DNA of 63,472 bases, filler included, from Stramenopiles sp. TOSAG23-2 (lineage: Eukaryota), in NCBI GenBank assembly GCA_900128395.1. It is 18 parts of 18 records of this genome, joined end to end, with 100 filler letters (N's around TTAATTAATTAA, not from the genome) between each part and the next. Parts side by side here need not be neighbours in the genome. Positions count along the whole stretch, not along the records: positions 18,442 to 22,026 come from LT651162.1; 17 more parts are not named here. One strand, 5' to 3'. Shown here piece after piece: positions 1-63,472 of this stretch (position 1 is its first letter; every line of letters starts with the position of its first letter). Below the pieces are notes generated by a model. The model worked only from the letters and a program-made list of their open reading frames with translations, ran no database searches and had not been told where the DNA came from. The translations under genes were made by a program, and so were the position numbers.

Positions 1-1848
1 CCACCACCACCACCACAACAACTTAAACCTAAATGTAATGCATGTGAAAAAGTATTGTTGGAAGATAACCCAAAAAGATGCTCTAGGTGCAAAGTTGTAT
101 TTTACTGTAGCAAGGAGTGTCAAGTTAAAGATTGGACAAAAGGCGGGCACAAGAAATTGTGTAAAAAACAAGCATCAACAATTGGAACAAAACAAGCATC
201 AACAATTAGTACAAAACAAAATGCATCTTCTGGGCTTGTTGATTATCGCGGTGACGGTGTCATGTGGAAACTCCCTCATGACAAGAAGAAATGGGTAAGT
301 TTTGACTGGAACTATCCAGAAGTGGGTACCCCGTTGCCGGAAGCGCGTGCTGGATTTGGAACGCTATATTTGCAGTGGGATGGAGTGACAAATCCAATGG
401 ATATACCTCTTATTACCGAAGCCGCAGAAAAATTTAAAGTGAACCTAACTGGGCATGCTGGAGATTTAGAAGGAAAAAGTAAAAAAGGAAAGGTATTCGA
501 TTTGCTGAAAATGGCAGAAGGAATGATGAGTTCGTTTCCACGAAGTGACCCGCCTGGATTTTTTATGATTGATGCTGGAAATGGATATAAAAAATATCCG
601 TATTCTGAAGAAATTAAAAAACAACAAAGGAAAACATATCCTCCTATGGCTAGCTTAAAATCAAATAAAATCTATAGCAACAATGAATTGTTTTGTAACG
701 CTTTGAAAAAGGATTCTTGGTATGGCCATGTGCTGAAGATAAATAGTGAATCAAAAAAGGGTTTAAAAATTCTTCGTTGGATCAAGAAAAAATCAGTTCC
801 AGGGAAAGCATCGTTGATTATCCATAGCGAAATTGTAAAAGAGGTTGATAAAAAGAAAAATCTATATGCCAAAATTATTACTGGGTTGGGGCACCAAGTT
901 CCACCAGAGAATAGATCAAAACTTATGTTTCCCACTATGTCAGAAGATTTAAAAAAATACGGATTGACAACACATTTTCATTTATATAAACATGACAAAG
1001 AAGTAGCACGAATCCATGTTTCATACAAAGATGGGTCCCATAACAGTGTAATTGGACCAACAGTAGAAATGATGGAAACTTTAAAGGAATGTCAAGGGAA
1101 TAAATATTTAAAAAAATTATTCAGAGTTTTAGAAGAGTTTTATTTTACAAATTGGCGTTTCAATCGAGTTGGGGGGAAATTTGCGGATGGAAATATATTT
1201 GGCCAAGGCAAGACTGCTTGTATACTGAAGGCAACATATATGCAAGGTGCCAATGTTGAGAAGAAAAAAATCAATAATAAAGTTTCAAAAAATGTTACTG
1301 ATAAAAAGTTGTTGTCTGGAATGGGATGGATAATACGAGAAATTGTAAAAGAAGATACCAATAGTCCTATGGTTGCTATGAATGCTTCTCAACGAGATCG
1401 AGATGAAGAATGGATGAAGTTTATTACAGAGAAAAATATTACTAGTAGTAGTGGTAAAAAAAGTAACTATGAAAAAATATTCTACTGTGAAAACTGTACA
1501 TGTAGTTCGCCGAAAAAATCTGAAGCACCTTATAAAAAATGCGAAAAATGTGAATGTGTTATGTATTGCTCCGTAGCTTGCCAACGGAAGGACTGGCCAT
1601 TTCACAAATTATGGTGCGGTAAAACGTCTGATAAAATTCTTAAGAAGTGCGTGAAATTGAAATATTACGAAGCAACTGATTCAACGATTACCAATTGTGT
1701 CAGTTCCATAATTAGCAATACGAATAGTGTAAATATATCAGACGCATATGAAACTCATATTTATGACTGTATTAAAGTACCAGAGGAACATAGACCATCA
1801 GCACATACTCGTTCCAAATTGCGTGAAAGAGCAAAAAAAGGATATTAG
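1..1848 (+). CDS. Protein with two MYND-type zinc fingers (N- and C-terminal), 5'-partial
   Basis: Frame is open from base 1 (PPPPPQQLKPKCNACEKVLLEDNPKRCSRCKVVFYCSKECQVKDWTKGGHKKLC). A second MYND finger reads CENC...CEKCECVMYCSVACQRKDWPFHKLWC. Confidence 0.8.
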   Translation, partial: PPPPPQQLKPKCNACEKVLLEDNPKRCSRCKVVFYCSKECQVKDWTKGGHKKLCKKQASTIGTKQASTISTKQNASSGLVDYRGDGVMWKLPHDKKKWVSFDWNYPEVGTPLPEARAGFGTLYLQWDGVTNPMDIPLITEAAEKFKVNLTGHAGDLEGKSKKGKVFDLLKMAEGMMSSFPRSDPPGFFMIDAGNGYKKYPYSEEIKKQQRKTYPPMASLKSNKIYSNNELFCNALKKDSWYGHVLKINSESKKGLKILRWIKKKSVPGKASLIIHSEIVKEVDKKKNLYAKIITGLGHQVPPENRSKLMFPTMSEDLKKYGLTTHFHLYKHDKEVARIHVSYKDGSHNSVIGPTVEMMETLKECQGNKYLKKLFRVLEEFYFTNWRFNRVGGKFADGNIFGQGKTACILKATYMQGANVEKKKINNKVSKNVTDKKLLSGMGWIIREIVKEDTNSPMVAMNASQRDRDEEWMKFITEKNITSSSGKKSNYEKIFYCENCTCSSPKKSEAPYKKCEKCECVMYCSVACQRKDWPFHKLWCGKTSDKILKKCVKLKYYEATDSTITNCVSSIISNTNSVNISDAYETHIYDCIKVPEEHRPSAHTRSKLRERAKKGY

Positions 1849-1964
1849 CGTATTTATTTTAGAAATTTTTTTTTTGTTTTTATTTCGGCTAATATATGAT
1901 TATATTTGTTTTTTTAGTACACAAACACCTTTTTTATATTATTTTATATTCGTTAAAAGTTTTT

Positions 1965-3032
1965 TTAATCTTTCTTCTTCCTTTCCTCCCCATCATGAAC
2001 TGCAGTGTCATTTCCTTTTTCACCATATGAACCAACTTTTTCATTTTTCCATATTCTTTTCAACCCACCTTTCACACCAGCATGTGTACCAAATAAACGA
2101 TCCATTGGAACATGCTCTGCACCATAATTACAATCGAAATGTGCATGATGTAAATAATGAAAATAATCACCACTTCCTGGTGAACCAAATCCATCATGTC
2201 CAAGCCAAGCACCAACACCACAATCAATAATACATCCAAGTACAATTGCTGGATGACAACCAAATGGTACAGCAATGAAACATGCAGAATAATACAATGT
2301 AGATTCTACTGGATGCATTGATGTGCCAGAAAATGCAGTAGGATTGTAACTTTTGTGATGTAAACTATGAACATGTTTATATAGAAATTTACCAATATCA
2401 GGAATTTTTTTCGTTTTCCATGGATGCATCATACGATGTATTAAATAGAAATGTGGAATACGCCAATGCGTAATTAACATTGCCCATGCTAAATTGGAAT
2501 ATAATTGTTCTTCCTGGAAGAAATTTTCTTCAAATGCTGGAAAATAATCATTGCAATAACCATAACATAAGAAAATTTCAATCATGGTACCAGTTATTGT
2601 TGCCGATGTTGTCCAAAACATATCGTGAAATATTTGTTTGTTTGACGGATATTTTGGATTCATTTTAAATGGTGCAAATTTTTCTTTTAATGGACTAAAA
2701 TACAATAACCAATCCCAAAATCCAGCAATAATAAACTGTGCCAATAAATTTCGTACAAGCATTGGTAACATCCAACTCATTTCATATTCTGAAGCAATAT
2801 TATTAAATGCAGGATATGCACCTTTTGGTTGTATCATCGGTGAAAGATAATATATCGCACCATACGCCATTAAAAACGAACGTACAGCAGCAAACATGGA
2901 AGTAATATGGTCATTCAACGGAAGATACCCATAGGATACAGGTTTATTAATTTCATCTTTTTCTTCATCAAACGTAGATGCTTTATAGACATTAATCGTA
3001 GGCCATAAAAATGGCGATATGTATTGGGTCAT
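1965..3032 (-). CDS. Fatty acid hydroxylase / sterol desaturase family protein (lathosterol oxidase/ERG3-like)
   Basis: Three His boxes (HFYLIHRMMH, HSLHH, HYLHH), followed by NYG..MDRLFGT, plus hydrophobic segments. Confidence 0.85.
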   Translation of the reverse strand: MTQYISPFLWPTINVYKASTFDEEKDEINKPVSYGYLPLNDHITSMFAAVRSFLMAYGAIYYLSPMIQPKGAYPAFNNIASEYEMSWMLPMLVRNLLAQFIIAGFWDWLLYFSPLKEKFAPFKMNPKYPSNKQIFHDMFWTTSATITGTMIEIFLCYGYCNDYFPAFEENFFQEEQLYSNLAWAMLITHWRIPHFYLIHRMMHPWKTKKIPDIGKFLYKHVHSLHHKSYNPTAFSGTSMHPVESTLYYSACFIAVPFGCHPAIVLGCIIDCGVGAWLGHDGFGSPGSGDYFHYLHHAHFDCNYGAEHVPMDRLFGTHAGVKGGLKRIWKNEKVGSYGEKGNDTAVHDGEERKKKD

Positions 3033-3590
3033 ATTTTGTTTGTTTGTTCGTTGTTATTTTTATCTATGTGTCGTGTATCTGTATGTATGTAAAGGTAAAA
3101 TATAATATTTATATATATATAGGTGTGAGATCTTTTCTATATTGATTCTTCTTCTTTGTTTGTTGTATAATACGGCCAATATATACTATATATAATAGGG
3201 GTGTTTTTTTGGATAATAATAAAAAATATATAATTGTTTGTAATTTGTAATAATATATATAATTTAAAACGCTGTTCCAAATAATGCCAAAACTTCTCTC
3301 CATTTTTTTGTGCCTTTTGTTTTCAATCTTGTCATACATATAATATCTAGTTTGAAATTATTATACCACGCTATAGCTACTAGTTGGTGTTGAGCTTATA
3401 GGCTTTGTAAATAAAGACGGATGAAAAACCTCCTCAAAATAGTGGGGTTAAATAAGTACAAATTTAGTATACTATAGATATTTGATAGGTAGATCTTGGG
3501 AGAGAATAAATTCATAAAATCCAAAAATGACCAATGTTACTTGGATGAAAATATCTAGAATATCCGATTGTTTATATTATCCAATCCCTA

Positions 3591-3690
3591 NNNNNNNNNN
3601 NNNNNNNNNNNNNNNNNNNNNNNNNNNNNNNNNNTTAATTAATTAANNNNNNNNNNNNNNNNNNNNNNNNNNNNNNNNNNNNNNNNNNNN
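3591..3690. other. Artificial contig spacer (N44-TTAATTAATTAA-N44). The same spacer occurs at 7280-7379, 10969-11068, 14656-14755, 18342-18441, 22027-22126, 25710-25809, 29390-29489, 33070-33169, 36742-36841, 40406-40505, 44062-44161, 47718-47817, 51371-51470, 55023-55122, 58673-58772 and 62319-62418
   Basis: Identical 100-nt linker with stops in all six frames. The segments between linkers decrease steadily in length. Confidence 0.99.
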
Positions 3691-3906
3691 CCACAGAGTG
3701 TGCCAATATTTTTAAGATACAAAAATATTGGTGGAGGTAAATAGACTTTATATCATATATAAATCATTTTGATTTGAGATGTTAATGAACGGGAGTAAAA
3801 GAAATTTATACCGTATAATATATATGCGTAAGAGAACATTTTTATATATATTATATACGACACGTATCATATTAACACACTCTCGTATATATAATATTAT
3901 GCTGGA

Positions 3907-4040
3907 GTTAAATCTTAAGTTTTTTTATAATATTTTTTATAATATTTAAAATATTTATATCATAATGATGCTTCAATACTCAATCTAAGAAATGTATTTA
4001 ATCCTATCATACTATATAGCTCTCGTGCGACTACTCTATA
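3907..4040 (+). repeat. Degenerate copy of dispersed repeat family A
   Basis: gttaaatcttaagt...atgcttcaatactcaatc...atcctatcatactatatagctct matches the family A consensus. Confidence 0.55.
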
Positions 4041-4416
4041 AAATACGTATGATATTTCAAATTTAAATACAATCTTCCCCCTCTATATTTCCTTTTGATA
4101 CAAACATTATATATATATATATATATATATTATATTATTTATTGTATATTTATGTGTATTTTCTTATCGTTACACATACTTTTCAAGATCTTTATTAAAT
4201 ATAAAGTAATGATAGTTGAAAATGTTTCTTGGTGTTGTATCATAGAAATATTTGTCTTGCATAATGTTTCTTATATACATCACCACAATATCAACATTTA
4301 AAGACGGAACATTTAATCTACTTCTTCCATTTTGGAATCATCTTCATCGTCATCATCACCATCCAATTCTGGTAAATCATCGATGTCATCATCCTCATCA
4401 TCAAAAGACGGAACAT

Positions 4417-6558
4417 TTAATCTACTTCTTCCATTTTGGAATCATCTTCATCGTCATCATCACCATCCAATTCTGGTAAATCATCGATGTCATCATCCTC
4501 ATCATCATCATCACCTGCATCATCGTCATCAACACCTAAACCAAGTTTGATCAATCGATGGATACGGCTTGCAAATGTTGTTGGTTCGTCTAACGAGAAA
4601 CCACTTGTTAAAAGACTTGTATCGTACAACAACCAGATTAAATCTTTCACGGTTTTATCGGATTGATCAGCTTCGGCTTTTTCGCGTAAATTTTTAATAA
4701 TAGCATGGTTTGGATTGACTTCCATGGTTTTCTTACTGGACATGTATCCTTGCATGGAGCTATCACGAAGTGCTTGAGCCTTCATGATACGTTCCATATT
4801 TGCAGTCCATCCATATTCTCCAGTAACAAGAACACATGGTGAATCAACGATACGGTTGGATACTTGAACTTTCTCAACTTTGTCATCTAAAACTTCTTTC
4901 ATCAATTTGCACAAACCTTCCGTCTTTGCTTTTTCCTCTTCGAATGCTTTTTTCTCATCTTCGGTTTCATCCAAGTTCAAACCTTCTTTGCTTGCGCATA
5001 AAAGTTTTTTACCATCGTATTCTTTCAATTGCTGTACGCAATATTCATCAATTGGGTCAACCATGTAAAGAACTTCAAAACCTTTTTTCTTCAATTTTTC
5101 CAAGAATGGGGAACTTTCAACGGCTTTTTTGCTTTCACCGGTGATGTAATAAATACCTGGTTGGTTCTCTTTCATTCTACCGACGTATTCTTTCAATGAA
5201 GTAAGATCGTCACCAGATTTGCTGGAGTTGTAACGTAACAATTCAGACAATTTGCTTCTGTTTGTGCTGTCTTCATGTACACCCAATTTTAAATTTTTGC
5301 TAAATGCTTCGTAGAACTTTTTGTAATCATCCTTATCCTCAGCAATATCGTTCATCAATTCAATACTTTTTTTGACTAAATTTTTCTTGATAACGCGCAA
5401 AATTTTATTTTGTTGAAGGGTCTCACGGGAAATGTTCAATGGTAAATCTTCACTATCAACAATACCTTTCACGAATGACAACCATTCTGGCATCAAGTCT
5501 TCGCAATTGTCCATGATAAATACACGACGTACATATAAACGAATGTTGTTTTGCTTTTTGCCTTTGCCTTCAAACATATCGAATGGTGCACGTTTTGGTG
5601 CAAACAACATAGCACGGAATTCCAATTGGCCTTCAACACTGAAATGTTTCACTTTCAAATGTTCTTCCCAATCGTTTGTCAATGCTTTGTAAAATGCAGC
5701 GTATTCTTCATGGGAGATATCTTTTGGTTTTCTCATCCACAATGGCTTTTGTTTGTTCATGGTTTCCCATTCATGTTTGACCTCTTTAATTTTTTTCGTT
5801 TTCTTTTCCTTCTTTTTACCTTCATCTTTTTCAACTTCTTCAACTTTTGGTTTATCATCACCATCTTCATCATCTTCATCATCATCATCGTCTTCATCAT
5901 CGGTAACTTCTTTCTCTTCGGTTTTTTCAACCCACAATTCAATTGGGAAACCAATGAATTCACTGTGTTTCTTTACCAAATCTTTCAAGCGTCTTTCTTC
6001 CAAATATTCTTGTTGGTCTTCTTTCAAATGCAACGTAATACTGGTACCACGTCCAATTTCTTTACCTTCATCTTTCACGATAGTGAAACTACCACCAGCA
6101 CTGGATTCCCATCGGTATTGCTCATCGTCGTTATGTTTGGAAACAACAACAACTTTCTCCGCTACTAAATATGCAGAGTAGAAACCTACACCGAATTGAC
6201 CAATCATACTGATATCAGCACCTGCAGATAAAGCCTCCATAAAAGCTTTAGTACCAGATTTTGCGATGGTACCTAAGTTGTTGATCAAGTCCGTTTTCGT
6301 CATACCAATACCACTATCTTGGATAGTCAAGGTATTGTTTGCTTTGTCTGGGATCAATTTGATGTTCAATTCTGGTGCACTTTTCAATGCATCTGCATCA
6401 GTTAATGATTCGTAACGAATTTTATCTAACGCATCAGAACTATTTGATATTAACTCTCGTAAGAAGATTTCTTTGTTAGAATAAAAGGTATTAATGATAA
6501 GACTCATTAACTGAGAGATATCAGCGGAGAATGCGAATGTTTCGGTTTCTTCAGCCAT
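4417..6558 (-). CDS. HSP90: Cytosolic heat shock protein 90
   Basis: [34 protein letters not shown], acidic linker and C-terminal MEEVD. Intronless, 713 aa. Confidence 0.99.
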
Positions 6559-7513
6559 TTTTGTTTTTCAAACTTGTTTTGTGATTGTATATATGTATAA
6601 AAAAAAAATTAAAGTACGATTCTGTTTCTTTTATCTTTTCTGTTTCTTTGTTTCTTTGTTCCTTTGTTGTAGTGTGGTGTGTGTAGGTACATATGATAGA
6701 CATATCTTATATATTTGTTTTTTTTGTTTTCAAAATTGGTGGTGTGTTTATGTTAATTTTTAGTACGATTCTGTTTCTTTTATCTTTTCTGTTTCTTTGT
6801 TTCTTTGTTCCTTTGTTGTAGTGTGGTGTGTGTAGGTACATATGATAGACATATCTTATATATTTGTTTTTTTTGTTTTCAAAATTGGTGGTGTGTTTAT
6901 GTTAATTTTTGCGATGTGTTCCTGGTGTTCCAGTAAAGTCAAAATGTTGGTTTACACCTGGCATAGGAATACCATTGAGGCGCAATGAACTCGCCCGCTT
7001 CGAGAAGAATGCAGTTCCTCTGATAATTGTGTGGTAATTGTGTGGTCCTAGCTCTTCGCTTTTTGCAAATTATGGTGGTATTGGACCATTAAAACTACTT
7101 TATTTCCCTTATTATTGTATTAATACTGTACCAGGTATAATAGCCGCCTAATAATATCACAATGAACAACATTTATCGGAAAAACGCATTGTAGCTGGCG
7201 GCTGGGCATGCTGGGCCTGGCTGGCTGGCCGGGCTGGGCTGGCCCAGCTGGCGGGCTGGTGGCTGGCCCAGGGCTGGTGNNNNNNNNNNNNNNNNNNNNN
7301 NNNNNNNNNNNNNNNNNNNNNNNTTAATTAATTAANNNNNNNNNNNNNNNNNNNNNNNNNNNNNNNNNNNNNNNNNNNNATAGCGCCTCTAGAGGAGTCA
7401 GTCGTGGTAGTAACCAAGGCGGTGGCTTTCTCATGAGACCAAATACATCATCGACAAACCGTTCTCATCGATAAAGAAGAGGGTGGATGGTGTGAGAAAT
7501 AATATATAAAATA

Positions 7514-7652
7514 ATAATTTTTTGAGATTATTGTTATTTATAATATATTTTCCTATATAAGTTATACTAGACACTACCAAGGCATATTTACCTTCTATAA
7601 TTTTATTATGACCTTTTATAGGATACTTTATGTACTTATGAAACATATATAC
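7514..7652 (+). repeat. Direct repeat copy 1 (~140 bp), upstream of the MACPF gene
   Basis: Near-identical to 10587-10735. Confidence 0.9.
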
Positions 7653-8533
7653 TATATATACATCGATTTTTCACCTATCAAATGACACATAATTTCTTGA
7701 ATGGGAAAATTATATGGGCTGGATGTATAGCAGGGAAGAACGAAGGGAATCGAGTAGGAAAATAGATATGTGCATCTGTCGTAAAAATCGTTATAAAAAT
7801 ATGGTCGTTTTTTGTTAAGATTACATTTTAATTTATTTATTAAATCAATGAGTTGTAGGAATTATCAAATGAGTAAATTAAAAAATGAATTACGCCTAAA
7901 TTAAATTATTAATAATACGCGCTTCGTATATTAATCTCAGACACACATACTTTATCACCCTTCTTTGTAATAATCATGCAACAGATCAACAGATCAATAG
8001 ATCAATATATAGATCACAGAAAGAAATTAACCGGTTACGTGTTACTCGTAGGGTTTTTATTTTAGGCAAGAAATAAAAATTCTACTAAATTTTGAGGTCA
8101 TAGAAAATGGTACAACAACATCAACTTTGTTGCTTTCATATAATAATAGAAAGCGATCTGGTGAATGGTGAAGTGGAACATTTAGCAGGTAGATAAAAGG
8201 TAAGCGGAACTTTCTTGACTTTTTCTTTTTTCATTTTCCTCGGGAAGGGTGCCTTTTTGTTCTTTTCTTCCAGGAACAGCACTTTTTTTTTGTACAGAAG
8301 AAGGATACTCAAATATTGTTTTTAGCATCACTCCAGCACTACGAAAATGTGAAAAAATACTGCAACTAAAAAAAAATCAATTAAAATACACAAATATATA
8401 CACACACATATAAAACATAACACACAAAAATATTAGGGTAATAAAGCTAATTTATACATTGCACTTTATCCAGATATTTCAATTATTAAAAGAATTTTAT
8501 AAATTATAAAGGACCCGTCTTATTCAACTAACA

Positions 8534-10195
8534 ATGTTATTTCGTATGATGTTATCGGTCATGTGTTTCGTCACATTGTTACCTTTACTAACTTCAACAA
8601 ACTTGGAACCTGCTCCTGATGCCTCATGTACCAACCTTCCAGAATGGATGTCTTTTGCATCTGCTGGGGTTGATATCACTACGTTCGATCCGTTATCCAC
8701 GACACCTGATTGGAAACGACAGATTGTTACTTTTACTTGCGCGAAGAAGAATACGTTCAACGATGAATATACAAACATAAGATATGATCAACCTGATCAG
8801 CTTGACAGTGTTCTTCCCAATGCAGGTAGCGTCCTTGCTGCTACCCAATTCCATGCCGACACAAGCGTGGGATGGGCCGAATCAATGGGTGCATATTTCA
8901 CTGCAGGTGCAGATGCTTTGATGGCAGCGTTCAGTTCTACGGAGAGCTTTCACGAGGCAGCAGCCGCACAATTTAATGGGAGCACTACAGCAGGTGTTGC
9001 ATTTTCTACCTTTAGCTCTTACAAAGTGCAGACAGTTGTACCAAGTGTATTTGACATCTCCGAAGAGGCAACTTCCACATACAATGCCTTGTTTGGTGAC
9101 AACTTCAAGTTTGGTCTATCAACTGTTGCTTTGTATAATGAGTTTATTAAATATTTTGGAACTCATTTCTTGGCGAAGCTTGAATTGGGAGCATTTGTGG
9201 TAATGGAGTTTTTTACTGACCGTGTTGAAGAGGCAGCTGAGTCGAAGGCAGATTTTTCTGCCAATGTCGATGCTAGCTTTCTCGGGCTAGTTGCTGCTGC
9301 TGGGGGTGGTTCTGTGGGTGAAAACGCAAGCCAGTCGTTCAAAGAGCATACAAAAATTAGCTCTCTTAAGACGCTTGGGGGGTATGGCCAGCCTACTCCC
9401 GCTACATGGGGAGCTTGGACAAAATCCGTTCCAATAGCCCCCCATGTTAATGGCGCGACATTGCAACCTATTTACACCCTGTTTCCAAATCAGAGCAAAG
9501 CCGATAACATGAAAGCAGCTGTTGCGAACCACTACAACAAAGCCATGCTAAATAACAATATTATACCTAGTCTAGAAGCAGTGATAATTCATGATGCATA
9601 CGTATCGAAGGATGAAGCTTGCTCGACTTCTGACTGCCCACTGGTAATTCCGGCAAGCTGTACAGCAGGTTACGACCCAAATACAGGATGTTCAGGTCTA
9701 ATGCCAAGTGGATGCAAGTATAGTACAAGTGGAAAAAGCAAATTACGCCATATTGTACCACGTTTGTATACACCTGGAGGTAGCGTTGGTGATTGTCAGT
9801 GCACACCAAAGGTTAGTGCTTTTTGCCTTGTTGAGAAGGAACCCCAACCAATGCCTGCTAACGTTACAGCAGCTCAGAAAAAGGCCATTGCAACTGCGAA
9901 ACATCTTCTCGCCATGGCAGTCGGTATGTCACTTTTGCCAATTCCGAAACCTGCTACTATGGTAGAATTGGTGGCCAACTGGACATCCCTTATTAAAAAG
10001 GTAACTTCTACGCCGGTACGCGAATCTTCGTGTGAGGTTGTCCACATAGGGCAATCATCGTGTTGTTGCGAGTGTTGTAGCGCCTCATGCTCGGCGCCTC
10101 TCGGACCAGATCCAATTTTCGGTTGTTTTGGTGCTAGTGGCCCCGTATCAAAAAGGCAAGGATGGATTCAATATCCAAGCGCTCTTGTAAATTGA
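8534..10195 (+). CDS. Secreted MAC/perforin (MACPF) domain protein with Cys-rich C-terminus
   Basis: N-terminal signal peptide, GVDITT early motif, MACPF signature YNEFIKYFGTHFLAKLELGA, LGG...W.AW.KSV...P, and a Cys-rich tail (CCCECCSASC). Confidence 0.88.
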   Translation: MLFRMMLSVMCFVTLLPLLTSTNLEPAPDASCTNLPEWMSFASAGVDITTFDPLSTTPDWKRQIVTFTCAKKNTFNDEYTNIRYDQPDQLDSVLPNAGSVLAATQFHADTSVGWAESMGAYFTAGADALMAAFSSTESFHEAAAAQFNGSTTAGVAFSTFSSYKVQTVVPSVFDISEEATSTYNALFGDNFKFGLSTVALYNEFIKYFGTHFLAKLELGAFVVMEFFTDRVEEAAESKADFSANVDASFLGLVAAAGGGSVGENASQSFKEHTKISSLKTLGGYGQPTPATWGAWTKSVPIAPHVNGATLQPIYTLFPNQSKADNMKAAVANHYNKAMLNNNIIPSLEAVIIHDAYVSKDEACSTSDCPLVIPASCTAGYDPNTGCSGLMPSGCKYSTSGKSKLRHIVPRLYTPGGSVGDCQCTPKVSAFCLVEKEPQPMPANVTAAQKKAIATAKHLLAMAVGMSLLPIPKPATMVELVANWTSLIKKVTSTPVRESSCEVVHIGQSSCCCECCSASCSAPLGPDPIFGCFGASGPVSKRQGWIQYPSALVN

Positions 10196-10586
10196 GACAC
10201 GTATTCGAATGTGTATATATATAATGTAAATATGATAGTAAAGTAAATGGAATATAAATTAAATTTAAAATTTTAGTAAAACAAAAAAATTTTGTAAATA
10301 TATTGGGAAATAAAAATTAATACGTAGATAATTTCCAAATTAAGAAAAGTAAAAAACAAATGTAAATAGTGTGTGTTATATTTAAAGATAATTAAAAAAT
10401 GTAATGATTTAGCAAGGTTCGTGGACCGTGTATAAATTTGAACTGTAACGTTGAGCGCTCAGATTAGAATTTGTACCACGTATAAAAGTAAAAGTAAAAA
10501 TATGATAGAGTGTATGATAAAAGATATATATCATATACTTTAATACGAAAAAATAAATAGTGCAATAATAGTCGTCTAATAAAATC

Positions 10587-10735
10587 ATAATTTTTTGAGA
10601 TTATTGTTATTTATAATATATTTTCCTATATAAGTTATACTAGACACTACCAAGGCATATTTACCTTCTATAATTTTATTATGAGACCTTTTATAGGATA
10701 CTCCACGTGGTTATGTACTTATGAAACATATATAC
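10587..10735 (+). repeat. Direct repeat copy 2, downstream of the MACPF gene
   Basis: Matches 7514-7652 except for a 2-nt (GA) and an 8-nt (CCACGTGG) insertion. Confidence 0.9.
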
Positions 10736-11110
10736 ATACTAACTCTCTTATACGAACAAAATATTAAATATATATATATATATATATACGCGCGCACATG
10801 TGCATCCCTCTCTCTCTCTCTCTGTCTCTTTCTTGTCTTTTCTCACACAATTAAAACAAAGAAGTCAAGAGTAAAAAAAAATTTAAACAATGACGTCACA
10901 TACACCATATTACGATGTGATTATATGTGCCATATCATATATATGATATTTAATATGATATGATACAANNNNNNNNNNNNNNNNNNNNNNNNNNNNNNNN
11001 NNNNNNNNNNNNTTAATTAATTAANNNNNNNNNNNNNNNNNNNNNNNNNNNNNNNNNNNNNNNNNNNNTTATCTAATATAGAAAATTTATTTATATATAT
11101 ATATATATAG

Positions 11111-11786
11111 CTCAAACCATTACGATCGGTCTAAACGTGGTAGAGGTCGTGGTAGAGGACGTGGTAGAGGTCGAGGCAGGGGCCGTGGTAGGGGTCAAAA
11201 CACGAAACCTGCAACACCTTTAGGTGCAGATAAACCAGCGACACCATTAACTGGGGTTGCAAAACGAAAATTGATTGCTCCACCAAAAGTATCCAAGTAT
11301 GCAGTAATAGAAGAAAAGAATATCGATAGTAATAATGATGATGCAACAAAACCTGCAAAATTAAATGTAAGCCAACAACAAACAAGGGAAATAGTGAATA
11401 AAGGCAAAGTTTCCCCAAAAGGGAAAGTTTCCCCAAAAGGAAGACTATCTTCAAAACAATTTCCTAAAGAATCCACAGTAAAACTTGTAGATGGTGATAT
11501 TGAAGAAGGAAAAGTTGTCGAGGAAAAGACTATTAAAACAACGTCACCAAAGCCAAAACCAAAGAAAAAAATAACACCGAAAAAATATGTAATTCAAAGG
11601 TATGATGATTTGGATTCCTCATCTACATCCTCATCAGAAACGTCATCTTCCGAAGGTGATTCAGATGATGAAGGTTTAGGCAGAGGCAGAGGAAGAGGTC
11701 GTGGTAGAGGCAGAGGAGGAGGTCGTGGTAGAGGACGTGGTAGAGGACGTGGTAGAGGACGTGGTAGAGGACGAGGTTCAAGTTAA
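11111..11786 (+). CDS. Probable terminal exon of a low-complexity protein with two RG-dipeptide tracts
   Basis: The frame of ORF 11271-11786 extends upstream through an (RG)n tract starting at 11136 to a candidate acceptor atatag| at 11110. A second (RG)n tract precedes the stop. Confidence 0.6.
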
Positions 11787-12150
11787 ATAATTACCGCTCT
11801 CCTCCGCGTAAATATATTATTGCGTAAACTAAATTATTATTTTATATTACACGGAGAGTCGGAATTAATCACTCTAAGAGAGTTAAAAGTTAAAATAAAA
11901 ATGATGAATGTGATTTAAAAAATTTACGACCCCGTACCCCGTATAAAAATTTTTTTATTTTTCGTATTTTTAATTATTGTTTCAATTTTCAATATCGCCT
12001 TTTATGATTAATATGATATACAAGAAGTAATCTTATACGAATCGGTATTTATACTGTCCCGTGTAACTTTTTTGAAAAATTTTTTTTCATACGATATATA
12101 TATATGTTACGGAACCGTTCGTATTAATCTTGCATGCGGGCATGCACTCT

Positions 12151-14191
12151 TCACATTTTACTATTTTTTGGCCATTCATCATTATTCAACATAGTATTTT
12201 CCATCAAATCTTTAAACTGTTTCACTGTCAATTTTGCATCGCCACCTCTTTCTGGTGTCATTCGCTGCACCGTAAAATGTTGTTCTCTATCTAATGCTTC
12301 ATTTACCAAGTGGTTACTAATCGCAGCGCGATTAATTAACGCCTTTGACAATTGTATTGCTTCTGGTTTAAAAGAGGATAATGTTTCTGCCATATCTAAT
12401 GCTTCAATTAAAAACATATCATGTGAATAAACTTCTGTAACCAAATTTAATCGTAATGCATCATCGGAGGACATCCATTTTCCTGTTAGCAAATATTTTT
12501 TTGCTATCATTGCATTAGTTTCATTTGCAAAACGAAAGGAAGAAGACAATTCAGGGGCTGTGGAATGTAGCGCATGAAAAGTTATATGTGTTAGAGGGTG
12601 TATATCTTTTTTGGGTTTAGGGAAAAAATAGAATTTACGTACTAATACCTAATTTACTAAATGGCCACATAAATCGCCCATTTTCACTACAATATATTAA
12701 ATCGCTGAAGAACAGGCTATAATTTGCTCCACCTCCAACAGCTAAGCCGTTAACAGCACAAATAATAGGCTTCCTTGCCATTAAAAAATCGAGCACAGTT
12801 GCACGTAATCCCCATGGACGAGACAAAGGATCAGGCATTTTACGCCGCCAAACAGAACTATTACCATTGCCTAGATTTTCTTCTCTTGTTTTAACATCCA
12901 AAAATTCCAACGCTTTTTTTGGCACAAACATTTGCTTCCCACCTTTTAAATCTGCCCCAGAACAAAATGCACGACCCGATCCTGTCCATACAATGCATTT
13001 GATATGATCGTTACGTTCGCAATATGCTAAACATAACCGAAGCTCTGCGACTAAATTGCCAGACATTGCATTCAAATTATTAGGAGAATCAAGAGTGATT
13101 AAAGCAACCCCATCACGTGCCATACGAAATCTTACATCATGTAACGTATAATCTGCTGTAATAATATTTGCATGGTCATTATCATCAAAATATTGTATTG
13201 TAATATGATGATCATTACTCAAGAACAAATCAAGAATAGTATTTGGTATAGCTTCTTCGTCATTTGTAATTGGTAACACTACATTGGCAAATTGTTTTGT
13301 TTCATTATCAGCATTTTTTGGACAAAAAGATTTACCAGCCCATTTTAACATACGATTATCATTTCCACCATCTCCAAAAGCAGCAACATTTTCTTTCTCC
13401 AAATTCATTTGTTCACATACCCATTGTAATGCACCTTGCTTATTGCTTTCTGGCGCTTCAAAAACGATGGTTGAAGTTACTGGGGCAAATATATTATTAT
13501 CGACATTCGAATTGTTTGAATTAATAGCCAATCGCATGCCATAATCGGATGGCAAAAGTGTAAAAGATTCATCCATTAACGGTACGACTTCTTCTTGCAA
13601 CGTTTCCCCTTCCATACCAGGGACAAACATTAAAGCCATGAAACTTTGTTCCAACGTTTCCGGTTTTAAATTAAATAACTCTTCTGGTTTTTCCATTGTT
13701 ACACTTTCAATATTTTCACGAATTGACGCTATTTGTTTTTCATATTCTTCCATCGTCATCGTTTGCAGGCACATATCTCGATAAAATCCTTCGAAGTTTG
13801 GAGACGCATAACTTCTACGATGTTTTCCAGATAATGTTGTTAAAGCTAAACCTAAAGTTGGAAACTTCTTTCTTATCATTGGCAATATGCGTTGTAATTC
13901 TCTGGATGGTCTTAATCGTTCCCTAACTTTTATTCCATTTCTTAACACTATATCTCCATCGCTGCAAATATTATATCCACTATCACAACCTAATTTTTTT
14001 GCAATGGGCATGACAACTTCCGGTGGATTACCAGTAGCAATCATAAAGGTACCACCTGCTGACTGATATGCTTGCACAGCATTTATCGCAGTTTTACTTA
14101 ATGTTCCATATCCAGCATTACCATCACTGTGTAATAAGGTTCCATCAAGATCACATGCTACTAATGATGGAAAAAAAGTAGAAGCTTCCAT
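12151..14191 (-). CDS. Fusion of a Cof-type HAD hydrolase and an enoyl-CoA hydratase/isomerase (crotonase). Two exons, intron 12558-12642
   Basis: HAD motifs ACDLDGTLL, IATG, K..AL and FGDGGND. Crotonase motifs GRAFCSGADL and AVNGLAVGGG. An 85-nt intron (GTACGT...CTAAC...CACAG) joins the two ORFs to give KLGITPELSSSF. Confidence 0.9.
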
Positions 14192-14755
14192 TATATGTAT
14201 TGAACTACGCTGTATAATTTATTGCTATTGAGGAAATGTATTTTTTCTTTATTTGTATTACATTTATACTACGAAATTCATGTAGTAGTATTTTATTTTA
14301 TTTATTTTAATTTATTTAATGTAAAAGCCAGCTGGCCAGCTGCTACTGCGGTGCTAAGTATTTTTTTTTTTTCTTTCGAATTAATTCTAGATTAATTGAG
14401 CTACATAGAATATTATTTATTATTTTTTTGTGTGTTAGTGTTGGACAGATTTATAATACCCTGGAATACACACCTTATTATAGCGATTATAAGTACCATG
14501 AAGGGGCAGTTTTAAGGCCTATGCACCTATCTCCATGCTAATTTAAAAAAAAAACTGTCTATAATAAGCCACATTTGTTGGACATATATGTATTCTTAGA
14601 GTAACAGCTTATATGTTCCTAGTTAATATTATTTCTATGTATTATTCTATGTCTTNNNNNNNNNNNNNNNNNNNNNNNNNNNNNNNNNNNNNNNNNNNNT
14701 TAATTAATTAANNNNNNNNNNNNNNNNNNNNNNNNNNNNNNNNNNNNNNNNNNNN

Positions 14756-14896
14756 TATATGGCGCATGAGAGCTTGCGGCAGTGTCATGAGAGCTTTATT
14801 ATAGTAGGATACAGAATATTTATTCTCGAGATAGAGTATTGAGCATATTATTTTTCACATGAGAAGTAAAATTATTATATAACTTAGATTTTAACC
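14756..14896 (-). repeat. Dispersed repeat family A, contig-end copy
   Basis: gagctttattatagtaggata...gagtattgagcatatta...gagaagtaaaatt...aacttagattttaacc. Confidence 0.8.
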
Positions 14897-15954
14897 AATA
14901 TATATTACAGATAGTGAAAATAGTCAATCACAATCATCTCTTGAGTGACAATAATAGCCCCATTAATCATGTAGCACATTCTACAAACATTTCAGCTATC
15001 CAAAATGGGCCCATTACACAAACATCAATCGTAAAGTCGTCTGTAGATGATGTCTCCAGTACCATTGATTCGATTACCGATGGCTCCACTCTGAAGAAGC
15101 GAAATTTACCCACTAATGACACTTCAGGTTCAGAAAGTATAGCATCGCGAGTTAAAGGGCTACGACGACCAGTCAACAAGAAACAAAAACAACCACGACC
15201 ACCAGTTACCGCTCTTGCTTCCCCTGGATATAAACAACATGAATAATTTTTTCACAGGTCTTTCCGGTTTAGTTATATCGTTCAATTTATTAAATTATTT
15301 CTGGTAATTACACATATATATATCTAGTCTTTAACTTTATAAATAAGAGAATTTTTTATATACGTAGTGAATATAACGGTATGAGTAAATAAAATTTTTA
15401 ATTTATATTAGTAAGAGAATTTTTTATATATAAATACGAGTAATATATATTAATTATATTGACCATATTTTAATATATCATACGACTCGTATAATTTAGT
15501 TTACGCATAATTTATTTATATAAATATATACCGGTATTACACAAACTTCTAATTTATATTAGTAAGAGAATTTTTTATATATAAATACGAGTAATATATA
15601 TTAATTATATTGACCATATTTTAATATATCATACGACTCGTATAATTTAGTTTACGCATAATTTATTTATATAAATATATACCGGTATTACACAAACTTC
15701 GAAAGTAATATCTATCTCAACAATTATGTGTCAATAAACTAACGAAACAGGAATTACCGATGAGGTAAATAGATGTTATCAACCCTTCTGTTGATGAAAA
15801 ATATGAAGGCGGTGGGGAATAAATTGTACCAGGGTATAATTCATTGTATTTCTTGCCAAACGCGATCGCAAATGATATATTTAGATAAATATAACGTATT
15901 AACCATATCATATGCGCACATATCATAATTTGAAATAATAATCACCACATAAAA

Positions 15955-18341
15955 TTACTTTTTGTTAACTTTGACTTCTTGTAATTTTTCCACTTTGTTG
16001 TTTTCCCTATTGTTAACTTGCTTTGTTTCTACAAACATTGGCATAGAAATACACAACCTTGCAGCTTCTCGCCTAATAATGTTTGCATCCGATCCGTATT
16101 GTGTATCCAACGTTGAACGAATCATATCAATTTCCAACAAATCTGCTAACATTTCTTTAAAGATATAGAATTGAGGTAGCTGAGTAGTTTGATTACTGCC
16201 ATCACTTAATATGCTCCCTAATTTTTCCATGATACTGTCATACTCGTTCAAACGCTCTGTTAGTAGGGTAGTTTTCATATTATCAATTTTAGAATATTTT
16301 GAAGGGGGTTGATGATTAACAATCATGGGCCCCCGACCTTTTCTTCCAGGTCCATGTTGAATCGGCACTCGATTAGTTTCATGCGGTAGTTTCCACGATA
16401 CATGTTGCCACCCAAACTCACCAAGATAGGCATAATATGGCGTTCGACTTTCACCATCAAAAAATTCATACCACCCTTGGCTGTTCACAGTTAAGTCATT
16501 TTGTACTAAAACATATTCATCTTTGTAAATGAAATATTCCGTGCGACTGACTGGATCTCGGCGTTTAACCCAATTTCTATACACGTGTTTTTTATATATG
16601 CCACGACGATTTTGAAAGAATTCTTTTAAGTATTTAAATGCCATCACAAGTGGTAAAAATATCAATGTGATATTACCAATCAATGTAGCCCTTTGCTTCC
16701 TCATTTCCTTTTGTTTATCTAATTGCTTTACATTAAAAAAAACTTGAAGCACATTTTTACAAGTAACTTCAAGCGCTCGAAGTAGCCATATTGTTTCACG
16801 CAAGGTGGTACTGCGGTCATCTATCCCCCAACTGATCGCAGCATCTTGCGCTTCATGCGCTAGCAAAATGCTCTTTAATATATCCAATTCATAACCCAAA
16901 GCTCGTTTCTTCTCTGCTAATGATAGCTTGCTCTTAAATCTAGAAAATGGTCTGTTTTCTTTACATTTCATACACGAATAGCTGTAAAGATTGTTCTTGT
17001 CTGTGTTTTCAAAAGTGCACTTATCGCATATCCAATAATGCGAATCAATAGCCAATGGTACAGACCTAGGTGGAGGAGGTGGATAATGGCGTTGTCCGGG
17101 TTGATTAATCTTAGCAGATGAGACATTTTTCTTCTTACTATTTCCCGTTGCCATATCATCGACCTTCTTGTGAGATTTGCTAAATAGCGATGCTAGCGGC
17201 CTTAACGCCCAATGGGATCTAGTGGTGCGCTTTATTAGCTTCATCGAATCACCTCGTTGCTGCAAAATCATATTTTGTAAATCATTAAACCCAGTTTGAA
17301 ACAACCCCATCTCCCACAATTCTTTGAAAACGCCGTGAAACAAATATGCAAACGTCATGGACATATGCCCAATCATTATGAAAGCATACGCGCTTTCTGA
17401 CATGATGCTAGGTGGTTGCCCCGGGTCCGATGGTTCTAGCGCCTTGCTAAGAAACATTACTCCAAAGAACAAGACAAATACATGATTAGATAAAGCTACA
17501 TTTTCCATATTATTTAGAAATACTTCAATAAATGGTAGCTGCTTGATTTGTAAAATGGCTAAGCATGAAAGAAGAATCATGATACCAGATGCTTGCAGTA
17601 AATGATATTCTTTCCTTCTGGTCAATATACGAAACAATGCAATAAAAACTTTCCTAGGCATAATTACGACAGGTTCCCAGTAGAAATGCGTGGTTTTGTA
17701 TTTATAATACAAGTACCCGTACCTATCCCGCATGTCAGGGTCAAATTCTCGTTTCGATTTGAAAATATTGCTAATTTGAAAGATGCAAAATAACGGGAAG
17801 CCTACTCCATAGGTAGCCATAAAAAAAAATGCCAAATTTGCTAACGAGGCATGTTCACCTTCCCAACATACTAAGGTAGGTGATTCATTCAAGGTATAAG
17901 TCCCATCCGGTTGTTCAGTGCAAAGTAACATGCCAATAATTTTCTTCGTTATTGCCAGGTGAATGGAAATGAAAAGAATGAAAAAAGCGTTTATATAAAG
18001 ATTTTTTTTGTCTCGATGACCCGCGTGATCAACGGACCCGGCGAGCATCTTGACTTTGTGCATCTCCTTTACTTGCATCAGCGAATTGCGATGCGCTTCA
18101 AAATCTGCCAATTTTGGGGTAGTCAAAACATAGCGAAGCATGTGCTCGCCGAATGTCTTATCGTACCATGTCCAGGAGCTCATGCGTGGACTATCGGCTT
18201 GCCGAGTTATCCATTTTTTCCACGCCACTTTATCCTTCATATCGACTTTAAATTTTCCAGATGTAGTATACATTTTTATACTGGCAAGCTTTGGATCTGT
18301 TACCTTTGAAATAGACTCTCCCCCCCCAATTTTCTCATTTT
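15955..18341 (-). CDS. Multi-pass membrane protein (TRP-like/7TM-type C-terminal region) with a RanBP2-type zinc finger and WW-like domains, 5'-partial
   Basis: Frame is open to the contig end. TM block with CWEGEH and RYGYLYYKYK..YWE...RK. Zinc finger WICDKCTFEN...CMKC. WW-like segments WVKRRDPVSRTEYF and WYEFFDGESRTPYY...SWKLP. Confidence 0.7.
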
Positions 18342-18501
18342 NNNNNNNNNNNNNNNNNNNNNNNNNNNNNNNNNNNNNNNNNNNNTTAATTAATTAANNN
18401 NNNNNNNNNNNNNNNNNNNNNNNNNNNNNNNNNNNNNNNNNAATGCTGTTCCCCTATATGCCAAATCGGCACCTTTGATCTTTTCAGCTGTCATATGTAA
18501 T

Positions 18502-20112
18502 TTAATTTGTGTATTTATTGTATATTATTTTATTTTTTTTATTTTGTTGTTTCTTCCATACTTTATGTAACTCGTTAGCTGTTTTAGGAGACACCTCTAC
18601 ATCATCCCACACATGGTCATCATATTTGTCTCCCAATAATTTTTTAAAATGCTCTTCATCAAATTCAATAACATATACCTTCTTTCCTTTTTGATTAATA
18701 TTATCTTGAATAATTGTTCCTCTAATATATTTTTTATACGTATCAGATTCTTTATTTTGGTCATACCATAAAATCTTTTTATCAATCAACGAGTTAGTCT
18801 TTCTCTTTTTTTTCTTTCCCTTGCTCTTTTTTCGCTCGGCATTTCTTTTCTTACCAGTAGTTGTAGTAGTAGTAGTAGTAGTAGTAGTCGTTGTTGTTGA
18901 ACTAGATGAATTATTAACGGTAATACCTTTCTCTCCCTCAATTTCTTCTTCTTCATCATCATCGTTTCCGCTGCTATATTCTTCTCCAGTGGCTTCTCGG
19001 TATTTTTGCTTTAAAAATTTAATCTCGTCTTTAATGTAATTTCCTGATAACGCTAAGTCCGTAAAAAAACCTGACATACCAGTTCGAAATAAATCTTGCA
19101 TAACCAATAGGCTCTGTTTATCATTTTCATTAAAAGCATTGTATTCAATAGCTTTATCCATTTTTTTTTCTGAAATGATGTTATAACGATTGCTTTTAAC
19201 CCATGTAAGCAACGGGTCTGTATCCTTTTCCTCACAAACCAACAGTTTATTTACCAAATTATTCAGTTTGGACAAGCTATCTTTTTCTTCTTCCGTAATC
19301 ATATTATCAGCCACGCTTTTTTCCAACATTTTTAACACAGTTGTATTATCTTTGTTTTTCTCATACCACGTTCGTAACGGATCTGGATTATCACTATTAA
19401 TTTTATTCTCTCTCTTTAATTGCTCTAATTTTCTTTCACAATAAGTTGCATAAGCCTCTTCGACTAGCACTTGTCGATTTTGTCTGGCTTCCTCTTGAAA
19501 TATAAACTGTTCGACTAGTTGCGTTAATCGATAGCAATTAGCATCTCTGTCTTTACTATGCTTATTTATAGATAAGTTTTGTTTTAGATCCATAGCGTTT
19601 CTCACAATCCCTAATTTTTTCCTGGCTTTTCTACCCGCTTTCTTTGCCATTGCATCCTCCTGATTATACCAACGACTTCGATAATCAATGTTTAATTTGT
19701 TAAGAACACCGCTATCTTTTAAGAATGTTAATTCACGGTCTAATACTGTAGTTGTCACTTCAAATCGATTAGATCGTCCTTTGTTCTTTTTTTTTTTTCT
19801 TCCTACTTTTTTCTTTGTTTTTTCTTTGTTTTGAAGATCTACAGTGTTACTACTGCTGCTAGAACTGCTTGAGCTGTTATTGTTCCTGTTGAAACTATTA
19901 CCTGTTGTATTTACATCTAAATACGGGTTAAAATCATTAAGAAGTTGATTGACTTGTGGTCTAGCTTTTTTAACATAATTTTGCAAACTATTTCTGACTG
20001 CTTGTTGATCCCTTTCTGGATTATTTGTCATAGACACCAGATAATTATTATTATTTGTTTGATCTGTGGTGTTATTCGAACCACCTTCACTTGAGCTACT
20101 GCTTGACAACAT
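18502..20112 (-). CDS. Hypothetical protein with low-complexity tracts and a possible C-terminal Tudor/SH3-like domain
   Basis: 536-aa ORF with poly-S/N/T tracts and basic NLS-like runs. The C-terminal LIDKKILWY...YIRGTI...VYVIEFDE resembles a Tudor-like barrel (weak). Confidence 0.6.
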   Translation of the reverse strand: MLSSSSSSEGGSNNTTDQTNNNNYLVSMTNNPERDQQAVRNSLQNYVKKARPQVNQLLNDFNPYLDVNTTGNSFNRNNNSSSSSSSSSNTVDLQNKEKTKKKVGRKKKKNKGRSNRFEVTTTVLDRELTFLKDSGVLNKLNIDYRSRWYNQEDAMAKKAGRKARKKLGIVRNAMDLKQNLSINKHSKDRDANCYRLTQLVEQFIFQEEARQNRQVLVEEAYATYCERKLEQLKRENKINSDNPDPLRTWYEKNKDNTTVLKMLEKSVADNMITEEEKDSLSKLNNLVNKLLVCEEKDTDPLLTWVKSNRYNIISEKKMDKAIEYNAFNENDKQSLLVMQDLFRTGMSGFFTDLALSGNYIKDEIKFLKQKYREATGEEYSSGNDDDEEEEIEGEKGITVNNSSSSTTTTTTTTTTTTTTGKKRNAERKKSKGKKKKRKTNSLIDKKILWYDQNKESDTYKKYIRGTIIQDNINQKGKKVYVIEFDEEHFKKLLGDKYDDHVWDDVEVSPKTANELHKVWKKQQNKKNKIIYNKYTN

Positions 20113-20297
20113 TTTGTTAGATACTGTTTATTGTATGTTATATTATTAGTAATATTCTTGAATAAGTATTGATATTGTTGCATAAAATTGTTGAATATGT
20201 ATATGTATATATAGATCTATATATGTATATATGTTATATATATTTGTTTTTATTAATACTTAGTGTATATATATATATTATGTATTAATTCATTTCT

Positions 20298-20686
20298 TTG
20301 GATAGAAACTATATTTTATCTGAATGCTATGTGTATGCTAATTTTGACAGTTTATTCAGATAGAAATTAGTAAAAGTCCGTATGCTATTTATATGGTAAT
20401 CAGGAGAACCTCGTAGATAAATATATTTTAGTCCGAATGTGTGGTGTACCTACAACTGACAATTTTCGGATAGAAATACTATTAGGTCCGAAGAGCACTG
20501 TAGTATTATTAAGGTAACAATAGTCTGTTGTCGGATAGAAATATATTTTAGTCCGTTAATGGTTTTGGAAACAATTAAGGTAAAATATTGTGTTGTCGGA
20601 TAGAAATATAATTTGGTCCGACAGTGGTATATTAGATGTTAAGGTAAAAATATTGTATCGTCGGATAGAAATATATTTTGGTCCGA
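20298..20686. repeat. Interspaced array of seven ~25-bp imperfect palindromic repeats (consensus TCGGATAGAAATATATTTTRGTCCGA)
   Basis: Copies start at 20298, 20356, 20411, 20466, 20531, 20596 and 20661 (periods 58, 55, 55, 65, 65, 65). Intervening sequences differ from one another. Confidence 0.9.
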
Positions 20687-20941
20687 ATATATTAGTCTTT
20701 TGCATTTTTTTGCCTTATAGCCAATAGTTGTCACGCCTTTTGATATGTTAATTGATGTTAGGTTTTTGCAAGCATTGAATGCAAAGTAACCAATGGAAGT
20801 TAGCCCATTTGGTAATTTGATTGATGTCAAATTTGTGCAACCATAGAATGCATCATTAGCAATAGTTGTTACGCCTTTTGATATGTTAATTGATATCAGA
20901 TTGTTGCAATCACGAAATGCCTCATCACCTATAGTAATCAT
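20639..20941 (-). pseudogene. BspA-type (LRR_5) leucine-rich repeat fragment
   Basis: TIGDEAFRDCNNLISINI, TTIANDAFYGCTNLTSIKLP and TSIGYFAFNACKNLTSINI. The repeats break off at GYKA and the frame runs into the repeat array. Confidence 0.7.
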
Positions 20942-21656
20942 TACTTCTCAACGATTCTTTTTGTTGATTTACAATTGGTAATATAGTGCCTTTGCATCTC
21001 AAACCAGACCAGAACTTGGATAATGAGTTGTCTTCTTTGGTATAGATTAACCAGTTGATAAACGTTTTCTTGTGTTTGTCACTTTTGGATAGATAGAAGT
21101 TCTTCATTGCTGTCAATACTTCAGCAGTATAATCGCAGCTTTTAATATGAATCAAGATGGCAATAAATTCATCAACCGTATACACAACAATAGTTCTTGT
21201 CGTAATACCTTGATGTTTACAAATTCCTTTGATTTCTGCATTCATTGCTCTGTGTGCTGGCGAATTATGTGCTATCTTTAATGCGCGTGCTGCTTTACGT
21301 ATTAATTCCTTTTCGAATTCATTGTAATTGAAAGCAGATACCCAAGTCTTTCCATCTTTCACATAATAAACTGCTTTCAGTTCTGATCGTTTCGTTGCGT
21401 CAACGATTTGAACACTTTCATATTGTGTTGTTTCTCTTTGCAACGATGCTTTGTCGTACGTTTTTTGATTTCCTATTAATCCAAACATATTTTGTTTTGT
21501 TGCTTTGTGGCGTGCTTCGTATTGTGGTTCGTTATGTATTGTTCTTTTATCTCTGTTCATATATATATATGTTAGGTTGTTGCATTCTCTTTTGGGTTGT
21601 GTGCGTACTTTTTTCGCAGGTGTATTTGTATAGTAACTATCGTGATATAAAGCCAT
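20925..21656 (-). CDS. Hypothetical protein (243 aa), no family recognised
   Basis: Long ATG-started ORF with protein-like composition. Its 3' end overlaps the BspA fragment. Confidence 0.55.
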   Translation of the reverse strand: MALYHDSYYTNTPAKKVRTQPKRECNNLTYIYMNRDKRTIHNEPQYEARHKATKQNMFGLIGNQKTYDKASLQRETTQYESVQIVDATKRSELKAVYYVKDGKTWVSAFNYNEFEKELIRKAARALKIAHNSPAHRAMNAEIKGICKHQGITTRTIVVYTVDEFIAILIHIKSCDYTAEVLTAMKNFYLSKSDKHKKTFINWLIYTKEDNSLSKFWSGLRCKGTILPIVNQQKESLRSNDYYR

Positions 21657-22279
21657 TTTGTTTTCGCGGTTTTGTTATTAGTGTTATTTCATGGTAAGAA
21701 TATTCTACAAATATTCTGATTGTAACAGCATATACACAGCACTCTCAAAACCGTTAGTGGTATTTATATGCTATTAGGAACGAATACTTTGAAAATTGGC
21801 ATTTTTCCAGGTGTCTATTGACAATTCCAGCTCGAATCCACTATTTTGAGGCCTTGTTTAAGGATTTTAGCTGAAAAAGTTCGATGAGTTTGATTTTGGC
21901 GTTGGGAGTTTTCGGTAAAGTAGAGCCCATGCTATGTAGTGCTAATTCCAACTTTACGGCGAACTTTGCGGCTATTTTTTTTAGGAATGGTCAAAACCGC
22001 CTTCTATTCCCCTGGTAGCCGAAAAANNNNNNNNNNNNNNNNNNNNNNNNNNNNNNNNNNNNNNNNNNNNTTAATTAATTAANNNNNNNNNNNNNNNNNN
22101 NNNNNNNNNNNNNNNNNNNNNNNNNNGTTTCTTGTGTGTGTGTGTGTGTGTTTGTGTGTGTTTGTCTAATTACAGTAGATATATTCATACACGTGTGATA
22201 GAGAACAAGTCCGTAAAAGATATAAAACAGAAGAATATCATTAGAAGAACAATTCCAATAGTTTTGTTTTAAAAAGATC

Positions 22280-24430
22280 ATGGAGAAGCAAGAAAATGTA
22301 GATCAAAATGCAGCAACAAGAATTGTTAACAATAATAGTGTGAATAATAAAGGAATGATAAATAAAACAAAAACGGAAATAGAAATCCCACCCCCAATTG
22401 TTGCTAGAGTAAATAGCCCACCACCACCAGAAGAAGAACAACTACCATCAACAAAGACCAACAAAGTAGAAAAGTTAGTAGTAGAGAAAACAGTGACGAA
22501 AGAAGAAGTAAAAAATGTTATCGTTGATATTATAAATGAAATAGTTGATGAACATAATATGACTGTTACTAACACTGTAACAACCAATGTTGTGAATACT
22601 GATGATGATAATAATAAAGTTGAAAAAGTTCCAGAAACATCTGTTAATAATGACGCTATATTACCTACAACATCCAACAATATTGCCGATATTGACAACC
22701 CTATGGACAACAGCAATAGTAAGACTGAAAATAGTGAAACGTTACCTTTGAAATCTGTCCCACCCGTCCAAACAAAAGTGGAAAGTGATGCAACTACCAC
22801 AACAACTGATAAGATAGTAACAAAAAATATCACAAGTCAATTCATATTTCGTATGGGAGAAATACCAGTTATTTTAAGAAAATATTTATTATCCTTGGGT
22901 TGGAAAGAATGGTCTGGTGATTATAATCGTGAAAATGAATGGAATTTTAGATGGAAGTCAGGGCGCTATCGACCAACAGAATACAAAACACCAGAAGAAT
23001 TTCAAAGAATGAACCATTTTCCAAAGTCAAGTATCATGACAAAGAAGGATACTATGTTACGAGCATTACGGAAAAGTAAAGCGATTCATGGAAATGTATA
23101 TGCTTTTTTCCCTGATTCATTTATATTACCAACTGAATATACTAAATTTGTACATCGTTTTGCAGAACAAGAAAAACCTGAATTGTGGATTTGTAAGCCA
23201 GATGGTTCAAGTCGTGGGCGTGGTATCTTCTTAATTAAGGATTTAAGCGAGTTACATTATGATCAGCAGTATATTGTACAGCGTTATATTGAACGACCAT
23301 TATGTGTTGGTGGTTACAAAATGGATTTAAGAGTATACGTACTTGTACGTTCATTTAAACCATTAAAAGCATTTATATATCGCGATGGTTTAGCACGATT
23401 TGGCACGGAGAAATACAACGAAGATCCAAATGGCGATATTAAAAATCTTTATTCACATTTAACAAATGCATCGATTAATAAATTTAGTAAAACCTTTTGG
23501 AAAGACAAAGATGTCATAGGTGCTGGTTGCAAATGGACTTTTGTTCAATTACGAGAATGGTTCGAGACTACTGGCCGTGATTGGGAATTAATGTGGGCTC
23601 GTTTACGTAATGTCATATCGTTAACGTTGTTAACAGCCGTAAAAGCTGTACCACGTAAACCATGGTGTTTTGAACTGTTTGGTTTTGATATTATGTTAGA
23701 TGAAGCATTAAAACCATGGTTAATTGAAGTAAATTGTTCCCCGGCCCTTGGAACAACTGAGAAAGCTGATTATGCAGTGAAAGAACCGTTGTTGAAGGAT
23801 ATGATGCATTTATTGGAGATGAAACCAGTAGATTTTAGCAAACGTAATAATAATAATAAAAGATCGTCTTCAATAGGAACAGGAAAAGGCTCTTCAAATA
23901 ATAGAAGTAGCAGTAACAAAATGAATTTGAAAACGAAAAATAGTAGAAGTAGTGGTAAAAATGCACGTGAACGAATTATTAAAAATCGAAGTCGTAGTAA
24001 AAGTAGTAATAATACAAGGAGAAATTCTTCAAAAATACAAGTGCAAAATAACAGTAAAGAAAATATACCACATTTGACAGAGGAAGAATTAAATTTAAAG
24101 TTAAAATCATATCATGTTCCAGAGACAAACTATGAAAAGTTATTTCCATTCGATCAACCATCAGAAGATTTAGCATTTAAAATGGATCGTTGTGATGATG
24201 ATATGGGTATTGCAAATGTCCAACGTGATATTGTAAGATTATTACGTATGGAACAAAAAATATTAAAATTACGTCAAAAAAAAGTTGATGCTGGTAATAA
24301 TAAAGGTGGTGGTAAGAATAATGATAACATAGTTAAAGTGGATACAAGTGCAACAGTTAATGCCAATGTTAGTATAGTACAAAACAAAATTAAAATTGCA
24401 AAAGAAATGGATTCCACTTTAAATGGTTAA
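22280..24430 (+). CDS. Tubulin-tyrosine ligase-like (TTLL) polyglutamylase
   Basis: MNHFP, WICKPDGSSRGRGI, VQRYIERP, KMDLRVYVLV, HLTNASIN and FELFGFDIMLD..LKPWLIEVNCSP. Confidence 0.95.
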   Translation: MEKQENVDQNAATRIVNNNSVNNKGMINKTKTEIEIPPPIVARVNSPPPPEEEQLPSTKTNKVEKLVVEKTVTKEEVKNVIVDIINEIVDEHNMTVTNTVTTNVVNTDDDNNKVEKVPETSVNNDAILPTTSNNIADIDNPMDNSNSKTENSETLPLKSVPPVQTKVESDATTTTTDKIVTKNITSQFIFRMGEIPVILRKYLLSLGWKEWSGDYNRENEWNFRWKSGRYRPTEYKTPEEFQRMNHFPKSSIMTKKDTMLRALRKSKAIHGNVYAFFPDSFILPTEYTKFVHRFAEQEKPELWICKPDGSSRGRGIFLIKDLSELHYDQQYIVQRYIERPLCVGGYKMDLRVYVLVRSFKPLKAFIYRDGLARFGTEKYNEDPNGDIKNLYSHLTNASINKFSKTFWKDKDVIGAGCKWTFVQLREWFETTGRDWELMWARLRNVISLTLLTAVKAVPRKPWCFELFGFDIMLDEALKPWLIEVNCSPALGTTEKADYAVKEPLLKDMMHLLEMKPVDFSKRNNNNKRSSSIGTGKGSSNNRSSSNKMNLKTKNSRSSGKNARERIIKNRSRSKSSNNTRRNSSKIQVQNNSKENIPHLTEEELNLKLKSYHVPETNYEKLFPFDQPSEDLAFKMDRCDDDMGIANVQRDIVRLLRMEQKILKLRQKKVDAGNNKGGGKNNDNIVKVDTSATVNANVSIVQNKIKIAKEMDSTLNG

Positions 24431-25152
24431 AAATTTTATATGTGTGTGTGTATGTTTTTCGTGTTGATATATATATAAAATATAATATATATATATATAT
24501 ATGTTTTGTGAACTATCATCATATATTTGTTTTGATATATATACTGTATTATGAAAATCTTAAGACGGTGCTGTGTCGGCCTAACGTGGTTACGATTGAC
24601 GTACCATTACCCGTGTTGAATTTACTGTAACTATGAATCTGGAAAAAAAAAAAATAATATAAGCCATAATTCTAGAATAATTGAAATAAATCTAATTCTT
24701 ATTTACCAGCTTACGTACCTGGTAAGCTGGTATAAGAATTGAAAATAATAATTAATCATAATAAATATGTCACATATAGCCATATATTCAATATAATATT
24801 AAAATAATTATACCACAAAACACAATATTATTATACTGTATATTTACTCTGACCAATATCATCAAGTTATGATTTTGTAAACCATTTTCTTTTGCACCAG
24901 CTATGGGCTACTCGCGCACAATGTTTACGAGGCGCAAAAAACCATCCCTCTTGCGTCGCCGGGCGTTATTATTGCTTGCTCTCATCTTCTGCCTCTGGTT
25001 GATGGGATTTTTGCGTATGATACTAGTGCCAAATTACAATATATTTTTGTCCAGTTGGTGGATGTGGACGTTAACATCTTGGAAGCAAGGTAGCTGCACA
25101 CCCATCCGCAGATTTCGATATGAGCCGTCTGTATCGAAATCTTCACCATTTA

Positions 25153-25303
25153 CTCTTTGTGGTTGGTGATGGAAACACAGGTACTCCGCTAACGTGCTGA
25201 AGTGGAATTTTTATATATATTTATTTATATATATATATATATACAATCGCCGAATCTCTTTGTGGTTGGTGATGGAAACACAGGTAATCCGCTAACGTGC
25301 TGA
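25153..25303 (+). repeat. 48-bp direct repeat, two copies (25153-25200 and 25256-25303, one mismatch)
   Basis: ctctttgtggttggtgatggaaacacaggta(c/a)tccgctaacgtgctga occurs twice. Confidence 0.85.
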
Positions 25304-25970
25304 TATGGAATTTTTATGTATATATATATACAGATGTATACAATCGTTCAAGCACCTCAAGCCGACCTCAACAACGTTCAACGAAATGATTTTTTATTTA
25401 TTTTTAGTACAGGTCGGTATTACCTGGTAATACCAGGTATTATGTCATTATTAGGATAATTTAAAATATTTACTATCTATACGCTATCTGTATAGTATTC
25501 TAAATTTTTCCCACTCCGGATCACGCCCCCATTTATTCAATTATATTTTTAGCCATTCTGGCTGGCCCAGCTGGCCCGGGCTGGCCGCTGGCCCTCGCTT
25601 ACCTGATAAACGAATGGCACTTTGCTTGATCATTTTTTTTTTTTACGAGATGTGTATTTTCGGATATTATCAGATTAAATAATTTAATTTTTCAAGTTAT
25701 TTGTCGTTTNNNNNNNNNNNNNNNNNNNNNNNNNNNNNNNNNNNNNNNNNNNNTTAATTAATTAANNNNNNNNNNNNNNNNNNNNNNNNNNNNNNNNNNN
25801 NNNNNNNNNAACCAAAATATTCAAAGCACGTTCCGATATAGATTACTCTACTATATCTACAAAGCTAATATATATAACTTATCTTTGTATCATACGTTCG
25901 TAAATTTTTGGAAAATTTTTATAGAGTCAAAATATATATATATATATAACGATGAGAATTCTCTCTTTTT

Positions 25971-27551
25971 CTATAACCTAGAAATGGCAGGTAACGTTTC
26001 TAATTTAGTCCGAATCTTCTTAACTTCGTCCATAAATTCAAAATCGTCATGAAATGCAACATCATCATCATATCGGCCTTTAAACATTTCCTGAAATTTC
26101 GCTACAATCTTAGGTATTTTACTACTAATTTCTCTTGGTACCGGCTCTTGTGGAGTGGATGAATTGATTTGTTTATTTTTTGCAATTTGTTCTTTAGGTA
26201 AAATGCCAGCAACAGCTTGAGTAATTACTGCTACAAGATACATAGCGCCAATGGTTGTGCCCAGCTTATCACCAATTCGGGGTTCCAATCTTGGAATGTT
26301 TCTCCAAACTGAATCAAAACTTTCAATCTCTTGATACCAACAATGAGTAAGTAAATCTGCTGATTGCCCAGAAAAACCAAGTGCTCCTTGAGGACTTAAA
26401 ACTTTACCATCGTTAGATACAATAGGATCAAAAACTGTTGGATTATTAAAACCCAGATTATCAGTACAATTTACAATGAAAGTTCCATCTTCAATTTCTT
26501 TCTGCGTTTCCATATGAGTATTTAATGCTAGGAGCTTGAGACATAATTTATTATTGTGGCTAACAACAATGTCTTTTAAATATCCTTTTATGATTTTATT
26601 TGGCGCTGAATGTAATGTTTCGCGAATACTTTCTACCTCCCAACTAGAACAAACACCTAAGCTACAGGATCTTGCATCTGGTATGGCAGTATGCAAAAAC
26701 CCAACTTGTTCCATTTCTTTTGCGATCTGAATTGAATTGGTCCCGTCAAAACGATCCATCATTTCTAAAAACCATTTATTATTATCATTTCTATCACGAT
26801 TGATGAAATATGTACCCCTTCCTGCAATACACCTAATTCTACTAGCCACTTTATTTCCTAAACGTTTTAAAGCCAACATGGTATCCATTGCTGTTTTCCC
26901 ACTTCCGATAATATAAATTGGTTTGTCAAAATCTTTAGAATATTTCATTAAACTATTAAATTTGGCTGTTTGAACATCCGCTGGACGTAAAGAGTGTATT
27001 CGACTTCGAATATGTTTTTCAAATTGAAAACGTTGTTTGCGTTGAACATCAAATCCACTGCCATTAATCATACGATCTGCAACAACTCTGACAGGTAAGA
27101 TTTTAATATTTTCATAATTGTTGTTCTTGTTCTTATCATCTTCATCAACTGGCTGTACATGGTGGACTACAAATTCAACTTTACCATCACTATTAATTTT
27201 ATAGTCACGGTTGTATTGATAGTTCCATAAATAAATAACATTTAAATTTTTCTCTTCAATACATGCATTTGCAATATCATCAAAGTGGGATAAAATCTCC
27301 ATCTTTGTTGCAAGATATGTAGGTGGTTTCACTTTTGCAATTGCCCATTCTCTCTCACCAGCTGTAAATTGTTGATACGGTTGATGCAATCTTACATAAT
27401 CATATTGTGTGGTAAACTGGCCACCCCACTTTGTGCCACGGTCCACAATTACAACAGTCGAACCTAAAGGTAAATATTTTGCAGCAGCATTAAATGCACT
27501 TATTGCAGCATAACCTGCTCCTATAATTGCTAACTCACATTGTTCTTCCAT
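25971..27551 (-). CDS. FAD/NAD(P)-dependent oxidoreductase (flavin monooxygenase-like)
   Basis: Rossmann motifs AIIGAGYAA and IIGSGKTAMD, and WGGQF..QYDYVRLHQP. Confidence 0.8.
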   Translation of the reverse strand: MEEQCELAIIGAGYAAISAFNAAAKYLPLGSTVVIVDRGTKWGGQFTTQYDYVRLHQPYQQFTAGEREWAIAKVKPPTYLATKMEILSHFDDIANACIEEKNLNVIYLWNYQYNRDYKINSDGKVEFVVHHVQPVDEDDKNKNNNYENIKILPVRVVADRMINGSGFDVQRKQRFQFEKHIRSRIHSLRPADVQTAKFNSLMKYSKDFDKPIYIIGSGKTAMDTMLALKRLGNKVASRIRCIAGRGTYFINRDRNDNNKWFLEMMDRFDGTNSIQIAKEMEQVGFLHTAIPDARSCSLGVCSSWEVESIRETLHSAPNKIIKGYLKDIVVSHNNKLCLKLLALNTHMETQKEIEDGTFIVNCTDNLGFNNPTVFDPIVSNDGKVLSPQGALGFSGQSADLLTHCWYQEIESFDSVWRNIPRLEPRIGDKLGTTIGAMYLVAVITQAVAGILPKEQIAKNKQINSSTPQEPVPREISSKIPKIVAKFQEMFKGRYDDDVAFHDDFEFMDEVKKIRTKLETLPAISRL

Positions 27552-27970
27552 TTTTTTCCTAAATAGTAATGAATTATATTATTTTTGTTAATTGCAAATA
27601 GATTACTATACTTAAAAAACTACATATGTATATATACTAGTACTAAATATGAAGAAAAACATTTATACCAGTATATGATTATGATGATGTATGTATTTTA
27701 CAATACATGTATGTAGTATTCCAATCGAACACATTAACATGGGTTTAATTATCAAAATACAGTATCATAGCCGCCATATACCAGTGTATTAGTGTATTAT
27801 AGAATTAGCAGGGAAATATAACACCATGTCCTTAATCTTCGTCTATTTTGCCAAATCTGTGACGTGATGGATTTCCAGGAGGATTTGCACAACAAGTTGA
27901 AGAAGGGTTAGACGTAGCGCGAGTCCGTAAAAAAAAAATTATCATACACATATTTTGTTCATACAAGTCT

Positions 27971-29022
27971 TCACAATTTACCACCACTAGAGGAGTGTTG
28001 ATTATTATTTTGAAATAACTCTTTTAATTTCTTTTGCTTTTTTTCATCAAATCCAATATATACCAAATAACTAGTAATACTACCATGTCTCTCTCTAATT
28101 TTATTTAATAAAGATTGCATTGTTTGTTTTGGTGCACGTTGTAAATGAGGAGCTCCAGAATTTCCACTATGTTTTTGATATTTTGTTGTGAACAGTATGT
28201 CAAAAAATTCCTCTGTATAATTATAATCTTCCATAATTTCTTCATCCGTACAACCTAATATAGATTGAATTAATGCTACAACAACACCTGTTCGATCTTT
28301 TCCAGATGTACAATGGATCAATATTGGCAAAATACCAGCATTGTTGTTATCTATATTATTGTTATCATTATTATTGCTACTAAAATTATTATCTTCTTCT
28401 TCAGGTTGTTGTTGTTCAATAAATACATTTAATATTTCACAAATTTGATTTGAAAATACAAATAACATTTCTTCATACATGCCACTTAGCCCTTCTTCAT
28501 TAATCCACGGCATTACAGCGGCTGTAGATGCTTCTTTACTAACTATACCAATTGATCCTCCAATTATCATATACATCGTATAGAAATCTATTTTTGAAAA
28601 TAATGAATATGCTTTGTATAAACTATTTATTAAAGAAATTTTCCTAATATTTAATGACTTTTTTTGTAACAGTAAACTATTTTTTTCAACTTCATATGTA
28701 GAGCTAATTTCTCTACTTGTACGTAAATCTAGGATAGTTTTAATGTTTAACTTAGATGCAAATATTTCTAATTCCTTCTCGTTTATTTCCCATGGTGTTG
28801 CAGAGCGATAAATAAACCCCTTCTTAAATTATCAATTGAATTTATTGTAATAACATTATTATTATCCTCATTATCATATGGTATTATTTTTCGTCTATCT
28901 TCATCTTTTTTTAATGTTTTACGTATTTTTTCTTCAGATCCAGGAGTATTTATATGTACATTTTGTATCACTTCCTCTTTCGTACTACTATCTGTAGGTA
29001 AATTTTTGATTATATCCGCCAT
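27971..29022 (-). CDS. Tyrosine phosphatase (IphP/Y_phosphatase3 family), with the reading frame broken near 28815-28830
   Basis: HCTSGKDRTG active site and I.EDY..T. The frame extends upstream through KKGFIYRSA and IKTILDLRT to stops near 28830. The ATG-bearing ORF 28783-29022 is in a different frame. Confidence 0.8.
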
Positions 29023-29489
29023 AATATTATTAAGAATTATTATATATGTTTTTATTTAAAATATTGTTCGCTTCAATTACAATTATAATAGAACAATGAA
29101 TTTAAATGCAACTGATATATTACAGTAGACTAAATTTAAATTCAACATACACAAATTGTTATTTATTCTTCAACAACAACAATATAACAACAAAACCTCT
29201 TCTCTGGACACATCCATATAATAGAGAGGTTTTACAATACATCTGTATATATATTAATATAAGGATCGTCCATTTTGTTTGTGCACTTCTTCAAGAAAAA
29301 ATAGTATTATATTTTAGTATACTAATTTCATACTTGAAAAATTTACCACCTTCTATTTCTATATTATTTAATAATAATAATAAAAATGCNNNNNNNNNNN
29401 NNNNNNNNNNNNNNNNNNNNNNNNNNNNNNNNNTTAATTAATTAANNNNNNNNNNNNNNNNNNNNNNNNNNNNNNNNNNNNNNNNNNNN

Positions 29490-29624
29490 TGCTTGTAGAG
29501 TATTAGTTTGCAGAGGTGCATTAGAGCTTTACTATAGTAGGATAACATATTATTCTTGCGATTGAGTATTGAGCATATTACTTTAACACGAGAAGTATAA
29601 AAATATATAACTTAGATTTTAACC
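29490..29624 (-). repeat. Dispersed repeat family A, contig-end copy
   Basis: tgcttgtagagtattagtttgcagaggtgcattagagctttactatagtagg...aacttagattttaacc. Confidence 0.85.
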
Positions 29625-29753
29625 ATCATTATATATATATATACACACTGCATTCCATTTTAAAAACGAAATATGCAAATATACTCAAATATTTTTGCGT
29701 ACACAAAACATGTCTCAAAATATGTCTAGATAAATTTTTATTACATCTCTCTA

Positions 29754-32729
29754 CTAATTATCTTCTAAACATTTCACATTTGACGAATTAGATCCTGGCA
29801 ATTGATAATGAAATTCAAAGACACCAGATTTTATTTTTAGGTCAACATTAGTGACTTTATAGATATTGTTCCCAATATCCTGATGTTCATCGAATTGAAT
29901 ATCAACTCCCCAGATATCATTGTTATACTTCTCTTTGATACCTTTAATTCCACCAGATACATTCAATTGCAAATATGCTACTGCATTTGGCGGTATCACC
30001 ACGGAAAGTATTACACATTGCTGTGGATATGTTACATGCCAAGAAATTGCTATACGACCAAAACCAGGATTCATTTCTGCTGATATCCATTTAAGATTAC
30101 CAACTCCAATAGCAGGCCTAATCTCTATTTCATAATTTGGTAAAATTTTTATGCCTGCAAGAGCATTGTGAAAATAGCTGCCAATACCATTATAACATCC
30201 ATGCATTTGAGAAGGAAGAAATTTAGGTTTATTTGATCTTGGTGGCGATACATTCCATGCCTCTGGCCACGTTTCAAATCCTAGCTTGATAAAATATCCA
30301 TATCCTGGATATGTGTTCTGTGTAGATATTTCCACAAGCAAATCAGGGCGATTCATGGATACAAGCATCTTTGTCAAAAGCCATGTACCAAATTGACCAG
30401 TATCTAAATGGCCAGGATTACCACTTACAATACCATGCTGTATTTCTTTTAATAAATTCTTTTTAACTATTTCTTGCAGATGTTCAGGTACAGCACCACT
30501 CCATAATGGCAATATATAATGTGATTGCCTACCATAAAGATATGTATTGTTATTTGCATTAAAAAAATGCTTATGTATAGCAGGGCCAAGTAATTTCGAT
30601 TTTTCTTCTAATACACTTGCTTGTTCCTTTAAACCAAGAAGACGACATGAATTTGATACTGTATTTAACATATACAAATACCAACAATTATTAAACAACA
30701 TTGCTTGAGTAGTATTTGAATGCTCACTATTACTTCCACCGCCATTTACTACAAGATGCGGCGTCAACCAGTCACCCAAGAAGCCCCAAAAGCCACCAAA
30801 AGGCATTAATAATTTTGTATTATTATCAACATATTCATCAAGTTTTTTTAGATACGCTAGCTGTGCCGGCAACGCTTTTTTTAAGGGTTCAATATCATTG
30901 TAAAGTTTATAAATTTCTAAAGGCACAGTTACAACCGCTGCCAACCATGCTGGGCCACCACCACCATCAAGTGTTGGTGCAGAGTGGGGAATAACTTCAC
31001 TCCACTTTGGAGGATCTAACTTATGTCTTGTACAACCTCGAGCGCTAGAATTTTGACAAATCATTCCCATAAGGTCTACACTATCTGACCAATCAATAGC
31101 TCTTTTGGAATAAAATCGTGCTGTTCGATACGTATTCATGGCAAACTCTATCGCCGTTTGCTCTGCATCGCCGTAACCAAGCCTTTCCCGGTGCGGACAA
31201 TCAACAGACATACCACCAGTAGTTAAGCCTTGAAAATTTGTCACTGTATTCGTATATACTTGAGTTAGCAACGGGTTGGAACTATTAAAATAACCAGTGC
31301 GTTCAAAATCGACGCCAATACGCCAACCTTTAATTGAAAGTATACCATCAACATTAATGACTGTGATGTATTTGATTTCGTGATAAGAAAATCTCACCTC
31401 AAAGATCCCCGTGCCAGAGCGATTAAATGTATATTTATGCATCATATTCATTTCCATAGATCTAATTGACCATGTTGAGCATTCAATTATGGCTGTTGAT
31501 CCAGGCTCCCCAATTATTTCCAATTCAATCCAACCAGTAAAAAGCTTTTCCATCTCAATAACAAATGTATTATTTGGTTTCTTAATATCATCATCATCAT
31601 TATTATTATTATTACTACTACTTGATTGATGAGAAATAGATTTTGCTGCAACCATAGATAGTTTTCGTGTTGGGGGAGACATATCCTCGGATATAATAGT
31701 ATTAAAATGGAGAAGTTCTTTTTTCTTCTTGATGTCAGCTACTGGCCAACTTTGGTCATTCAATGTTCTAGATGCCCATTCATCTATGTGTCTTGAAGCA
31801 TTTAAATGATCACCACCAAAGTTTGAATTCGTCCAATCACCAATATGTTGAACAGAGCTTACATGGGTTTTCCATATGGGCAATTGGTTATTTACTATTG
31901 GTTTGCCATCTACATAAATTTCTACGGAAAAAGCTGGATTTGAAGAAACATTAAAGTCCATTACTGGATTTACACCTTTAAACATTGCCCACCCACTTGC
32001 AGCCCAGATGCCCATAATATTTTCTCCTTCTATAATGAAATCAGTAATATCATAGGAATTTATTAAAATTCGCTTACTCAACAATGAAACTGATGGTGCA
32101 AGTACACGTGAATCAACTTTATTTCCATTTATATACAATTCATGGTACCCTATACTAGCGACATGTACTACAATAAACGCATTAGATGTGTGCCATAGGG
32201 ATGGTATATCGATAGATGTACGAAACCAAGGACATTCTACACCATTTATGTTGTCAATATTACTAATCCAATTTTCAAATTGTAAACGCTTTGCAGCTAA
32301 TGCAAATTCAGCTGTGGCCGACCAGTTGCCTTGTACGGGTTCATTTTGTCCAGTCCAAGTTGATTTCAAACGAATACGCCATGAATACAAAACATTGTCG
32401 GAAAGATTTTGTTTTCCACCATATATAATTAAAGTCGACTGGTTTGTAATAACTTCATCAGATTTCCATACAATTTTTCCTCTGTTGTTGATTTGAAGTT
32501 GATAACTATATTGCCACCATCCACGTATATTTGTCTTTGGTATTATCATGGCCCAAGAAAATCTTGGTTTACTTGTATTAAGACCAATTGGCCGTGTAGC
32601 ATGCTCAGTACGCAAATCACCCGCATAAGGCACAATGTTGTTAAAGTAGCTCGCTACAGTGGAAGTCAATACGATATTGTACCACCATAACATGAATAAT
32701 ATTATTCCAATATTATTATTATTTCTCAT
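29754..32729 (-). CDS. Secreted alpha-L-rhamnosidase (GH78)
   Basis: Signal peptide, KPRFSW, GYHELYING, SVDCPHRERLGYGD, GDWL, G..TWPEAW and SQMH. Confidence 0.92.
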   Translation of the reverse strand: MRNNNNIGIILFMLWWYNIVLTSTVASYFNNIVPYAGDLRTEHATRPIGLNTSKPRFSWAMIIPKTNIRGWWQYSYQLQINNRGKIVWKSDEVITNQSTLIIYGGKQNLSDNVLYSWRIRLKSTWTGQNEPVQGNWSATAEFALAAKRLQFENWISNIDNINGVECPWFRTSIDIPSLWHTSNAFIVVHVASIGYHELYINGNKVDSRVLAPSVSLLSKRILINSYDITDFIIEGENIMGIWAASGWAMFKGVNPVMDFNVSSNPAFSVEIYVDGKPIVNNQLPIWKTHVSSVQHIGDWTNSNFGGDHLNASRHIDEWASRTLNDQSWPVADIKKKKELLHFNTIISEDMSPPTRKLSMVAAKSISHQSSSSNNNNNDDDDIKKPNNTFVIEMEKLFTGWIELEIIGEPGSTAIIECSTWSIRSMEMNMMHKYTFNRSGTGIFEVRFSYHEIKYITVINVDGILSIKGWRIGVDFERTGYFNSSNPLLTQVYTNTVTNFQGLTTGGMSVDCPHRERLGYGDAEQTAIEFAMNTYRTARFYSKRAIDWSDSVDLMGMICQNSSARGCTRHKLDPPKWSEVIPHSAPTLDGGGGPAWLAAVVTVPLEIYKLYNDIEPLKKALPAQLAYLKKLDEYVDNNTKLLMPFGGFWGFLGDWLTPHLVVNGGGSNSEHSNTTQAMLFNNCWYLYMLNTVSNSCRLLGLKEQASVLEEKSKLLGPAIHKHFFNANNNTYLYGRQSHYILPLWSGAVPEHLQEIVKKNLLKEIQHGIVSGNPGHLDTGQFGTWLLTKMLVSMNRPDLLVEISTQNTYPGYGYFIKLGFETWPEAWNVSPPRSNKPKFLPSQMHGCYNGIGSYFHNALAGIKILPNYEIEIRPAIGVGNLKWISAEMNPGFGRIAISWHVTYPQQCVILSVVIPPNAVAYLQLNVSGGIKGIKEKYNNDIWGVDIQFDEHQDIGNNIYKVTNVDLKIKSGVFEFHYQLPGSNSSNVKCLEDN

Positions 32730-33171
32730 GATTATATATATGATTCAATTTATTGAATGATAATATTGCAAAGAGAATCTCCCTGGCTGTAGACAGACCC
32801 TAAGGAAATTGTAGTATTGGAACAGATATAGATCTATGACGTGTCCCGATGAGATAAAAACAAATAACCATATATATGAAAAAAAGAGAAGGAAAAGATC
32901 GATTGAACATTTCGCACACCCCGCATACTTCTTTCTTCAAAATCCTATAATTTCAGTAAAAAATATGTTTTTATTGGCTTCTCCGCTACCTTAACCTGGC
33001 TAACGACGACGACGGACTTGCCTTAATCCGTATAGTTGGTCGACTTGATAGGAGGCAATAACTTATGCANNNNNNNNNNNNNNNNNNNNNNNNNNNNNNN
33101 NNNNNNNNNNNNNTTAATTAATTAANNNNNNNNNNNNNNNNNNNNNNNNNNNNNNNNNNNNNNNNNNNNGA

Positions 33172-35337
33172 GTATTTCCCGCACCTGATCCAAGTGATGT
33201 CCTATATGAAAATTTGGAAGTATCAGATTATTACGTATGGGAACGAAAGGTTTTGGCGTTTGCATTGACAATCGCTGTACTTGTAGTTAGTACCTTGTGT
33301 ATTATGATTTTAGTGATATACCAAGATGCTGCTATTGGTGACTATGAAGAAATGATTGATGGAACAAATGAATTTTGTAGATCTGGTATCGCCTCCTCAT
33401 ATTTTGCATCCGAAATCAGACGCAACACGAATTTGACTAGTTCCAATGGTGAAAACTATGGAAAGCCATTGCTCGCATCATATAACGTGGAGTGGATTGG
33501 AAGAAGTAAGCAGTCGGATGAAAGACGAGCCAGAGATGCTGCTTGTGGTGTTGGATATCGCTATTTGGAATTGAAATTAAATCCATTAGATTACAGTGAT
33601 TCGAGTGGTAAGCTATCATCAATAAGTATGAACATGTCTCATTGTCCTGCGCATTTACATGATGTACCGCCATTTCAGAATGGCAAGATCGAAAATTGTA
33701 TAAATTTAGAAACATCGAAACATTGTCCATGTATCCTTACAGATACTGATGAAATAAATAGGCTACCAGTCTGCAAAACAATACCATGCACTTTGGATCC
33801 AGATAATAATAAAACTATGAATCTTCCAGGATGTTCAAAATCATACAGAGCAACAGATATTATAAAGTGCTATTGTATGAGCAGAATCGCGTTATATTTA
33901 GAAAATAACCCGACCATGTCGCAAGTAAATATGTTTACAGCAGAATCACTAAACGACCCGTTATGTAACGAAGTTAAGGATGAATATTTAGTTGCCTCTT
34001 TAAATTCTAATTTTATTGGATTAATTATAACCACATTCAACGAAGTTTTGGTTAGTGTGATATCTATTTTGATTGAGTGGGAGCATACGCATACAATATC
34101 CGAAGTTGCATCCTCCATATGCGAAAGAATTGCACTTTTCAATGTCATAAATATAGGCTTTCTACCTATTTTGTTAACATGGGATACTTTTTCGATCATT
34201 GGAAACAACAGCATACTTTCCACTATTGTAGGTATAAGTACACAAGATCAATATATTGGATTTATTCCACGATGGTACAGCAATATAGGTTTTAGCATTT
34301 TACATACAATGCTTATAGATTCTATTTTCAGTTACATTCTTCTTGGATTAAATATTTCTTATAAGTTTCTGAAATCATACATGCGACTTACTTGTAGAAA
34401 AAATGCTTATACACAAAAAGAGCTGAATACGTTATTAGATACAGAAGAATTTGATGTAGGTTCAAATCTGGGATATGTCAAAACAACTATAGCAATGACC
34501 TTATTATATAGCAGCACAATGCCAATACTGATACCTGTGTGTGCATTTAATCTTACAGTTTACTATGCAATTGAAAAGTCTTTGCTGTTGTATTATAATA
34601 AGAAAGGTCCAAAGATCAAAGTAGCCGTTGTAACAGATTCTATGAAATCGTTTTCTTTCGTAATGATTGCACGTTTGGTTATGACAATTTTTTTACTCGG
34701 GGAGTCTACTGTTTTCCATTCAACTACAACAAATGTGGAATCCCAAGAGAATTTTTACTATGATAACGGTATTTTTAATTTGTTTGTTGGTTGTTGTTTA
34801 CAAGAACACTTATCGTATCATGTTATTGCGTTGATCTTGTTGATTGTAGTAACCTTTATCATGTACACACCAGATCAATATTTACCGATTTGCTGTAGAA
34901 ACAGATGTCATCACAGACATAATCGATACTGGCAACGTCTTCCATCGTATTCATACATATACGAACATGTTGATTTTATAGATAAACGAAATATTGCCGC
35001 AATATGTTGTTGTTGTTATTGTGAGAAAAGAAAGCCTATTCCAGATAATGGAAGCAAATTTGATGAAGAAACGTTGTTAAGCGAAGATGAACGTAAAAAT
35101 GGTTGGTACGTCGAATCAATCGATCAGCATAAAATTTCATATGTTAAAAGAAAACGCTATATGCGCGATAAAATGGATGAAAGTGATGGTATGAAACATA
35201 AGAAAGGTGAAATTTTTAGAACATGGGAAATATTGAGAGAAACTGGTTTACATTCTTATCAATTAGCTCAAAATCCAAAATACAAAGGCATGATACAAGG
35301 TAAAATGATACAAAAAACATTATCAAGAAAGCGATAA
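33172..35337 (+). CDS. CSC1/OSCA/TMEM63-like membrane channel, 5'-partial
   Basis: Frame is open from the contig start with PAPDPSDVLYENL (APEPxDxxWENL-like). Several TM helices, E.HT.S.....I, WYSNIG, TQKELN and YSSTMPIL. Confidence 0.8.
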   Translation, partial: VFPAPDPSDVLYENLEVSDYYVWERKVLAFALTIAVLVVSTLCIMILVIYQDAAIGDYEEMIDGTNEFCRSGIASSYFASEIRRNTNLTSSNGENYGKPLLASYNVEWIGRSKQSDERRARDAACGVGYRYLELKLNPLDYSDSSGKLSSISMNMSHCPAHLHDVPPFQNGKIENCINLETSKHCPCILTDTDEINRLPVCKTIPCTLDPDNNKTMNLPGCSKSYRATDIIKCYCMSRIALYLENNPTMSQVNMFTAESLNDPLCNEVKDEYLVASLNSNFIGLIITTFNEVLVSVISILIEWEHTHTISEVASSICERIALFNVINIGFLPILLTWDTFSIIGNNSILSTIVGISTQDQYIGFIPRWYSNIGFSILHTMLIDSIFSYILLGLNISYKFLKSYMRLTCRKNAYTQKELNTLLDTEEFDVGSNLGYVKTTIAMTLLYSSTMPILIPVCAFNLTVYYAIEKSLLLYYNKKGPKIKVAVVTDSMKSFSFVMIARLVMTIFLLGESTVFHSTTTNVESQENFYYDNGIFNLFVGCCLQEHLSYHVIALILLIVVTFIMYTPDQYLPICCRNRCHHRHNRYWQRLPSYSYIYEHVDFIDKRNIAAICCCCYCEKRKPIPDNGSKFDEETLLSEDERKNGWYVESIDQHKISYVKRKRYMRDKMDESDGMKHKKGEIFRTWEILRETGLHSYQLAQNPKYKGMIQGKMIQKTLSRKR

Positions 35338-35544
35338 AGTAATGTTTAAAATATTCGTACGATATGAACAGAGAAAAAAATTTAAAAGAATTTGTTCATA
35401 TATATATATATATATATATGCGTGTGTGTATGTAATTTATTTACTTCCTGCTGCTGTTTTTACTCCCTCTTTTTCCTTTCTCTCTGCCCCCTTTTCTTTC
35501 TACTTTCTACGTACTAAATTTGCTAACGCCTTTTTTTCTTCTCA

Positions 35545-36318
35545 TCATGGACTTGGAGATGGTGCAACTAATACATTATCATTGCCACTACCACTATTAT
35601 CAGACGCACATGCACCGCCACTACATGCATATATAACTATAAAAGTAATAATAATCGCAACAACAAAGAACAGCATCAACCACATCTTTACATTTTGACA
35701 CCACATATTCCATTTCACTTTTTTTGCACGTTTATGAAATTGTTCAGCACTTTGTGCCAATACTTGTGTTCTATCTACTAAAACTTCTAAATTTTCACCA
35801 CGTTCAAGAACTTTAGAAATATTATTTTGCATAACACCTTTCACATCTTCAACTTGGTTTTGCAACCTTGTCATCTTGTCCAAGTTTGGATCGTTCCATT
35901 TTGTCATCAACCTTTGCAATGGCTTCCTGAAAGATGTCAAAGAATATGCATTTGCCTTACGCCATTGATCTCCATGATTATTTAAGAATTCTTTCTCAAC
36001 TTCACCTAAAAAGGAATATGCTATGCGCAATTTCACAGACTTATCGGCAAGACATAGATAAAAAACACCTTTTGAACATAACAAGTGGAAATTCAAGTTA
36101 TCATTACAGTTGTATGTGTTTTTAGCATCAATAGTTGGAAATTTTTGAAGTAATTTTGCAGCAACTGTTGCATAGTTTCCAGCAGCAGCTTGTTTATCAT
36201 TTTGCCTCGCCTCAATTAAGACAATATTACCTCTAGCTATGACTGTGTATATAATTTTATTATTTGCACTGCCATCACCACTTCCACTTAATAACGGAAC
36301 ATCGTCTCTGGAACGCAT
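35545..36318 (-). CDS. VAMP7: Longin R-SNARE (VAMP7/VAMP71-like)
   Basis: Longin domain (IIYTVIARG, RIAYSFL), synaptobrevin coil (QVEDVKGVMQNNISKVLERGENLE) and a C-terminal TM helix. Confidence 0.9.
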   Translation of the reverse strand: MRSRDDVPLLSGSGDGSANNKIIYTVIARGNIVLIEARQNDKQAAAGNYATVAAKLLQKFPTIDAKNTYNCNDNLNFHLLCSKGVFYLCLADKSVKLRIAYSFLGEVEKEFLNNHGDQWRKANAYSLTSFRKPLQRLMTKWNDPNLDKMTRLQNQVEDVKGVMQNNISKVLERGENLEVLVDRTQVLAQSAEQFHKRAKKVKWNMWCQNVKMWLMLFFVVAIIITFIVIYACSGGACASDNSGSGNDNVLVAPSPSP

Positions 36319-37323
36319 TTTATTTTTCTACGTACGTATGTAGCTATATATGTACGTGTATGAATGCCGCAATCAATCCAATAAAAAAAAATATATAATA
36401 TAATAGTAATACAAGTTAATATATCTATATATTGTATATACATATATTATTATATACAAAATATATATACATACAATATAATAAATTAAAATATCTTATA
36501 TCCTGCATCATGTGCCGGAGTGCCTCGCCACAGCACAGCCAGACAGCCTGGACAGCTCGCCGCTTTGCGTAGATTATAACGATACAGTATTGCTTTTTTT
36601 TCAAATAATGTTAGTCAAAAAAAGTCTATTTAATTTTTCAATAGTAAATAGTTTTATTTTCAAAAATTTTATAAAATACAGACAGTCTTCAGGGAAATTT
36701 TTAATCAAATTTCACTAAAATCATCATTTTCAACCTAAATTNNNNNNNNNNNNNNNNNNNNNNNNNNNNNNNNNNNNNNNNNNNNTTAATTAATTAANNN
36801 NNNNNNNNNNNNNNNNNNNNNNNNNNNNNNNNNNNNNNNNNAAGCTGGACATAGTAAGAGATATTTCCTGGACATAATAAGGAGTGAAAGATGAATTATA
36901 ATGCACGAGGTTTGATCGTAAAATATGTACTTATTAGTATACTAAATGTTTATTTGACAACTAAAGCCCAGAAAACCGGGTCTATGATATGATATATACA
37001 GAATACCAGATATAATTTTATATAAAATGAAGAAAAAATAAAAAAAGTATACATAGAAATGAAAATATTTATTAAATTTAAAGTTACCAATCTAGTGCAT
37101 ATGATTAGATAAACCTACACCTGCCAAATTTTATAAAATGAGACATATTTCAAAATATTTAGGAAGCGAGTTATGGCGATTTACCTGAAAATTTTCTCGC
37201 TGGCGCGCACCACATATCATATTATAATATCATATTTTACATACATTAGCTGCGTTTTCAGCAAGAGGAAAGTCCAGCAATGAATATCTCCATCAAAATC
37301 TACACATAATTCTAAAAGCATAT

Positions 37324-37776
37324 CTAATGCATACCAACAGCTTTGGAATTTCTTCCAGTGGTCTTTGTGTGTTGGCCACGTACGCGTATTCCCCAATAAT
37401 GCCGTAAGCCACGGTGTAGTCTCATCTTCTTCATTCTCTCCAAATCTTCTCGTAGTTTCGCTTGTAGACCATTTGACACAATTTGTTCATCCTTCCCAGT
37501 CTTTATGTCTTTTCTTCTATTTAAATACCAAACAGGAATTTTAAATTGCAGTGGATTAGAAATTATGGCAATTAGTTTCTCTACCTCCTCCGGTGTAAGT
37601 TCACCTGCACGCTTTCGTAAATCAATGTCCGCCTTTTTACAAATAAGATTTGAGAAGCGTCTACCTATACCAGGTATTGCCGTAAGTGCATACTGCACAG
37701 AGGTACGCCCATCGATGTTTGTATTGAGCATACGCAAAATATGTTGGAATTCTGGTTGAATTACTAAGTCTCCCAT
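37324..37776 (-). CDS. RPS18: 40S ribosomal protein S18 (uS13). True start is probably the ATG at 37776
   Basis: [20 protein letters not shown] and [22 protein letters not shown]. Confidence 0.97.
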
Positions 37777-39059
37777 GTTTATGTATTCGGATACTTTCAG
37801 CTTTATTTGTATGTGAATTGGACGCAATAATTTACAGATATATATGAGTTTGAGTAAAACTAGAATATGTATGCTATAAAATTCTCAACAATCTTCTGAT
37901 GTATTTTATTATTCTGTGGCTATGCCCTATTTTTTGCTATTATTTTGATAATAATATTACAATTAGAGTCAAGTGCCCAAATAAAAATTTATTTTCGGCA
38001 CTCTTTTTCGTTCAAAATAATATAAAACAATCAAAAACAAAAACATTTTACCTGGTATTAGGCGTTAATAATTATTTTTTGGTCCGATTCGACTTTTTAA
38101 GGTCGAAGAACTAGTTTATAACACTACCAAAGGGTATCGTTAGTTTTGACATTTTTATTTCCAGTATTATTTTTTTCAGTTATTGCCAACTTTCTATATA
38201 TTTTGGATCTCTGTTCTTTTTTGTATATTATGTATATTTCAATTATGACTATTAAATAATAACCCTGTGCAATCTAGCATGATTAATACATGTAAAAGAT
38301 ACATAGGTATCACTATTCTATTCCAATATAAATCTAACATTGTCCACGAAGAATCAATGGTGAAAATCGTCCTGATTGCGGCGGTCTAATATCTAGTCTC
38401 TAGCTGGCTGGGCTGTATCTACCTATCAAAAATCGAAATTCCATTTTCTATAATCACTGAATGGAGGAGAGGGCAGTTGCGGGAAGCCTGGAGTTTACTA
38501 GTTAGGTTTTGTATTTGGGATAACTTAACACTTTGTTAGACCTGTATATATAAAACAAACTATAAATATAGATTTTTGGAAAATCCTGCCGCAGATAAAC
38601 TTTGACCAAATATATCAAATTACAATAGGAACTTATAGTTATATATTGGAAAACATTTACACAAACTTCATTTCTGGGATTCAAGTGCTTTATACATTGT
38701 GTTCCTTAAATAGATATGTTGAATATCCATACCCTTATGATTCCAATATATATTTAAGGTAAACACACTGGAAACTTAGTGATATAAAATCCAACATTTT
38801 TTTATTGTTGTCATATGTAAAACAGCAGGACTGTCTTGTGGCCACTGGACTGCCCGGCTAGCTAGAGCTAGCTGGCTAGCTCCTACATTACAGTAGCACT
38901 ATCAGGCGCCATTCACTGTAACACAAAAACACAAACACACTCACTCATATACATACACGCAGACAAACTAGATTAGTATCCAACTCTATATATTTACGCT
39001 ATAAGAAGAGATTTAAATAATTAGTTTCAGACTTTCCTGTAAGAACGAAAAGACATCAA

Positions 39060-39280
39060 ATGGTAAGTAATCATCAATGAAATTGTTCTTGCAACTTTAC
39101 TAACACGTTTCACACACAATGTTTCAGCCTTCCCAAAAAAGATTTCGAGTAAAACAAATTCTTGCGAAAAAAGCGAGACAAAACCGTCCTATTCCACAGT
39201 GGATACGACTTCGCACTGATAATAAGATTCGTTACAACGCGAAACGAAGGCATTGGAGAAGAACGAAGTTAGGACTTTAA
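39060..39280 (+). CDS. RPL39: 60S ribosomal protein L39 (eL39), missed by the ORF track. Exon 1 is the ATG only, intron 39063-39127
   Basis: ATG|GTAAGT...TACTAAC(39098-39104)...TTTCAG|, giving [51 protein letters not shown] (51 aa). Confidence 0.97.
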
Positions 39281-39599
39281 TAACCGTATTCTGTGAGTGG
39301 TGGTGTACTCCAGTTTAATAGAACGATGTGAGTTCAAATATTATGATAATGTCTGTGAATATTATTGCTATAAAAACACTCACTTAGGTATACGTTAAGA
39401 AATGGCGAAGTTAGTTCCTATGCTATCAAAGAAAGATTTTATTACAATAGTTAGGCATCATCATTTTAAATGGATATCATAACTTAATAATGTTTTTCCA
39501 TTTTATGTATGAAAGCATACTTTTGCGGGATACATGTGAAGTCAAGATAAATGATATGTCAATGTAATATCTTAAGATATGCGGAAATGAAAACGATGT

Positions 39600-39855
39600 G
39601 TAAAATCTTAAGTTTTATAAAAAAATAAATAATTTTTACATTACCGTGTGGTTAAATTACTTTACATACGTAAAAATGCTTTCAATAGTCTGATATTTCA
39701 GACATGTGTACAGCAGTAAATCCTAATAGTAAAGCTCTAATGCATGTCTGCACTCTAATACGAATCGTAGTCTACAAGCATTGAGTAGATTTCTATCCTT
39801 CCATATGCGGTCATTGAACGGGACGGGTTGGACGTCGGGGTTCATTCGAAAACGG
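39600..39855 (+). repeat. Dispersed repeat family A, near full-length copy with a degenerate left half
   Basis: gtaaaatcttaagt...tagtaaagctctaatgca...tctacaagca...gatttctatccttcc...ttgaacg...ggacgtcggggttcattcgaaaacgg. Confidence 0.75.
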
Positions 39856-40505
39856 AAAGATCCTGATGTATGCATAAACTGTATGCATAAACAAACATGA
39901 TATGACCAACACGTGCGATAAGATCGCAGGACATCAGGTTCGTGAATTCTATCCATGATCTGTTAGTTAGTAGTTAGCATTTATAGTTTAATGACATTAT
40001 GACATTATTACCTATCATACTATAAAATAGCAATATCGCAAAGAGTAAAAGAGGCCGGAATTTATATCGGGTAGATTGAATTCTGGGAACAAGACGGTAC
40101 ATGAGTTTTACCGTCATTTGAAGGAACATTATGCTGGTACAGGACTAACTATCTTTATGGGAATGATTAATCGCCAACGTAATTGGCAATGTGAAGGACA
40201 TCCAAGTGATGATTAGCATTAATTAGAAATGTGGATTCTTTGAAAAGATACATTAACCGATATTAAGATATCTGTGTCATATTATGAAAATATACTGCTG
40301 TTATACAACAACTCATACAACTGAAAGAACCGTAATGGTGTGTGCCCATTGCGTGTATCGGTATGTGTATTTGTTGTTTATTGAACCGATGTGTGACGAA
40401 GAGGANNNNNNNNNNNNNNNNNNNNNNNNNNNNNNNNNNNNNNNNNNNNTTAATTAATTAANNNNNNNNNNNNNNNNNNNNNNNNNNNNNNNNNNNNNNN
40501 NNNNN

Positions 40506-40734
40506 TAGTATTTGTAAAACCTAAATTTCCAGTTTTTTTATTGACTGTACCTACTACTTTCTGATATTCACAATCTTGATATAATATTGCATCACTTTGA
40601 CATATTTCTTTCTCTAAGTCACCTACTTTAAGTAGCGCATCGCCACCACTAGTACTAACAATTGGACTAAAATTTCTTGATGTTGCTTTGCATATTGTTA
40701 TCAAAAAAATTAAAATTGCAAGTTTTGCGCTCAT
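40506..40734 (-). CDS. 5' end of a predicted secreted protein (truncated by the contig end)
   Basis: Signal-like start MSAKLAILIFLITICKA. The frame is open to the spacer. Confidence 0.5.
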
Positions 40735-41513
40735 CTTTTTCTTGATTTGGCGAATAATATCCTGCAGTATCTTTGATCTATAATCTATCTATCTATATAT
40801 ATATGTATGCATTACAATATTTAGATTTATACAATGGCGTATACTGGTATATATGGAGGTTTTGATACTACTATTATTAATATAATACTAATACTATCTA
40901 TATTAAATATACTACAGTATATAATAGTAACTAGTAATACTGTTAAATTACAGTATAACTCGTATATAATAACTGGAATAAATTCCTCCAAATTCCAAAT
41001 TCCCCTCTTCTTCATTCAAGCGCGAGAATCTATCTATAAAAGTCACCTCGTATTTCGGATGTGATGCCGTGATGCCCATTACTTATTATTATTATACTTG
41101 TTAGTATACTGACCTAATTTATACTTGAAAGGGAAATTAGAATATCAGAAAAATCATAGTTTTACCTATCAAATTAGATTGTTGAATTTTTTTCAGATTT
41201 TTCTCTCGTTGATATGCACATACTGGCATATTCAGTCCTACGAGCCTCGTATGTTAATGTTGCTCTGTATTATACTCTGATGGACACCAGAGATTTTCCT
41301 GACAAAAGGAAAACTAGTATATCCTCTCTGGTAATACTCTGTAATAATAATAATAATAACGTAATAACAAGGTATAACAAGACATATATATATTATATAC
41401 ACAAGTAGTTACAAATATTAATACTTGCATGAAGTACTCTATATTTTTTTTAAATATCATCCTTTTCAATTGTTTGCTAAGTACAAAATTTAAAAATTAC
41501 GAGAAGAAACAAA

Positions 41514-43478
41514 ATGAACGATGATAATATAACCGATGATGATTTAAAAGAAGTTCAATTAACTGAAAAACAAGATATTCAAAAAAATGCTGATGTAATA
41601 AAAGAAGATGCAAACATACAGGCTAAAGAAGAAACAACGACTACAAAGTCTCCACACATTAACGTGAAAGTATCTTTTCGATCAAATGTCGGTTGGGATG
41701 GAATTTTGATTTTGCTGTTTTGCGCAAGCTTGTCAGGTGTATTTATTTTGATCACAGCGATAGTTACAAGAAGGTTTACATATATGGATCGTGCTTGGGC
41801 GTGGATATTTATTCTTTTAGCAATATTTTGTTTATTGATAATCATCAAATTTTTGTATTTATGGAGAAATTTGGCAATCAGATTTACAAATGAACAGCAA
41901 AAAGAGAGAAACCGTAGGGTTCAACGGTCGCATTCTGCCGCTGTACGAGCCGCCAATAATGCTAAAAATATATATTCAAACCTTCAGGTAAATGGATCAT
42001 GGTTTTTATGGAAACTATATTTTTCCGAATTGATTGAATCTGCTCAACAATGCAATAATCTTGCCAACATTTACTTATGCTTGCTTCCAGTTGAGTTCAC
42101 TTCGCCGCTTTGTTTTATACTTGCAATTGATTGTGCGTGTGCAGCTTGGGATATGAAAGAGCATAATACTCCATCACGCCGTAATAAACGGTTAGTTTTG
42201 GATACTATAGTTGATTTTTTATGTGCTTTTCTTCCTCTTGCGATATTGTACTTTAGATATGATCTCGGCTTTTCAGTCACTGAAATAATTGCAATAACGT
42301 TTGTACCAACATTATTTATATTGGCAAAATTGGATGACATTTTAGAACAGACGGTTCATCGTCGTTCTGCTAATTGTGTGTTAAAAGAGCAAACAAGAAT
42401 GTCCTTTAACGAAAAAAGACGTCGAGAAAGTTTGTTCCAACAAATTGCATATCTTCAAATGGCCAAATTACAAGAAGATAATGTCCCTCGACCTGTTAGA
42501 GTAATAGCTAGTATTTGTAAAGGCTTATTTGCATTGTTCTTTTTTATTGTGGCTATTGTACATCTGGTAGCACAGCCTAGTGGATGCAATGAAATTACGT
42601 GGAATAAAGGATGCATTAATAAAATACCATTTTGTCAAAGTTTGTTTACTCCAACTTGTAATTGTGCTTCGTTGCGGATTGAAAATGATTATAATTTGAC
42701 AACTTTACCAAATACGTTGCCAGATGAAATGACAGGATTAAGAAACATTTTTATACGTAAATGTAATTTAACGAAGTTGCCGCCACATATGGAAAAACTG
42801 AAATATCTTAATCGATTTGAAGTTTCTTTCAATCAGTTGAAAGAATTTGATGTCGATATTTTGGAATGGAAATATTTGAATGCGCTGGTTATAATGTACA
42901 ACAATATATCGACGCATGATGAACATTTATGGTTACATCCAGAGTTAGTAAATTTATTTATAAATAACAACAATAAATTTACGATACCACACACGGTAGA
43001 ACTACCCCGTTTGGTACTTTTAGATGCAACAGATACCAATTTGTTACTGAATTTAAAAGTTTTAGGCTTTGAAAATATTCCTTCTATACGGTATTTGTAT
43101 TTAAATGGCAATATAATAAAGCACATACCAGTAGATATTCTATCCCTTAAAGATACGTTATTAGACCTCGGCGTTTCAAGATGCCAGTTAAAAGATCTCG
43201 GTAATTTAGAATCATTGACAAAATTGATTTATCTAGATGCTCGCAATAATAGCATCACATCAGTGTCAGATGAGATTAAGGCTATGATAGAAGGTCAACC
43301 TGGTTTTGAATCACACTTTGCTGGTAATCCTGTTTGCAAAATAGATACTGAATTAAATTGCAAGCCACTATGTACAGACTACTGCTGGTCGCACAGTGCT
43401 TTTTCGAATGGCCATTGTGATGAATCTTGCGATTCACCACAATGTAATTTTGATGGCGGGGATTGCAAGGTGTCATAG
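41514..43478 (+). CDS. Multi-pass membrane protein with leucine-rich repeats and a C-terminal LNR (Notch-like) module
   Basis: Several N-terminal TM helices. LRRs (LNRFEVSFNQLKEF, IRYLYLNGNII, LIYLDARNNSI), the cap FAGNPVC, and LNR-like NGHCDESCDSPQCNFDGGDC. Confidence 0.82.
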   Translation: MNDDNITDDDLKEVQLTEKQDIQKNADVIKEDANIQAKEETTTTKSPHINVKVSFRSNVGWDGILILLFCASLSGVFILITAIVTRRFTYMDRAWAWIFILLAIFCLLIIIKFLYLWRNLAIRFTNEQQKERNRRVQRSHSAAVRAANNAKNIYSNLQVNGSWFLWKLYFSELIESAQQCNNLANIYLCLLPVEFTSPLCFILAIDCACAAWDMKEHNTPSRRNKRLVLDTIVDFLCAFLPLAILYFRYDLGFSVTEIIAITFVPTLFILAKLDDILEQTVHRRSANCVLKEQTRMSFNEKRRRESLFQQIAYLQMAKLQEDNVPRPVRVIASICKGLFALFFFIVAIVHLVAQPSGCNEITWNKGCINKIPFCQSLFTPTCNCASLRIENDYNLTTLPNTLPDEMTGLRNIFIRKCNLTKLPPHMEKLKYLNRFEVSFNQLKEFDVDILEWKYLNALVIMYNNISTHDEHLWLHPELVNLFINNNNKFTIPHTVELPRLVLLDATDTNLLLNLKVLGFENIPSIRYLYLNGNIIKHIPVDILSLKDTLLDLGVSRCQLKDLGNLESLTKLIYLDARNNSITSVSDEIKAMIEGQPGFESHFAGNPVCKIDTELNCKPLCTDYCWSHSAFSNGHCDESCDSPQCNFDGGDCKVS

Positions 43479-43498
43479 GATTCGTACCGATAACATCC

Positions 43499-44010
43499 CC
43501 GTTTTCGAGCGAACCCGACGTCCGACTCGTTCAACGAGCGAGAGTGAGAGACCGGATAGAAATCTAACTTGTGCTTGTAGAGTGTTAGAGTGCAGGACGT
43601 AAATTAGAGAGCTTTATTATATTAAAATGATACGAATTCGTATATATACTTCGTACTACCAGTACATATGTTTTCGTATCAATGTTCGTATGATATACGT
43701 TCGTATGCATATAATTCGTATTAATATTATATATATATAATATATATATATATGCATTATAATGATAGTTAAAATCTAAGTTATAATAATTTTACTTCTC
43801 GTGTTAAATAATATGCTCAATACTCAATATCTCGAGAAATAAATATATTTCTATATATTATCATACGAAAGGATCAGTATTTATATAAATATATATTAAT
43901 TTTAAAATATATTCGTATAAAATATAATATCATACGAATATAAATAAAGAGAATTTTTTATAAAAAAATATAAATAATGATTGGTTAAAATCTAAATAAG
44001 TTATATATAA
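43499..44010. repeat. Rearranged family A segments: 43499-43620 (minus), 43768-43850 (plus) and 43983-44010 (plus)
   Basis: ccgttttcgagcgaacccgacgtcc...ggatagaaatct...tgcttgtagag...gagctttattat, then gttaaaatctaagttataataattttacttctcgtgttaa...tgctcaatactcaat. Confidence 0.8.
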
Positions 44011-44161
44011 TGACCTCAAAACCGCGGCTTTTTGCCACAACCGTGCACTTCAAGATACCTANNNNNNNNNNNNNNNNNNNNNNNNNNNNNNNNNNNNNNN
44101 NNNNNTTAATTAATTAANNNNNNNNNNNNNNNNNNNNNNNNNNNNNNNNNNNNNNNNNNNN

Positions 44162-44276
44162 GTAAATCTTCAAAATGTGTTCCTTCAGATGCTTCGGTTG
44201 TTGTTGTTCTTCTTCTAGTCGTCGTCGTCGTCGTTGTTGTTGTTGTATGATTATCATCAGTAACTAACGTTGCCAT
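44162..44276 (-). CDS. Possible 5' end of a gene (MATLVTDDNHTTTT...), truncated
   Basis: ATG in an aca-ATG context with a poly-Thr tract like other host genes. Open to the contig end. Confidence 0.4.
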
Positions 44277-45025
44277 TGTATTTATACTGATATTAATATG
44301 TATATATATATCGATATATATGACTATCTCTTTTCTCTTATCTTTTTATATATTTTTTTCGGTGTTTGTGTATCTCTTCCGCTTTACAGTATCTTTCTGT
44401 TTCTTAGATATTATATAACTATGTATGTGGTGCTATGTATCTTTTATTATATATTATCTTTTACATGAATATGAATGAATTGCACTTTGCAATTCTATGT
44501 TTTAGTATTTTAGTAGAATTTTCCTCCCCTTCAGTTCTCCAGTTGTTCTATTCAAAAAACACCAACACCACCAAAAAAAAACAAATTACCAGGTACCTAG
44601 TATTGTTGCTTGTTGCCAGAGAAGAAGTTTTACCTTAATATCCGACGATTAGGATGCCGGAGAGAGACGGGAAAAGAAGGGACCTCCATAATCGATTTCC
44701 CGCCCCATTAAATTATTAATAGATAGCATGGAAATACGCCTAATAAATAAAAACTACCTCCTCTAAAAGTGCACACATATAATGTATGATCATGTACACA
44801 TTATAAAACTACATTTACATCTATATGTGTATACCAGAAAGAGATAGATATACAAGAAACATATATAGATATCGAAATACATAACAACGAAAACAACGAA
44901 AGAATAATAACAACAACGAAATTATATAAAAATTGAATATAACAGATTTATATTATCATAAGAAATTATAATCGATTGATATTGTCCAAGAACAGAACAT
45001 CTACAATTTAACAACATCGTTCATC

Positions 45026-45790
45026 ATGGAAAAGTGTTTAAAACAAATTGTTGATTTGCAAACAGAGAAAAACGAACGCAAGAAACAAAGAAATTTTGTA
45101 CACTTAATGAAAAAATGTAGTGAATACGCTTTGAATGGAATTGATTACAAACATTGCAAAACAATGAAAAAAACGTCCAAGTCATTTTTATCGGATGCAA
45201 TACGCGCTATCTTTTCTATCATTAAAAGTACAGCGACAGGTCCTTTAATTTTCTATTTAGTAGATGTCATACGATTTCTATTGAATGATTTACAAACAAT
45301 TACCGAAAATGATGTGCTTTCAAATGGCATTTTGAAATTTGTACATGCATTTGTATTGCGGTTAAGAAGTGACCGTTCTGGTGATTTTGTTTATGACGAT
45401 GTTGATGCTATCGTTTCTTTTGCAAATGAAATCATTGGTCATTCAGCGGTGAAAGTAGAAACAGGTTCCGAAGAATTTCAAGATTTAGTCCATTTACTCG
45501 TCGAATCGTCGTCTATTGCAAGTATCGGTGGTGGTATTGATAATACTGATCCATATTGTAAAGGCAAAGGTGCAAATTACTGCATGTCGTTGATATTCGC
45601 AATAGCAAAATGTTTTCGTGTTAATAAACTTCAAATAAGTGCAAAAACAATGAAAGACGTTAAAAAATTATTGATCTCAAACGTAAATTTTCACAATTTT
45701 GCAACAGTGTACAAAAGAAACAAGAAGAGGAATATACAAAGTACATTGCATCTAAACAAAAGAAAAAACAAAAATTTATGCAACAAATGA
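45026..45790 (+). CDS. Hypothetical, probably alpha-helical protein
   Basis: 254-aa ORF with no recognised motif. Confidence 0.55.
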   Translation: MEKCLKQIVDLQTEKNERKKQRNFVHLMKKCSEYALNGIDYKHCKTMKKTSKSFLSDAIRAIFSIIKSTATGPLIFYLVDVIRFLLNDLQTITENDVLSNGILKFVHAFVLRLRSDRSGDFVYDDVDAIVSFANEIIGHSAVKVETGSEEFQDLVHLLVESSSIASIGGGIDNTDPYCKGKGANYCMSLIFAIAKCFRVNKLQISAKTMKDVKKLLISNVNFHNFATVYKRNKKRNIQSTLHLNKRKNKNLCNK

Positions 45791-46363
45791 TGCAAATGAT
45801 TGAATCAAACTTTTAAATGATGAAATCGACATACCGCCTATTACCATGTATGAGTGCATATATATCATACACATCATATATATCTACCTTTATATATATA
45901 TATATACGTGTAAATATAAAGTTGTGGTTTTTTGTTTGTTGCACGCTGTTAAAGGAACGCACCATTACACGATACAGTATATTTTTAATTTTTAGATATA
46001 TGTGCCCATCTTAACCCAGTTTTAGATGAGATATTATACGCGTATTTGTATTTATTTACACGCGCCGAGGTATGAAATTAAAATTATCTCAAAAGACAGT
46101 CGGATTAATATCTTAGACCTCTTGCAAAAAAGAGAGATGTAATTTGTTTTTAAATGCTACGAAGATCACAAAATAGTAGGTGGTGTAATAAAACAAAAAT
46201 ATAAAGGAGTGAAACACAACACGAGAGACAAAAAAGAAAAGATTTAATTTGTGAAGCGTACACATATTATTTTTTTATTATTTTGCTATTTACATCTTAT
46301 GCATATGATATATATAATATCATATGAACATACACCCGGGAGAAATTCATTCAATATGTCAAT

Positions 46364-47717
46364 CTAAATACTGTCACCTTCTATCTCTTCTTCGTGTATT
46401 TTCTTATAACTGTTTGTATAACTAACATCATCATCGTCGTTATTTTGTAACAACACATCGGATAATGCACGTTCATCCTCCTCCTCATTGTCACTTTTTA
46501 AATTTGAAAAATCAAATAGTCCACAACAAGTAGCAATAATATGTATTAACAAAACTCCAGAAAAGAAATAACCTGTAGCATGAAACATAAATTTGAAAGA
46601 ATATTTCTGTGCAATATATCCACCTGCTAAAGCGCCAGTGCCACCACCAAGACAAGATAGAAACGCAGAAATAATTGTCATCGTAGCAGTTTTCCATCCT
46701 TTAGGAGCAATTTTGCTGCTGATATTTACAGAGGCGGTCCACATCATTGCAAATGTTAATCCATGACACAATTCCAACAATAAAATATAATTCAATGTTG
46801 ATTTAGTCAACAAAGTATAACCAAACATACGAATTATAAAACTAACCATTGCAATTATCATCATCGTTGCAGGGCCTAAGAAATTTAATATTTCTTTTCC
46901 ATAATAAAATATTGGTACTTCAAATATAACAGTCGCACCAACAGTCAAACCGCATAATAGTTTTGATGCATTAAACTCATCTATTAAAAAAACAAACAAT
47001 AGCCGCCCGACCATACCAAAACCAGCGCCGAAAACTGCAATCAAAAACAATAAAAAACATATTCGTGGAGAACAAAATAAAGCACGTAATAAAACTTTGA
47101 TTTCAGGCTTTTTTTCATTATTTTCAATTGCTTTTTTTTCTTTGTCTGTAACGTCTGGTATGAACCATGCCATAATTAAAAAATTAAATACTTGAAAGCT
47201 ACCAAAAATAATAAACATCATTGAAAATCCATATCTATCGATAACGAAACCCATTACACTTGTTCCACCACCCCAGCTAATAGCTGTCCATAATCTTAAT
47301 TTTCCATAATCACTCACTTTTCCAACTTCTTTTAACGTTTCTAATGCATATGCATCAAGAATTCCACCCGCAACAAAAGACGCTGTTATGGAAGCAACGA
47401 CAATAATTTTCCAATATGCATCGCTAACTTCAGGAATGGACAAAGTTAAAATAGATGCAGTATTTAAAGTCGTAGTAAATAAATAGACAGCTTTTCTATT
47501 TCGTAACTTATCCGCCACGATACCCCATATGGGCTGTGCTACTAATCGTACGAATGGTATCGTACAACCTATTGAACCTATTTGAAATGGCGTTAAGCCG
47601 CGTGAAACGTAAAATATGGCAGAATATCTTCCCCATGAAGTACCACTTAATCCAGCTAAAAAATATAAAAGTTTTAAAATCAAAATTTTTGAACAACATT
47701 TGCTTTTGTTATTAATA
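46364..47717 (-). CDS. Major facilitator superfamily transporter (MFS_1_like/MFSD6-like), probably 5'-partial
   Basis: About 12 TM helices, PIWGIVADKLR, YGKLRLW, FEVP and ELCHGLTF. Confidence 0.9.
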
Positions 47718-48281
47718 NNNNNNNNNNNNNNNNNNNNNNNNNNNNNNNNNNNNNNNNNNNNTTAATTAATTAANNNNNNNNNNNNNNNNNNNNNNNNNNN
47801 NNNNNNNNNNNNNNNNNGAAATACACCCCCTTCTTCTATCTTTATTTGTATTACACAAATTTCAATTCGGTATTGAATTTTAGTATATATATTATAAAAT
47901 ATGATACATGTATTAAATAAAGTGTGGCATATCAGCACAAATGGTTCTCTCTCTCTCTGTTCTTTCCAAACTTTCTTAAAATAATTATAGAGAACCTTTT
48001 GCGGACAATTTATTTCGTGATTTTTTTTTAAATATATCTCGTTTAAAAAAAAAACCATATATTTATTCAATAAAATTATAAAATCACGCGTACGTGAAAT
48101 CATAACTTTTCTATATGTGACGATAATGACATTTATACTTTTATTTCCTGACCTTGATATTATAAAAATATAAACACATATGAGATGATATTATTTATTT
48201 TTGATATATTCGTATAGAGGCATATCATATATATGCACACATGTATATTCTGATTTACTTGTGACTATCACAATAAATAAT

Positions 48282-50198
48282 TTATTTGCCTGGAGCAGCA
48301 TATGCAGCATTTGCAGTAGCTTTTCCTTTTTCCCTAGCATCTATCTTACCTTGGTTCTCTTCTTGAACCTTTTTCATCTTCTCGCTCATGCCATCACCAC
48401 AATTCACTGGGGAACCACCGTTCATGTTGGAATCTGCGATGAAACACATAATAAGAGTGTTCATAGACATACCAAATACTTCAAAGAAAATGGTAGCAAT
48501 AACAAGTGCCAATATGAATACAACGACAAGCACCAAATATGGGGAACTGACGGATGATTTCCATGGATCAACATATGTCATCAATGCAAAGGTGCAACAT
48601 AAGCTGAAAACGATTACAAAACCACGTCCAAGTTTAATGATAATTCCACCTAAGCTTTGTGCCATGGTGATGGTCAATGGTGCATTTCCTAAAAAAGAAA
48701 ACAATTTGTAACATGCATTGCAAAATCCATAGCCAAACATTGCAGTGAAAATATATGCGTTTTTGGTGATGTATTTTAAACAATTCTCAATGCATCGTGC
48801 GCAGCATCTTAAGACACACACAAGGAATTTGGTCCCTGGATTATTTGGGCTTTGTTTCTCCATTTGCTCAGTCATATAATCAATCATCATACGGATAGCC
48901 TCTGCAATTGCTACTACCAATGAACCAAAGATCATGGTACCCAAATGTTTCACCCAGGATAATTTGAAGGCAGTCCATACAGTACTGCCTAATTCTTTTT
49001 GTCCATTTACACGTGGTGCAAAGTACCATTGTGCTACGGAGCTTGCAATAGTAAAGTGCATCAAAGCAATAAATAATTGCATAGTCCATAAATAACCGAA
49101 GAAATGATAATAAAACATGTACATGACATCGTCGCTGTATTTCATTTCCTTTTCTTTTACTGTACCAGCACCAAAATTATAACCTTCCGTGTGGTTAGCA
49201 TTAACAACATATTCCATTGTACCATTGCATGCTAAATTACCCGATACTGCGATCCAGTAGACCAATAAGATAAATACTAAAAATGTTTTAAATATTGGCA
49301 ACAAGTACATGCCTTTCAATTCTGTTACAGCATGTGTTGTCTCCTCCATGATCATAATTGCAGTTGCGATTGCATTTCTAGAAACACAAATAACTATAGC
49401 CCAAATTAAAGCAAGAACGAAACAAATTATACCTGCTCCTTGATATCCATTTTTTTGATCTGCAGTAATATCATCACCATTTGCCAACGAGAAAAAGAAA
49501 ACACCTGAAATCGTTAAGAATGTTAATATGGAAATAATAACTGCCCATATAATGATTCCACCACAATATCGCATGCATGTGTTAAAAATCAGAATGCCAA
49601 CCAAGATGAATACGCAACCAATTGCAATGACACCTGCACCGTTTACAACACCTTCTAAAGCAACCCTTAAACCACTTTCTGCCTGTGCGGTAGTGTCACC
49701 AGAAACGGTGATGTTTCCAATTTGGGAACAAACTGGCACTGTACCTAGAACGGTTGGGGTTGTGGCATAGCCATAGCCGGTAAAAGTTTTCATCGATTTG
49801 CTACCTTCATCGTAAAATTTTCCTTCATATTTACCCTTGTTAGCAACAGTTGGACATTCTTTTACGCAAATACTTGCATTTGTTGGAAGGTCATATGTTG
49901 TAGTTCCCCCGTCATACCAAACCCCAGGTATATATAAATTCTTATATTCAGCTCCAACACCTAGCTCCCCATCAAGGCCACAAATTTTCCCGTCAAATTG
50001 GTAGCCTTTTGAAATGTAATCGTAATTTGCATTACCAGCAGAGACTATCCATACAATAATCATACCTATCCAGAATACAATAAATGCAACAACACATAAG
50101 AAATCTGTGCATTTTCTATCGTTCACGTCAGCGATACGAAAGATACCATTTTCATCTTTTGAAAATCCTTCAAATTTTTTTTCGTCTTCACCACCCAT
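48282..50198 (-). CDS. Choline transporter-like protein (CTL/SLC44 family)
   Basis: RKCTDFLC, ICVKECP, VAQWYF, HLGTMIFGSL, CIENCLKYITKNAYI and TLIMCF. Confidence 0.93.
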   Translation of the reverse strand: MGGEDEKKFEGFSKDENGIFRIADVNDRKCTDFLCVVAFIVFWIGMIIVWIVSAGNANYDYISKGYQFDGKICGLDGELGVGAEYKNLYIPGVWYDGGTTTYDLPTNASICVKECPTVANKGKYEGKFYDEGSKSMKTFTGYGYATTPTVLGTVPVCSQIGNITVSGDTTAQAESGLRVALEGVVNGAGVIAIGCVFILVGILIFNTCMRYCGGIIIWAVIISILTFLTISGVFFFSLANGDDITADQKNGYQGAGIICFVLALIWAIVICVSRNAIATAIMIMEETTHAVTELKGMYLLPIFKTFLVFILLVYWIAVSGNLACNGTMEYVVNANHTEGYNFGAGTVKEKEMKYSDDVMYMFYYHFFGYLWTMQLFIALMHFTIASSVAQWYFAPRVNGQKELGSTVWTAFKLSWVKHLGTMIFGSLVVAIAEAIRMMIDYMTEQMEKQSPNNPGTKFLVCVLRCCARCIENCLKYITKNAYIFTAMFGYGFCNACYKLFSFLGNAPLTITMAQSLGGIIIKLGRGFVIVFSLCCTFALMTYVDPWKSSVSSPYLVLVVVFILALVIATIFFEVFGMSMNTLIMCFIADSNMNGGSPVNCGDGMSEKMKKVQEENQGKIDAREKGKATANAAYAAPGK

Positions 50199-51615
50199 GT
50201 TTTTCCTTTTTGTTCTGTTTTTTGTTATTATAATTCGTTGTATTATATAATACTATGATGATCCTTCTAACAAATAATATGTTTAATAATTACTTGTACG
50301 TAAATATAATTTAAATTTTCCATTTATTTTATTTGATCTTTCATTCATTTTTTAATTGTGTATATATATTTGTGGTAATAATAAATAATAAATAATTTTT
50401 TTTTTAAAAAAAAGATCGTCTAGCTGCTGTTGTTGTTGTGTTTTAGTTTAGGAGGTGGTGTGTTGGTGTTAAGCGCGTGGAGAGGGTAGTAAATCCAGTG
50501 ATGTTGATATTTCTATGGTACATTATGAAAAATAGAAAAATGCAAGGTGCCAAATTAAAATGGTGCAATGATCGAAATATTCAATCAGTGCTAGCTGGCT
50601 AGTATCAATGCCATCCTGCTAATGCTATGCTACAGTATACAAGTAAGAATAGTACCCTACAGATGTAGTTATAATACATTTGGATGTAGTATGCTAGAAC
50701 TATCCTGATATAGATAATACTATATAGTATGATGATCTTTTCCAGCGTGTGTGGGTGCTGTGTTCATGTAAATATATTTAGCACATAATAGCAAGGGAAA
50801 GCTGTTTTTACCAACCATTTTTACAAATCCAATAAGCAAAATATAATAAAAAATAATGAAAATTGAAAAAAGAATGAATGAAGTGAATCACATCCCTCTT
50901 TCAGCACAGAATGAATCACAGTGCTACTCGAATAGGAATAGAAAATAGGTGGTAGAATAACTAATTATATATATATATGCTACAAGAAGAAGGAAGTCGT
51001 CGTTATAACAATACATACGAACAGATATATAGAGATATATAGATCGGAAATAAAGACAGAAGAGAATATATATAGATATATATAAATACAAATAGATAGA
51101 TATCAAAGTATCGATATTTTATATTGTTTATACATATATAATATAGTAGATAGATCGATATATTATTTATTTATTTTCAAAGACAATACATTTTATTAAT
51201 ATTCGTCGTCGTCTGGTATAATAATAATTATACTAAAACAAAAACTATATATATATATATATACATATAAGAAAAAGTATACATATACAAATTATATAGT
51301 TATATACATATATTGATTCATATTATATATATATATACGTACATATTACTAATACAGAGGCGTATACGTANNNNNNNNNNNNNNNNNNNNNNNNNNNNNN
51401 NNNNNNNNNNNNNNTTAATTAATTAANNNNNNNNNNNNNNNNNNNNNNNNNNNNNNNNNNNNNNNNNNNNTGTTTCAATCTAGTGGTGGTGGAGGAAGTT
51501 AAAAAATTTAGGGACACAAAGTATTTACACGCACGTATTTTTCAATTTTTTATTTTTACTCACACCGATATAAAATTCCTACGTAACATCCATCTCGGCA
51601 ATCGGTTATCCCGTG

Positions 51616-51815
51616 TCAACTACACGCGCCGTTTTGATAATCGCACACTTTGGAGTTACAATCCCGGAAACAAACTTTTTCCTTCCGTTTCACATCTTGA
51701 CAATACCTTGAACATTGTTTTTTGCATCCAGCTTCTGGTGATCTTTCTACGACATTTTTTAAATTGTAGGTTGCCCATCCAACCATCCATTAGTACATGT
51801 TTTTGTTCCGAATAC
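51616..51815 (-). pseudogene. Frameshifted 3' fragment of a TM-LRR-LNR family gene
   Basis: FGTKTCTNGWLDGQPT, then a frame change, then LKNVVERSPEAGCKKQCSRYCQDVKRKEKVCFRDCNSKVCDYQNGACS*. Cys spacing parallels the C-terminus of 41514-43478. Confidence 0.5.
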
Positions 51816-52518
51816 TACGAATAATAAATGAAAACCGCCTCGATCTTTTCTTGTCGTCTCATGAACATAGTGTACATACAATAAAAAAATAAATCAAACG
51901 AATAACGATATTACTACTACTGCATAGACAACAGTTCAATAATGTCAATCCCTAAAGGCAATCAAATGGGGTTTTCTTCTGAAATATGATTCAGGTTTAT
52001 CTCTATTCGTTGTAAGTATATATATATATGATACAGAATAACTTATGCTGTATAATTTAATAGCTTTCTACAGAATATAGCATATATTCTTTGACCTTAA
52101 TTTATGCATGTCATGATATCGTTTATCTCAAGATCTCAAGTCTCAAGTCCCTTCACAAGTGTTTTCTGATGATTCTTCCTAGATATATATAGATATAGAT
52201 ATATTATATAAAAAAAAACGAGGAACAACAGAAAATAGAAAAAAAAGGAGGGCAAACTGGCAATCTGGAAATAGCTGGACTACTGCTGAGAAATAATAAA
52301 TAATCAATAATCAATAATCAATCCTGCCACCTGTGGCCACCTGGCAATATACTACTAATTACTAATATAAAATATAAACAATACAAAAAATAATCTCATA
52401 CTTTTACTGCAAACAAAACGAATGTTAAATAGACGAATCAAATTTTCTCTGGATTATTGTGTCTAGTCTTAATTTGATATTTTTTTTTAAACAAACTCAG
52501 TAATCTACATTCTACAAT

Positions 52519-54891
52519 ATGAAGCAATCGTCTATTATACAGCTTGCTATATTTTACTTGATCCTCTTGTTGTCCAATGAAGGCATCACGGTGGCAACTA
52601 ATATACGTCAAACTGTTGGATTACGAAAAAATATGCAATTATCAACTTCGTTAAATAATATGGTCAATATGATGGATTCTATTGATGTTGATAGTTTTCT
52701 AGAAGTACAGGATATGCATGGTATGTCGGCAGAAGCATATGGTACCCTAGAAATGATTGAAATGCATAAAAGTTTAAAAGAAGGGTTTTCGTTTGAGAAT
52801 AGTCCTATATTAAAGGATCTAAAAAGTTTAAAGGAAATACCTGAAAATAAAATATTATCACCAAGTGAATTGAAAGAACATCGTAATCATGTATCAATTC
52901 TGTTAGAGAAAGCTATGAGTAACTTGGGTGACAGTAAGACAGCAGCAAGCGATAGTAAAGCGTCATCATCAGGTGAATGCAAGCGAACCACTACCCTTAC
53001 TTGTGGAAAACACTCAGATTGTCGTCCAGCTAAACATAACCCATGCAAAGGAGAATGTATTTGCGATACAGTTAGAATTAACGAGTGTGAATGTGTTGCA
53101 AAAGGTACTATTGAAAAGCTAGAGGTGAAAAACCTAGATACAAGCAAAGCCGTTGCACATACCAAAGAAATAGATAAAGCGCTGACCGCAAAAGGTGGTA
53201 TTGGAGCAGCCTTGTTTGGTTTTGTAGATGGCTTTTTATCTGGTATGGCATCCGATCTACGTACTAAATTTGAAGATCCAAAATGTGACGGTGGAAACGT
53301 ACATGAAAAATTAAAAAACGTACATGAAAAATTAAAAAACGTTACCCATACGTTTAAAAGTATGTGGTCACATATGAAAAAAGTACACAAAAAAGTATGG
53401 ACATCAAAAGGTCGCAAACCTATTATACATTCTGTAAAGGCGTTTATTACATCGTTGGTGGAATTATTAAAAGAAGGTATGAAATATATGTGGGAATGTC
53501 CCGCAACAAAAATGTTAGTGGTTATGGTTGGCATAATTGCTGCTATGTTGATTATGAACATTGTATTTATGGCAGCTGGATATGTAGTTCTACCACTTAT
53601 TATTAAATATGCTGGTATGATAATGGGATTATATTTTTCATTTGATTATATGAAAAATAAAGTTGTATCGTTATATCAAGGTACAAAGAAATTGATTGCT
53701 AATAAATGTCATGGTACTTGCAAAAAGAAAATGATTGAAGATGCATTTAGTATGGTTGGTGCAGTTACAGAAATCATTGTAATGAGTGGTTTAGATAAAG
53801 TATTGAAAGTTAAAGCAGATGAAGCAAAATCCATTTTCAAACGATTTGGAATGGAATTTCATCCAGAATTTAAAAATGATATGAAAATATTAGGTGATGC
53901 AGCAACGAATGCAAAGGATGGTATTAAAAATGGATGGAAGAAATTAACTCGTAAGGATGGTTTGAAATCAAAAAGTAGTGATGTATTACCAGATGATGTT
54001 GGTAAAGTAGCTAAAGCAGCAGCTAAAAAAAAAGGTTGGTTTCAAAGAAAAATTGATTTCTTCTTTGGCGAGGTAAAAACTTCAGCTGTCTTTGACGAGG
54101 TAAAAACTTCAGTTGATCTAATTGACGATGGGAAAACTGCACTTGATAAGGTTAAAAAATTTTGGAAGATCAAACAAATTATTGTAGCATATTCAAAGAC
54201 GCAAAACCAACTGTCAGAGTTGTTAGTTATATGCAATGATAATGATGAAAATCTTAATAAAGAAATAAAAGAACCTTGTGAAAATTTTAAGTCAATTAAA
54301 AGCAATTGCGAAATCAAAAAAGAGGAAAAGAAACTAGCTTTGGAAAAGGGGTATTCACCTGAGAAAAAGAAGCATATAGATAAATTAAGGTCTAAAATTA
54401 AAGGATGCATGCTTGATATGGTATCATTACATTCCAAAATAATTAAATTGGATGTGGTAATTGAACATTTGAATACGCAATTAAGTAAACAAGTCAAGAA
54501 CATAAGGAATTTAACAAAAGCAGATGAAGAATACTTGGAAAAAAACTATCATTGCCCACTGTTGTCTTGGCCAAATGTTTTTGAAAGCTATGCTAAGGAA
54601 TTTAAAAATAAAACCAATATAGATATTGGGAGTTACTGGTGGGGTGGGGCGTATAGTGACTGCATAGCGGCTAACTTTGGATTTTTTCAACTACTTCTTG
54701 GCCGTGGTCTTAGTGAGGATGTTAAATGCCATGAATGCTCAGCAAGGCAATTATATGACTTTGAGAGCAAGGCTATTGCTGAGAGGATGGAAAAATTTAA
54801 AGATGAGCAGAAAACAGCACAAGAGAAAGAACAATCCGAATTGGATTGGAAAAGCAATATAGTAATTCAAGATTTAAATTATCGCTTATGA
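52519..54891 (+). CDS. Hypothetical secreted/membrane protein (790 aa)
   Basis: Signal peptide, Cys-rich module (CKRTTTLTCGKHSDC...CKGECIC...CEC), long central hydrophobic segment and a coiled-coil-like C-terminal third. Confidence 0.75.
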   Translation: MKQSSIIQLAIFYLILLLSNEGITVATNIRQTVGLRKNMQLSTSLNNMVNMMDSIDVDSFLEVQDMHGMSAEAYGTLEMIEMHKSLKEGFSFENSPILKDLKSLKEIPENKILSPSELKEHRNHVSILLEKAMSNLGDSKTAASDSKASSSGECKRTTTLTCGKHSDCRPAKHNPCKGECICDTVRINECECVAKGTIEKLEVKNLDTSKAVAHTKEIDKALTAKGGIGAALFGFVDGFLSGMASDLRTKFEDPKCDGGNVHEKLKNVHEKLKNVTHTFKSMWSHMKKVHKKVWTSKGRKPIIHSVKAFITSLVELLKEGMKYMWECPATKMLVVMVGIIAAMLIMNIVFMAAGYVVLPLIIKYAGMIMGLYFSFDYMKNKVVSLYQGTKKLIANKCHGTCKKKMIEDAFSMVGAVTEIIVMSGLDKVLKVKADEAKSIFKRFGMEFHPEFKNDMKILGDAATNAKDGIKNGWKKLTRKDGLKSKSSDVLPDDVGKVAKAAAKKKGWFQRKIDFFFGEVKTSAVFDEVKTSVDLIDDGKTALDKVKKFWKIKQIIVAYSKTQNQLSELLVICNDNDENLNKEIKEPCENFKSIKSNCEIKKEEKKLALEKGYSPEKKKHIDKLRSKIKGCMLDMVSLHSKIIKLDVVIEHLNTQLSKQVKNIRNLTKADEEYLEKNYHCPLLSWPNVFESYAKEFKNKTNIDIGSYWWGGAYSDCIAANFGFFQLLLGRGLSEDVKCHECSARQLYDFESKAIAERMEKFKDEQKTAQEKEQSELDWKSNIVIQDLNYRL

Positions 54892-54970
54892 AGAAGATGA
54901 TGATGAAGAACACAGTGGCAACAAACGATGTAGAAATAAAGCTAACATACTGTAATATAAATATAAAGAC

Positions 54971-55022
54971 GGTTAAAATCTAAGTTATAATAATTTTACA
55001 CTTCTCGTGTTAAGTAATATGC
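54971..55022 (+). repeat. Dispersed repeat family A terminus at the contig end
   Basis: ggttaaaatctaagttataataattttacacttctcgtgttaagtaatatgc. Confidence 0.85.
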
Positions 55023-55231
55023 NNNNNNNNNNNNNNNNNNNNNNNNNNNNNNNNNNNNNNNNNNNNTTAATTAATTAANNNNNNNNNNNNNNNNNNNNNN
55101 NNNNNNNNNNNNNNNNNNNNNNAAAACTCTTGCTTCAATCTCGTTATATGATAACTCTCCAAAACACTTCATTATGATTTAAATAAAATGACAAATCTTT
55201 AAGTATGTTTGTTAATGTATATAACTTAATT

Positions 55232-57368
55232 CTACCTCAATTTATACGAAAGTTGATCGTCGCCACTAACTTTAAGCCATATGGTCGAACTTTTCTCTAA
55301 ACAATCTATTTTCTTGAGCTCCACATCGGTTAAATGGATTCCAAGTCGTGTCACTGTCATAGGCTGTTCGTTTCTTAAGTGAATCCAGTTCTCATACGGT
55401 AAATGCTTGTAAATTTGACGCGTATTGTAACCTTGAGCTGCTGCTTCATTATCTGCTGAGGCTACAGCAATGGTAGTGCTCTGTTGGCCCATATTGGCCG
55501 AACCTACAAACGACTCCACTGGCAGTCCAAGAACATTCACTAGAATAGCTGGATTTGTAAAACTTGACTCGTTTATTTCGACATAATCGCTTTCTAATGT
55601 TGCCCCACTTGCAACAGAATACGAGTTGTTTGTGAACCCAAGTAATGCTTTGCAATTTGCGTGACGATTCATAAAGCCTAACCAGTGCAGATTCTCAGTA
55701 TCTAAATAATCTATACCCTCGTATCCAAAACCCAAAGCTTTTTTCGTAGGACACGCTACACTAGGTGATGCACCACTTACATCAAGATGATGAATTGCTT
55801 TGCACTCTAATGGAAAACAATCTTTATTCTCAAATGCTGCAACTTGATACAAATGTAACTTATGATAAATAGGATAGTCGCCATCCGCATCTGTCACCTC
55901 AAGGGTGTCAAGGGGAGTATAAGTGGATTGATTGTCTTTATTATACAAAATTTGTAGCTTATAACCGTTGTCGTATATCGGTCTCATCATAATTTTCATA
56001 TTTTTGGCATTTCCTGCATCAAATATACTGACACCTGTTGCTGTTTGTGAAAATTCTGTGGTATTGGGTTGTAGTTCGCCTAGTTTTGCGATGCGTGACT
56101 TACAAACAATTAATTCCGCATTACTATCTACTCGCACGCCATACACCACTCTTGACTGTAACCTTGACCAATCGCTGTTTGCGTCCAGTTCGTTGTTTTG
56201 ATCTAAATCTATCATATCTTGAGTTGTAATTCCCATCAAGCATTGTAGTTTATCTTTGGGTTGATTCGCTGGAGGTTTCAACTCCCATCGATATCCTTGA
56301 ATGCCACCTGCTCCATTGATTAAATCTCCAGCAGAAATATCTGTTACTGTTTCTGTGTTATCTACATTCCACAGCGGCTTTGTATTGATAAAATTTAATC
56401 CTCCTGTTTGCGGGTAAATGGTTGATTCCTCAGGGTCTACTTCTTCTCTTATGATGAATGTCAATTTTTCGGTAGTATACCAATTAAAGGGGACACCATT
56501 GTAGCCTGTGGTAGGATTGGGCACATTTAAATTTTGATCAATAACTTGAATATCAAATTGAATATGAGTTGCAGCTGATATAGGACCGCCTCCAGGTATG
56601 TAGCCTGCTATACCAAGGATTTTAATAAAAGTGTATGTTCCACCTCTTGGACCAGGGTCAAGAGATATACAAGTTAAATTTTTTCCTACACTATCAATCC
56701 AATCTTGTGTTCTTGACACTCCATCTGCATCTAGTGTATTGACTCCAAGAATAACAGCTTGGTCGATGGAAATTTGAAAAACCCCGTTTGTGTTGTTGCA
56801 TTCACCTGGTGCCAAAAACACCGTTGATGTCCCATTTGCAATCATATTAAAACTAACATCACCTGCAATCATATCGTTGACACTTAATATCGGTTGTGTA
56901 ATACTTTGAATGGCTACTTGACCTGCATTGTTGCCATAGCTTATCCACTCTCCCGCTGACATATTTTTCGGCTCTTGTCGCACCAACTTAAAACTGACCT
57001 TGTTGTTTACCATACTTACATTCCACCCTCCACGATACGGCGAAACCATTTCAGCTTCATTCATTGATTTTTGAACTTCTTGAGGAAGAGTTCCTAAATT
57101 TGTTCCGTAATATGAACCATTTTGAAATTTAGCATATTCAACAGGCAAAAACATTCTATTCGTTGAATCGACATCATTGAGTGTCCAAGCAATCGTATCA
57201 TTGTCTTCATTTACAATAACATTTCCACTAATTTCTTCAGTAAGAGTATCTAGACCTCTAAACTGTCTTAAGAAACTATACCCTTGACACGCTATTTTTG
57301 GGGTCTGTAAAGTTATTCCAGAAACGGTGTGGGTCTTGGTCTTGACTATTCATAACAATCAAACTCAT
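55232..57368 (-). CDS. Putative minor capsid (penton) protein with a large insertion. Frameshift near 57299
   Basis: The C-terminus AILVNVLGLPVESFVG...TTIAV...YKHLPYENWIHLRNEQPMTVTRLGIHLTD...STIWLKV resembles PLV penton C-termini. The N-terminus MSLIVMNSQDQDPHRFWNNFTDP (ATG 57368) is in a different frame from KIACQGYSF..., which runs in frame into ORF 55232-57154. Confidence 0.65.
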
Positions 57369-57411
57369 ATTTGATATATAAAAATATTTAATTTCTTTTT
57401 ATATATCATAA

Positions 57412-57606
57412 ATGCGACTAAAGAAACGAAAGATTAAAGTCATTAAATGTGGTTGTTCAAAAACCAAAAAGAACCGCTTGCAGCGTGCAGTTGCAAAATC
57501 ACAGAAACCAAAGCCCAAACCAAAAATAGATGAAAAAAATATATTTATTGTCAAGAAAACACGGAAAAAAAAGCAATATAGCAACAAACAAACCAAAAAG
57601 AAATGA
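57412..57606 (+). CDS. Small Lys/Arg-rich protein (64 aa)
   Basis: Fills the gap between the penton-like and helicase genes. Its stop directly abuts the helicase stop. Confidence 0.5.
   Translation: MRLKKRKIKVIKCGCSKTKKNRLQRAVAKSQKPKPKPKIDEKNIFIVKKTRKKKQYSNKQTKKK

Positions 57607-63472: not shown

Follow-up and report, generated by a model that had tools for sequence, protein, structure and literature searches.

At the canonical 3' end of a Helitron, a hairpin and the motif CTAG stand before a target T, and bypass of this end captures the DNA that lies downstream (PMC4778049). In Helraiser, a change in the hairpin loop abolished function, a swap of the stem did not, and the 3' end was bypassed in about 12% of events (PMC4778049). 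The domain DUF6570 has been described as a marker of HLE2 elements (PMC11417382). Such sources already report Helitron ends, multiple termini and internal tandem repeats; the open-access literature, mostly titles and abstracts without supplements, yielded nothing on tandem palindromes that form the 3' end of a Helitron, or on the element family considered here. Helitron-like elements have a 5' TC (or TT) end and insert between A and T with no duplication, HLE1-type elements have a palindrome, CTRR and a target T at their 3' end, and HLE2 elements have terminal inverted repeats that are short and asymmetric. CRISPR arrays consist of short palindromic repeats at regular intervals and show polar decay, and TIGR-Tas systems have an adjacent Tas protein with a Nop domain.

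The locus compared here with these systems is an array of palindromes at 20298-20686 of a window of 63,472 nucleotides, which is the whole stretch of DNA analysed and consists of concatenated contigs from the assembly of Stramenopiles sp. TOSAG23-2 (32.8 Mb, AT-rich, eukaryotic). Our data suggest that the array is the reiterated 3'-subterminal palindrome of a Helitron family, left in the window as a rearranged, non-autonomous and decaying remnant, and we put the probability of this reading at about 0.72.

The array and its counterpart on a Helitron contig

The array holds seven copies of a 26-bp imperfect palindrome on the minus strand, with periods of 58, 55, 55, 65, 65 and 65 bp. When up to three mismatches to the consensus were allowed, four copies were found, compared with a mean of 0.00 in 100 shuffles. 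Profile scores drop from right to left: copy 7 is the best and the first in the Helitron reading direction (20661-20686, 42.2 bits), followed by copy 6 (20596-20621, 40.6 bits), copy 5 (20531-20556, 38.8 bits), copy 4 (20466-20491, 37.5 bits), the decayed copies 3 (20411-20436, 30.0 bits) and 2 (20356-20381, 22.7 bits), and the most decayed, copy 1 (20298-20323, 18.9 bits). A preliminary description of this DNA had reported these seven copies, with a period of 65 bp among the last four and 55-58 bp before them, as well as their leftward decay, and both observations hold. All four changes at two CpGs are CpG transitions, yet the ORFs of the contig have CpG observed/expected ratios of 0.9-1.1, and we do not claim that methylation drove the decay.

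The three right-hand spacers (20492-20530, 20557-20595 and 20622-20660, minus strand) measure 39 nt rather than the 40 nt first given. They have in common a block of about 20 nt, TTAAGGTAA (pairwise shuffle p 0.002 or lower), and their distal parts of 18-19 nt show no significant alignment with each other (p 0.27-0.84), which bears out the earlier picture of a variable part of about 18 nt alternating with a semi-conserved block. The left spacers are related among themselves (spacers 1 and 2, p 0.006; spacers 1 and 3, p 0.022). The contig that carries the array is 3585 bp long (18442-22026 of the window), and its DNA is present in many marine metagenomes. It encodes no transposase, and CTAG, which marks the 3' end of HLE1-type Helitrons, follows none of the seven copies, including copy 1.

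Searching the assembly and marine metagenomes for the repeat, as the preliminary description had proposed, located the array once in the assembly and at two stretches of the metagenome collection, both on JACLAD010011643.1, a contig of 14.4 kb that was analysed without its first 796 bases (L139; positions on it count along this stretch) and that also encodes a RepHel protein and a 512-aa relative of the 536-aa ORF beside the window array. L139 contains two arrays of three palindrome copies each, identical to one another at 142 of 150 nt. Some 300 bp downstream of the helicase stop comes the first array, with periods of 54 and 53 bp; the second lies 5.5 kb further on, and its CTAG-T forms the last bases of the contig. 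Both arrays end in palindrome-CA-CTAG-T, an HLE1-type 3' end with a spacing shorter than the canonical one, and a CTAGT no more than 12 nt away from a given point has a background of about 0.7%. Copy 7 of the window aligns with the copy that lies innermost in the L139 arrays. Among the independent period classes, 53/54, 55 and 65 bp fit whole helical turns and 58 bp does not, with too few classes for a test.

Upstream of the first array, one L139 ORF matches Helitron_like_N at E 2e-5, which does not reach the curated cut-off, and another matches PIF1 at E 4e-23; the PIF1-type helicase is C-terminal to the Rep, with a GT-AG intron-like stretch between the two ORFs. The HUH (HxH) motif and two tyrosines (YxxxY) are invariant in all seven aligned RepHel proteins, namely the L139 protein, the RepHel of the window genome and five database relatives. 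The RepHel of the window genome is 32-36% identical to that of L139, and its contig (C2348) ends before a terminus. DUF6570 is present in all five longer relatives of the L139 helicase and was not found in the proteins of L139 and C2348, each of which has a missing or interrupted N-terminus.

The four spacers of L139, each 27-28 nt long, are nearly identical, and most of their variation falls in the distal part. In the window, the spacers between copies 5 and 4 (W5-4) and 6 and 5 (W6-5) match them through the proximal block, which is homologous in the two loci (best p 0.007 and 0.0045, uncorrected, in 24 comparisons); the diverged distal 18-mers and the three left spacers of the window show no significant alignment with the L139 spacers (p 0.1-0.9). 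The 26-bp core differs by one to three changes between the window organism and L139, whose neighbouring proteins are 43% identical. These matches come from one independent element, whose two arrays duplicate each other. When 87 loci (262,666 bases, among them the RepHel contig of the window genome) were scanned with a profile, no further palindrome copy was found outside L139 and the window contig, and viral contigs contained no relatives of the L139 helicase. The L139 terminal motif with up to three mismatches occurs 46 times in the window genome, against 38 for the control, and none of the 30 matches inspected stands behind a palindrome array. Within the sequence covered, neither a 5' end of the element nor an empty site appeared.

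L139 resembles the canonical HLE1 right end of Helraiser in having a palindrome, CTAG and a target T downstream of a Rep-PIF1 gene, and the second end of L139, which lies beyond a stretch of cargo genes, is what read-through capture would predict; unlike Helraiser, L139 has three or more tandem palindromes instead of one, and the gap from its 26-bp AT-rich imperfect palindrome to CTAG is 2 nt instead of about 11 nt, whereas the window array differs from that end in having seven palindromes and no CTAG (PMC4778049). The two L139 ends, with a SET gene and the 512-aa protein between them, fit read-through capture past a 3' end. The CTAG 3' end and the extra ORFs, which include the SET gene and hypothetical proteins, recall the proto-Helentron of Phytophthora infestans and HLE2 elements, in which such an end goes with an HLE2-type transposase and whose accounts, in their accessible parts, describe no terminal palindrome array (PMC4067079; PMC11417382); the DUF6570 of the five longer helicase relatives is likewise a trait of HLE2 transposases (PMC11417382). 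Short repeated terminal modules, and ORFs inverted against the ends by nested insertion, are reported for FoHeli of Fusarium and for self-inserted Helitrons; unlike the 3' palindrome plus spacer seen here, the repeated modules in FoHeli are 5' termini of 31-85 nt (PMC5148889).

Several other features of these elements were observed. In the Rep of L139 (1-4941), an inserted polynucleotide kinase 3'-phosphatase domain (PNK3P, E 6e-20) separates the HUH motif from the catalytic tyrosines, and a host gene similar to this insert is present on contig C4926 of the window genome. Behind the SET gene, two short stretches from the 3' end of the helicase occur a second time (7491-7517 at 9841-9867, and 7593-7628 at 9867-9902), a sign of internal shuffling in L139. 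On C2348 (L151, 295-6840) Rep and PIF1 lie together in one 2182-aa frame, with a frame break upstream, and the 5' region has direct repeats of 141 bp and short hairpins. The window genome also has a dispersed repeat with TATCTATCTCACACTAGT on C1334, C1578, C1977, C2948, C4923 and C8538, together with variants; it was considered as a Helitron end of the palindrome family and rejected, as the shared sequence continues past TATCTATCTCACACTAGT.

Spacers, targets and the guide-RNA reading

The window array resembles a CRISPR array in that its right four copies are near-identical with a regular period of 65 bp and the whole decays in a polar manner. This repeat-spacer look had led to the proposal of a CRISPR-like array processed into small guide-like RNAs, and three distal 18-mers that are not significantly alike, together with a + strand RNA that is able to fold, agree with a CRISPR-like or TIGR-like array that supplies guides to a neighbouring protein. 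We nevertheless regard this reading as very improbable. Unlike the spacers of CRISPR arrays, those of L139 are homologous, near-identical duplicates and those of the window share the 20-nt block, and the context is that of a eukaryotic transposon with no cas genes and no targets for the spacers. The variable parts had been proposed as queries against viral and host sequence, and neither search gave a target beyond chance: within two mismatches the three 18-mers had 0, 8 and 5 non-self matches in their own genome, compared with 3, 5 and 2 for controls, none of them exact, and exact matches in viral contigs numbered 0, 0 and 1, with the four matches inspected not extending past the query.

Among the matches listed from two wild metagenomes (2013 and 2025), no new spacer or joint appeared in the array, in contigs, which drop rare variants. 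Of the contigs listed, those from one set of wild DNA (X4) match the array without differences over 20019-20400 and 20505-20756, and those from another (X6) differ from it by substitutions and one 15-nt deletion.

Neither Pfam nor PHROG gave any family for the flanking 536-aa and 243-aa ORFs, Cas, Nop and nuclease families included, and, in agreement with the preliminary description, no cas family was found among the 24 ORFs of the window; the same applies to the six ORFs of L139. The five Rfam matches all score far below the gathering scores. Prokaryote and viral collections contained no array of the palindrome. Matches to a single-copy pattern were put down to chance (two singletons in viral contigs; 106 stretches in prokaryote genomes, of which the 80 listed were each single), none of the 7 viral and 24 prokaryote stretches that matched a two-copy pattern holds an array of the palindrome, and OZ245871.1 from Obscuribacterales (L216, about 4900-5450) was discarded as an unrelated bacterial tandem repeat of 35-36 bp which has the left arm in common with the palindrome. 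The duplicated L139 spacers, the lack of targets, the want of any new spacer among the contigs listed from the two wild samples and the lack of covariation described below together speak against the guide-array proposal.

Recognition of the palindrome and the 536-aa gene

In order to address how the palindrome might be recognised, we considered its folding and its conservation. The right four copies fold better than all 200 shuffles, both as + strand RNA (z -4.3) and as - strand DNA (z -4.1), which is expected from repeated palindromes. Copies 4-7 form only weak hairpins as DNA (-2.7 to -4.4 kcal/mol), those of the opposite strand being slightly more stable. The preliminary description had proposed a + strand fold extended by G-U pairs; + strand folding of the right four copies stands, and the longer G-U stem exists on that strand alone, the proposed Helitron end being read on the minus strand. 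Covariation, a check also proposed there, was found in none of the eight hairpin pairs across 13 copies, and unpaired positions are conserved like paired ones (11-12 of 13 copies). The lack of covariation together with the conserved unpaired positions favours recognition by sequence, as would be the case for a RepHel acting on the displaced strand or for a dyad site.

By analogy with Helraiser, an intact element of this family would have three or more palindrome copies ahead of its CTAG end, and the RepHel, unwinding from the 5' end of the element, would meet the palindromes in turn, pause, and cut at CTAG|T. Each palindrome may be recognised by its sequence, whether in a weak hairpin of single-stranded DNA or in a dyad site, and several of them, possibly in helical phase, would give the RepHel several chances to stop, with occasional read-through beyond the last. 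New units would arise by tandem duplication of the palindrome plus spacer; if the palindrome is then held while the proximal part of the spacer drifts slowly and the distal part fast, the outcome would be the repeat-spacer look of the array, and the distal 18-mers of the window would have drifted rather than be foreign. In the window, such an end would be decaying from one side within a mosaic of gene fragments. As it is without a CTAG end, is inverted with respect to the 536-aa gene and lies on a contig without a transposase, we read it as a rearranged non-autonomous remnant, and it is probably inactive.

Tandem duplication alone could also produce such an array, and a neutral minisatellite that formed by chance near a Helitron end and was carried as cargo, its palindrome without a role, would account for the duplicated L139 spacers and for hairpin pairs without covariation; internal tandem repeats are often found in Helentron-type elements (PMC4067079). 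Such a repeat would not be expected to keep its 26-bp core with one to three changes between organisms whose neighbouring proteins are 43% identical while its spacers changed in length from 27-28 to 39 nt, and the last L139 copy abuts CTAG|T. We consider this explanation improbable.

The main rival to the Helitron-end reading is that the array, wherever it came from, now provides clustered sites to which the 536-aa protein or a host factor binds, be it an autoregulatory or anti-silencing target or an upstream enhancer of the 536-aa gene. This ORF (18502-20112, minus strand) has no assigned function. Its only full-length relative among 7998 candidates scored is the 512-aa L139 protein (43% identity), and a search at shorter lengths gave five fragments; viral contigs held no relatives. 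The suggestion that it and the 243-aa ORF on the other side of the array were orphans is thus incorrect, as both have relatives. The proposal that they might be partner proteins of the array fared differently for each: the 536-aa gene does co-occur with an array at one other locus, and the 243-aa ORF proved to be the front part of a broken recombinase-like gene that belongs to another element. Family and structure searches, also proposed earlier, gave little for the 536-aa protein, which matched nothing in Pfam, PHROG, PDB sequences or atlas features and whose structure model is unusable (pLDDT 38.8). Upstream of the ORF, a 66-nt AT-rich element (20213-20278) is 95% identical to a stretch upstream of the L139 homolog and is probably, to judge from this match, a promoter piece.

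Several observations are consistent with binding sites. The 536-aa gene family and the array occur together at both known loci, the L139 element carries a SET gene, and dyad symmetry without covariation fits a site in double-stranded DNA. Contigs from two polyA libraries cover the 536-aa ORF and stop, among the ends listed, at 20180 and 20187, with depth 0 across 20242-20721 where DNA runs continue; copy 1 starts about 110 bp upstream of these stops. As such libraries are without small RNAs and the evidence consists of contigs, it is at most a weak hint of transcription and not proof. A precedent is found in the VANC targets of VANDAL transposons, which form tandem repeats of non-coding motifs in a transposon with an accessory protein; unlike these targets, the present array is terminal and tied to CTAG|T, and DNA binding by the 536-aa protein is putative (PMC5735166).

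Other properties of the two loci are harder to reconcile with binding sites. The array is inverted relative to the 536-aa gene in the window compared with L139, and the distance from start codon to array is about 190 bp in the window and 1.6 kb in L139, so that orientation and distance both differ. In L139 the helicase precedes one of the arrays, and each of the two terminates precisely at CTAG|T. The copies closest to the gene in the window are the most decayed, a 15-nt deletion at 20658 in a wild variant removes an arm of copy 7, and the 536-aa protein offers neither a sequence match in Pfam, PHROG or PDB nor a usable model to connect it with DNA. We therefore judge a binding-site cluster unlikely. 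For the inverted 536-aa gene, nested insertion of the kind reported for self-inserted Helitrons could be the explanation (PMC5148889). A more specific proposal is that the 536/512-aa accessory gene product binds the phased palindromes, and that the two make up a regulatory or anti-silencing module, self-contained and specific for its sequence, at the end of the transposon in this protist Helitron group, beside the SET gene, kept and expressed without a transposase in the window organism; this we hold to be quite unlikely.

If the Helitron-end reading is right, a divergent group of protist RepHels uses a 3' end of several phased palindromes and not one hairpin. Such ends would offer a natural way to test whether the 3' signal is read by structure or by sequence and with one stop or several, and what sets the rate of read-through behind gene capture. 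A decaying Helitron end would also be able to mimic a CRISPR array, which is a warning for scans of eukaryotic bins.

The surrounding mosaic and a recombinase-like element

On the minus strand the contig reads, in order, the end of a multi-copy element, the 243-aa ORF, a BspA-type LRR_5 fragment, the array and the 536-aa ORF. The LRR fragment, which the preliminary description had missed, lies directly to the right of the array: a 100-aa ORF (20639-20941, minus strand; E 3e-23) with about three 69-bp repeats, a gene fragment that runs into the array. We considered the array as a frameshifted continuation of these repeats and dropped the idea after six-frame translation, the period being 65 and not 69 bp. 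The number of LRR repeats (20711-20936) varies in wild DNA, with a joint back 135 nt plus 3 letters in both DNA runs, which equals two 69-bp units.

The 243-aa ORF (20925-21656, minus strand) is an N-terminal piece, at 71% identity, of a 1054-aa tyrosine-recombinase-like gene found on two other contigs, C1394 and C1632. The homology stops at 20937, where the contigs of two wild DNA runs also depart from the window sequence. The end of the multi-copy element (21791-22026, minus strand) has 17 matches on 15 other contigs, and on C1394 it precedes the 1054-aa gene; copies of this element have asymmetric inverted repeats of 16 bp. The 1054-aa protein has 50 relatives at E 0.001 or better and no family match. 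In its model, the C-terminal half is similar to the topoisomerase IB / tyrosine recombinase fold (the top 12 of 50 matches, Z 5.9-7.1), and the model had no Foldseek match at E 0.001 or better in the pdb or viral sets. With all Z below 8, the resemblance is only suggestive of a very divergent tyrosine recombinase.

Tyrosine recombinases bind palindromes with 13-bp arms, as at loxP, and the broken front of this gene lies 250 bp from the array, which might then consist of binding or recombination sites of the enzyme. Beyond the fold resemblance little speaks for such sites, which we find hardly plausible: the 18-kb element on C1394, with the gene intact, has no palindrome copy, L139 has arrays yet no match to the 1054-aa gene, and the arms of the palindrome have no spacer between them. 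Apart from the question of the array, the 18-kb element is possibly the more novel of the two. Bounded by asymmetric inverted repeats and headed by the 1054-aa gene, it also encodes a DUF5906 primase-helicase, a PHD-finger protein and a SWIM protein, a layout that we take to resemble Starship-like or PLV/transpoviron-like elements; window positions 20937-22026 are a fragment of it, and short non-autonomous copies share its ends.

Elsewhere in the window, a 347-aa fragment of a DUF5906/VapE-like primase-helicase (57607-58650, minus strand) hints at another virus-like or mobile element. A 553-aa ORF with a MACPF domain (8534-10195, plus strand) has a GC content above that of its surroundings, and at 12635-14191 (minus strand) a HAD hydrolase is fused with an enoyl-CoA hydratase domain.
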